Shown here one piece after another: positions 1 to 64,000 of a DNA stretch of 64,000 bases. A model generated the notes under the pieces. It searched no databases and was not told where the DNA came from. It was given only the letters and a program-made list of their open reading frames with translations. The stretch is taken from the NCBI RefSeq assembly GCF_902459465.1, contig NC_047063.1, forward strand, positions 1,116,001-1,180,000, written 5' to 3'. Each line of letters opens with the position of its first letter. The stretch's first letter is position 1. Position numbers and translations under genes: made by a program. Origin of the DNA: Asterias rubens. Taxonomy: Eukaryota.

Positions 1-71
1 TTCAACCGATCAGAGTAACGTTATGTTACTTTAATTCAGTCTAAGGTAAACCGTAAGGATAAACCCTCAAA

Positions 72-3000
72 ATGACGGAGTATAAAGGAGCAGCAAGTGA
101 GGCTGGTCGTGTTCGTCAGTTGATGATGAAAAGAGAAAAGCAACTTGAGGCTCTAGAAAAAAGAAAACAGAGAATTGAACAGGTGAGTTTGCAGATCGAG
201 TTTTTGTTTTAATATTTGCCCAATATGACCTTGCAGTGCACCATAGTTTGACCTTATTTATGAGTGACCATAGATGATGGACATGACATTTAATATAAAT
301 CAAATGACAGTTCACACAGGAAAGTTAAAGCATTTGTAAATGTTGTGATTCAACGCTATTTAATTTTAAATCATTTTTTTTGGTTTTTGTTTATTTGTTT
401 ATTTTTCAATTATTTTTTATTTTGAGGGGGGGGGGGGATCTGTCTTAACTGCTTAACTTTGCTTAACTTTGCTTAACTGCTTAAATTTGTTTTTTTCTTT
501 TGTTTTGTACAGTTTTGATGCTGGCGCGGAACCAGATTGTCTTTTTTAATGGTTGAAAAAGTCAAAATCTTGTATGCATGCGTATTCGTGTGTTCATGCG
601 CTAATCCGGCTTTGTAACGTTTTCTTCATAATATTAATAGCCGGTGCCATTAAACTGAAATTTAGTTACTTATGCCTTTAGAATCATTATGCCTGTAACC
701 ACCTTTTCTGAGTATTCCTAACTTCTGTTGTCTTTTTTGAATGGACTGGGGAAAAAGGTGAATTGAAATGAACTGAATTGATCCAAGCTTGGGATACATT
801 TTTTATCAATCAGAAAAAAATATGAATGTTTTCTTTTTTTCTAATTACAGGATAACTTCGGCAAAGTAGAGACTATTAGTGCCAAATTTTCAGCCCACTA
901 CGATGCTGTAGAACAACAACTCAAGAGCAGTACCATTGGTAGGAAGATTTAACTGATCTACAATAAAATGAGGAATCAGTCAACTCTGTCCCAAGTAAAC
1001 TTGTGTCGGACTCAAAGTCAACTTGGTCCAAGGTTAACTTAGTCCCTCGTGAACTTGGTAACATTACACAGAAACTATGCCAGCTTTGGAGTTTAAAGTA
1101 GCAGCAACTTTAATAAGTGCAGCAGATATAATTCTAGCCCACCTTGTTTGGCTGTTTTGACTTTCTTTTATCATGATATGACCAATGATAAAGGAGACAC
1201 ATAACAGCCCAAAAAGGTGGGCTACAAATAATTCATGCGCATGATGCAATGATTTTTAACAGGACTACACCATTTAGATATATAATTATATTACCAGGTT
1301 TTATTTTTGTGTTTAGGTCTGGTGACGTTAGATCAGATGAAAGCAAAGAGAGACATTCTGGTCAAAGAGCATGAAAAGGAATTAGCAAAGGCGTTTAATA
1401 ATCAGGAGAAGTTGTAAGTCATTAGATTATATGTGTAGAAATAGAACTTGGAGGCACGTTGTTTGATTATCTGTGTTTTGAATGTCTAGCAAGTTTCACC
1501 AGATCAACCATTGAGTAAGCAGAAATTTTCCATTTAGCTGAAGTAGCAGACACCAAGACATGTCACGTAGTTTTGATACTCTACTTTAATTCAGACTTAG
1601 AGGGGGTGCACAGCAGAAACTGATGACAATTGAGATCATCAATGTCAGGTTATGACACAGACTTTAATGAATTATCCAAATTTTCCTTACACTGTACAAC
1701 ATAAATACGTCTCATAACTCAAACCTAGCTCTGCATACTGTTGTATAACTGACCATCATTTTAAGAATGTAATAATAAGCCGATCTCATATGATGCTTTA
1801 TGGTGTCATAAAGCACCATATGAGATTGGCATATATAGCAAAAGTGGAGTGACTTCATTTGCTTCATTTCAGAGAGAAAGAGAAGAAAGCTCTGAAGAAG
1901 AAGAAATTGAAACTTTCAGGAACGCTGTCCTTCAATCTGGATGAAGATGGTGAAGAAGACAGTGATGAAGAAATTGGTATGTACAATGTACAACACTTTC
2001 TTGGGTTGGTGGGGAAAGGAAATAATTACAACTCTCAAGTTATTGTATGCATGATCAGGTTTTATGTTAGACTTGTGGACAAGTCGTTAAATGTCTGTCG
2101 CTGTGATAGTGTTCCGACTCTCTTCGCAATTCCCACGACACTGGTGGTAGTCTCGCGAGACTCCTGGCCCCTGCAAGACTTCTGCTCTCGCACTGTGCAG
2201 GCTCATTTAACGAGTGTTCGGCGGCCAGCAGCCAGCAGCTTCGCACGAGAGCAGTGATCTCGCGAGAGCAGTATTCGATCACAGAGATCTGAACCGTTAT
2301 GCCTCCACCACGACTCCACTATCACTGTGTCAAACCATTAGCGACTAGTCCTCAAGTGTAGTTTGTGTCCACCCATGGTGCACCCCTCCCTTGTGTAAAA
2401 ACACATAATATACGCCATGTCCTTAAAGTTATATGTGCGCATTACAAGTCTTATTATTATTATTACATTCTTTCTTCCCTTGTTGCAGAAACGGCCCCGG
2501 TTGTAAAGAAGAAGAAACTAGGCAAGAACCCTGATGTAGACACAAGCTTCCTTCCAGACAGAGAGAGAGAGGTCAGAGTTCAAATTAAGTCATTTTAATA
2601 ACTGCGTTTTAAAAACATGAATGTGAATCCTTGATTCTGATTGGTCAATCCATTGCAACACCAGTGTGATATTAAACCATATTGCGTGGTCCATTTCACA
2701 CCTTGCATATTGCGCCGTTTGAACCACAGGTATTGCACTACTTTAAGCTGCATGTCAAGTTTGCTTTGAGATAAATTTCATATCAGGCGCGCATTCATGG
2801 ATTAGAGAAAAACAAAGCATGACTGCGTCCCATATACAAATCAGACCTCAGTGGATACCAGATTCAGAAGTGCTATATTTGTCTGTATTCCAAACGCACT
2901 TGTGTGCAAACCAATTGCTGGCGTGTCAGTAACAGAACATTAAACTTGATGTCAAGGTATCTGGGAGTTATTTCTTGAGGTCTGTCATGCGAGGAATACA

Positions 3001-6000
3001 ATACTTTAGGGGAAGTGCAAGGGTTTTACATAGATGAGCTGGATAGAGCAAGGCCAAATTTCATAGAGCAGCTTAAGCACAAAATGTTGCTTATATGGGT
3101 AGGATACCACTCACATTTTGTACATGTGATATGGCATTTTGGCTGGTAACCTTATTCTAGTTTTGTTGTACTTGGCTACTTTTTGTTCTTAAGCATCGCT
3201 ATTAAATTGGGCCCTGGTGATCTCTGAATGATTTCACAATAGAGCAGGGTATACAATAAAATCAAGTCCCTTTTTATGTTTGTTTGAGCAGGAAGAGGAA
3301 AGTAAGGAGAGGGAGAAGTTGAGACAGGAGTGGCAGGAGAGACAGAGTAGAATCAAGAGTAAGTCATGTCTGTTGACGTTTTTAAAAACCTTTCATGGGT
3401 ATCTACTTTCTGTGAAATTTGAATGTAAAGTTTGGAGTCTCTAAAGTTGATTTAAAAACTGCTTGCTTGGAAATGCACTGGAATAATCAACATACCTTTC
3501 TATTTTGTTAACAATGTGACATTCTGGTCCATGAGATATTGAACACATAATGGGGTCTTTTGGACTGAGTATAAGATAATAATTCATACTTGCTTCTCTC
3601 CACACAGGAGTATAGACTCAGACATCTATATATCTAACTACAGTTTTGATTGTATTTCTTGATTGTAGGTGATGAGATTGAGATAACCTACAGTTACTGG
3701 GATGGATCAGGCCACAGACGGAGTGTCAAAGTAAGCAGATAGTGTATTAAAGGATCATAGTAAAGTACATGCACAGACAACACACATCTACAAACAGTCA
3801 TCCAACTATAAGCAAGTTTGTCGTCCCAGCTCTAATCTGTATATAAAGTGTGCGCCCAAGTCTAGCTCATTTGTAAAGTGAGATGTCCAACACCAACCCA
3901 GACAAATAATGCTATACTGAACCATTAAGTGTGACAACCCACTGAAACCCAGTCATAAAGTGCGACACCCAACTAGAACCCAGTCTTAAAGTGTGACGCC
4001 CAGCTAGAACCCAGTCATAAAGTGTGACGCCCAGCTAGAACCAAGTCATAAAGTGTGACACCCAACTAGAACCCAGTCATAAAGTGCGACAACCTACTAG
4101 AACCCAGTCATAAAGTGTGATGCCCAGCTAGAACCCAGTCATAAAGTGTGACGCCCAGCTAGAACCCAGTCATAAAGTGTGACGCCCAGCTAGAACCAAG
4201 TCATAAAGTGTGACACCCAACTAGAACCCAGTCATAAAGTGCGACAACCTACTAGAACCCAGTCATAAAGTGTGATGCCCAGCTAGAACCCAGTCATAAA
4301 GTGTGACGCCCAGCTAGAACCAAGTCATAAAGTGTGACACCCAACTAGAACCCAGTCATAAAGTGTGACGCCCAGCTAGAACCCAGTCATAAAGTGTGAC
4401 ACCCAACTAGAACCCAGTCATAAAGTGTGACGCCCAGCTAGAACCAAGTCATAAAGTGTGACACCCAACTAGAACCCAGTCATAAAGTGTGACGCCCAGC
4501 TAGAACCCAGTCATAAAGTGTGACACCCAACTAGAACCCAGTCACTAACTGATCCTCCACTGTTGGAATTAGTGTGGGATGCTAACCATCATATTACTGT
4601 ACCGTTATCTCACTGTCTAGATGAAGAAAGGAGACACAATCCAAAGATTTCTGCAGCGATGTCTTGAAACACTCAAGAAAGATTTCCACGAACTAAAGTA
4701 AGACAATGGGCTGAATACTTTGTCATTGGCCAGAAGGCTAAGGTAAAAACCAAAATAACTGTTGTGAAAGGTAATTCATGGCTGGCAATTTGGCCGCAAA
4801 CATTCCTGGTCGATTGCCTTACCGTAAACCCAACAAAATGAACACTGGGGGTGGGGGCAATTGTGTGTGCCAATGTATTTATTTGTTGTGCATGATAACA
4901 TCCAAGTTTCCAATGTATATTGCTTTTATTTCAGGGCGGTCACAGTGGAGCAGATGATGTACATCAAAGAGGATTTGATTATACCGCATGTAAGTTGCAT
5001 TTGTTGAATTCAGTTAATAGTTATAATAAGATAGGATTCTTAGAGAGTGCATATATCCTACAGGCTTTATCAAGGCACTTTATAAACATTAGTAATCCCT
5101 GTTTATCAAACTTTCTCATCTCTGTGAGGAGTATACAACCCCAAGCTGCTTAAATTAGTGCTAAGGGGTGAATCCAACACACTACTGTTTAAGCACTCAC
5201 AGATTCCCATTTCAATCAAACATCTGATTTCATAGAAAATACATAGTCTTTGTTTGAGTTGTTTTCTTGCTGTACACGAGACTTGTACATGTAAGTGTAT
5301 TGCCTCTGATGGATACCATATTTACTTTGTGTACTTTTTTAATTGCAGCATCATAGTTTCTACGATTTCATCGTCACAAAAGCTAGAGGAAAGAGCGGTA
5401 AGAAACCAATTAGACTCGAATGATTCAAAGTGTAATAATTGTTGTAATGTTACTAAATTCTTATTTGTTATACTTTTGCAAGGGTCTTTGAGCGGGGGAC
5501 TTGCCCTCCCCCCCCCCAAAAAAACCCCAACAAAAACACTTATTGATTTAAGAACTCTTAATAATGGATTGATTGTTTTTTGTTGTCTTATTTGTGTAGG
5601 TCCTCTCTTCAGTTTTGACGTTCATGATGATATCAGGATAACCAACGATGCCAGTGTTGAGAAAGATGAGGTAACTTTATAAACATCATAATTTAGTCAC
5701 CTAAAATTTCAGGTCCTTTTTTGTTCTCAAAAAGGTGAAAACCCTGTTGTTTGGTTCATATGGTTGCTGACAATAATATGAACATGTACAAAAAAAATGT
5801 TTTAAAAATTGAGTTCATTCAGAACTGGAATTGTGCTCATTCAGAAGAGGATTGTTATTCTTGTTATCCTTGTTTAAAGTTGTTGAACAGGCTTTCAGCG
5901 AGTACCAGCGATAGAACTAGACATTGGAATAAGATAGTGTTTTGACAAACCAATGAGTTGCCATGCATTTAGTAATAACTGGCGTTGATATATCCCATCC

Positions 6001-6586
6001 CAGTCTCATGCAGGCAAGGTGGTCTTAAGGAGTTGGTTTGAGAGGAATAAACACATCTTTCCTGCCAGTCGCTGGGAGCCGTACGACCCAGAGAAGAAGT
6101 GGGATAAATACACGGTAAGCCAAACAATCTTTCATAGATATTTCACTGTAGGATTCCGACTTTGGAATACCTTTTTACCAGCTATAAGGGACTTGGGTCG
6201 TTGTAAACCGTTTACTTCATTTCTTTCATGATCTCTAACTGCCCTTCCATTCAAGTAGTTAAATCCCACATTTCATTGACCCAATTCAACTGATGACATC
6301 ACCACAATCGTCTTTATAGCACCATTTTGTGAGTCAGTTTCCCGCTGTATTGTATGGTGGAATGTGCATTGCAGACGGCACAAGCAGACCCAATACACAG
6401 GCTTTAACTAACTTTTATAACCCTAACAGATAATGTTATAAAACAGGGTGTATGAATGTCCCAGAAATGGCGGAAAACACAGGTACATCCGCAAAAGACT
6501 AGTCTTCGTAAACTTCTGCCTAATTTGAGATTGAGTTGGATGATTAAAACTTCTTTTTTTCTTGCCCTCCTTTTCAGATAAAGTAA
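72..6586 (+). CDS. FAM50A: FAM50/XAP5 family nuclear spliceosome-associated protein, 13 coding exons, 327 aa
   Basis: Exons 72-182, 851-938, 1317-1413, 1873-1976, 2489-2571, 3292-3358, 3669-3730, 4621-4697, 4935-4989, 5349-5397, 5600-5670, 6004-6114, 6578-6586. All introns GT-AG, phases consistent, 984 nt. Hallmark motifs: [116 protein letters not shown]. Confidence 0.97.
3052..3214. mobile_element. MITE-like element with GGCCAAATTTCATAG / TATTAAATTGGGCC termini
   Basis: Short imperfect inverted termini. Related sequence (gcttaagcac / gctttatgaaatttggccc) recurs near 39040-39134 and 59200-59290. Confidence 0.5.
3925..4544. repeat. 31-bp minisatellite (about 20 copies) in FAM50 intron 7
   Basis: Consensus AAAGTGTGACGCCCAGCTAGAACCCAGTCAT with exact 31-bp period (4021 vs 4052). 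Degenerate copies extend left to about 3845. Confidence 0.97.
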
Positions 6587-7394
6587 ATCAAAGTTCTTCA
6601 AGGGTTTGAGTCAACATGCATCATGATCTCGCTGATCAGCAAAACTGGATAGCAGGAACATTAATAGTTCTTATAAAGTGCTGTATCACACCCAACAGCA
6701 TCTAGCAATGCTCCCAACAAATATGAAGCGCATATTCGAATTATAAGACCTATTTGTACAGCACACTTTGTTTCTTGTATACTCGGGTTATTATAATACC
6801 ATTTTAGTAGCAACAAATGACTTGAGTTTACAGAGTATCGTTATCGCTTCCCAAGAAAATTACTACCTGACTTCAATTTGTTTGGGTTTGGTAACAGCTT
6901 CTACTCCAGAAGACGATCAGAGCATACTGATCAAAGCGTCAAGTTGAAACCAACGGTTCTTTTTAGAACCATCCCAACTAATTTAAAGATAGTCATTGCA
7001 TGGTGTCACCGCAAACCTTTTCATATCATATAGCCACACATATCTTTATAGAAAGAAGTGCAGGTTTCTTTTGTGTAAGCTTTACTTTTGACAGGGTTTG
7101 CCTGTACATTTTTCAGTGACTAGCTAGGGGATCGGTTAACTTGTCATTAAGTAGCCCACTAGTTTTTATCACTGGTTTATCTTTCATAGATAGGGATTCT
7201 TTTCAACACTAGTCAATCGGACAACTTGGACCAAATTTTGACTTGTTCAGAGGTATATAAACTAGCAATAGCATTTGGCCAGCAGAAAATGCCAGCTGAA
7301 GTAAATGAGAAATATGTAAACATATGTTAAAGCTGGAATTACATTGGAAACCCAGTTATTTATCATTGTATGTTTATCGTCTGAACCAAGGCCA

Positions 7395-7512
7395 GGGGTG
7401 GATTTCACAAAGTTAGAACTAGTCTTACCTCGAGTTAGGACCAGTTACTCGTCCTAACTTGGGTCTATCCATGCAATTTGTATATCTCCTAACTCCTTTA
7501 TGAAATCGACCC
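7395..7512. mobile_element. MITE of the GATTTCACAAA / TTGTGAAATC family
   Basis: Termini GGGGTGGATTTCACAAAG ... TTTATGAAATCGACCC, internal ttaggac/gtcctaa motifs. Relatives at about 35554-35716, 37553-37710 and 42192-42365. Confidence 0.7.
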
Positions 7513-10500
7513 GTGGAATCACATGGAGGCAATGGGCCTCAGTTGCCCTGGTCTTGTCGTTGGTGCCCCTTAATAGTTACAGATAGACGTTCAATGGAAG
7601 TGCCTGTTGCAAAGTAAAAATAGCCTCGCTTCTTCTTCCAAGATGAAATTTCAGGCCTGGCCAAATCCCATTTTTATTAGTCATGGTAACTCGTTATGGT
7701 ACTTCTAGAGCCAAAATTGGGAGTTTGTTTTATTATTGGGTCATTTGGTACAGAACAGTATTTGTCATTAAATGTTAATACAATATATCCTTCATCTACT
7801 GTAAATTTATTTCAATATCAGTGTAGTGTAATCCAACCAGCCTTGTACTGTGGCTGCCCCAAAGAAAAATACACAATAGCATACTTCCAGTTTCTTGTTT
7901 TGGTAGTCAATGACCCTGTGCGTTATACTGTGTAGTGCAAATTATATGCTCTCGACATACAAAAAGATCGGCCTCCAACTGAGAAATACCACCACCCCTG
8001 ACCCCCTCCACGAAAATCTTTGAAGTGTAAGGGTATTTCACAGGTAAGGTGAAAACGAGCATACGTGTCAGCCCCATCTCAGTAAAGGGTAGGCTAGCTT
8101 GAACATTATGACATCGGTCACACTTCAAGGCTCGTGAATGATGCCAGAGATCTGCCTTGAACCTACATACATAATCACCTTTGACCCGCATTCATTTACA
8201 TGGCTTTCATGGTTTTGGAGATTCAAATCCAACATACATGAGTATACATAAGAAACCAATACCTTGGGGATAAAGACAGGAGACCAATTTAAGGATAGGC
8301 TTCCCTTTGACCTCATCGGGGGCGCTGTTTGAGCACGGGACTTGATATCCAAGTGGGACATTTTCTAAACCACAACTTTGGTCTGAGCTCCAGCTTTGGC
8401 TCCATTAGTTATTTGTAAAAATGTGCTTTTGTTTGTGCCACAAATCGGAGCCTAATAAAGCCAAGGTCCAAACCTAAGTTTTCCCCTTGAACCAAAACTT
8501 CTCTAAATAACACAAATATCCGACTAAAACCTGTCAATGAATCCCATCTGTTTAATCAACTGTTACTCACTGGATGACTTACGGTAATAAATACACGAAC
8601 TTATAGAAATTTAAAATTAACGCGGTTTTGTTTTTTTCAACCGCCAGATTGACGGTTCCCTAACATTTAAACACAAACTCGTGACGCTAAAAATAAAACA
8701 AGCTTTCCTACTCATCTACTCAATAATGGCCGGAAATAACAGACTACAAATATATTACAATTCATGTTTATATAACGACAGGACGCTGTTAATTCTCCTA
8801 ACATACCAAATATTATTAAAAATGAATATAGCGAACAAAATAAAGAGAACTTTAGAATGAAGACAGTCAAACTCTTAAAAATGTCAAGAAAAAAATGAAC
8901 CTGGATCGTAACAAAATGGTGGAAGATTGCCGCATCTAATAGGAGGAGTTTGTGATGCACAAAAGTGGCTCAGCACAAATAAACTAATACATTTTCCACT
9001 TCAGTTCTCTAGGAGCTTTTCCCAACAAAAGGATTTGCCGCTTTGTAGATTTGTTCTTATAAAAGTTATGAAGTTGGGCCCAGATATACCAAGTAAATTT
9101 CCATGGTTTAAAATAACCCTGTGTTAGTTAACATTTTCAAGAACAAAATATTTCTTGTTGCCCTCCAAAATGTCTTTGTGCTGGTTTGAAAGGATCATCA
9201 AAATGACCCAATTCACCCGACCACAACAAATCTTTGATGCACAATTTTGGGACTGGGTTTCCCTTGTACACAACTTAACTTACATGTAGTTTGCCGGCAT
9301 ACCATACACACACAGACAGTGGCTGCGTGAGGTTTAACACAAATGATCTATACAAAGCAGGCAAGCTTTTGAAATTTGCATCAATTCAATAATTTTGTTC
9401 CTCATGGGGGTATTTCCTCAAGATGGCGGTAGTATAAGTGGAAATATCGCCCAAACTGCTTGGTGCTTGTACAAACTGTACAATCCATTTAACATTTTGA
9501 ATAACAATAGCAATACTACTATGCACTTCTGAAAGAGTTCCTTTAACCAATTAGTCAGTTCATTTTAAGATAACTATACCACAAATTCCTTTCCACATGG
9601 AACAGAGAAAATATTTTCTGAATAGTAATAAAGCAGAGCTTACACTTTGCAGTTAACCAGTCACAGCCAACACCTGCTACAAGGCATTCTGATTGGTAAC
9701 CCAGTCCTGCTAAGCAAGACTGATCTAATGTTGCTAAATAGCAGTTAAAATGATATATATAAATCTTGGACCCTGGATAGTTTTCCAGAAGGCTTGCACT
9801 CAATTAAACAAAAATTACTAATTCGTAACTTGCTTATTTACAAAAGCATTCCATTTTTGTGTACAAGCATGGCACTCCAAGGTGCTTCAACATTTTGAAC
9901 CATCCACTCCATTTTGAATGGATTGCTTAACAGTACAGCAACTTGATTTCATTTTACCACTATTGGAAAGATCTTATCTTTCTCTTTCCGAACTATGTAA
10001 GCTTGGCTGTTGTGGGACTGGGGGTGACCATGGAAGAAATACAGCTACAACAAAATGGCCTTTGTGCGCTCAGGTTTCAATCGTTTTGTGTGTGTGTGTG
10101 TGTGTGTGTAATCTAGGGGCGATTGAAAAAAAGTTAAGGGAAACCCCTATTAGGTCGACTAAAGTTGCCTATGGTAAGGAATGGATGAAAGTAAATTGAC
10201 AGAAACAGCTCAGTTATCAGGACTTTCTCCAAATAAACAACTTCTGTACAGATTTTTGAATGCACAATTTCTCTTTTCTAGAACCATTTACGCCTCTCAA
10301 GTAACAGTTGAGGGATATTGATCCCACATGAAAAACAACTTGGATGGACAATTGTTAAGTTGACAGTTTGTAAGAAAATTACTGAGCTTGATTTCTAGTG
10401 TACTGACAGGTATGGTGGCCCTTGAAACATGTCTATTAATAACAAGCCTAGCTTCCACTTGTATGATCCTAACCACACAAAATCCATTGGAATGCCATGT

Positions 10501-11246
10501 TTAAAAAAAAAAATTAGTTTGAAAAGTCCATCTGCAGGCCTAGCTAAAATTTGATATATTTCTATTTGATAAAGCCTCCAAAGTCGACACTCGAAGCTAG
10601 GAATACCACTTTCATAATTCTTTAGTCACTATAAATGTTTCGCTAAAGTGTCACTGGTTCCCCTATGCGCTTTACACATGTTAGAATAGAATATGCTGTT
10701 GGGACCAGTGAAGAAACCATGGGCACCAGGCGAGTTCCAAATGGTCGACCACAGTAGTCAACCAATGTTCGACCAGCCTGGGTTCAAGTGCAAATGGTCA
10801 ACCTTTAATTAACCATTGTGCACACTTGAACTTGCTCCTAGTGGTTAACCAAGCAATCATGCAATGGAATTAGAAAACTACTTGCCGATGCAGTAATTAA
10901 ACACAACGAATATTTGGGGGCTAAAAATAGCCGACTTAACACTGTGTGATGTCATGTGGGAACTTTCCATTAAGCTATAGGATTTTGATGGATTCACTGG
11001 GGTTCATCATAAAAAAAACCTTCCTTTGATCAAGAATCGTTCAAGTTAATTCGTTAACAGTGTCAGGAATTCTAAATTGATGCGAACCAAGCGTAACAAA
11101 ACAAACAGTCCCACCACACCAACAAAAACCAAAAAAAGGAAAGAAAAATAATATTGTTCATAACATTAGCTCTTTTAACTAGAAGATTTTGTACATATGA
11201 TGTGAGCTATACAAGGATACAAAGATGACGACAGACACAATGTGAT

Positions 11247-17499
<6,253 letters not shown>

Positions 17500-17660
17500 C
17501 GTTTTACGATGTTCTACTCCACTTGGTTACTCCAAATTCTCCCAGTACAATGTTGAGGAAAACAGCTGTAGTACACTCTCAAACGAATTCAACAAATATT
17601 TGAGCAAAATCAAAGATTTTCTCCAAATAAAAACACGGCAATTACTCTTTTCGTTTCAGT

Positions 17661-17746
17661 GCCACGTAATCTAGCGCACGTTGGCTGATTTTAGTGACGT
17701 CACTACCCTTAGTCTTTATTTACACACACTGCCCACAAGGGGGCGC
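17661..17746 (-). promoter_or_regulatory. ARF proximal promoter / 5' region motifs
   Basis: ACGTGGC on the minus strand (17667-17661), palindromic TGACGTCA (17695-17702) and CTCF-like CCACAAGGGGGCGC (17733-17746), 160-250 bp upstream of the ATG. Confidence 0.45.
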
Positions 17747-19398
17747 TATGTCACTTTAACGGTCGTCCTTGTCGGGGGCGTGTCGCCAAACAAATAAAAT
17801 TCAGTATGTATGAAGGGGAGTAGGCCTAGATATTAAAACCACTTGTATTGTTTTCAAAACCACCACAACTCTTTAGGTTTAGGTAGACAGAAGGTAGCAG
17901 CGCTTTGCTAAGCTCAATTTTGTTCCACCATTCAACATTAACTTGTCTTGAAACTTTTTCTTGAGATAAATTATTGTATTAACGGCGAAATTATAAGGGT
18001 GCACTGAGGCAAGAGCCATTCCCTTGGATCCTGGGAAGTGTGCATGGTAGCCCGTGTTTAGGTTTAATACCACCTGTGTTGATCAGAATTATTGACGGTA
18101 TGAATCCCCTGAATCGTGGCCCAATAACTTAAAATCAGGGATTCACTCCATCTCAACTACATTTCAGCTTATTGTATTGGCGATATTCGCTGACGGACGG
18201 GGTATTCATGCGGACCACAGCGTGAGCGTCACCGAAATTTACTTTTCAGTCTCCGTGCGCCGTTAGGGCTTTGCGGTAAAAGTGTTGGACGCAAACTGGT
18301 GACCGAGTGACGCCAGAACTCAGTAGAAGGACATTATTTGGAAGCAGGTGTTGATGATGACATGAATGGAAGGAACGCAGGAGCAGTTGATTTACCAATG
18401 AGTTCCTGCTTGTACTATTCGAAGAACCGTCCGTGTAGGCCTACTGAACGGATTTGCTAAAGTGAAGTCCTGAATAAGCCACAGTGTCGGGTCTAAATTT
18501 AGCCAAGTACGGAGCCTATATAGGAAATGGGATGGGACACAAACAAATTAATTACTAAAGAACCCCCAATGAGCAATATCACTTTGTCTATGTTGACTTT
18601 GTTTTAGCCTAACTTTCGCTCAGGCCTATCCCCTCACCATAAACGCATTTTGTAAAGGCAGTTTAATCCGTGGGATTTAACTATTTTCTGAGAAAATCTT
18701 AAGATTTAAATATGATTGTGTCCTCTCAAAACCAATACTTTACAACTTTACATGGTTTTAGTTCTTTTTGTGGACATAATTTTTGTTGGAAAATGATTTC
18801 TCTACGGTCGTTACACATTAGTGCCCCTATAAATGTAGGTATGTCTTTAAAGGCCTTGGAACAGAAAAACACTGTTGTTAAATATATACTCACTCGTTGT
18901 TGATATACACTGTTTGTTAAAACCCTTATAATGTGCCCTCAGTTAGTTCAGTCTGTCATTAGGATAGGCGTGGCCTACATCACTAATCAGGCATGACGGT
19001 GATTATGCTGAGGGGTACGGTACCTCAACCATACCTCGTGGGTCTGAAGGGTAATAATAGATCGGTTTACGTCCGTCGGTGAATTCCATGGGTCTGCATT
19101 ATTGATTTGAATTATTAACATGATACACTACCAATGTGTATACACATTGTGCCTGTGGGAAAATCATGAGTGTGCAAGCACTCAAACCATAATGCACGGG
19201 TGGATGGTGTTCACGTATAAATTAGCTTAGGGATTTCTTGAATTGCTAATGAGGTTGCTTGTGTTACGGTACCCACGCATGAGATTCACGTGCAGTTTTA
19301 TATAAAGGCGCGCGTTAAAGAAACCACTGGCAGTTAAATCATAGTACAAACGGCTGTCTGGCAGAACACTCCATCACTAGTAATTTAATTTCTGAATC

Positions 19399-20477
19399 AT
19401 GAGGCAGACCAACAAATCAAAGAAGAAATTGGGGACGGGATGTGAAGAAGTACTCCATCAGCGGTTCAAGGCACCATCAGCAAGAAAAGATGTCAACGAT
19501 AACAACATAAGCAATGGAACAACATCTCTGGTGAGCAATTGTGGACTGAAGACGAGGATAGGAGACGTTGGCGAGTCTAGTTACCAACCCCTACCTGTGA
19601 TAGCAAGGTTATTTTTCTACGGTATGCACGGGTTCCTGGATGAAATTGTTTTCACGGCCTTGTATGATATTTTGGTACACGGTAAACCAAATTACCAGGT
19701 GAGATGTTTGTTCAATTTATTGCCACTAAAACTTGCATGACGTTCGCTATTTTTTAAAATTTTATTCTACCACTATCTACCTGCACAATTTCCACCAATA
19801 TGAATAGCATCGTTTTTATTGTTGACTTAATTATTTAAAGTCACTCATTAATAGAGAGGTCAAGGTACGAAACACAAGGCATGACTACGACTTTATGAGG
19901 AATATTGACTTGTGAGAAACATTACTTATGAAGTCAAAGTTTTAGCTTAATAAATCCTTTCTACAGAACTGCCATTTATTGTAATTTGATGAAGAGCTAC
20001 AATACGTCCGAAGAAAGTTCAGAAACGAATATTATTTTAGGCATAAATCTATGGGGTTATATTCCACAAAAAATGCAAACGTATCTGTCTTTGCAAGTCT
20101 TCAGAAAAATTATATAAAAATATTGTATTTCTTCCAAATAGCTGGTTGGCTACTCTTCAATATATTCCTTCTTCATTTACGGAAGCGGAAGCTACATAAT
20201 CGAGCGTATTTACGTCAATTTACGTCATCGGGTTCAACTGGGTGTCAGGATAGCCATTTACGTATGTATCGCGTTCCTATGGGAGCTTAGCGCCGGGCTT
20301 ATCCTACGGCAGTTTGATGCTTGTTCATGGGACTACAGCGATAGGTCACTGAACTTCTTGGGTCTCATCACTCTGACGTATACACCATGCTGGGCTCTGT
20401 GTGGACTTTGGCAAGATTGTTTATCGCGGTATCTACTCAATTTGAGAGTGGTGCCGCCTTCAATGAAACTTACCTAA
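19399..20477 (+). CDS. TMEM229: TMEM229 family transmembrane protein, 2 coding exons, about 211 aa
   Basis: Exons 19399-19698 and 20142-20477 (GT-AG, phase 0). Family motifs RLFFYGMHGFLDEIVFTA, YSSIYSFFIYG, LWELSAGLILRQFDACSWDYS, NFLGLITLTY. Start codon choice uncertain. Confidence 0.9.
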
Positions 20478-22949
20478 TAAAAATGCATTTTCTGGTATTT
20501 TCTTACTTTCTTTGGCCTGTAGTAGGCGTGTAATTTTGAGGGTACTTTGACATTAATATTTGGGGGTAGGCTACTATATTAAAACTTGTAAATATATATA
20601 ACAAATGGGAACACAATCTGAAGAAATCACATGTTGAAGTTTTAAGGTTGGATAACAGATTTTAGGTATTCTGTTGCAGTCACTGAATATATAATGCAAA
20701 TGAAATCCATTTTGGAAATGAAGAGTTTTGCCACCACTTTATTTCTCAATTAAATATAAAGTTAACAAAATAATAACAATGAATCAGCGTTTCATGAGTG
20801 TATACAATGATACTGATGTTAATAGTAGGAGATACATTCTAAAACTTTGCACAACTTTTACATTCTGAACAAAAATATGTTTGTAAAGAATCTTAATAAC
20901 ATAACTTAAGGGGGCTAATTAGAGGGCCAATTTCCAAGCTGCACATTTTCAGCAAATAATAATAATGTGCCCTATGGTAATTTATTCTGAATGATAATCT
21001 ATGGATTAGTATATACTGCAAGGCTTAGCTGACAAGCTCAAGATACATTGTAATTGGTTTGTTTTGACTGGGAAGCAAATACAGGGCTCAAAACAACATT
21101 TCTTCAATATTAAAACAAAAACACAAAGCCCTTATGGTATGGGGTTCTGGGCCATTAAGCGGGCCCAGCAAAATTTTGATTCTAGATGCTCTGTGATGCA
21201 ATCTGAGGCGACTCCTGGTCACTTTGCCCTTTATATTGTGAGCAAAAGTTGTATAGAGTGTATGATAAGAAGATTCTGATGTGCTTATTTCCATTTCAAT
21301 ACAAACGCTATCTGGTTCAGGGCCGCTAAAGGGCCCCTACATGGAAATTGCTATACAGGCTCTCTGGTTAAATCAAGGACAGTTCAGAAGCATTTTACAA
21401 GGTTTACACACTATTGTTTACACATTTTTAAATTTAAAATTTGCTTTGTTTGCCTTTCAATTAACTTTTGTTCAGTTGGGGAAAGTAAAGGGGGGGGGGT
21501 GTGTCTGCTATACCCACCCGTAAATACGCCCCTGATTTTTTGAAAAGGGATTATTCAACTAAATTTCATGACAATAGTAGAGTTACATCCCAATGTGTAT
21601 ATTTCATATTTTTTGATTAAAACAGAAGATGAATTTAAAATGTTTTTCTATATTTATACATGTCCTTATAAAATACTGCATGCAAGTAGTTTTATATTAT
21701 AAAAATGTACAAAGTGCTCTTGAGTTGATCTGAGTCTGGTCCCCTTTTTATTTGACTTTCTTAAGTGTTGAAAGCCAATAATGTAAACAGGGAACCTGGT
21801 GTGATCATGCTGCCCAATACTTTCTTTTCAATTCTATGCAAACTATTTGTGCTAAGTTATTCACTAGTGACTTAAAGTGTTTTTATCTGTGCACAGCCAC
21901 AACCATGGGTACACTTTTAGTTATGAACAACAACATTAAGAACTCATTTTTCATTGAAGACACATTCAACGAAAGCTCTTAAAGATCATCATCAGATAAA
22001 TAAGGTGAATTATAAATTAGTTAGAATTATCTTTTAAATTAGTAGTTTTCACTCTGTTGTTCAACATGAGGCATATCCCCCAAAATGAAGTATACCACAA
22101 TTGTAGCTGTGCACACTTTTAATGACATCTAATATTGTATTATTCTAAACCTGTATTATGTTTATTGAACATACAGTTGTCTTTCATGTTTTGAATTCAT
22201 TTTTATCCATTTGTTTGAATGGTTATAGACTCAATAGACCATGCTAGTCTTGCATGTATTCAAATTCATAAAGTAGTGACTTGCTCAGTAGCAGTAAAAG
22301 TGTTGTGAGATTTTTAAATGAATGGTGCCAATAAGCAATGCAATGTTTTTTCAAATATAAATTAACCAGAATTATTACATCTACAATGTGTACAGTCTTT
22401 ATGTCATTTTTCTGTTTGAATTTCTTTCCTTTCAACTTAATAGAGCCTTCTCACTGGCCTCGTATTTCTATAGCAAAGCTGGAGTAATCTGCACATATGT
22501 AGGAAAAGTACACAAAGTGCCATCCAATGAGATGGTGTTTCTTAGTTCATGCAGTTAAGGTAACATATGTGTGTATGATGTGCCCGTGGAGGTACTCCAA
22601 CATGACAGGTTAAATAGTGACTTCATCTGAGAAGGGTCTATATGAGGGTCTGTCCCAACTACTTGGTCTCAATTTGGGATAGGTCCAATCATTATCAATT
22701 ATTGGGAGTGGATGGCTTTTAATCTAAAGTTTTGCCACTTCACAAGGCCCTGAATTTTTATTTTGGAGAAGGCAAGGCCATTTTCATTTTGCAAAAAGAA
22801 CTTCCACTTGAAAAAGAAAAAATTACATGTATATGGACTTTTTTTTGAGGGGCACTAAGGCCAAGACTAGGCCAAAGGCTATGCTCAACTTTTGTTATAG
22901 ATTTATTGAAAACTATAGTCTAAATAAGTGAAGGCCTTAGATTTTCAAA

Positions 22950-25900
22950 TCAAGAGTTTTGGTAGTTGTAGTGATGTGGCTGTGTGTTATACATCCCATT
23001 ATAAGCACCGTTATAATAATCTTCTTGATGAAATCCTGGGGGAATATACTGGTTATGATGATCGACTTGGTTGGGAGTTGTAAATGATGTGTAGTCAGGC
23101 ACCCCATAATAACTAGCAGATGGCTGCAGCTCATAGGGACTTGGTAACCACCAGCCATGGGCTATAGCTGAGTCATACCGGTAGTCAGGGTGCCGGGTCT
23201 GCTGGGGTTTATTATCACCACTGCCCTCGCTTGACAAATCATCATCAGGTGAATCTTGGCTTTCAGCAGAACTTACGTCATCAGAACCAGAGTCCGTTGA
23301 ACCAACATCAGAATCAATAGCTACACTTTCAGGTTTAAGGTATTGCGTGTAGGACTGCCAAATTGGATCAGCGCCCAGGTTTGACTCATCTGGACATGTC
23401 TTGTCAGAAGAGTCAACAGAGTCTGTCTGCAATGGATCCTTTGAAGTCCTTGTTCTCCCTGGTGCATTTGAAGTTACCCTAGTTGGTTTGGTCCAAGTTG
23501 GCTTGCAACCAGAACCTTGAGATTTTCCACAGATTGATCTTTTGACAGCTGGCAATGGACTGAATGTTTTTTGTGATGGTGCTGTTTTATCAACGCAGTT
23601 TTTACTTCTCACAGCCTCTGTCGGATTGCGTTGTCTTATGTGCCATGGTCTGACAGACACAGTTTCAGGGATGTGATTACTAACATTTTGTTCAGGTAAA
23701 GATGTACTTGTTTGATGCATAGGAGCACTGTGCATCTTTGTTCTTATGCCATCAACAACCAATGGCTCTTCCGTAGCATCATCACATTCGCTACTATCGG
23801 AATTATTGGCAGCTGAAAAACCATCAGTGTTTTCAGGTACAAGACTACTGTGGAAATCTTGAGATGGCCTCCATGAAAAGCAAACTTTCTCTTTCATTTC
23901 CGATGTTTCTGTTTTCATTGACATTTGATCGTTCTTTTCACATCTATCTCCCTCCTGCACGGCTACACTTACTGCACTCTCTGCAGAAACATTCCTTTCT
24001 CTTGAATTGGCAAGGCTGTGGTTAATGGGAACAAAAACTGCATTGATTCTGTCATCTTCTTCATAGGCTATTTTGAAGTCATTCTCGCTTATAGATGATG
24101 CCATCGATGGTGAGTCAGCCACTCTAAAGTCAGAAGATATTCTCTTGGTCATCTCTTCTTCTTTCTCCTGGAACGGAGTGTCTCCGTCATCTTTAGTCTT
24201 GGATGTTGCCGTTGATAAACCAAAAGGTTTCAGTCTTTTATCGTCTTCTTGCTGGACAATATCCACATCATCTTTACTCTCGGATGCTGTCCTGTATGAG
24301 TGATAAATCTTCTCTCCTTCAGTGACTGCATTGTATAGAGAAGAAGTCCCAGCTAGGACCTCATCTCCAAGCTCATTGCTGGGAACAGCAAAATCATTGC
24401 TCATGTTCAAAGTACCCACCAATGTTACATCAGCTGTTCCTCCGTTAACATAACCCCTGCCAATCGATCTTACATTGGTTACTGTCCCTTTACTTGTGAC
24501 CCCTACATCATTCTCATTGCCACCTTTGTCATCAGTTGTTGCATTATGAGATGACGTAATGCTCCTTAGACTCTTTGGATTAACCCCTTCTTGGCTGAGT
24601 GTTTCTGCATTGAATGATAACAGTGAATCTTTCTTCATTTGATTTGTCCCCGAGTTGTCACTCCCTGGTTCTTCTGATTGCGATGGTATTACAACATCTC
24701 CTCCAGGATCACTCAACGCAACTACAGTCTGGACTAATCCAGCGTTCCGATACCGTTCTCTAAATCCGTCATCTTGAAGATGCGATGTAACATCACAGCA
24801 TTCTCTACATCCGCTCATAAACTGTTCAAAATCTGCAGTGGCTTTCTGCCAGGTCCATGTATCTTGTTGAGATCTCCGTCCAACTTTCTCAGCCAAGGAG
24901 GGAATCTTGAAATTGATTGGGCTTCGTATGTTGAATGGTATACTGTGATTGTTAATCCCACTCATTGTGAAGGTCGAGGGAGTTGTATCATGTGATTTCA
25001 GAGGTGGTTTAACTGCAAAGTTTGATTCGGGATTCTTGCCAATATTGCCTGCCGGACCATTTAGACTCATTGGACCAAAATCCTCCCTTGCTCTCTCACA
25101 AGAGGGCGCTCTCTCCAGTGTCTTTGAATGCTCATAGTCGTTGATCTCTGATTGTGATTCATCGGTTTCTTCAAACTTGTTGTCATCTGAGATATTCTCT
25201 GTGTCATTCCCATCGCATGTAACGGATGATCCACTATTGGCTGTCACATCTAACTCATTCACAATGACATCAATGGAATTCACCAAGTCTGATGGCACAG
25301 GGTCTGTTTAGATGAGAAGAAAAACAAAGAATATGTACATCACATTACTTGCATCAAATTCTCAATATATAATACAAATAGTTTAAGTTTTATTATTGCC
25401 TTCATACTAAACAATAAGTTCTTATGTATATATAGGCTGTCTATCGCTAAGCATTAATGACTATGTAGAGCAAACAAGATAAAAACAAATGATGCAGGCA
25501 CAACTCGATGGATCAAGAGAAGGTAGATAGCTCATCAAAAAGAGTGAGTTCTGACACAGGCTCGCTCATGAGAGATGAGACCAACTCTGGCAGTGATTTG
25601 TCGTCCACAGAAACGACATGAGAGTTCTTATGTAGTGCTTTAAATACCTGTGTCTCAAATATTTTAATCTTTAAGACAGGTACGCCCAGTTTGTGAATAA
25701 TGATACCCATTTATATACCACCTTGTAATGATTTACAAGGTGATGTGGCACACTCTCCTGCAAATCCAATTCTTAATCTAATGAGATTTATGGAGACACA
25801 ATGTACTCTCTCCCTGAGTCTGATGCTATCGACCGTTAGGCCATGGGATGCCACAAAGGGACCGAGGCCCAACCGCATGACTTGGGTCAGGAGAAATAAT

Positions 25901-28900
25901 AGATGCTTAAAGGCACTGGACACTATTGGTAATATATAAACTTACTTGGTTAAACAAGCAATGGAGAGCTGTTGATAGTATAAAACATTGTGTGAAACGG
26001 CTTCCTCTGAAGTGATGTATATTTTGAGAAAGAAGTAATTTTGCACTAAAATATTTGAATTGATTTTGAGACCTCAGCTGAGGTCTCAAAGACAAGCATC
26101 TGCAACCACAAAACGTGTGCGAGTAAGGGTGTCTTTTCTTCCATTATTCTCTCACAACTTTGACGACTAATTGAGCTCAATTTTTCACAGGTTTGTTATT
26201 TTATGCATATGTTGAGATACACCAAGTTGGAAGACAAGTGGTCTTTGACAATTACTAAAGGTGTCCAGTGCCTCCTTTAAGTGTCTCGCTCAAGGACACA
26301 AGTGTTATGATCAGGATTTTAACCCACAATCGTATGACTAGGCTATCTGAACTTGAGCCCGATGCTCTAGACCACTAGACCACGACATGCCAAAAGAAAC
26401 TTATGCCTCATCGAACCCACACTCCAATGACAAGGCCAGCCAAACTTTAGGTCATGTATCAACAAGTTTCTATGAATATAACCTACCTGGCAAGACCCGT
26501 AGTTTGACTCGGCACTGTCGCTGGATGTTTCTCAGCAATGATTCCTCGTTCCCCTCGCTGGCCAGTGTGACTGCAACACCCTTACTGCCGAAACGACCAG
26601 CCCTCCCAATGCGATGAAGATAAGTCTTACCATCAGAGGGTACGTCTAGGTTCACGATGAGGTTGACATTCTCTGCATCAATGCCTCTGGCTGTCTGCAT
26701 TAGAGAAAAGGACATTCCAATCTATAAAAAAATCATCTACAAAAAAAGGAATTAACTGCTACTGCCCATCACTGCATTTTAATTAAAATAACAATAGATA
26801 CTTATGAGGTGCTTTTTAATCGTCATATCAAAGTGCCTTCCACTATTACTGCCCCAGTTCATTGGGCATTAAGAATTCCTAAAACCTTCTCAACTCCTTA
26901 GGAGTATGCAGCACAGGCAGCCAAAATGGCACACAGTTTGCTAATCATTCACATCAACAACCTCTACCCTCACAGGTACCCATTTTACTCCTGGGTGATG
27001 AGAAGCAATTATAGTTAAGTATATTGCCTAAAGAACACAAGTGCCACAACCAGGATCCTGGGACCACTATCCTCATTGCTAGAGAAGAAGAAAAAAGAGA
27101 GCATGATTTCTTTATGTCTACAGAAAGTGATAGTTTTTCTTCATGAGGCAGATATAAAATAGTTTTAATTCAGATTAATATCTGCCATCCCTGATGAACC
27201 CCCCCCCCCAGAAATTTGATAGCTCTGAAAAAGAAGCCCCAGCTGGAGGTTACTTCCACAATTAAACACAAAATGCACACTCACCAAATCAGTTGATATG
27301 AGAACACGACACTGAAATGTCTTGAGCATTGACATTGCATTGAGTCTGTGGGTCTGGTCTTGGTTGCCTGATATACAAGTACTTGGCCATCCATTCTCGC
27401 ATAAGATATCTGAGAGATTTTGAGCTCTGAAAACAAATAATAAATAAATATAAAAATGAAGCTATTCATCTTAGAATGAGTGCCAACAAATTGTGCCTGC
27501 TGGAAGTCAAGGCCCGGGAGCCCTTTTGTTAACATGCTCCCCTCCCCCAACCTATGTTTGCACAATAGTGAAGGTGCATACAAGGATTTTTGTAAAGGCC
27601 ACAAAATAAATGATAATTAAAGGAACACGGTCGAGTTGGTCTTTGAAAAGCGTTCTGTAACTGTTTGTTATAAAATCGGTATGGTTAGAAAGATATTGTA
27701 AAAGTAGAATACAATGATCGACACAAATATGCCTCGAAATTGCGTGGTTTTCGTTTTACCTCGTCGACAAACACGGTCGGCCATTTATGGGAGTCAAAAA
27801 TTTGACTGCCATAAATGGCCGACCGTGTAAGTTCGCGACGTAAAATGAAAACCGTGCAATTTTGAGTGATACTTGTGTGGATACTTGTGTGGATCATTAT
27901 ATTCTACTTTAAAACATCTTTCTAACCATATGCATTTCATAACAAACGGTTTCAAACGCTTTTCATAGACCAACTCGTCCGATCCAAGGCAACGTGTTCC
28001 TTTAAGCTTGTGTGTGGCTAACGGCCCTTTGGAGTAAAAGTTCCAATGTACAATTGAGATAAACTACTTTAGCTACCCGGACTGAAGCTAAGAAACTGGA
28101 TCTCAGACAGTTTAAGCTTTGTTTACTTGCATGTACTGACTGTACAATTGCTGTCTGGGGTGGTGAGAGCTAGTGGTGCAATGTTGTACAAACGAGAAAA
28201 ATGAGTGATCGATAGGCTCGATATAAAAAAAAAACAGAATAGAAATTCAATTTTGGTTTTTACCCATACACCGCTGCGTGTCAGCACTGTATACTCAGTA
28301 CTTTCCCGAGTCCTATGAAAAAATATCACAGGCATGTTACTCGGGTGGGATTCGAACCCACGACCTTTGCAATTCTAGAGCAGTGTCTTACCAACTAGAC
28401 TACCGAGGTTGCCCGGCAGCTAGAGGCAGTTCGAATCCTGCCCGATTAGGATTCGAACTGCCTCTAGCTGCCGGGCAACCTCGGTAGTCTCGTTGGTAAG
28501 ACACTGCTCTAGAATTGCAAAGGTCGTGGGTTCGAATCCCACCCGAGTAACATGCCTGTGATAGTTTTTCACAGGACTCGGGAAAGTACTGAGTATACAG
28601 TGCTAACACACATCGGTGTATGGGTAAAAACCAAAATTGATATTCTTTATCCCCGATGCAAATTTGACATCTAGAATAGAAATTGTTATGGTTTAGTTTT
28701 TCCTCACACTGATCAGAACAAAAATGAAGTCTGTACAAATTGTCCTCACAACAAGGTATTAAAGACACTGGACACTATTGGTAATTGTCAAAGACCAGTC
28801 TTCTCACTTGGTGTATCTCAACATATATGCATAAAATAACAAACCTGTGAAAATTTGGGCTCGATTGGTAGTCGAAGTTGCGAGATAATAATGAAAGAAA

Positions 28901-31900
28901 AAACACCCTTGTCACACGAAGTTGTGTGCTTTCAGATGCTTGATTTCGAGACCTCAAAATCTAATTATGAGGTCTCAAAATCAAATTCGTGGAAAATTAC
29001 TTCTCTCTCAAAAACCTTGTATTTCAGAGGGAGCCGTTTCTCACAATGTTTAAGACTATCAACAGCTCTCCATTACTTGCTACCAAGAAAGGTTTTATGC
29101 TAATAACTATTTTGAGTAATTTCCAATAGTGTCCACTGCCTTTAAGAATATCCTCCATTCCCTTGTCCTCCCCCCTGGACACTCAACTAACCTGCTGGAT
29201 AGATTGGAGAAGACCAGACACTGGCTAAATGACATCTGAGTTAGTAACTGCAGTAAGTGGTTGACCTTGATCTCAAATGCCTTGTGGTATAAACCATGAC
29301 CAGGAACCACTTTGTAGAACTGCTTGATGCCTGTTAAAAACATAAAAATTGAAACAAAGATATATTAGCGTGGCGTGTCGTGGCTAAGCAGTAAAGAGCA
29401 CCAGACTCAAGCTCTGGTGTTTCTGATCAGCAGAGTGTGGGTTCAAGTCCCAGTTGTGACACCTGTGTCCTTAAGCAAGACAATTAACCATGATGCTTCG
29501 ACCTTCAGATGGGGCATAAAGCAGTGGTCCTGTGTTTGTGTAACGTAAAAGAACCCAGTGCACGTATCGAAAAAGAGAAGGGGTTCACCCTGCTGTTCCT
29601 GGTTTGATCAGCAACATATTGCCACACCACTTTGTAAACCATTACAGGGTGCTTTAAAGAAATAGGCCCATACTTCAAAATGTAGCTCCACATACCTTGC
29701 AGGAAAAAATGCTGAGCGTTTTGATACGTCCCTTAGGGATGTGATAAAGCGCTATATAAGAACCAAGTATTACTATAAGAAGACTTTTGAACACTTTGTG
29801 GACAAGACATACAAGATAATTGCTCATTGTGTACAAACTTCTGTAGCATGTGCACATCTTAAAGACACCAGATCTACACAGTACCTTTAAGAGCCAGATG
29901 CCTAGGGTTTAGTCGTACAAATGTTGGATCTCTCATGTAGGTAGTCAAGCTCTTAGCTAATGCTTCAGGGTATGTTGCTGACAGGGCCAACATCTGCTTG
30001 CTGACTGGTAAGCGGTTATATATCCAGCTATAAAGCAAGAACATGAAATAAGAATGAAATGACCTTGCCCTCTCAAAGATGACAATTCCATGTGGAGGTA
30101 TTGAGGTTCAGGGTGGTGAGATTGGGTCGGTGAAGGCTGGGGTGGTGAAGGCTGGGGTGGTGACGTTGGGGTGGTGAAGGTTGGGATGGTGAGGTTGGGG
30201 CGGTGGAGGTTGTGACAGTGGAAGTTTGGGTGTTGAGGTTGGGATAATGGAGTTTGGGGTGGTGAAGGTTTGGGGCAGTGGTAGTTTGGGGCAGTGAATG
30301 TTTGGATGGTGGAGGTTGGGGTGGTGAGTAATTAGTGGTGAGGTTGGGGATTGTGACTCACTGAAAGGGTTAAGGTCAAACATTGTTCCCTACCTCTTCT
30401 GTAAGAGTGAACTTACTTGATTTGGTCTTGAAACTTCTCATCCAATAGTTTATCGGCCTCATCCAGGACAAAGAGTCGAATGCCGTCAGTTGGCATGGCA
30501 TCATATTCAATCAATTGCTTCACTCGTCCTTCAATGTTAAAACAAAGGTCAACTTAGAAAGGTTTCAAACAGATGCATTTCGCTTACATGTACCACACAC
30601 TTTAGACTTGTGATGGATTCAGAAATACAAAATATTCATTCTGGGAGGTGATAGGTTAAATGGGATTGGACAACAATGCAAGGTGAATAGAACCAAAATG
30701 CACAGTTTATGACCAGGCATTGCAATGGTTTGCTTAATGAATGTCACTGTAAATACAATAGAATTGGTGCAGTCAGCCAGAAAAAGGTGCCACAATCAAA
30801 TCTGCCATGTTGAAATACTCAGAAATCTTGGCACACACTTTCCTAATTTAAGCCATGGTTCATCCAGGTTCTTCCAGTCAAAGACTGTTGGGGAGGATCA
30901 AGAGTTAGGATTATCAAAACTACCTGGTCCTGATCAATAAATTGTTTATTTTGTGAGGAATACAATCTTGACAATGATGAGTTTATTGACAGGTAACGAG
31001 TGAAGGGTGCGAATTAAAGACCCCTTACATAGGCTGCCAACACTAATGTCCACGCGTGAAGAGCTATCGTTGGCTGAGAGTCAATGCAAGGAGTCCATTG
31101 AAACTATTTGTTGCCCGGATGATGTAAGCCATTACCTGGTGTGCCAACAGCCACATGGCATTTCTTCAGCTTTTGACGATCAGGCCCAAATAATGTCCCT
31201 CCAATGAACGTGTGACATCTTAGACCTTGCAAACATCCCCCAATGGCCTGTATAACACCTTGGACCTGTGTAGCAATCTCTCGTGTTGGAGTCAAGACAA
31301 GAGCTTGAACATTCCCACACTGAAGATCCAGACTCTCCAAGATTATCACGCTGAAAACACATGTCTTCCCCGTTCCTGCTTTAGCTTGTACAATCAAATC
31401 TGTAGTTTTCATATAGGAAAAAAAACGTCAAATTGATTAACATGCTCATCATAAAAAAAATACCAAAGTCTTTTTATGGGTAACTATAAATCATAGATAC
31501 AACTTCAACTACAATGCATTGTTGGCCCCTGGCCCAATTTCACCAAAACTTTCCCCACATACTCAATATACATCCATAATGCTTGTATTTCCTTTTTGTT
31601 GAGTGAAATAAATAAAAAAATCGTAAAAAAATGAAATTTTCTGCTCGGTACTCACTGTTGTTTTTCTGTTGCATCGCACGTTTTTTGACTTCTCAATATG
31701 CTCAACGCTTTATCTTTTGGCCACTCCCATGCGCTGTACACCAGCCTACTCGTCGAACTGCCGAGCCACAACTGAGTTGGACTAAACCATTTTGTAGAAG
31801 GGGTGTTGTTGTGCGGCAGTGTGTGTGCGCTTTATGCGTGAACGGCAGGCATCGTAAGCGGACAGCACGCCCGTCTTGCCGCGTAACACCCCTTCTACAA

Positions 31901-32857
31901 AATGGTTTAGTCCAACTCGGTCGTGGCTCGGTAGTTCGGCGAGTAGGCTGGTGTACAGCGCTTGGTGATCGAGTGACCAAAAGATAAAGTGTTGAGCATA
32001 TATAGAAGTCAAAAAACGTGCGATGCGGCAGAAAAACAACAGTGAGTACCGAGCAGAAAATTGCATTTTTTGACGATTTCTTTTTAGTTCCACTCAACAA
32101 AGAGGAAATACAAGCATTATGAATGTATATTGAGTATGTGGGGAACGTTTTGGTAGTGTAGTACAAAGGAAACTTCAGTTATTGATGGCTAATGGTCGTA
32201 AAACTTTCACCTATCAACGCTGATTTGAAAAACGTATAGCGTTAAGGAGGCCCAAATTATTAGACCCCTAGGCTCACTAGGCTCACAGGGGAGCCTTATT
32301 AGTTTCTAGAAGTACAGTACAACCTAACCAGTTGCTATCGTAAATTAAGTGTTACTATATAAGTAACAATACAATAATTAATCGTAACCCTCATCAATTA
32401 AAAGTCAAATATTATATTCAAACACCAAAGTCAAACATATTTTTGGATAACATTCCGTATGGCGCCACCACTTTTTCACTAATTTTTACAAAAAAGGATA
32501 TCTCATTGAGGTAAATTAGATACTATATTATTTCATATCGAATGAAAAAGTGGTGGCGCCATACGGAAACTTTTCCATATTTGTTTTCTAAATATTGGAT
32601 AAACACTAAACATGCAGCACTATAGGCCTGTGTAATTGGAAGTTTTTCACCAAATATGATTCATTACCAAGGCCACATCTCCCAATGGGTATTGCTTTCA
32701 ACTGGATTGGTGACGGACGCTCAAAACCCGCAAGTGACAGGCCTTTCAAAACGTCTCCAGACAACAACAACGATGCAAAATCAATGTTGACATTCTCGAC
32801 ATTTAAAACATCGCTAGTGCGGTCTTTCGAAGCGTAATCGTGTGCCGTTTTCGACAT
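22950..32857 (-). CDS. DDX20: DEAD-box RNA helicase DDX20 (Gemin3), 8 coding exons, about 1183 aa
   Basis: Exons 32857-32668, 31399-31136, 30528-30417, 30027-29885, 29330-29192, 27426-27285, 26694-26487, 25303-22950 (3552 nt, phases consistent). Motifs [74 protein letters not shown]. An in-frame upstream ATG at 32899 is possible. Confidence 0.96.
25911..26276. mobile_element. TTAA-flanked non-autonomous DNA element (Kolobok-like termini), family A copy
   Basis: ttaa|AGGCACTGGACAC ... GTGTCCAGTGCCT(CCT)|ttaa. Superfamily label is inferred from the TTAA target and AG..CT ends. Confidence 0.75.
27621..28001. mobile_element. TTAA-flanked non-autonomous DNA element, family B
   Basis: ttaa|AGGAACACG ... 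CGTGTTCCT|ttaa, with an internal hairpin CACGGTCGGCCATTTATGG ... CCATAAATGGCCGACCGTG at about 27772-27827. Confidence 0.75.
28247..28640. repeat. Near-perfect palindrome of two head-to-head tRNA-derived repeat units
   Basis: Arms 28247-28439 and 28448-28640 (193 bp each, about 6 mismatches, no net indel), 8-nt loop. Each arm has A-box-like (TAGTCTAGTTGGTAAG) and B-box (GGTTCGAATCCC) motifs. Confidence 0.9.
28763..29141. mobile_element. TTAA-flanked element, family A copy
   Basis: ttaa|AGACACTGGACACTATTGG ... CCAATAGTGTCCACTGCCT|ttaa; internal sequence matches 40771-41148. Confidence 0.8.
29371..29776 (+). mobile_element. tRNA-derived SINE
   Basis: A-box-like TGGCTAAGCAGT, B-box GGTTCAAGTCCC, body matching 37820-38240, tail AAAGCGCTATATAAG...TATTACTAT. 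Confidence 0.75.
30095..30352. repeat. G/T-rich degenerate tandem repeat (about 15-bp unit GGGGTGGTGAAGGYT) in DDX20 intron 3
   Basis: Repeated GGGGTGGTGA(A)GG runs. Explains the spurious Pro/His-rich ORF 30108-30383. Confidence 0.85.
31542..32315. mobile_element. Foldback-type element with long inverted arms in DDX20 intron 1
   Basis: Arms at about 31542-31807 and 31885-32155, about 77-bp spacer. The right side continues to 32315 and matches 55107-55576 in reverse. Confidence 0.75.
32453..32568. mobile_element. Small MITE-like inverted repeat
   Basis: TTCCGTATGGCGCCACCACTTTTTCA ... TGAAAAAGTGGTGGCGCCATACGGAA, perfect 26-bp inverted ends. Confidence 0.7.
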
Positions 32858-33295
32858 TATTGGAGTTGCTGAAACAAGTCTTCTCCTACATTTATTCAAA
32901 TCAAAATTCCGGTCTTACAATCCTTCAAAATGACAATCGTTTCAAGAGTGAAATCGAGCACCACGTAGAACACGGCATGCACCATGGAGGCCGCCATTTT
33001 TAAATGTCAAGGGTTACAGGTCAAATTAAACTACCGCCGGTATTTAATGACATTTTGACAAATCCCATTGGTCAAGGCAACCGTAATGATAACAGATTGA
33101 CCAATCACGGAAGCTGTTACTTAACACAGCTTCACCGCCCACTACTACCGGAAGCGATTTATCAGAACTCAACTTCCTAGTTCAGTGTGTTGAAGTTCGT
33201 CGCCGCCCACTAAAGAAAGTGATATTCAAGGTGGACATCAGGAAGTGAAACAAACAGAATTTAACTGTAGATGTTGGATTGACTGCCGTGGAATC
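32858..33295. promoter_or_regulatory. Divergent (bidirectional) promoter region DDX20/twinfilin
   Basis: 438 bp between opposing ATGs. Contains YY1-type GCCGCCATTTT (32990-33000), CCAAT boxes on both strands (about 33064 and 33101) and ETS-type CCGGAAG / CAGGAAGT (about 33148 and 33239). Confidence 0.65.
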
Positions 33296-36200
33296 ATGTC
33301 GCATCAAACCGGAATTAAAGGTGAAATTTATGAATTGAAATTGAGTTGAGTTGAGGCCTTGAAAATCAAGTCCACGGTGGTCTACGTCTCTGTTCCTGTT
33401 TTGTTTGTGTATTTTGATTTGGTGGCTATTTAAAACCGGGCGGAGAGACATTTTTCTCAGACAGATCCAGACTTCTAATTTTGTTGAAAATGCATAGAAT
33501 AATAAATGATATTTTTATATTTGTTTGTTTGACTTTGATTATTTATTTCTGATTTTTATTTGTTTGCCCATATTTCTCTCAGGTTCTATCACTTTTTATC
33601 ATTATTGTGATGACGTTCACCCCGGCCCACATTTATGTTTAGTTCACGCCCACTGGTCATGGTGTTATGAACACCTGGCTTTTTATAACTTCTACCGCCG
33701 TATCTCACTCATTCACAATGATTTCAGACAATAAAAACCTTTTAACTATTCTAATTATGAGTGCATCAGTGACTGTTTTGTAGTCAGTTTTCTCGCTATC
33801 GGGCAAATCAGCAAACCATAGAGCAGCAGGGCCAGTCAAACGTAAACCTAGTGACAAAACCTTTTTATCGGCTGCAAAGTCTCGCAGTTTACTATAACTT
33901 TCTAGTCTACACAAAAATAAGTCAAGATCTTCAGTGCCAGAGTAAGTATCCCTAAACTTTAATTCATATTTGCTCGCCATTATAATAGAAATATGATAAA
34001 ATTGCAATGTGGCATAGTAATCAAAATACACAATTTGCACAATAAAATAAAATATACGCCAGGGGAATACAAGAAAACAAATTAAATATAACAAGTTAAA
34101 TACCTTTTGCATCCCCAAGCGGATCTGCGTCCTTCGGCCAACCGGCAGGGTGCGCCACCGGGAGTTCATACCCGCATTCTCCACCATATGTTATGGACGG
34201 TTTGGCCTCCTCAGCCATCCCGCCCAAGGGACCGAACTTATCAATTAAACACAACTTAAACGTTCTTCTTCTTGAAAACGTAGACCCACAATAGGGTGTT
34301 TTATTTAAACACAACTCAAATGAAATACTAGAAAATATACTTAATAAATAATATACGAATAATGCACCGTCGTCTCGGTGGCGCACCTGAAGGATACAGA
34401 CCACGAGTCGACGTTGGGTGTGCCTTAAATACTTAACTATTACATAACATCCACCATGGGGGCATGTTAACCTTTATGGAAAAGCCAGGTGTTCATAATC
34501 ACCATGACCAGTGGGCGTGAACTAAACATAAATGTGGGCCGGGGTGAACGTCATCACAGTATCAGTTATTGTTACAATTTACATTGAACAAACAAAAAGT
34601 CGTTGACCAGGACTCAAGAATCAAAGGCACTTTGATCATACAGCCAGAACTTGAGTTCGTTGACTTTGTTATCTGTGAAAGTACCCCACCAACTGTATTT
34701 ATTTTTTAGCCCTTGTCATTTGTCAGACGTACACATGTAATTTAAACAAATCACTAGTTTTGCTTTAAAACAGATCTGGCTAGTATTTAAAGGGCAGTTT
34801 TCTGCTTGTCTTATTTTATGATAAATTTGCCCCAAATACATTTATGTACAAATGAAATTTACATTACATTAATGCATCGTACTGTTTACCCTTGATTTCT
34901 AAAGCGTCTGATGAGCTCAAGCAGGTGTTTGCAGATTGTAGAGAGAAGGACTACAGAGTGGTCAAAGTTGGCATTGATATCGGTCAGTATAGAGTTACTT
35001 CATCCAGGCCTAGTGGTGTATTACTCTTGGTAACAATTTGATCAACCACTCAAAATAATTTAAGTGTCAAGCACAAGTACATGTTATGTAACACAATGTG
35101 GGACAGTGTGTGATTTTGAAGGAGGACAGTTAGTAGTTACTCTAGCACTACGTTAAGAAATCTACTGCGATGATCTCAAACGGAAGCTTGAGTAAATTTT
35201 TCTTTTTGCCCACACCCAGAAGATCTTTCTATTCAGACAGCCTGTTGTTTGCCATATAAAGACATCATTGATAGTTGCATCAAGGATAATGCATTTCTTA
35301 TGTTTTGAGGAGCACTGTATGCTCAGCGCATCCGAGTCTTACAGAGACAAAATCCACAGGCTTCTCAGATGGGTCGTTGACCCAAAGAGCCTGTGGGTTT
35401 GTTTGTAGAGACGTGGCAAATTAATGTAGTACATCTTTTGAGCAGTTGAGTTATTGTGTGTTGAGTGCCTGCAGTTTTTGAAGGTAACGCTCGTGGATCA
35501 CATGCTATACAAATATTGACAGATTCATGTGCCACAGTTATTCCCAGAACAACCTGCTGTCAATTTCACAAAGAGTTAGGACTCGTCTTATCTCAAGTAG
35601 CTCGTCCTAACTTAGGATTAATCTTAAGGTATATATGCTACAGTGCAGGGTTGGGACTTGTCCTAAGTCCTAAGATTAGTCTTAAGTTATGAAGAGTTTT
35701 GTGAAATCAACGGCTGTTTCCCCTCAGCTTTGCCTCATGGAAAAACAAATATTGCTGGGATCACTGACAGAGTCCCAGTTTTAACCATTGGAGGACTAAA
35801 GGCAGTCAATATTTGTTGTATAACGCCCCATACTGCCTAGACATCTGGGTAGCAAGTAGCTGTCTTTGCTATGGTTATTGGTTGCTATGAGTGTAGTTTA
35901 TTGGTTGCCACGGGTTTAGTAGCTACACGTCAAGGTCATTGTGCTTGCTTGGCTTTCTAGTAAAACAAGACATTTGGGTGCTGTAAACCAATCAGACACA
36001 GCATTAACGGTGTTATAATATAAGACCATTTCTAAATATGATTATTCCTGATTTTCCAATCTTGTCTTTGTTTACAGGAGAAGAAAAGTTGATTTCATTG
36101 GGACATCAGGGAGCCACAGGGACATGGGAGCAAGATATCCTTTTTATTACCTCTGCCCCTTAAACTGTGACACTTTGGGAATTTGGAAATCCAAATTTCA

Positions 36201-39200
36201 AGTTTCAAGACTCCTGCTTGTTCTTGGCATAACTCTACAAACTACAGCTTCCATGGGTTTAAATTTGTCGTATATGTTTCCCCTGACTCTAGGGTGTGCC
36301 TCTGCCTTTTAAACAATTTGACTAGTGTCAAAGACTAAAGGCAAAGCATTTCTGGGAAAACCCTCAGTTCAGTATGCTTAGGTCAAACTTTCAAAATTTG
36401 TGTCCAGAATGTCCCACAGTTTTGAAAAATCTTTTTATTACTGTGGTGATATGTAATTATCAGAAGACTAAATAGGGTGATTAAACTCATTGACTAGCCA
36501 TACATGCACGCTGCATGTGTATGAGTGCATCCCAGAATGTATCTAACAAAATAATATTCTGTTTTGGAATGAACATAATAATCTGAAGAAAGAAGAAGAA
36601 ATGATTACTTATTGAACAGGAGATCTAGCAGAGACTAATCATAGAGGAGCTGGTATATAAAGGAGTGAAAACCAATTTAAATTATGCTAATTTGTCTGGT
36701 TGTAACTAAGCTACATTCCTTGACCATTTGTCCACATTATGACGCTTTGATACCTCCATTGATAGAGGAGAAAGAGCCATGTTATCTTTTCTACCGTTTT
36801 GACGAGAAGGACTCCCAGAGTAAATACAGATGGCTGTTCATTGTATACGTTCCAGAATATGCTACGGTAAGAGTTTGAGTTTTCAATGTAAAACAGAACT
36901 TTGATTTCTTTGTCAGGATTGTTTCCTGATTTCTGAAACTTTTAAAGATTGCCCTGGGCTATTTTGGTTTCCTTTAACTTGCAAGTAATTTATGTGGGAA
37001 CTCAGTTTTAAAAATGCTTGACTACCCGCGACAGACCTGTGTGGTGTTTCGAAAGTGTCACTATCATTCATTTTATTTGTCAGGTGAAACAAAAGATGAT
37101 ATACGCTGCAACAAAGTCATCACTTAAGACAACCTTTGGCTCAGGACAGATACAGAATGAAATACTTGAGACTTCAATAGTAAGTAGCATACTTTTTTCT
37201 TTACAACAATCTTGGCTTTTTGGCTTTTGAAGCTTTCTAAATCCATAAGAAGCAAACAAGTTAACGATTAACTGTTTTATAACTTCCAGATGGTAATGGA
37301 ATAGGTATTAATAGTTGTTTTCAAAATAATTGCACAGTTTCAAGGAGGCAGATGTAACAACAAAGGGAGACTTTTAAGGACACCAGGTGGCAGTAGACTT
37401 ACCAGGTAAATTCATTGTTCTTGGTAGTGTGCACATGCTCAGAACTATGTGAACAATGGAAATTTACCTGGTAAGTCTGCTGCCACCTAGCGTTCCAAAG
37501 TCTCCCATTGCAGAAACTGCTTTAATTTTGGAAAACACAAACAAATAAACTGGCCTGGAGTGGATTTTTTACAAAGAGTTAAGACTTATCTTATCTCGAG
37601 TAAGGACGAGTTACTCATCCTAACTTAGGACTGGCCTGAAGTGTTTAATAACTCCCAAAGAGTCCTAGGACTATTCCTAAGTTAGAACTATCTTTGTGAA
37701 AGTTACGCCTGGTCATACGCTTGTCCGTTCATGTCAGTAGTCCATTGGAGATAGTAGTCTAACAATGCTAGTAGTCCATTAGAATTAAATGTTGTTGCTT
37801 TTTTAATGAAAGTGGAAGTGGAAGTGTGCCGAGCGGTTAAGAGCACCAAATTTAAACTCTGGTGTTTCTGATCAGCAGACTGTGGGTTCGAATCCCGAGT
37901 CATGACACTTGTGTCCTTAAGCAAGACACTTTAAACTATTGCTTCGTCCTTTGGATGGGACGTTAAGCCGTTCGTCCCATGTGTTATGTGACGCATTTAA
38001 AAGAACCAAGTGCACTTATCGAAAAGAGAAGGGGTTCGCCCCAGTGTTCCTGGTCCGATCTGCAGCAAATTGCGTCACAGTACCTTGTAAAACATTACAT
38101 GGTGCTATCAGAATTAGGTATCATAATTCAAACGTAGTCCCACATCTTGCAGGAAATACTGTATGTTACAGCGCCAGGAGCGTCACTGAGTGACGGACAT
38201 GTGCACTATATAAGAAGCCACAATAATTTGTATTAATTATTGTTGTCTTGTTTGTTACGGGTTGTTTGAACTTGCACTTTCTTTGTTACACAGGTATACT
38301 TGTATGTATGTTGTTTTGTCATTTTTCCAGTGAGAAATACTGTTAGAGTCAAAATATCAGGCCGACATTAACCAACCTTTACATTTGTAATAAATTGTAG
38401 ACCGAAATGAATTACAAGGGATACATCAGTCACATCGAACACCAAGAAGCTCCAGCCCCGCTGACGGCCAGCGAGGAGGAACAGAAACAGATGAGGGAAG
38501 AAGAAGGACCTACTGAATCTGGCAGCACTACCAAGCAGAGCCATCTGAAGGGTATTGCGTTCCCAGTCAGACCCGATGCCGAAGACAAGCTTCTTGCATT
38601 GAAGAATGGCGATTATACCTATGTTAGACTGGTGAGTGTGAGCTTGTAATAGAGATGGTTAATGAAGCTTAGATTGCAGAGCCATCTGAAGGCTATTGCA
38701 TTCCCAGTCCGACCCGATGCCAAAGACAAGCTTCTTGCATTGCAGAATGGCGATTATACTTATGTTAGACTGGTGAGTGTGAGCTTGTAGTAAGAGGGGT
38801 GGATAGGTATCCACATTCAAACCAGGGACCTTTAACAACAGAGACAATAGGTCCACGGTTGCTATCACAGAGGAACTCATTGTGGTCAACGGTTGCTAAG
38901 GAGGGTCCACGATTGCAGGTGTTTACAAACTTGTGTATGTTGGCAAAGCTTAGATCGCAGAGCCATTAGAAGGGTACTGCTTTCCCACTCCGACCTGATG
39001 CCAAAGATAAGCTTCTTGTCTTGAAAGATTGTACAAGTAACATGCTATTTTAGCTGGTCACCCTTTCCTGTAAGCATACTTTTGTTGTGCTTAGCTACTT
39101 TTTGTGCTTAGGCAGCTTTATGAAATTTGGCCCTGATGCCAAAGACGAGCTTCTTGCGTTGAAGTATGGTGGTGTGCCGTCTACATGCATTTAGATGGAC

Positions 39201-41463
39201 TTACCACAGGCCACAACAGATCAATTGTGGTGTTGTAAAGAGTCTATAAACATCTGAAAAATAACATCTATAAACCTCTGAAATACTACATCTCATTTCT
39301 TCAGGCATCTTCATTGTAAGAACCCCAGACCGAGGGGATATTTTTTTTATATTTTCATTTTCCTACAATCTCATTTTACTAAAATGGGGCTGAAACGTCT
39401 AACTGCCGATTTCCATATTTTTTGTTTTTGCTGATCTCTTTCAGTGTGTGGATATAAAGAATGAAGAGATTCTATTGGATGACTCAGACAGCATTGAGTT
39501 GAATGCACTCCCAGCCAAGGTGCCTACAGATAAAGCTAGCTACCATGTCTTCACATTCAAACACACGCATGAAGGAGATTATCTAGAAAGTAAAGGTAAG
39601 ACAACTATCCAATAGACTGCTTTGTACTCATAAAGTGCAGTCATTTATTTTCATCCATGGCTAAGCTTTCTTTTTGTGACGTTTCAATTCTAATTGTTAG
39701 TTTGTGTTTTCATATCATATTAGCTTCTGAAAATAATTGAAGTTAATATTATCTAGTTTTGTATTTGATTCTTCATTTCTTGAGTCCGAGTCCTCAATTT
39801 TGAATTTGAGTTAAGTCCTGTCCTGAGTCATTTGGATCGAGTGATATTTTGTAGCAGGGCCATTTTATAAAATTTACAACTTACAAAATTTTTGTTTAGA
39901 AAATATCTTACCTACAGCTGTTTAGTGCTACCTGAAAAGCCAAGACTTCAGTGTTCATGCGGACCGTTTTGGGGTCAAATTCCGACCTGAAAGCGCTCTC
40001 TCGATGCGTCCGTTTGTTTTGTGTTATATGAAGTCGGTTCAAGGGGTCAATGCATGTAAGGGTTACACATACAAACCTGGATACTGCTTGTTATAATTTT
40101 CTAAAATCATTTTGCTTTGTTGCAGTGTTTATTTATTCCATGCCTGGCTATAACTGTCCTGTGAAGGAGCGAATGTTGTACACCAGCTGTCTCAGTCCAC
40201 TCATAGGCTTCCTTGGAGAATCTCTAGGAATTGAAATAGCAAAGAGGGTGAGTTTAAGAAAAACATGATTATAATAGGCATTTATTGGGCGCTTCTATTA
40301 AAGTGCCTGAAATATTACTACTGTGGGCCTTCAGCATTCCTAAAACCAGGCATTCTGCTTGTTGTCACCCATGCACTCTAGCTATGCTGAGATGTAGAAC
40401 AAGCAGCCATACGTCTGTTAATATTCATGCATGACGTCATAATTCTTACACAAAAATGAGGCTATAGGCGCACGTCCGCCACCACTTGCAGTGGATGCGC
40501 CTATGGCCTCGTTTTGCCGGGGTTATAATTGTGACGTACTCATGCATAAATATTAAGAAAGGCGTATTCCAACAGCTGTATTCCACATGTTGCATCTCTA
40601 TGGAACTCCTTGCCTGGTGCATGTTTCCCTCCATCCTGCAACCTAGACTGTTTTAAGAGGAAAGTCAGTTCGTACATTCAGCTTTCCTGATTTTATCATC
40701 TTAAATATCTTGTTCTTGTAGTGCCTTACCAAAAGTGGCTTTCAATCTTGTTAGGGGCAATGTTGCTTAAAGACCTGGACACTATTGGCATTTGTCAAAG
40801 ACCAGTCTTCTCACTTGCTGTATCTCAACATATGCACAAAAAAACAAACCTGTGAAAATTTGAGCGTTATTGGTCGTCGGAGTTGCGAGATAACTATGAA
40901 AGAAAAAACACCCTTGTCACACGAAGTTGTGTGCTTTCAGATGCTTGATTTCGAGACCTCAAATTCTAAGCTTGAGGTCTTGAAATCAAATTCGTGGAAA
41001 ATTACTTCTTTCTCGAAAACTACGTCTCTTCAGAGGGAGCCGTTTCTCACAATGTTTTATACTATCAAACTTCCCCCATTACTCTTTACCAAGTAAGGTT
41101 TTATGCTGATAAATATTTTTGAGTAATTACCAATAGTGTCCACTGCCTTTAAAGAGTAAACACAAAAGAAAATGTTGTTGGTAGTGTTATACATCAGTGG
41201 TGAATCCCAACTTCTGACCCCACTTGGCAAATAGCTCTCTTAATCTGCCCTATGTTCACCAAGTTCTTGTAATCTGATATCACGCCTTCTGCCTACTATT
41301 ATTATTCTTACAGATTGAAATAAGCGAGGGCGCGGTCCTGACAGAAGCATTTCTTATGGATGAGGTACACCCGGTACGCAACCTGCACCGACCAGCATTT
41401 GCCAAACCTAAGGGACCACCGGGGAAACGAGGTCAAAGAAGGTTGTTAAAGGAAGAAAATTAA
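33296..41463 (+). CDS. TWF1: Twinfilin (tandem ADF-H actin-binding protein), 9 coding exons, 346 aa
   Basis: Exons 33296-33320, 34905-34982, 36078-36134, 36736-36866, 37084-37179, 38401-38631, 39445-39595, 40126-40247, 41314-41463 (1041 nt). Motifs MSHQTGIK, EPCYLFYRFD, KQKMIYAATK, APAPLTASEEE, FKHTHEGDYLES, FIYSMPGYNCPVKERMLY, FAKPKGPPGKRG. Intron 3 is AT-AC. Confidence 0.96.
33606..34558 (-). mobile_element. Truncated Ty3/gypsy-like LTR retrotransposon (LTR + PBS + gag start) ending in an inverted copy of the LTR start
   Basis: Minus strand: LTR 34558-34189 (TG...CA, 370 bp, AATAAA at about 34305-34300), PBS TGGTGGAGAATGCGGG 34186-34171, gag-like ORF from ATG 33980 (MASKYELKFRDTYSGTEDLDLFLCRLE...LRLTGPAALWFADLP...YKTVTDAL). 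33606-33683 is the reverse complement of 34480-34558. Confidence 0.85.
36135..36735 (+). other. U12-type (minor spliceosome) AT-AC intron of twinfilin
   Basis: 5' site ATATCCTTT (36135), branch point TTCCTTGAC (36716-36724), terminal AC (36734-36735). Removal gives in-frame WEQD|YDAL; no GT-AG alternative keeps this peptide. Confidence 0.93.
37386..37487. mobile_element. About 100-bp MITE with GGTGGCAGTAGACTTACCAGGTAAATT inverted ends
   Basis: Inverted ends visible; second copy at 57851-57950. Confidence 0.75.
37820..38240 (+). mobile_element. tRNA-derived SINE
   Basis: GCCGAGCGGTTAAG A-box-like, GGTTCGAATCCC B-box, homologous to 29371-29776. Confidence 0.75.
38680..39168 (+). repeat. Tandem partial duplications of twinfilin exon 6 (3' half)
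   Basis: 38680-38772 copies 38539-38631 plus the donor (6 substitutions in 93 nt). More degenerate copies at about 38946-39030 and 39133-39168. Confidence 0.9.
40771..41148. mobile_element. TTAA-flanked element, family A copy
   Basis: ttaa|AGACCTGGACACTATTGG ... CCAATAGTGTCCACTGCCT|ttaa. Confidence 0.8.
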
Positions 41464-44264
41464 TGAGTAATAATTAATTATACAAAAGGGTTCAACGTTT
41501 GTTGAATTGGCAAGACTGGTTTTTACGTAAATGGTTTGTCTGCTCTGAATCAAGATATACTTGGAAATAATCTGGTATTATCAATAGTTCCAAAATGATG
41601 AATATACAAACAAACAAAATTCAATTGTTACCTCAAATTTTTGGAAATGGAATGCCAAGTTTGAAGTGTGTCTGTTATTTGCGTACTTTTTCTTTGCCAA
41701 AAGTTTCAGCTAAAGTTAAATCCAATCAGGGAAAATATTATGTTGGGTAAATGGAATTATGTAACTTCACATCAATCAAAAACTTTGGATATTGATTAAA
41801 ACAAATTGTAATCGGGTTTATATTCAGCAAAGTTTTAATCAGGTAAATAGCCAATGGTGTGCCCTTACCTTTCGTTGTAAATTTTTGTATGCAAATTTGA
41901 TAAAGATTTAACTACCAAAAAAGGCGATTGTAGTGACTGTACCCTGCTCTTTTCCAGAATTTTACCAGAAATAATCGTCAATATGCGCAGCAGCTGTCTT
42001 CCCACTTTCCTGACTTAGTACTTGATTTATGGGTAGATTTGTTAAAGACTTGCAGCCAAACGTGTATCTGTATCATTAATACAAGGACAAATTTTTCCAG
42101 CATGATGTGTTTGCTTTAATAACCAATAAGGAAAACATATACTGCTGGTATCCACTAATCTTGACGCACTTGGCGCATGAAAATTTGTACCCTGCCGTCG
42201 ATTTCACAAAACTCTTCCTAACTTAGGAATAATCTTAGGACTTAGTATGGGTTCAGTTCCGTATCCAAATATGTAGGACGCATTGAACTCATCCTAAGTT
42301 AGGACGGGTTACTCGTCCTAACTCGAGTTAGGATTAATCTATCGTTTGGTGAAATTAACTGCTGGTCACCTACCCTTTGATTGAATTCCTTACACCTTCT
42401 CAGCTCCACTGGGAGTATGCAACCTATGCTGCCAAATAGTGCCATTCAAGCTAAATCAATTCCATGAGCCAGTGCCCTCACAGGTGCCTAGTACTCCTGT
42501 GTGAAGATGAGCAATTGTAGTCTAGTGTCTTGCCTAAGAGTACACGTGTCGTGACTGGGATTCAAGCCCACTGTCCGATGACTAGGCTGCCAGAGCTCGA
42601 GTCCAATGCACTATTGGGCCATGACCTGCCACACAATGTCCAATCTGCACATGCATTCATATCTCTAAGGCCACATTTCTCACAATTATAGTCAAAAATA
42701 TGAACTTGTGAAATGTTTATTCAAATTTAATTTTTTAGACTTTTATTTTTAAGCAATGCTTGGGAAAAGATAGAAGGTAGAATTTAGACTTTATGGAGGT
42801 ACTGGTCTTCAAAACAAATTACACGGAACTGTTAAAGCATAACCCATAGTGCTACCTGTGCTATGGGGGAAACTCCGTCAATGAAATCAAGTTAGTGTAT
42901 TTAAGAACTTGGGCTTCATTTTATACTCTTAAGGTAGCAAAACTTATAAAGGTGTTTGTAAATTTTTTGCAAGAACTATATTTTTGCACAAGTTCATGAA
43001 AAGTTTTGATCATTTTGTTTTGAAATTTAATATTACAGGTAAAGGTTTATAAAAGGCTCAACTTGATAGAAAAATAAGGGCATGTGTAAACTGCTCAATT
43101 TGTGAGTTCATATGTAAAACATATACAAATAAAGAATGTTTTTATATCCTGGTTGGAATATTTTTACAGGTTGAACAATGGAATGTTAACAGTGAATGAG
43201 GCGAAGCTGTATTGAATTGAATATTCTATATTTCAACGAATGAAAATATTCTCTCCATTGCACAAAAGCAAAGCATTCATTATTTCTTTAATGTAACATC
43301 CAAGTAGATCTTTGTCATTTGGTTCAAGGATAAAACTACAAGAGCAAACTGTGAGATTGTATTCTGGCATCCACTATGAGGGTGCTTTGTACTGCTGTGT
43401 TTAATACATGTGTACTTGGTGTGGGCTAGTGTGCAACAGTAAAAATGGATTGGACAAAAATGCATGGTGAGTAGACCCACAAAGCAATTTCATGACATTG
43501 GCCATTTAATGGTCTGATTAATGAATTCCACGTGACTTACAGTTCTCCAGTCAAATAACAAGGATCTTCTAGTTGTGAAATAAGTTATTTTATTCTGCAT
43601 AGGTTATTACCATGAAGCTACTAATCACAAAGAAAATATACCAGTAGCAGTATACCAGCTAAAGTTAGTGTACTGGTTAGCTTTGACCAGTTTCCCGCTA
43701 ATTTTGCCTTGCAATTCTTATTAAAACCCTCCGACTGTCAGTGTGTTTCTTGTGACAGCTAACCCATACCCCATTATGCCACAGCGGTGATATTTTGAGG
43801 CACACACATGCTGATGTAGATAGCAGAGCAACAGCTCAAGGTGTTTTGACCATGGTAAACTGGGGTAGCCATGGGCTAGGGCTACATTTGATGGAGATCA
43901 GGTTCACACACAGTCAATTTCTCCAGTGACAATCTGTATACAATGAGAGAACAGTGTAGCATGGGTTACTCCACCGTTGTGTGCCTAGCATTTGGGAGAT
44001 TTTGTGACATCGCGGAAGATGCACCCATCATCAGAGGGTTTTATCATCTTTATAGAGTTGTTTTCATAGATAAACATTCCATATTATCCTGCAATACTTG
44101 TTCCAACAAATTTTAGAAAATCATTCTGTGTATAAAGCATTTTACTTTCTTTTGGCAGACAGAAATTGTAGTTCAAGTGCCCATACTTTCTGTACCAATG
44201 CCTTTCCATAATATATGCAAGTTGTGATAAAACATGTGATATTTATACAATGTGCAAGAGCAAT

Positions 44265-44436
44265 AAGCCACTTTGGAGTTCCAGCTGCTCATGTCTGTTA
44301 CTGCTGACAATGGACTTTGTCTATCTCCCATCACCTTTTGACAATACCAGCGGGTATTGTCAAAAGGTTACGGGAGATAGACACAATCCGTTGTCAGCAG
44401 TAACAGACATGCGCCACTGACATTCCGAAGTGGCTT
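44265..44436. repeat. 172-bp foldback hairpin
   Basis: Arms 44265-44348 and 44353-44436, loop AGCG. Inner stem CTTTTGACAATACC / GGTATTGTCAAAAG is perfect. Confidence 0.85.
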
Positions 44437-45344
44437 GTGCTTCATCCATCCATGCTAACCACCCCCAACCTTACAAAGTCCAACTGCATGTTTGTATGAT
44501 TTTGTTGGACTGCTCTAGTAAACTAATAATGCTTTAAACGTCAGCAGACATACAATCATAATCAGAGTACAACAGTTGCGGTGTTGAGTTAGGCTTTCTT
44601 CACCATTGTGCCATACTCGGGTTGCAAGGGGTCTATAAGTTCGACAGAAATAGTATGGACAAATTCATGTGCTAATGCCACCAATCATTAAGGTCTACGT
44701 CTAACAGAGAGGTCCTATAATTTGATGACCATCCGACCTTCATTGGTGAGAATCAGTGCTTAGGTTTGAGACTAATTTACCCTGTTTGCAGAGAATGACG
44801 ACCAAAGCGCAAACTATCATTGTAAGCAAGGCCATGAAATTAATTGGTATAGGTCAACAAGAGACAATCGCCCCTTTGAAATACCAAAGCTTCATTTTGT
44901 GCCATCAACATGTCCAACTTTATCTGTTCATTGGATTTTCATAAAAACTGAAGGGATATTTGTATATCGGACCTTTATACCATTGGTGTGTTGAGGATTT
45001 CTTAAGTGAACATGTAAAATAAATACATTTCATGAACAAAAAGTGTTTTAATTGAACAAATTATTTATGGTCGACTTTTCACTCAAATGTGTTTTTAAAA
45101 ATGTACATGTAATTATTTTTTTTTTAAATTACAAATTACAGAAATTATGTAGAACATTTGTTGGCGACTGTCAAGTATTTAAATTGTGCAGAAATATTCA
45201 ATAGTCTTCAATCTGTTCAGTTGCGGGATTAATGCACTTGTGCTTAAGTTACTGGACTCGGTCCAGTGTGTATCTTGAGCCCAAGTTTAGGAGAAGCTTG
45301 TTTCTCTGGGATATTTTTTTAATTAAATGCCGTCAGCTTGGCTT

Positions 45345-45478
45345 AAGTGGTTTCTTCCAGCCTTTCACCTGAGCTGTAGACCCAGGTTCGAATCCCGCTT
45401 TGGACCTAGGCCTCGCATGTGGATTGGGTTTTCAGTCCCAACCTGATTATGTGGGGTTTCCTCCCACATCTAAAACCG
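45345..45478 (+). mobile_element. Short tRNA-headed SINE fragment
   Basis: TGGCTTAAGTGG A-box-like, GGTTCGAATCCC B-box, then GGTTTCCTCCCAC, reminiscent of the MetaSINE central domain. Confidence 0.5.
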
Positions 45479-45977
45479 TATCTTCGGTAAAAGCACTTTT
45501 TAAGATCGCTTGCTTTTATTACAAAAAAAGTTTAATACTATTGATGATTTAGACCAGGTCCTCTCCCACGTAGGCCCTACATCAGAGAGATGAACCAAGC
45601 ACCTTATATGGAAGAGGAAATCCATTGTGCACTTGACGTCATTTGAGTAGGGCGCCCTCACGTAAAGGCCAAAAGAAGGTTTGCCCACTGGCCCATCTTG
45701 TGTGCCGCGCGTACTAATCTGTACATATCCACTGTTTCAACATTGCTTTGCCTCTAAGATTGCAGCTGGATGACGTCAATGCATTAGGTCTATTGGTAGC
45801 AAAACACACAGCACACAATCCTAACTTCAGCATTACACACGACTCCATAAACCAGTCTTCTGGCAGGTCATTAAGAGTTCATAAGAAGTTCCACAGGTTG
45901 AAGATGTGGCTCTTCAAACTTAGTCAAGTGCTTGAGTACACAGCATCCTCCGACCACCAACCGAAATGCAAGCTCCA

Positions 45978-48900
45978 TCAACTGGAGGTTGTATCTGTAC
46001 TCTTAGCTTGATTTAAACTGTCCCCCATTTCTTTGAGCAGTAGTGGTGTTACCTGCATCCTCAGTAATCTGCAACAAATATACAGGAAAGAGATTTCATA
46101 ATACGTCAGCGTCACAGCTGTAAATCCATGCGTATTTCTCCATTAAAGCTTGGTTCATACTTCCTGCACAATGAATAATTCCCAACAGTTGAATTGTGTT
46201 CAACACCTGCAAAACACATTCACTGCGAAATCAGAACCTTGACGTCAACACTTGATTTGCATTCACATTCAAAGGAAGTATGAACCGGGCTTGACACTTC
46301 TAAGACCGCACAATGGCCCATTTTTAGGGTCATTTACTCCCTTAAAAAAAACTACATTCTGCTCCTTTTCCTTCACTCTTTTTCACTTGACTGCTTCTAC
46401 TAAGTTTAATTTGTATTTGTGTGTTGCATTGTCATTAAGCCTCTGAGAAAGACTGGCAAGGGTCTTGAGGACATCAATAATTTGACATATTAATGTCTTT
46501 GAATCTTTATGACAGCTTGTAAAAAGGTGTGTAAGTTGACTTAATCTTGGTTTACTTACAATTCTTTCTGTCTGTCTTCTACTGCCTCCCTGCGAAGTCG
46601 TTTGTTTTTCTCTAAAAATGTCTCCCCTTGCATTTTCTGGACGCCCATTAGAGCAAGTCCAGCTGGAAGTCTGTCAAACCAAAGAAATGTTGTGAAATAT
46701 TACCCGTATGATACTTTTGGAGAAACGATTATTTTAAAAACTTCATCAGTGTCTAACCATTACATGTTATCCGAACTATAGATAAATTATGCCAGCCTGC
46801 AATTCGATATCACTTGATAAATGCATCTACAAAAAAAACAATCAATCTTTCTACTGTCTGACCATTCAATATTATATACTGTGGTTTTGAAAGAAAGATA
46901 AACTCATCTAGTATGCAACATTGTATGATATGGCGAATGCATCTGCAAAGTACACCGTCGACCCTCCTACTGTCTGACCATTCAATACCATCCACTTTGG
47001 TTTTGAATGGGTAATCTATGCCAGCCAGCAAGGAATCAATTACAGTAAACCTTCCTATTGTCCGACCATTAAATTTGAACAAATGTTGTTTCTTAATGAA
47101 AGAATAACTGAAGTTACAGACTGGACTTACCCAACAAGCACTCCCACAAACGCTCCGCCAACCAACCCCCTCAGTCCTAAGTTGAATCTGAACAGGGATC
47201 CTGTAATAGCTGTAGGGGGAAGGGTAAAAATCATTAAAAACAGACAGATGTAAATTGGTAAAAGACAACTAGCAATAAAACTGTGAAGAACTGAATGCTT
47301 TATAATAATATAGTGTTTGTTAACACAAGCACTTGGATCACTGTAAGTGCTGATTATTCTTCAGTTATGCAGAGCTATATATATATTTAAGTTCTGAGAC
47401 TCATATTGAGCACCTTGTTAAAGGTGATGCTGCAGCTAACCATGCCAGAAACACCAGGGCAAACCCCTTCTCAGATCTTTTACGTGCATTTCAAAGCAAA
47501 TTGGACCTCCAGCTTTGCATCCCATCCAAAGGACGAAGCAATTATGGTAAAGTGTTTTGCTTGGTTACCGTAGTGCCATGACTGGGACTCGAACCCTGGC
47601 AAGCACCAGAACTTATGAGAGTGCAAAATTACATAATCAAATTGTTATATGAAACGATAAAACATGCAGGAAACTCTAATTTATTACAACTTACCTGCAG
47701 CTGATACATAGTTGGTTAAGTCTTGCTTGTCCCTGTACAAACCAAGGCATGTACTGATTCCACTGTAAACACAATTCCAAAATAACAAACATTAATACAA
47801 ATCAAACAGGACCTCCATTTTGCATTACACTTTAAGATAAAGTCAAACCCATGTAACACTTCAATCAGCTTTTCAATCCACTTTTATATTATTAATTTAA
47901 TAATAAACATCAATCAGGCATTTTCCAACATTGTATCAAAGCGCCTTGCACTATCACTACCCCTGTTCATTGTGTCTTTAGCATCCTTAGAATCTCAACT
48001 CCTTTGGAGTATGCAGCACCATCAACCAAAATGGCGCACAGTTTGCTAATTATTCACATCAACAATCTCTACCCTTGCAGGTACCCATTTACTCCTGGGT
48101 GAAGAGAAGCAATTATAGTTGGTGCCTAACCCAAGTACACAAGTGTCACAACTGGGAATCGAGCCCACACCCTGGTGACTCAGCCATCAGAACTCATGAG
48201 TTCAATGCTCTAAACCACTTGGCCATGACACGCTATAAATTGACTGGTAAATATTTGACTTATTTAAAGCATGGAATTTTTACAATAAAAAAAGAAGCCC
48301 AGGCAGAATACACGGTTACTTACTGGAAGCCTGTTGCTAACACTGCTGTTCTCCATCCCCAACGATATCCGTAGCGAATGAGGCCTCTTGTGCCAGCATT
48401 ATAGGAAGCCCCCTGTGTGTTGGAAAATAAAAGAAAATGTAGAGACATATAAATTCTATAAAAGTTTCCTTTACCAATTCATGTTGGATGACGTGTATAT
48501 ACTGTATGCACATTTTTTCTAAACTGGCATACAGCAGACGCTTCTTATCGCCCAGAACAACTTCGGAATGCCTGGGCTTAGAGTGTTCCACAACCTTTGG
48601 GATACCACCCAGGCTGAGATGGTTACCATTAGCTTGCTTACCAAAACAAAACATAGGACCTATTTCTTAGAGCTGCTTGAACACAAAAACTAGATAAGCA
48701 CAACCCAAATTATGCTTACCAGATAAAATATTACCAGCCAAAATACCATCTCACATGTTTCATCTATGACTGGTATCCTGCTCATTTTTCGCTCAGCAGA
48801 AAACTGTTCAGCAATAGGCCTAAGTTCTGCTTCAGCAGCTCTATGACATACCGTTGCTTCAAGTCTACTGCTGTAGATTGCTGCATTGCTCTTTTCTATG

Positions 48901-50386
48901 TATCGTTCTCGGGCATGTCTGGATGCAGGGACACCACCATAGACGTAACCTCCTGCCATTCCCAGCACTGCCATCAGTACAAGCTCATGCAGCTCACGAG
49001 GTAGGTATCTATTATCTTTGCTGCCATTCAGAAATACAAAAGCAAAATGTTTGTGTGAAGAAGGCACTCAATATTAATACCTGGATAGAAATTCAGACAT
49101 TCTTGAGTGCGCTCCAAAGTTTTCAGATACTCTCAATCTCAGTTCTCTTTTGACAACAGGATCCATCTAGCACCCACTTTATGGAATATACTACCACAGT
49201 GTACTTGAGAGTGTCGGAACTGCAAAAGCTGTTATAATAGTGCCTTCGTTGTGTGAAGAGTCATTCAACCTTTGTTTATAGTGTCTGGAGTTAATCCAAA
49301 CTGGGGGCAAGTTTCAAACAATGTATCTAGTCTGCAAGGCAAACTGTTCAGTCTAGTGTGAGGCCTGGAATTACATGTAGGCCACATAGGCCATGGCCTC
49401 CGTTGCCCCTGGACTTGGCCTTGGTGCCTCTTCCATCAAAGAGTCAAAACTTTCCATAGACATTTTTGAGATTTTCCAATGGAAGTGCCCTTTGCATAAT
49501 GAAAATGGCCTTGTCCTCTCAAAGACGACATTCAAGACATACAGTCTTATTTACTAGATAATAAACTTACTCATACGTGTACGCTTCCTTCACCCTGTCC
49601 CATCCTGTTTCTTTTCTTTCCTTCGGGTGCTCATCCTTCATTCGATTCATCTCAGACTGAGCGAGGCTTGAAGAGATTGCCTGATAGTTGAGGAAACTAC
49701 ATGAAAAAGAGAGAATAAAAATCTATTTTAATGATCTTGTTCTCAGCTCAGCTACTATCATAGGATGACCAATGGCTGCTACTAATTATGGTTTTTTGTT
49801 CCTCTATTTGTAGCAGAACAACCTCATCATGTAAAGTTTTATCTAAATAAACCTATATAGACCTACTCCTCATTCTAAATAGGCCATACTGCTATAGTAC
49901 AACCATCAAATAGACCTATCCATTTAGCACCGCCCCATCATTGCGTATCGACCATTCACAACCCATTGCACAACCAAAAGTACGACATGCGTGGGCGTAT
50001 GCTTGGCGCGTGGCAGAGTTGTGCAGAATGGAGAGGCTCACATGTTCTTGCCCTGAATACGTATGCTCCGTGGGCGGAGCCTAATGGATCGGTGTATTGA
50101 TTTGATGCTACCAAACCAAGAAGATCCCCTACCAAGAAATACCCTAACATAATCATAGATTATATTAAAGGACAGTTTACTCTTGGCCATATCTGACCAT
50201 TAAAATTAATATTGCTAGGCCCTTTTGCATGCTTTGCTTTGACTCGGGCATGTTTGTTACTCTCTCTCTGACTCTGCTCTCACACTGACAGTGACACTGT
50301 CACGGCACCTAAAGTTACAAGTTACTACATCTTGATTGTTCTACCAACATGCATGTCCATGGTTCTAGTCCTTCTACCTCCATCAT
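45978..50386 (-). CDS. TIMMDC1: TIMMDC1 (Tim17/22/23-family complex I assembly factor), 8 coding exons, about 266 aa
   Basis: Exons 50386-50319 (least certain), 49696-49571, 49020-48852, 48412-48324, 47762-47695, 47209-47131, 46670-46560, 46068-45978 (801 nt). Motifs [69 protein letters not shown]. Confidence 0.92.
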
Positions 50387-51856
50387 AAGGTTATCGCGAT
50401 TCAGAAACGCAATGCATTGGGGACGGTTTCTATGCAGTTTCTATGACTCGCGCATGCAACGCCTATACCTTTGTGTGGGTTCAACAGCGCCCTCTCTTGA
50501 TATTTTGCTATTCGCGATAAACCTTATGAATATGATTGAACCATATCGTAGGAGGTCCTGTTTTCGAGGTGTCCCTAAAATCGTGGCAAATCTTTTACCT
50601 CTCTGTGCGCAATGTAAACAGTCCCTAGATAAAAATTGTGTGGTTTTATTTGCCAAGCAAAGAGTCTCCTCTCCCTTGACCAAAACTTAGAAACACGTAA
50701 GGCTCAACTTGTAAGTGCAAAAAGTTTGGTATTTTAGGCATTTCTACAAGGTACAAAAGTATGTCATAATGTTGAGGCCATATAAAAAATATTTGCCCAC
50801 CGAAAAAGTTTCATTAAACACTATTTCAATTCACAATTCATGATGATCAAATCATGTGACTTAATATTTTGCTGAGCATTCTGGAAACAAAATACAGAGG
50901 CTTAAAGAAGCCATGTGCCTTATATCATTTTCTAATATTTTTTGAGATTTTATTTTTTAACCCTCCGATCAATATTATTATTAATATTAAAATTTAAACG
51001 ATCAGCTTGTTGATTCAATTATCACTGTTTATTTATACGCTTTATTATAAATTTTAAGAAAAAAAAAGGGGAAAAAAATTAATAAAAATCAGATTTGAAA
51101 GCCAATGATTATTGACACTTTTTATTAAATTATTTATTTTTGTTATTTTTTGCAAATTACCATGGTAATTTAAAAATTTCATTAAAAAATATTTTGAATA
51201 AAACGAAGCCAACTGCTGGCTATAGAGTCATACACAGAGTCTCAAAGAACACTTGTAGTCACTGTAGATGTTTCTTCCATGTATGGCTTCACCGGGAAAC
51301 CATGCTTTCTTGTTTGCAGTGAAAACAGGAAAAACTCAAAACAAATAGGGCCAGTTGAAGTCATCGAAGATCGGTGTGTAGTGTGAACATTTCAATGTCC
51401 ATCAAGTTTTAATATATGTTTGCATACTTCATATTAACAAAAGAAGGTAATTAGGGCATCGGTTGATATAATTATAAGGCATCATTTTTTTTCTTCCCAA
51501 TTCAAAGAAAAAGGCATAGCGTGAAAACTGGTAAGGGGAGGATATATCAATTATCATATAATTCAGATAATTCAGATTCAGATGATTGAACCATTGACCA
51601 TTCATTCATTCCCCTTGACTTGTCCTTGTGTGGTGTGTAACACTGGAAATCAACCATTTGATTGCTCAACCCCCCAAACATTTAATTGCCACTAATCATC
51701 CCACCCCCTCCAAATTGTAAACTCTGGCACCGCCCCCTGTGTGGTTTTTTTGTGTGGGGGGGGGGGTCGGGGTGAGACTTAAGAACTTCAAATTAAAGAA
51801 TGAATTTTAATTTATAGACTGCCTGAAATAATACTGAAACTTTCGGAAAACAATTG

Positions 51857-54186
51857 AGGCCTTACCTCTATCTTTAGAACATGCTTGTTATTTGGGAACA
51901 TGTCACCGATTCAACTACAAAGTTTCACCATAGAGCTCTGTCCTTACTATGCTCTATGGTTTCACAGTCAGAAAAATTAACGGTGAACTAGTCGAGCGCC
52001 CTCACCCGGCCTGTTAATCGTACAATTTGTCTCGTTCTCACGGATATTTGCTCGTCCCCAGTGGTCCACTCTTGTGAGCATGTTGCACTGATGGCAGGGT
52101 ATGACTTAGGGATCGGGGGTCGATGGAATGTTAAGGCGAAAAGAAAAACTGTTCCTCGTATTTCTACAACGAAGCTTTTAAAGAAGCATTAAAATAAAAT
52201 TATAAATGGGCAACTTTTGAAAAGAATTTTGAGGCCTTACCTCTATCTTAATAATAATAATATTTGAGTTTATATAGCGCTTTTTCACTCCCGAATGGGT
52301 GTCTCAAAGCGCTTCAAATTATTACCCCTGGTCACTGGGCCTTAATTCACTCCTTAAACCATCTCAGCTCCCTGGGGAGTATACAGCCTCGTGCAACAAA
52401 TGCGCTACTCGGCTAAATCAATCACAAGAACCATCTCTGCCCTCACAGGTCCCCATTTACCCCTGGGTCGAGAGAAGCAATAATGGTTAAGTGTCTTGCT
52501 GTCACTGACACTGATTCAACCAACACAAATCCTAACGGTACCTTTTTTGGCGCAAAGTTAAAGTTTCTAATCTAACTGATGCACATGCATGACATGTGCA
52601 TACGACACTACAGGCTAGTGTTTAGTACAGCACATTCAGATAAAAGACAAAATTAACTGTGGACTAGTCGAGCCCCTCACACTGGCCTCATTGTCACCAT
52701 GCAATATATATCTTAGACTAGGCCCCTGCCTTTATCTGCAAGGATAAAGACAGGTCCCCACCGCTAAATCCAGCAATTCCATTGGATACAATGATATCAT
52801 TGGAAACGTGCAGTGACAAGCTTTCCATGCCCACTGAGTACATGTAAAATACATGCAGTACTGCCGCCTAGCCTTACTTCGTCGCGTATCTCATGATGAG
52901 GGAGGTCAAATGTCAAACTACACAGTGGTTATTTATGCCTGTGTGGCGGTTTCAGTCTTCTGTCGTGTTCAGTTGTCCGGGACTCGGTAGTAAAGCATAA
53001 CATTAATTGACTTCTTTCGTACTTGCTGTGCGCAGGCGTCGCATGGCGTAATGTTACCGTATTTCGTCATTCAGAAAACCGAACACGGCGGAAAGTTGAA
53101 ACCGCCACACGGGTCTCTGGCATTATCCCAGCCTCGAAGAATGGCGTCAGACGCTCAGGCTATATTGGGTGCGTTTCTTTAGCTTCCCTGGGTCGACCTC
53201 GGTACGTTGGAATAGCTTTGACCAGTTGACGGGGCTCAACCGGGTCAGGGCCCCCAGTGCCCTGCTTGTGGAGCGGGTCACTTGGGGGTGACTTGAGATG
53301 CATGCCGTCACCACGAGAGGGCGAATGTCAGTGACCGTTCAATTAGCTCGTTGGGGGCTCGCCCCGAGTGAGCTCTGCATGGTCGACCCAGGGAAGCTTA
53401 GCGAACGCACCCATTTATCTCGCTTGAAGAACAATTTTAACGGTGAACTAATCGAGCGCCCTCACCCAGGTCGTCAATCATGCAATTAATCTAATTCTCA
53501 CAGATATTTGCTCGTTCCCACATGCCCAGAGAGGTCCACTCTTGTGTGTTGCACTATTTGCAAGTATGATTCAGAGCGCGTAGTCAATGGAATGTTTAGG
53601 CAAAAAGATTACTCGTATTTCTACAATAATTTTTTGAAGCGTTGAACAACAAGCATTGAAAAAATAAATGGGCACCTTTTGTAAAGAATTTTGAGGCCTT
53701 AACTCTTTCTTAGAACATGCTTGTGATTTGGGACCATGTCACTGATTCAACCAAAGAATTTATAGTATTATTGATTCAACCAACACAAATCCCAAGTTTC
53801 TAAAATTAACATAGTGCATGCATATGTAATACAGCCATGAATACAGCACACACACATATCTGATAGAAAGAAAATTAACGGTGAACTAGTCGAGCCCCCT
53901 CACCGGCCTCATTGTGTCAACCATGCAATATTTATTTCGCTTGAAGAAAAATTAACGGCGAACTAGTCGAGCGCCCTCACCCGGCCTGTCAATCATGCAA
54001 CTAATCTCGTTCTCATGGATATTTGCTCGTCCCCAGATGTCCACTCTTGTGAGCATGTTGCACCGTAGGTATGACTTAGAGCGCGGGGGTCGATGGAATG
54101 TTTAGGTAAAAAGAAAAATTGTTACTCGTATTTCTACAACGAAGCTTTTAAAGAAGCATTGAAATAAATAAATGGGCAACTTTTGC
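51857..54186. repeat. Degenerate tandem duplication (about 520-bp unit, about 3 copies) interrupted by insertions
   Basis: Homologous cores at about 51972-52249, 53416-53780 and 53935-54186, all carrying AATTAACGGTGAACTAGTCGAGCGCCCTCACC. SINE at about 52249-52500 (-) and composite insertion at about 52708-53415. Confidence 0.85.
53167..53412. mobile_element. PIF/Harbinger-like MITE
   Basis: About 32-bp TIR GGGTGCGTTTCTTTAGCTTCCCTGGGTCGACC / GGTCGACCCAGGGAAGCTTAGCGAACGCACCC with 3-bp ATT duplication (53164-53166, 53413-53415). The uninterrupted site caatATTtat is visible in the sister repeat at about 53927. Confidence 0.8.
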
Positions 54187-54493
54187 GCATGTCAGTAACT
54201 TTTCATAATATTTTTGTTACCATAACTTTGTAGTAATATACCTGCGTTACATTTGTTGATTGTATGCAATTCATGTCGTTTAATTTATATATATATTATT
54301 ATAGGCATCCTTTTTGTTTCGAATAATAGTAATGTGCGACGACGAACTTTTTTTTTTAATGTGATCGCACAATGACACATGCGCGCGCACGCGTACTTAC
54401 ATATTTTTAGCCACTTTTCGACGATGATGAGGTGACGATTGTTAAAAGTTTGACTTAATAAAATTGGGCATTTTGCCACTTTTTCCTTTCAAT

Positions 54494-57400
54494 ATGGAGC
54501 TGGAAATAAATCAGTATCTAGCTCAACAACGAGAGATGGCAGGGGAGCAGGTTGATAACAGAAGAGATCGGTAAATAATTAGAAATTTGTGTGTAAAGTT
54601 TACCATTTATTTTTGTATTGATTAGGTAGTTAGTAGTTTTTCCTTTTTAGTTTTTGTGTGTTGCTTGCCGTCAACTCGCCGTCAACTCACTTTTGCCGTC
54701 AACTCGCCGTCAAATCAGCCAACATACATTTAAAATCAACTCAGCCAACATACATTTAAAATCCACATAAGAAGCATAGAACTGTAAAGTATCAGCTCAA
54801 AGTTTTAGGTCATATTTCGGAGTTAAAAATTGAGTTTTATTCTTGTGAAAAAATTATCTCGAAGCAGCAAAACCGTCGGCCGCCATCTTCTTGCTTTTTA
54901 ACATTGATTAGTCTTGGCCCAAGATGTCAATGATTGGTACTTTTTTTTATCAACTCAAAGTCGTTTTTGTGAATGAATTTTTACCGAAAATCATGAGAAA
55001 TATGTAGTTTAGCCCAGACTTAACACTTCCGTGCCCCTTTTATAGATTTTTCATGTAAATTTAATGAGTTGACGGCATGAAAATGAGTTGACGGCAAGTC
55101 GGCGAGTACTTCTAGAAACTATAAGGCTCCCCTGTGAGCCTTATTATAGGGGTCACATATTTAGGGCTTTTTTAACGCTATACGTTTTTCAAATCGGCGT
55201 TGATGGGTGAAAGTTTTGCGACCGTTAGCCAGCCAGAACTGAAGTTTCCTGTTGTACTGTACACCTAAAGCATTCCCCATTCTACTCAATATACATTCAT
55301 AATGCTTGTATTTCCCTTTTGTTGAGTTACGTTCAATAATTTTTTCAAAAAAGGAAATTTTCTACTCGGTACTCACTTTTTTTCCTGCCGCATCGCACGT
55401 CTTTTGACTTCTCAATAATGCTCAACGCTTTATCTTTTGGTCACTCGACCACCAAGCGCTGTACACCAGCCTACTTGCCGAACTGCCAAGCCACCACCAA
55501 ATTGGACTAAACCATTCTGTGAGAGGGGTGTTACAAACCCGTGCAGCAGTGTGTGGGCGCTTTATGCGTGAATGGCGGGTTTTATTGTAAACAAACAACC
55601 CGCAACCCCCTCAACCCGCATATAGTAACGAAAGGAAATGTTCGCCATTCGTATTTATATATATAATGGTTGACGCTCGACCGTAAAAGCTTGATTTGCC
55701 AAGTGCTTGCTTGCTGTTATCTAAGAGTTGCTGAGGTTTGTCAAAGTCTGGTGTTTCATTATGATTATTCCACTACGATTAAATATATCACTGGTGTTTT
55801 ATATCGCAGAGGGCAAGACTACAGCTGGGAAAGAAATCAAGCCAGAGACCGGCGACGACATCGCTCCAGACCGAGTCGATTTAATGACATAGATGATCGA
55901 GTGAAGCAGCATTCAGGAAACTATGACAATGCTGAAAGGAGAGATTGCAGAGAACAAGAAGTAAATATTGGATTTCATGATTTATATCTAGCCCTTAACT
56001 TGCCAAATGCAACAAAATGCACCACTTGATAAAGGTTGTTGTTTAGAGCCTTCTAATTGACATCACATTTTCTTAGAGATGCAGGAGGTAGCCATGTTGG
56101 AGTATTATGCACATTTTTGAAAATATACCCAGTACCATCCACCGTTGCGTATCGTAGCATGTTAAGTTCTAGTGACACATATTTTGGGCATGTCTACCGA
56201 CAAAATCCCATGGACGCTTTTAAAACGAGTTTTCCAGGCCTTCAATTATGGTTTCGTAAAAACTTATGTGTGTGAAAACAGATTTACCTCATGTGAAATT
56301 TATCTCCCCAGAGCTCCAGACGCGAAGAGAATTATGAAGACAGAATACCTAACAGTAGGTTTGAAGATAGATATGAAGAGGAATCCGGGAGGTACTCAAG
56401 AAGCGAAGACAGATCTTACCGCAGCAGATATGATGAGAGATACGATGAGAACGACAGATACAGTGACAGACACAGTGACAGACATAGTGAGAGACACAGT
56501 GAGAGAGGGGATGAAAGAAGGGGTCGCAGACGCATTGAGAGAAACGGCAACCGAGCAGATGATGATGATAGATATGGAGAGAGCAGGGAGCGTGGAGGAT
56601 CGTCCAAGAAGGAGAAACCAAGTCGGACAGTCATGCTGAAGGGTCTAAATAGTTTAGTTACTGACCATGATGTAAGTACACAACCCTTAACTGTAAAACC
56701 CGGTTCATACTTCCTGCAAATACCTATGCATTTTCAAAACTAATTTTGACCTAATTTTCACAGCAAATTTTTTGCAGGAGTTGCGAACTATTTGCTGTGA
56801 AATTGTGACGCCAAAATTTGTATCGCATTCCCAGGCGCAGGGAGTATAAAACGGGCTTAAGTCTTGCTGGGAACTTTCTTGTGTCCAAAGAATGCATCAA
56901 TTAAATCCGGTCAAACTGGGAGAAATATATATTTGCACATGGGTCTACAATCCTCTTTTTTTTTTTTTTGGCTCCCCCATTTTCTTTTTCACTCGGAAGC
57001 ATTTTTACTACCCTGAAAGATGCACAACATTTTCAGTATGTGAGCAAAAAAACGAAAGCAGATTTTGAAACATCAAACACTCAAATATGTTATGTCCTTG
57101 AATGGTTGTATTTCTGCCCACAGGCCCGGAATTTTAAGGGGGTCACAGTCTTGGCCTTAATGCCCATTTAAAAGTTTCCCATAGACTGTAAGATTTTCCA
57201 ATGAAAGTGCCCTTTTCAAAATGAAAATGGCCTTGCCCTCTCAAAGATAAAATTAAAGTCCGTGCCCATATTGACAGTGTTTTCCATGTCAAAGATTAAT
57301 AAATCTTGGGAAGTCAGTTGTCGCCTATTGTTACAGAGACGTACTACCATTGGAATTAATATATCTCAAACATTTTCTTTTCTAAAATCACAACCTTCCA

Positions 57401-60400
57401 AAGCTTTATTGTGTTGATAGATTCTATCTTTGTGTCCATATTTTATTTGTAGATCCGGACCATTTTACAGATGTTCGGTGCTCCAATCAAAGATGTCCGC
57501 TTGGTCAAGCACAGAGACACAGGTGAGAATATAAAATGTGTGGAAGGGGAATTTAATTTCCCCATCCTTGTTTTTTTTCCCAGAGAAAAAGGACGTCATG
57601 GCTAAGCATTTTTTTCAGCGTCCCTCCCAATTTCTGCTCGTCTTTTTTTTTTAAAACCAATTATGGTCAAAAGCTACACATCTTCCATTCACCGGCAGGG
57701 ACTGTTGGTTTAGTAATTTCAAATAACAGGTTTAGTTATTTCAAAAGAAAGCTCATTTTGTTTTTACAGCATTTGTTTTCTTCAGATTTTATTACTATCA
57801 TAGAATTATGTTGTTTTGCTAGTGTTAATGGGAGACTTTTTTTGACTTAAGGTAGCAGCAGACTTACCAGGTAAATTTGTTGTTCTTGGTGATGTTTGGT
57901 GCTCAGAACAGCCAAAACTATTGAAATTTACCTGCTAAGTCTGCTGTCACTTAACATTCCATTGATAAAGAAATGCGTGTGCGCTATTAAAAAGTGTTAA
58001 TCACTTGAGATCCCAGCCACACATATTTGTTTTGATAAAGATCCAACCAGGTAAGTTAATCTAGTAAACCAGATTAGTTTGAACATTTTGATGAAATTTA
58101 TTTACTATTTTTAATGATTTGTATAAATATGTTAAATCTATCATTTCAAAGTAATGTTTACTTTATAGAAAATTGAGCCTTTAGCTCATCATGAACTTCT
58201 AGACGGTGAATGGAAGATTGTCTCAAAGATCGCAGCCTGCCATTATCGTTACGTTTTGATTTTCAGTTTTTCTCCGATTACTCAATTATACCATTTGGAT
58301 ATCAGAAATAGTCATAAGAAAGAGACTTGAATTCAATTTAAAATCCGTTTTTCTATTTCAAATTTTGATAGTCAAAGAAACAGTCGTGGCAGGGTTTGCG
58401 AACATCTTGAACTAAACAAAACCCCCCACCCTGCTCCATTGACTCACTTAGCAAACACAACAGAGCGCTTGCCTAGCCATGAACACCGTATACTACCCAA
58501 TGGTTGGCTATTGTGTTTGATACTAAGAACACCCATGTTTTGCTTGTTAACACCCGATGTTCTGAATGTTATTGTGCCTCGCCTCTAGGTGCCTCCAGGG
58601 GCTTTGCCTTTGTGGAGTTTCAGTTCCTGCCTGACGCCCAGCGATGGATGGAGGAGAACCAGGTTCCGTGTATTTTCCTGCATGTCTGTAAAACACCCCC
58701 TTTTTTGAGAATCAAGTCCCTCCTTCCCTCCTGAATGTTATTCAGGCATCGGCTTCACTATACACAGAAAGTCATTCACATCTCAATGCAAGCTGTGTGC
58801 GGATACGTGGATGTACGACTGTGGGCTTGTAACTGTGAGGTTTGCAGGTCCTTTCCCCCCCCCCCCCTTAAAGTGAACAGAAGCTGTCACAATTATTCAG
58901 AAACTAGCCACATTCCGTGTTTTTAAAAATATATATATAGTCAGTCCCTACCCCTGGAAAGACATTTTTTTTGGGAAGTCCGTCCCTCAAAAAAAAAAAG
59001 ATTACCTTGGTAGAGATGAACATCTGTCTCTCCATAATCGTCTAAGGTGAAGAGACGTCTTATATATTTATTTGTTCAGAATTATTCCAGAACTTAGTCA
59101 ATCACGTGGGATTGTGTCTACAATCCCAGGTATGGTTTGGGTGGGAAAAACATTCAGGTTCATCAGAATTGAACATACATGCAACTGAACTACATCTGTG
59201 CCCAATTTCGTAAAGCTACTTAAGCACTGAAACAAGCTGAGCTAAGCATACAAAATACGGTTACCAGCCAAAATACTAAGACTGCAAAAACTATGTTATG
59301 ATGTACCAGTTTGCAAGTTTGTTACCAGCTTAATATTGTCTACTTTTCAAAAGCAGTTCTATTAAACTAACAGTAAATGCACACAGAATTCACCACTGTA
59401 GGATAGTGTCAAACTGTTTTAAAGCCCACGACTAGACTTTGTTATTAGTCTTCTTGAAGAATGTAAAACAAGCCGTTGAATTGTTAAACGATCAGGCTTC
59501 TAAACTCAGTTTGCCGAGTTAAGATCTTAGTAATTCTTTAAGCGTTGAGTAATGTGTTAACACATTTCTTCACAAGCTACACACAGTCCCTATCCTTTTT
59601 TAGTTAGTAATACAACTCAATTGACTTAAATTGAATTGTTGAAAATTAGCAAATTTTAATCTAGGAAATTTTGTAGTGTGTTTCAGAAGTTGGTTTTGGT
59701 AGTTGTGTACAAATATGTGTTGACAGTCCATACGAACAGAGAATAAAAAAGACACTCAAACTCTGCTCCCAGATGTAGAAGTAGGCTGAAGAACGTTGAT
59801 GACATGCTGCTATAAACAACATGCAGTGAAGCAAGTGGTTCACAACAGTTTTAAACTGACTGTCCTCTTGTAGAAATGGCTGTGACACTTGTGTAGAATC
59901 TGTTTTTCGTTAAAGGGCTATACATGTGCGTTAACACATTGTGTGTTTGAGCATAAGGGTTCCAGTTCCACAAATAAGCAGCTTTCGCAGCAGCATTTTT
60001 GCGACTTGACTACTGTAATGTCTGCCGGCCTGCGTCCTTTGCCATGCGGCCCTCTTTCATCATTTTCAGAACATGTTATATCTTTGCAGTTATCCAGAAT
60101 GCAGTTATTGCAGAAAATGGACAAGTGCTGTTGCACGCGATCTTTGTTTCCCCTCTTGAGGTTTTTTCCGTTTTCATTTTCCAAGGTCATGCACCAGTAG
60201 GTGTCCCAATAGACTGTTATCATTATGTTGCCATTTTAGCCTGGTACCCTATGTGTAATCATTACAACAGGAGTGATGCATAAGTAGGAGTACAGACAGA
60301 TGGTGGAACGGTGATAGTGGTCTATTGGACAGATTATTTTCTAGCCAGTGTGCCAAGGGTGAACTTTTTGTCTTAGTCTGGTCACTAACTAGGATACTTG

Positions 60401-63400
60401 TGCTTTACCATCTGACAGGGCCTCGTTGTTCTTGGTGGACAGGAAACTCAGCTTGTCTTCAGCTCCAATAAAGATAGAGAAGAAGACTGGTTCTGCTCTC
60501 AGGTATTTATCTCTTTGGAAATAAACAAAGTTGACGTCCTGACATTTTAACCCCAGCAGAGTCTTTTCAAAGGCTTTCTCTATGAGAAAGACTGCTAGTG
60601 TGGAAACGTCAGGCCTTTAACTATTTTGTACATTTATACCATAGGTCCTTTCAGTTTTTGAAGGCAGTGGACACTATTGATAATTACTCAAAATAGTTAA
60701 TAGCATAAAACCTTACTTGGTAACAAGTAATTGGGAACTGTTGATATAGTATAAAACATTGTGAGAAACAGCTTGCTCTGAAGTAGCGTAGTTCTTGAGA
60801 AAGAAGTATTTTTCAAAGCATTTGATTTCAAGACCTCTTATTTAGATTTTGAAGTCTCAAAATCAAGCATCTGAAAGCACACAAAGTCTGCGTGTGACAA
60901 GGGTGTTTTTCTTTCATTATTATTTCACAACTTCGATGTTGTTATTTTAAGCATATGTTGAGATACACCAAGTGAGAAGACCAATTGTGTCCAGTGTCTT
61001 TGAGCAGTTTGCAGTGTCAGCTAAAGATATGATGTAAAGGTGGACAGTCTGAAACCAAGGGAGGTAGTTTGTCAACTTCCTACAACTGGGAGCTAATATC
61101 GATTGTTCACCCAAAATAAACCTTGCTAGATTTGTTTTACTATAATGCCATACTTCTCTAGTTCAGCATCATTGAGCTTTGGAAAGCACTGATTGACATT
61201 TATGTATGACATCTTCTTTCTGTGCGTGTGTAACACAGATGTTGTAATTTGTTGTGTTTTATTTGCATTGATTGTTTCTTTCTGTGTAGTGTGGTGCACA
61301 TAACTTCAAGAGGAGAGAATATTGCTTCAAGTGTAGCATCAGCAAAGATGGTAAGAATCGTGTTAACTTGTGACTGGAGTTTTACGGAGCTGACTACTAG
61401 GTTAATTACCAAATCAAGATACAAACTGGGTGTGTTTGATGATAACTGTGGATAAGCATTGTTTGTTCGACTGCAGAGTCTGAGATTTGTTTGTCCAACT
61501 AAGGTCAAGTGATGCCAACTTGCTTGCCGTTCCACCTTCCAGGTTGAAAGCTTATGGGGATAGAAGTTTCTCGGTTGCAGCCCCCCGCCTGTGGAACGGC
61601 TTGCCTCTCACCCTTAGATCACAACCTGACATTTTTTCATTCAAATCTAAACTCAAAACTTACCTCTTCAGTCTAGCTTACACATAACTTTTCCCTTGGT
61701 CATATTTTAGCGCAGTGAATAGTTTTTTTTTGATAACAGCGCTTTATAAGATTGATTTATTATTATTATTATTATGTAGTCCAACACACTAGTGCCTAGT
61801 TCTAGTTTTGTCAGAGTGAACTCCTGCCATGGCACTTATGCATTTGAGCAAGTAACTTGTCAAAATTTGCTGCGTCCTTTGGATTGGATGTAAAACCATT
61901 TGTCCCTTTTGTTGTGTAAAAGAACCTAACAGATGTAAAAGAACTTAACAAGCTCGGATAGTGTATTTTTGTATAACTTTATTTTCATTTTTTAGTCTTA
62001 TTTCGAACTTTAGTTCTGAGAAGTGCAAAGAGCTCTTAATAATTTAAGGAAAGCAGTGTTTATTTCTTGAAACCATCATATGCAAACTAGATTTCTAAAC
62101 ATTCACCTCTAATGATCACTTGTAAAACTTCTTGTAACCCTTTTATATTAATCCTTGTTATTCAATATTTGTAAATTTTGGTTTGTCCTTTTCATTTAAT
62201 ATGCTTTTTGATTTGTTTTTCTTAAAGATTCGGAACGCTACAGTGAAATAGGCCAGGTAGCATCTAACGGTAAGATTTGAATGAATTGTTTTTGTAAACA
62301 ACTTTTAACAATTCTGCTCTGGAAAGGGTCCCTATTGTATTTCTTTCTAATTCTTTCTCTAATGCTTTGTCGTTGTGTATCATGAGTGCTCCTGTTTTCC
62401 TTTCAGTTTTGATTCTAATGGGCCTGGATGCTCTGACAACGGAAGAAACCGTCACCAAAGTCTTGGAGTACACGTCCTCAGCCAAGATGAACATCAGCAT
62501 AGCGCGGGATTCGATCACGCGCACATCACGTGGTTATTGCTACGTAGAGATGGATACTGTTGAAACGGCCACTCATCTCATGAATATATTGGCCTCCATG
62601 CAACCACCATTTCAGATAGATGGAAAACAGGGTAAGCATTGTGATAACGATTGGAAAAGGAGGTTGGATGCTTTAAAGGCATTGGACACATTTGGTAATT
62701 GTCAAAGACCATTATTCTCACTTGGTGTATCCCAACATATGTATAAAATAACAGATCTGTGAAAATTTGGGCTCAAATCAGTCATCGAAGTTGCAAGAGA
62801 ATAATGAAAGAAAAAAAAGCTGTGCTCTCAGATGGATAATAAAAGGCTTCAGGCCTGAAGTCTTTTATTATTTTTGGTGAGAAATTACCTCTTACCCCAA
62901 AACTACGTTATTTCAGAGGGTACCGTTTCTCAATTTTTGTTGTTATACTATCAACAGCTCTCCATTGCTTGTTACCAAGTAAGTAATTACCAATAGTGTC
63001 CAGTGCCTATAATCTCCATGCCCCCATTGAAAGAGGCAATGTTAACTGTCAGGATTTAATCTGGGTTAGACAGCTAGTTGGTAGAGCAGGTTGGTTACAG
63101 GTTTAAATCCTGTTTTTCTTTATTTCCCCAAAAGTTGACTGTGATTTAATTTACAATGTTTAAAGTGTCTCTTGTTTTATTCTTTCTTCCCGTGGTCAGT
63201 GTCCGTACATTTTTGTAAGCAGAACATTCCAGAGAGACCTGAGGTGGCTGCCCCAGTAGTCGCTGAACCCCAGTGGCCAGCTTCTGTAAGTAGTCATTAG
63301 CTTCTCACTAGTCTAGCACAAACTTTTTCATTTGTCAAAGATGATGAACAGGAAATATTATGTGCAGTGAAAAGAAACTTTAAAATATTGCCAGAATTTA

Positions 63401-64000
63401 TACCTTTAATGTCTGGTGAAAAAAAACGCTTTGATTTTCCTCAGAGAGAGATAAATCATGGTCTTTGATCTACTTCTTAAGCACAGAGGGCACTGTTTCT
63501 TTAAAGATATAACTCCAGGGTTTTCCATAAGGTGGAAATGCCTTCAGTATGGATGTTCATTTTACCAATTCCAATGTGGATTAAAAAATGGAGAACAAAC
63601 TCACAAATTGCTCAGTGGCATTTCACTGCAATTTGTGAGTTTGTTCACCATTTTTTCATCCATATTTATGAATAATACATTGCTAACCCCTCAAGAGCGA
63701 AATTCAAGGCCTGATAAGTTCTCACCAGTATAGTGCTTGTTATGAATTGACTGTATGTAGAATGAGTTTATGATTCCGTTCTTTACATGTAGTATGGCAG
63801 CCCTGAGAGGGAGAAACCCATCACCACTCCACCCACAGTTGCCTCGACTGCCGCGCTGTCATACTTCCAACATGCTACCCTCGACCCTGTCCGTCTGACC
63901 ACTGGTGCCCAGCAGACTCCTTATGCCTACCAGCAGTATGTAGTACAAACAAATGCTACGATACCAGCCCAGTTGACATATCCAACCCAAGTCCTTCTGG
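54494..64000 (+). CDS. RBM5: RBM5/RBM10-like splicing regulator (RRM1, RanBP2 zinc finger, RRM2), 3' end outside the window
   Basis: Exons 54494-54570, 55810-55960, 56312-56671, 57453-57522, 58589-58662, 60419-60502, 61290-61350, 62228-62269, 62407-62631, 63200-63285, 63793-end; phases consistent. RD/RS-rich N-terminus, [52 protein letters not shown]. RBM5 vs RBM10 vs RBM6 orthology is unresolved and exon 1 is less certain. Confidence 0.92.
54665..55576. mobile_element. Composite repeat in RBM5 intron 1
   Basis: 54665-55106 is bounded by inverted arrays of GCCGTCAACTC / GAGTTGACGGC. 55107-55576 matches the DDX20 intron 1 foldback element. Confidence 0.65.
57851..57950. mobile_element. MITE, same family as 37386-37487
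   Basis: GGTAGCAGCAGACTTACCAGGTAAATTT ... AAATTTACCTGCTAAGTCTGCTGTCAC. Confidence 0.7.
60662..60999. mobile_element. TTAA-type element, family A copy (diverged)
   Basis: AGGCAGTGGACACTATT ... GTGTCCAGTGTCT; internal homology to 25911-26276. Confidence 0.7.
61490..61775 (+). mobile_element. 5'-truncated L2/CR1-clade LINE 3' end
   Basis: LRSSDANLLAVPPSRLKAYGDRSFSVAAPRLWNGLP...FKSKLKTYLF* is the typical ORF2 C-terminus, followed by a short 3' UTR and an (ATT)n tail. Confidence 0.85.
62677..63008. mobile_element. TTAA-flanked element, family A copy
   Basis: ttaa|AGGCATTGGACAC ... CCAATAGTGTCCAGTGCCT. Confidence 0.75.

What the first reader, a model, noticed from the sequence alone, without database searches (positions are those of the whole stretch)
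33606..34558. Gypsy-type LTR retroelement fragment closed by an inverted copy of its own LTR end, giving a TIR-like 953-bp unit
Seen, minus strand: a 370-bp TG...CA LTR; a 16-nt PBS whose plus strand reads CCCGCATTCTCCACCA, which I recognise as the 3' end of tRNA-Ala(AGC) plus CCA; about 80 codons of capsid-like gag; about 60 unexplained bp; then a 78-bp inverted copy of the LTR start (one indel), so the unit reads TGTGATG...CATCACA. Flanks TTAT and GTAT resemble a 4-bp TSD with one mismatch. Established: LTR elements have direct repeats, and DIRS elements have inverted termini but no tRNA PBS, so this fits neither. Inference: a cDNA with two U3 ends still presents CA-3' termini to integrase. 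It may be an aberrant reverse-transcription or integration product, or a member of a non-autonomous LTR-derived family with inverted ends. It lies antisense in twinfilin intron 1, with the LTR pointing at the DDX20/TWF promoter about 1 kb away.
Basis: partly seen in the sequence, partly recalled or inferred. Interest (0 to 1): 0.75.

Follow-up and report, generated by a model that had tools for sequence, protein, structure and literature searches.

The report
Broken retrotransposon with inverted LTR tip
A dead 953-bp stump of a Gypsy-like retrotransposon in the first intron of twinfilin is closed by an upside-down copy of the first 78 bases of its own LTR. It is most likely a one-off accident of insertion or repair, not a new kind of mobile element.

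Summary
The described anatomy is real. On the minus strand the unit reads:
- a 370-bp TG...CA LTR (34558->34189);
- a TA spacer;
- a 16-nt primer-binding site (34186->34171) identical to the complement of a published tRNA-Ala(AGC) 3' fragment;
- a 190-nt leader;
- the first 74 codons of a retrotransposon gag (33980->33759);
- 75 bp of unmatched filler (33758->33684);
- an inverted copy of LTR bases 1-79 with one base missing (33683->33606).

The gag piece is 70-73% identical to 253-264-aa proteins that carry Retrotrans_gag, Ty3-capsid-like and CCHC domains.

The proposed 4-bp target duplication (TTAT/GTAT) is not significant; a match this good arises by chance 6% of the time. The unit occurs once in the 64-kb window. 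It has no polypurine tract and no direct 3' R-U5, so it cannot replicate by the LTR-retrotransposon cycle. That argues against a mobile family with inverted ends.

Both outer ends are exact LTR 5' termini abutting non-element DNA. I favour a single aberrant insertion that joined two U3 ends to one target. Two convergent insertions followed by a deletion remain a close rival. The host genome could not be reached with any tool, so copy number and the empty site remain untested. Interest is low to moderate.

The parts
34189..34558 (-). Complete 370-bp LTR (TGTGATG...CATAACA). It has a TATA-like TATTTAA at 34431-34425 and AATAAA at 34305-34300.
   Evidence: The outer end is defined by the inverted repeat. 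The inner end is defined by CA followed 2 nt later by the PBS.
34171..34186 (-). Primer-binding site, 16 nt, complementary to the 3' end of tRNA-Ala(AGC) including CCA.
   Evidence: for position; the plus-strand reading equals the last 16 nt of tRF-60:76-Ala-AGC-6 in PMC10878346; the same 16 nt occur in a grass carp small RNA.
33981..34170 (-). 190-nt leader between the PBS and the gag ATG. Its first part (34163-34149) pairs with LTR bases 34387-34373, enclosing U5 and the PBS.
   Evidence: pair I5, 15 nt, 93%; the stem is present in both the MFE and centroid structures, z = -2.4.
33759..33980 (-). gag codons 1-74, open, ending inside the capsid (Retrotrans_gag) domain.
   Evidence: 73% identity to P0001, E = 1.5e-30. 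P0001 and P0002 pass the PF03732 cut-off, and the domain spans their residues 47-133.
33684..33758 (.). 75-bp filler of unknown origin between the gag break and the inverted arm.
   Evidence: no match to the rest of the unit beyond shuffles (p about 0.4); its one 20-nt match elsewhere in the window is no better than 14% of natural 75-mers achieve; no gag homology in any frame.
33606..33683 (+). Inverted copy of LTR bases 1-79 (78 nt, one base missing), ending exactly at the LTR tip TGTGATG.
33602..33605 (.). Left flank TTAT (candidate target duplication).
   Evidence: 3 of 4 match with the right flank, chance 0.06.
34559..34562 (.). Right flank GTAT (candidate target duplication).

Best explanation
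This is a one-off, immobile by-product of one retrotransposition event of a tRNA-Ala-primed Ty3/Gypsy-like element.

A DNA with an LTR 5' (U3) tip at both ends was joined to a single site in twinfilin intron 1. It could have been an aberrant reverse transcript or two cDNA molecules lying tail to tail.

One route is template switching. The growing plus strand leaves the minus-strand template at gag codon 74, copies about 75 nt from another template, then lands on plus-strand strong-stop DNA. It runs off that DNA's 5' end, which is LTR base 1.

The other route gives the same result. The U3 ends of two cDNAs are inserted together, and the unstable centre of the resulting inverted dimer is lost and patched with filler.

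Shown: the anatomy, the exact LTR tips at both host junctions, the PBS and the gag identity. Inferred: the route, the role of integrase, and that the event was single.
For: - Both outer ends are the LTR tip to the base, and neither abuts a purine tract. Both therefore look like element-host junctions of the 5'-LTR type.
- The arms differ by one indel and no substitution, as expected for copies of one template.
- The two natural tips of the LTR are near-identical (TGTGATG / TGTTATG), so an integrase could use two U3 ends.
- The family occurs nowhere else in the 64 kb, which makes two independent hits within 1.6 kb unlikely unless the site is a hot spot.
- Integrated retroviral proviruses with a deletion plus an inversion, and with unequal LTRs, are documented at 1-3% of proviruses and ascribed to template switching (PMC9278108).
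- Filler between breakpoints fits multiple template switches or end joining.
Against: - The flanks TTAT/GTAT are not a perfect duplication. A match this good arises by chance 6% of the time. A mutated duplication is about as improbable, because the 78-bp arms carry no substitution.
- The family's normal duplication length is unknown.
- The source of the 75-bp filler is unknown.
- There is no other copy, empty site, parent element or read data to examine.
- Insertion of two U3 ends in vivo is from my own knowledge a rare event, mainly known in vitro.
Confidence: 0.4

Rival explanations
1. Two separate insertions of the same young family landed close together in convergent orientation in this promoter-proximal intron. 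A later end-joining deletion removed everything between LTR base 79 of one and gag codon 75 of the other, leaving 75 bp of filler or leftover internal sequence.
For: - It explains the exact LTR tips at both host junctions and the imperfect flank match without any mutation.
- Large inverted repeats are known, from my own knowledge, to suffer central deletions.
- The site lies 0.3-1.3 kb from a bidirectional housekeeping promoter, a plausible hot spot.
- The window holds several other inverted structures.
Against: - It needs two hits of a family otherwise absent from 64 kb within about 0.6 kb of original intron, plus a deletion of both inner parts.
- The two LTR pieces show no substitution over 78 bp.
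Confidence: 0.25
2. Integrase-independent capture: fragments of linear cDNA were ligated into a chromosomal double-strand break by end joining, with their natural U3 ends facing the host DNA.
For: Capture of retrotransposon cDNA at breaks is an established pathway (Moore and Haber 1996 and Yu and Gabriel 1999, as cited in PMC11724301). It needs no target duplication and often adds filler.
Against: Both junctions sit exactly at the TG tip with no loss or gain of bases, which end joining does not guarantee. The 3-of-4 flank match would be coincidence.
Confidence: 0.1
3. The unit is a member of a mobile non-autonomous family with inverted LTR-derived ends, moved by the parent element's proteins.
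For: - It has terminal inverted repeats of 78 bp ending in TG...CA and a near-match of 4-bp flanks.
- The gag start is intact and the arms nearly identical, so the unit is young.
Against: - It has no polypurine tract and no direct 3' R-U5, so its RNA cannot complete reverse transcription by the LTR cycle.
- There is a single copy in the window.
- The 160-aa frame spanning the PBS to the filler has no near-identical match among 5.8 billion proteins.
- The arms are of very unequal length (78 versus 370 bp), typical of a breakpoint rather than of a selected terminus.
Confidence: 0.06
4. Assembly artefact: a chimeric join placed an LTR tip in the wrong orientation.
For: It cannot be excluded without reads. 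Repeats are frequent sites of misjoins.
Against: - The join is not a simple palindrome.
- The arm carries a private 1-nt difference.
- The flanks continue into a correctly ordered twinfilin exon 1 and exon 2.
- Flipping the segment between the arms yields the same kind of unit.
Confidence: 0.08

Closest known systems
Ty3/Gypsy-type (Metaviridae) LTR retrotransposons primed by a host tRNA
   Same: - A TG...CA LTR with short inverted tips.
- A PBS complementary to a tRNA 3' end, 2 nt after the LTR.
- A leader, then a gag whose relatives carry Retrotrans_gag, Ty3-capsid-like and CCHC domains.
   Different: - Only one full LTR.
- No pol, no polypurine tract and no direct 3' LTR.
- The far end is an inverted 78-bp LTR start.
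Defective integrated proviruses with a deletion plus an inversion, or with unequal LTRs (HIV-1, PMC9278108)
   Same: Integrated products of error-prone reverse transcription in which large parts are lost, segments are inverted and the two LTRs are unequal.
   Different: In the reported cases the outer ends are still U3 on one side and U5 on the other. Here both outer ends are U3.
Autointegration inversion circles of LTR retrotransposons (Ty1; SISYPHUS in Arabidopsis, PMC7197481)
   Same: They place two LTRs in inverted orientation, separated by a piece of the element.
   Different: - These products are circles.
- They join an LTR tip to an internal site.
- They are not expected in the chromosome.
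- Here the breakpoint lies inside the LTR at base 79, and the tips face host DNA.
DIRS retrotransposons
   Same: Inverted terminal repeats around a retroelement body (PMC3950715).
   Different: DIRS use a tyrosine recombinase and no tRNA primer site. This unit has a 16-nt tRNA-Ala PBS and a Ty3-like gag.
Retrotransposon cDNA captured at chromosomal breaks
   Same: Fragments of cDNA, often LTR-containing, are inserted in either orientation without the normal structure.
   Different: Here both junctions fall exactly at the LTR tips.

Membership tests
Ty3/Gypsy LTR retrotransposon | gag with a retrotransposon capsid domain and a CCHC knuckle | tested here: met
   Codons 1-74 match P0001 and P0002 at 70-73% identity (E = 1e-28 to 1e-30). 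Those proteins pass PF03732 and show PF19259 and CCHC matches. The fragment alone gives only Ty3_capsid E = 0.17.
Ty3/Gypsy LTR retrotransposon | tRNA-complementary PBS just inside the 5' LTR | tested here: met
   16 of 16 nt match a published tRNA-Ala(AGC) 3' fragment, 2 nt after the LTR CA. The host's own tRNA-Ala was not available.
Ty3/Gypsy LTR retrotransposon | Two LTRs in direct orientation, with a polypurine tract before the 3' LTR | tested here: not met
   There is one full LTR plus an inverted 78-bp piece. No direct second copy exists in 64 kb and no purine tract abuts an LTR start. This fits a broken derivative, not an intact member.
Ty3/Gypsy LTR retrotransposon | pol with the order protease, reverse transcriptase, RNase H, integrase | not testable with these tools
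   There is no pol in the unit.
Ty3/Gypsy LTR retrotransposon | Perfect 4-6-bp target-site duplication | tested here: inconclusive
   TTAT versus GTAT; chance of 3 of 4 or better is 0.06. The 5- and 6-bp readings do not match.
DIRS | No tRNA PBS; replication through a circle with an internal complementary region and a tyrosine recombinase | tested here: not met
   A PBS is present. The gag is of the Ty3 kind. The rest of the unit (33684-34558) holds no second copy of the LTR tip.
TIR DNA transposon or MITE | Terminal inverted repeats with a perfect duplication of fixed length, in many copies | tested here: not met
   The inverted repeats exist, but one arm is simply the start of an LTR with a PBS and gag behind it. 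The flank duplication is imperfect. A TA reading needs a mismatched terminal base. There is a single copy in the window.
Non-autonomous LTR derivatives (TRIM, LARD) | Two direct LTRs, a PBS and a polypurine tract around a non-coding core | tested here: not met
   Only the PBS is present.

The most novel reading that the evidence does not exclude
The unit is one copy of a family of short LTR-derived elements with inverted U3 ends. Such a family would spread by a route that needs neither a polypurine tract nor a 3' R-U5. That would be a new way for integrase-type retroelements to produce TIR-like non-autonomous offspring.
Probability: 0.06. Interest if true: 0.75.

Novelty: new member of a known kind. 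Interest (0 to 1): 0.25.

Why it matters
If the single-event reading is right, this locus is a natural fossil of a DNA with two U3 ends entering a chromosome. That outcome of reverse transcription and integration is seldom seen outside the test tube.

There are also practical consequences:
- The unit adds 953 bp to a 631-bp intron next to a bidirectional DDX20/twinfilin promoter.
- It places an LTR, with a TATA-like box, in the same direction as DDX20.
- It makes any transcript through it fold into an 80-bp double-stranded stem. Such a stem could feed small-RNA silencing of the parent family. All of these effects are inferred.

Otherwise it is an ordinary dead transposon fragment.

Tried and rejected
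The ENA and Logan contigs that encode the gag relatives P0001-P0010 could not be read, so no full-length parent was recovered.
- **Scans with the gag alignment** found no relative in the JGI metagenomes, IMG/VR or the prokaryotic genome set.
- **Exact searches** for the LTR tip found nothing in three collections, and the arm-filler junction was absent from the viral contigs. None of these collections holds the host genome, so the blanks say nothing about copy number in the host.
- **Origin of the filler.** I tested the rest of the unit on both strands, the gag relatives in all frames and the window. The one 20-nt match, in the DDX20 C-terminal exon, proved unremarkable.
- **Autointegration inversion circle:** rejected. 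The gag break is not joined to the U5 tip, and a circle does not explain LTR tips facing host DNA.
- **Nested insertion of one copy into the other:** rejected. The sequence outside both tips is not element sequence.
- **TA-duplication DNA transposon:** rejected.

Full report
**What is in the sequence.**
- The 953-bp unit at 33606-34558 is bounded by an inverted repeat. Bases 33606-33683 are the reverse complement of 34480-34558, with no substitution and one missing base.
- The unit occurs once in the 64-kb window.
- In its sense orientation, which is the minus strand of the window, it reads:
  - a 370-bp LTR (34558->34189) that starts TGTGATG and ends CATAACA;
  - a TA spacer;
  - the 16-nt TGGTGGAGAATGCGGG (34186->34171);
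  - a 190-nt leader;
  - an ATG at 33980;
  - an open frame to the stop at 33707-33705;
  - the inverted LTR start.
- The LTR contains a TATA-like TATTTAA (34431-34425) and an AATAAA (34305-34300).

**The primer-binding site.**
- The plus-strand reading CCCGCATTCTCCACCA is the last 16 nt of the fragment listed as tRF-60:76-Ala-AGC-6 (GCCCGCATTCTCCACCA) in PMC10878346.
- The same letters occur in a small RNA from grass carp (PMC4698583).
- The host's own tRNA-Ala was not available. The window carries only two tRNA-Ser(AGA) genes.
- A 15-nt stem pairs LTR bases 34387-34373 with leader bases 34163-34149 and encloses U5 and the PBS. It appears in the minimum-energy and centroid folds (z = -2.4). 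From my own knowledge this resembles the stems that bracket the PBS in retroviral leaders.

**The gag piece.**
- Alone, the 91-aa frame gives only a sub-threshold Ty3_capsid match (E = 0.17).
- The word search found proteins of 253 and 264 aa (P0001, P0002), all from ENA assemblies. They are 73% and 70% identical to codons 1-74 (E = 1.5e-30 and 1.7e-28).
- These proteins pass the Pfam cut-off for Retrotrans_gag. They also show Ty3-capsid-like and CCHC zinc-knuckle matches.
- A second search from P0001 added four more relatives (P0007-P0010) and no named one. The cluster tables give no accession or organism.
- Homology stops after codon 74 (33759), inside the capsid domain, which spans residues 47-133 of the relatives. 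No later part of gag is present in any frame anywhere in the window.
- "Gypsy-type" is thus supported by gag only. The pol order could not be tested.

**The filler.**
- The 75 bp at 33684-33758 match nothing. They show no excess similarity to the rest of the unit on either strand (shuffle p about 0.4).
- Their one 20-nt match in the window (25248-25267) is equalled by 14% of natural 75-mers from the same window.
- Beyond the arm, the true LTR continues with different sequence from that following the inverted copy, so the break is sharp at LTR base 79.

**The flanks.**
- The left flank ends TTAT and the right flank starts GTAT. Across the window, 6% of position pairs at this spacing match in at least 3 of 4 bases.
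- If a 4-bp duplication had been made, one of its eight bases must since have changed, although the 78-bp arms show no substitution. That is about as improbable as the chance match, so the flanks do not discriminate.
- Five- and six-base readings do not match.
- A TA reading requires the outermost bases of the repeat to mismatch.
- Neither tip abuts a purine tract, so both look like 5'-LTR-type junctions with non-element DNA.
- The flanks do not recur in the window.

- Twinfilin exon 1 encodes MSHQTGIK at 33297-33320 and is followed by GT.
- Exon 2 begins at 34905 after an AG and continues ASDELKQVF.
- A later exon matches solved twinfilin structures (1m4j, 7ccc).
- On the minus strand, the DDX20 first coding exon has its ATG at 32857. 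The next helicase exon matches solved DDX20 (2oxc, E = 1e-31) far better than eIF4A (E = 5e-21).
- Its LTR points towards twinfilin exon 1, the shared promoter and DDX20. The LTR has the same direction as DDX20.

**Can it be a mobile family?**
- An RNA started in this LTR would carry R-U5, the PBS, the leader, the gag stump, the filler and the inverted U3 start.
- That RNA has no 3' copy of R for the first strand transfer. It also has no polypurine tract next to a direct LTR start to prime the plus strand.
- By the established LTR-retrotransposon cycle it cannot be copied.
- The arms are very unequal (78 versus 370 bp), which is what a breakpoint gives.
- The 160-aa frame that spans the PBS to the filler has no near-identical match among 5.8 billion clustered proteins.
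- I put this reading at about 6%.

**How it most likely arose.**
- Both outer ends are LTR base 1 to the nucleotide. A chromosomal rearrangement would hit that base by luck only, so each end is most simply an original junction of a cDNA end with host DNA.
- Three routes give two such ends facing outwards:
  - (a) one event that joined two U3 ends to one target;
  - (b) two independent convergent insertions followed by a deletion;
  - (c) end-joining capture of cDNA pieces at a break.
- Route (a) can start from an aberrant reverse transcript. The plus strand leaves its template at gag codon 74, copies 75 nt elsewhere, then copies plus-strand strong-stop DNA to its 5' end, which is LTR base 1. 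That would explain why the inverted copy ends exactly at the tip.
- Route (a) can also start from two cDNAs whose U3 ends are inserted together, after which the centre of the inverted dimer is lost.
- Integrated proviruses with a deletion plus an inversion and with unequal LTRs are documented and ascribed to template switching (PMC9278108).
- Autointegration products with inverted LTRs are documented in virus-like particles (PMC7197481). These are circles, and their joints do not fit this unit.
- Capture of retrotransposon cDNA at breaks is also established (references in PMC11724301).
- I favour (a) at about 0.4. The family is absent from the rest of the window and the arms carry no substitution.
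- Route (b) stands at about 0.25, because a promoter-proximal intron may be a hot spot and (b) needs no mutated duplication.
- Route (c) is at about 0.1 and misassembly at about 0.08.

**Limits.**
- All collection scans were blank, and none of those collections contains the host genome.
- The host species was not identified.
Breaks are only described.

**Verdict.**
- The object is a rearranged dead fragment of a previously unnamed Ty3/Gypsy-like family. That is a known kind of thing with an uncommon end structure.
- Interest is 0.25.

Noticed in passing
window 28241-28646: A near-perfect palindrome: 199-nt arms, 96% complementary, 8-nt spacer. Each arm carries one tRNA-Ser(AGA) gene (28336-28409 minus, 28478-28551 plus). 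The tRNA pair is therefore an inverted duplication.
   Followed up: partly
window 25955-29079: Outer inverted repeats (25955-26273 versus 28763-29079, 83-91% complementary) enclose the tRNA-Ser palindrome and a further palindrome at 27656-27954. Together they form a foldback-like block of about 3.1 kb just downstream of the long ORF.
   Followed up: no
window 31542-32154: A palindrome of about 610 bp (arms 83-94% complementary) in a DDX20 intron. It yields mirror-image ORFs on both strands with no Pfam match. It is probably a foldback or MITE-like insert.
   Followed up: no
window 22950-25298 (minus): A 782-codon open frame, serine- and aspartate-rich and of low complexity, with no Pfam family. 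By position and strand it is probably the large divergent C-terminal exon of DDX20.
   Followed up: partly
window 34149-34163 and 34373-34387: A long-range stem between the start of the presumed R region and the leader just after the PBS encloses U5 and the PBS.
   Followed up: partly
window 6950-6996: A histone 3' UTR stem-loop (Rfam RF00032, 34.3 bits, just above threshold) on the plus strand suggests a replication-dependent histone gene nearby.
   Followed up: no
window 44265-44436 and 32444-32577: Further short palindromes with 4-6-nt spacers (86% and 75% complementary). Inverted structures are common in this stretch of genome.
   Followed up: no
window 62367-62762: An ORF with a weak RNA-recognition-motif match (PF00076, 21.8 bits against a cut-off of 20.7) is probably an exon of another host gene.
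   Followed up: no
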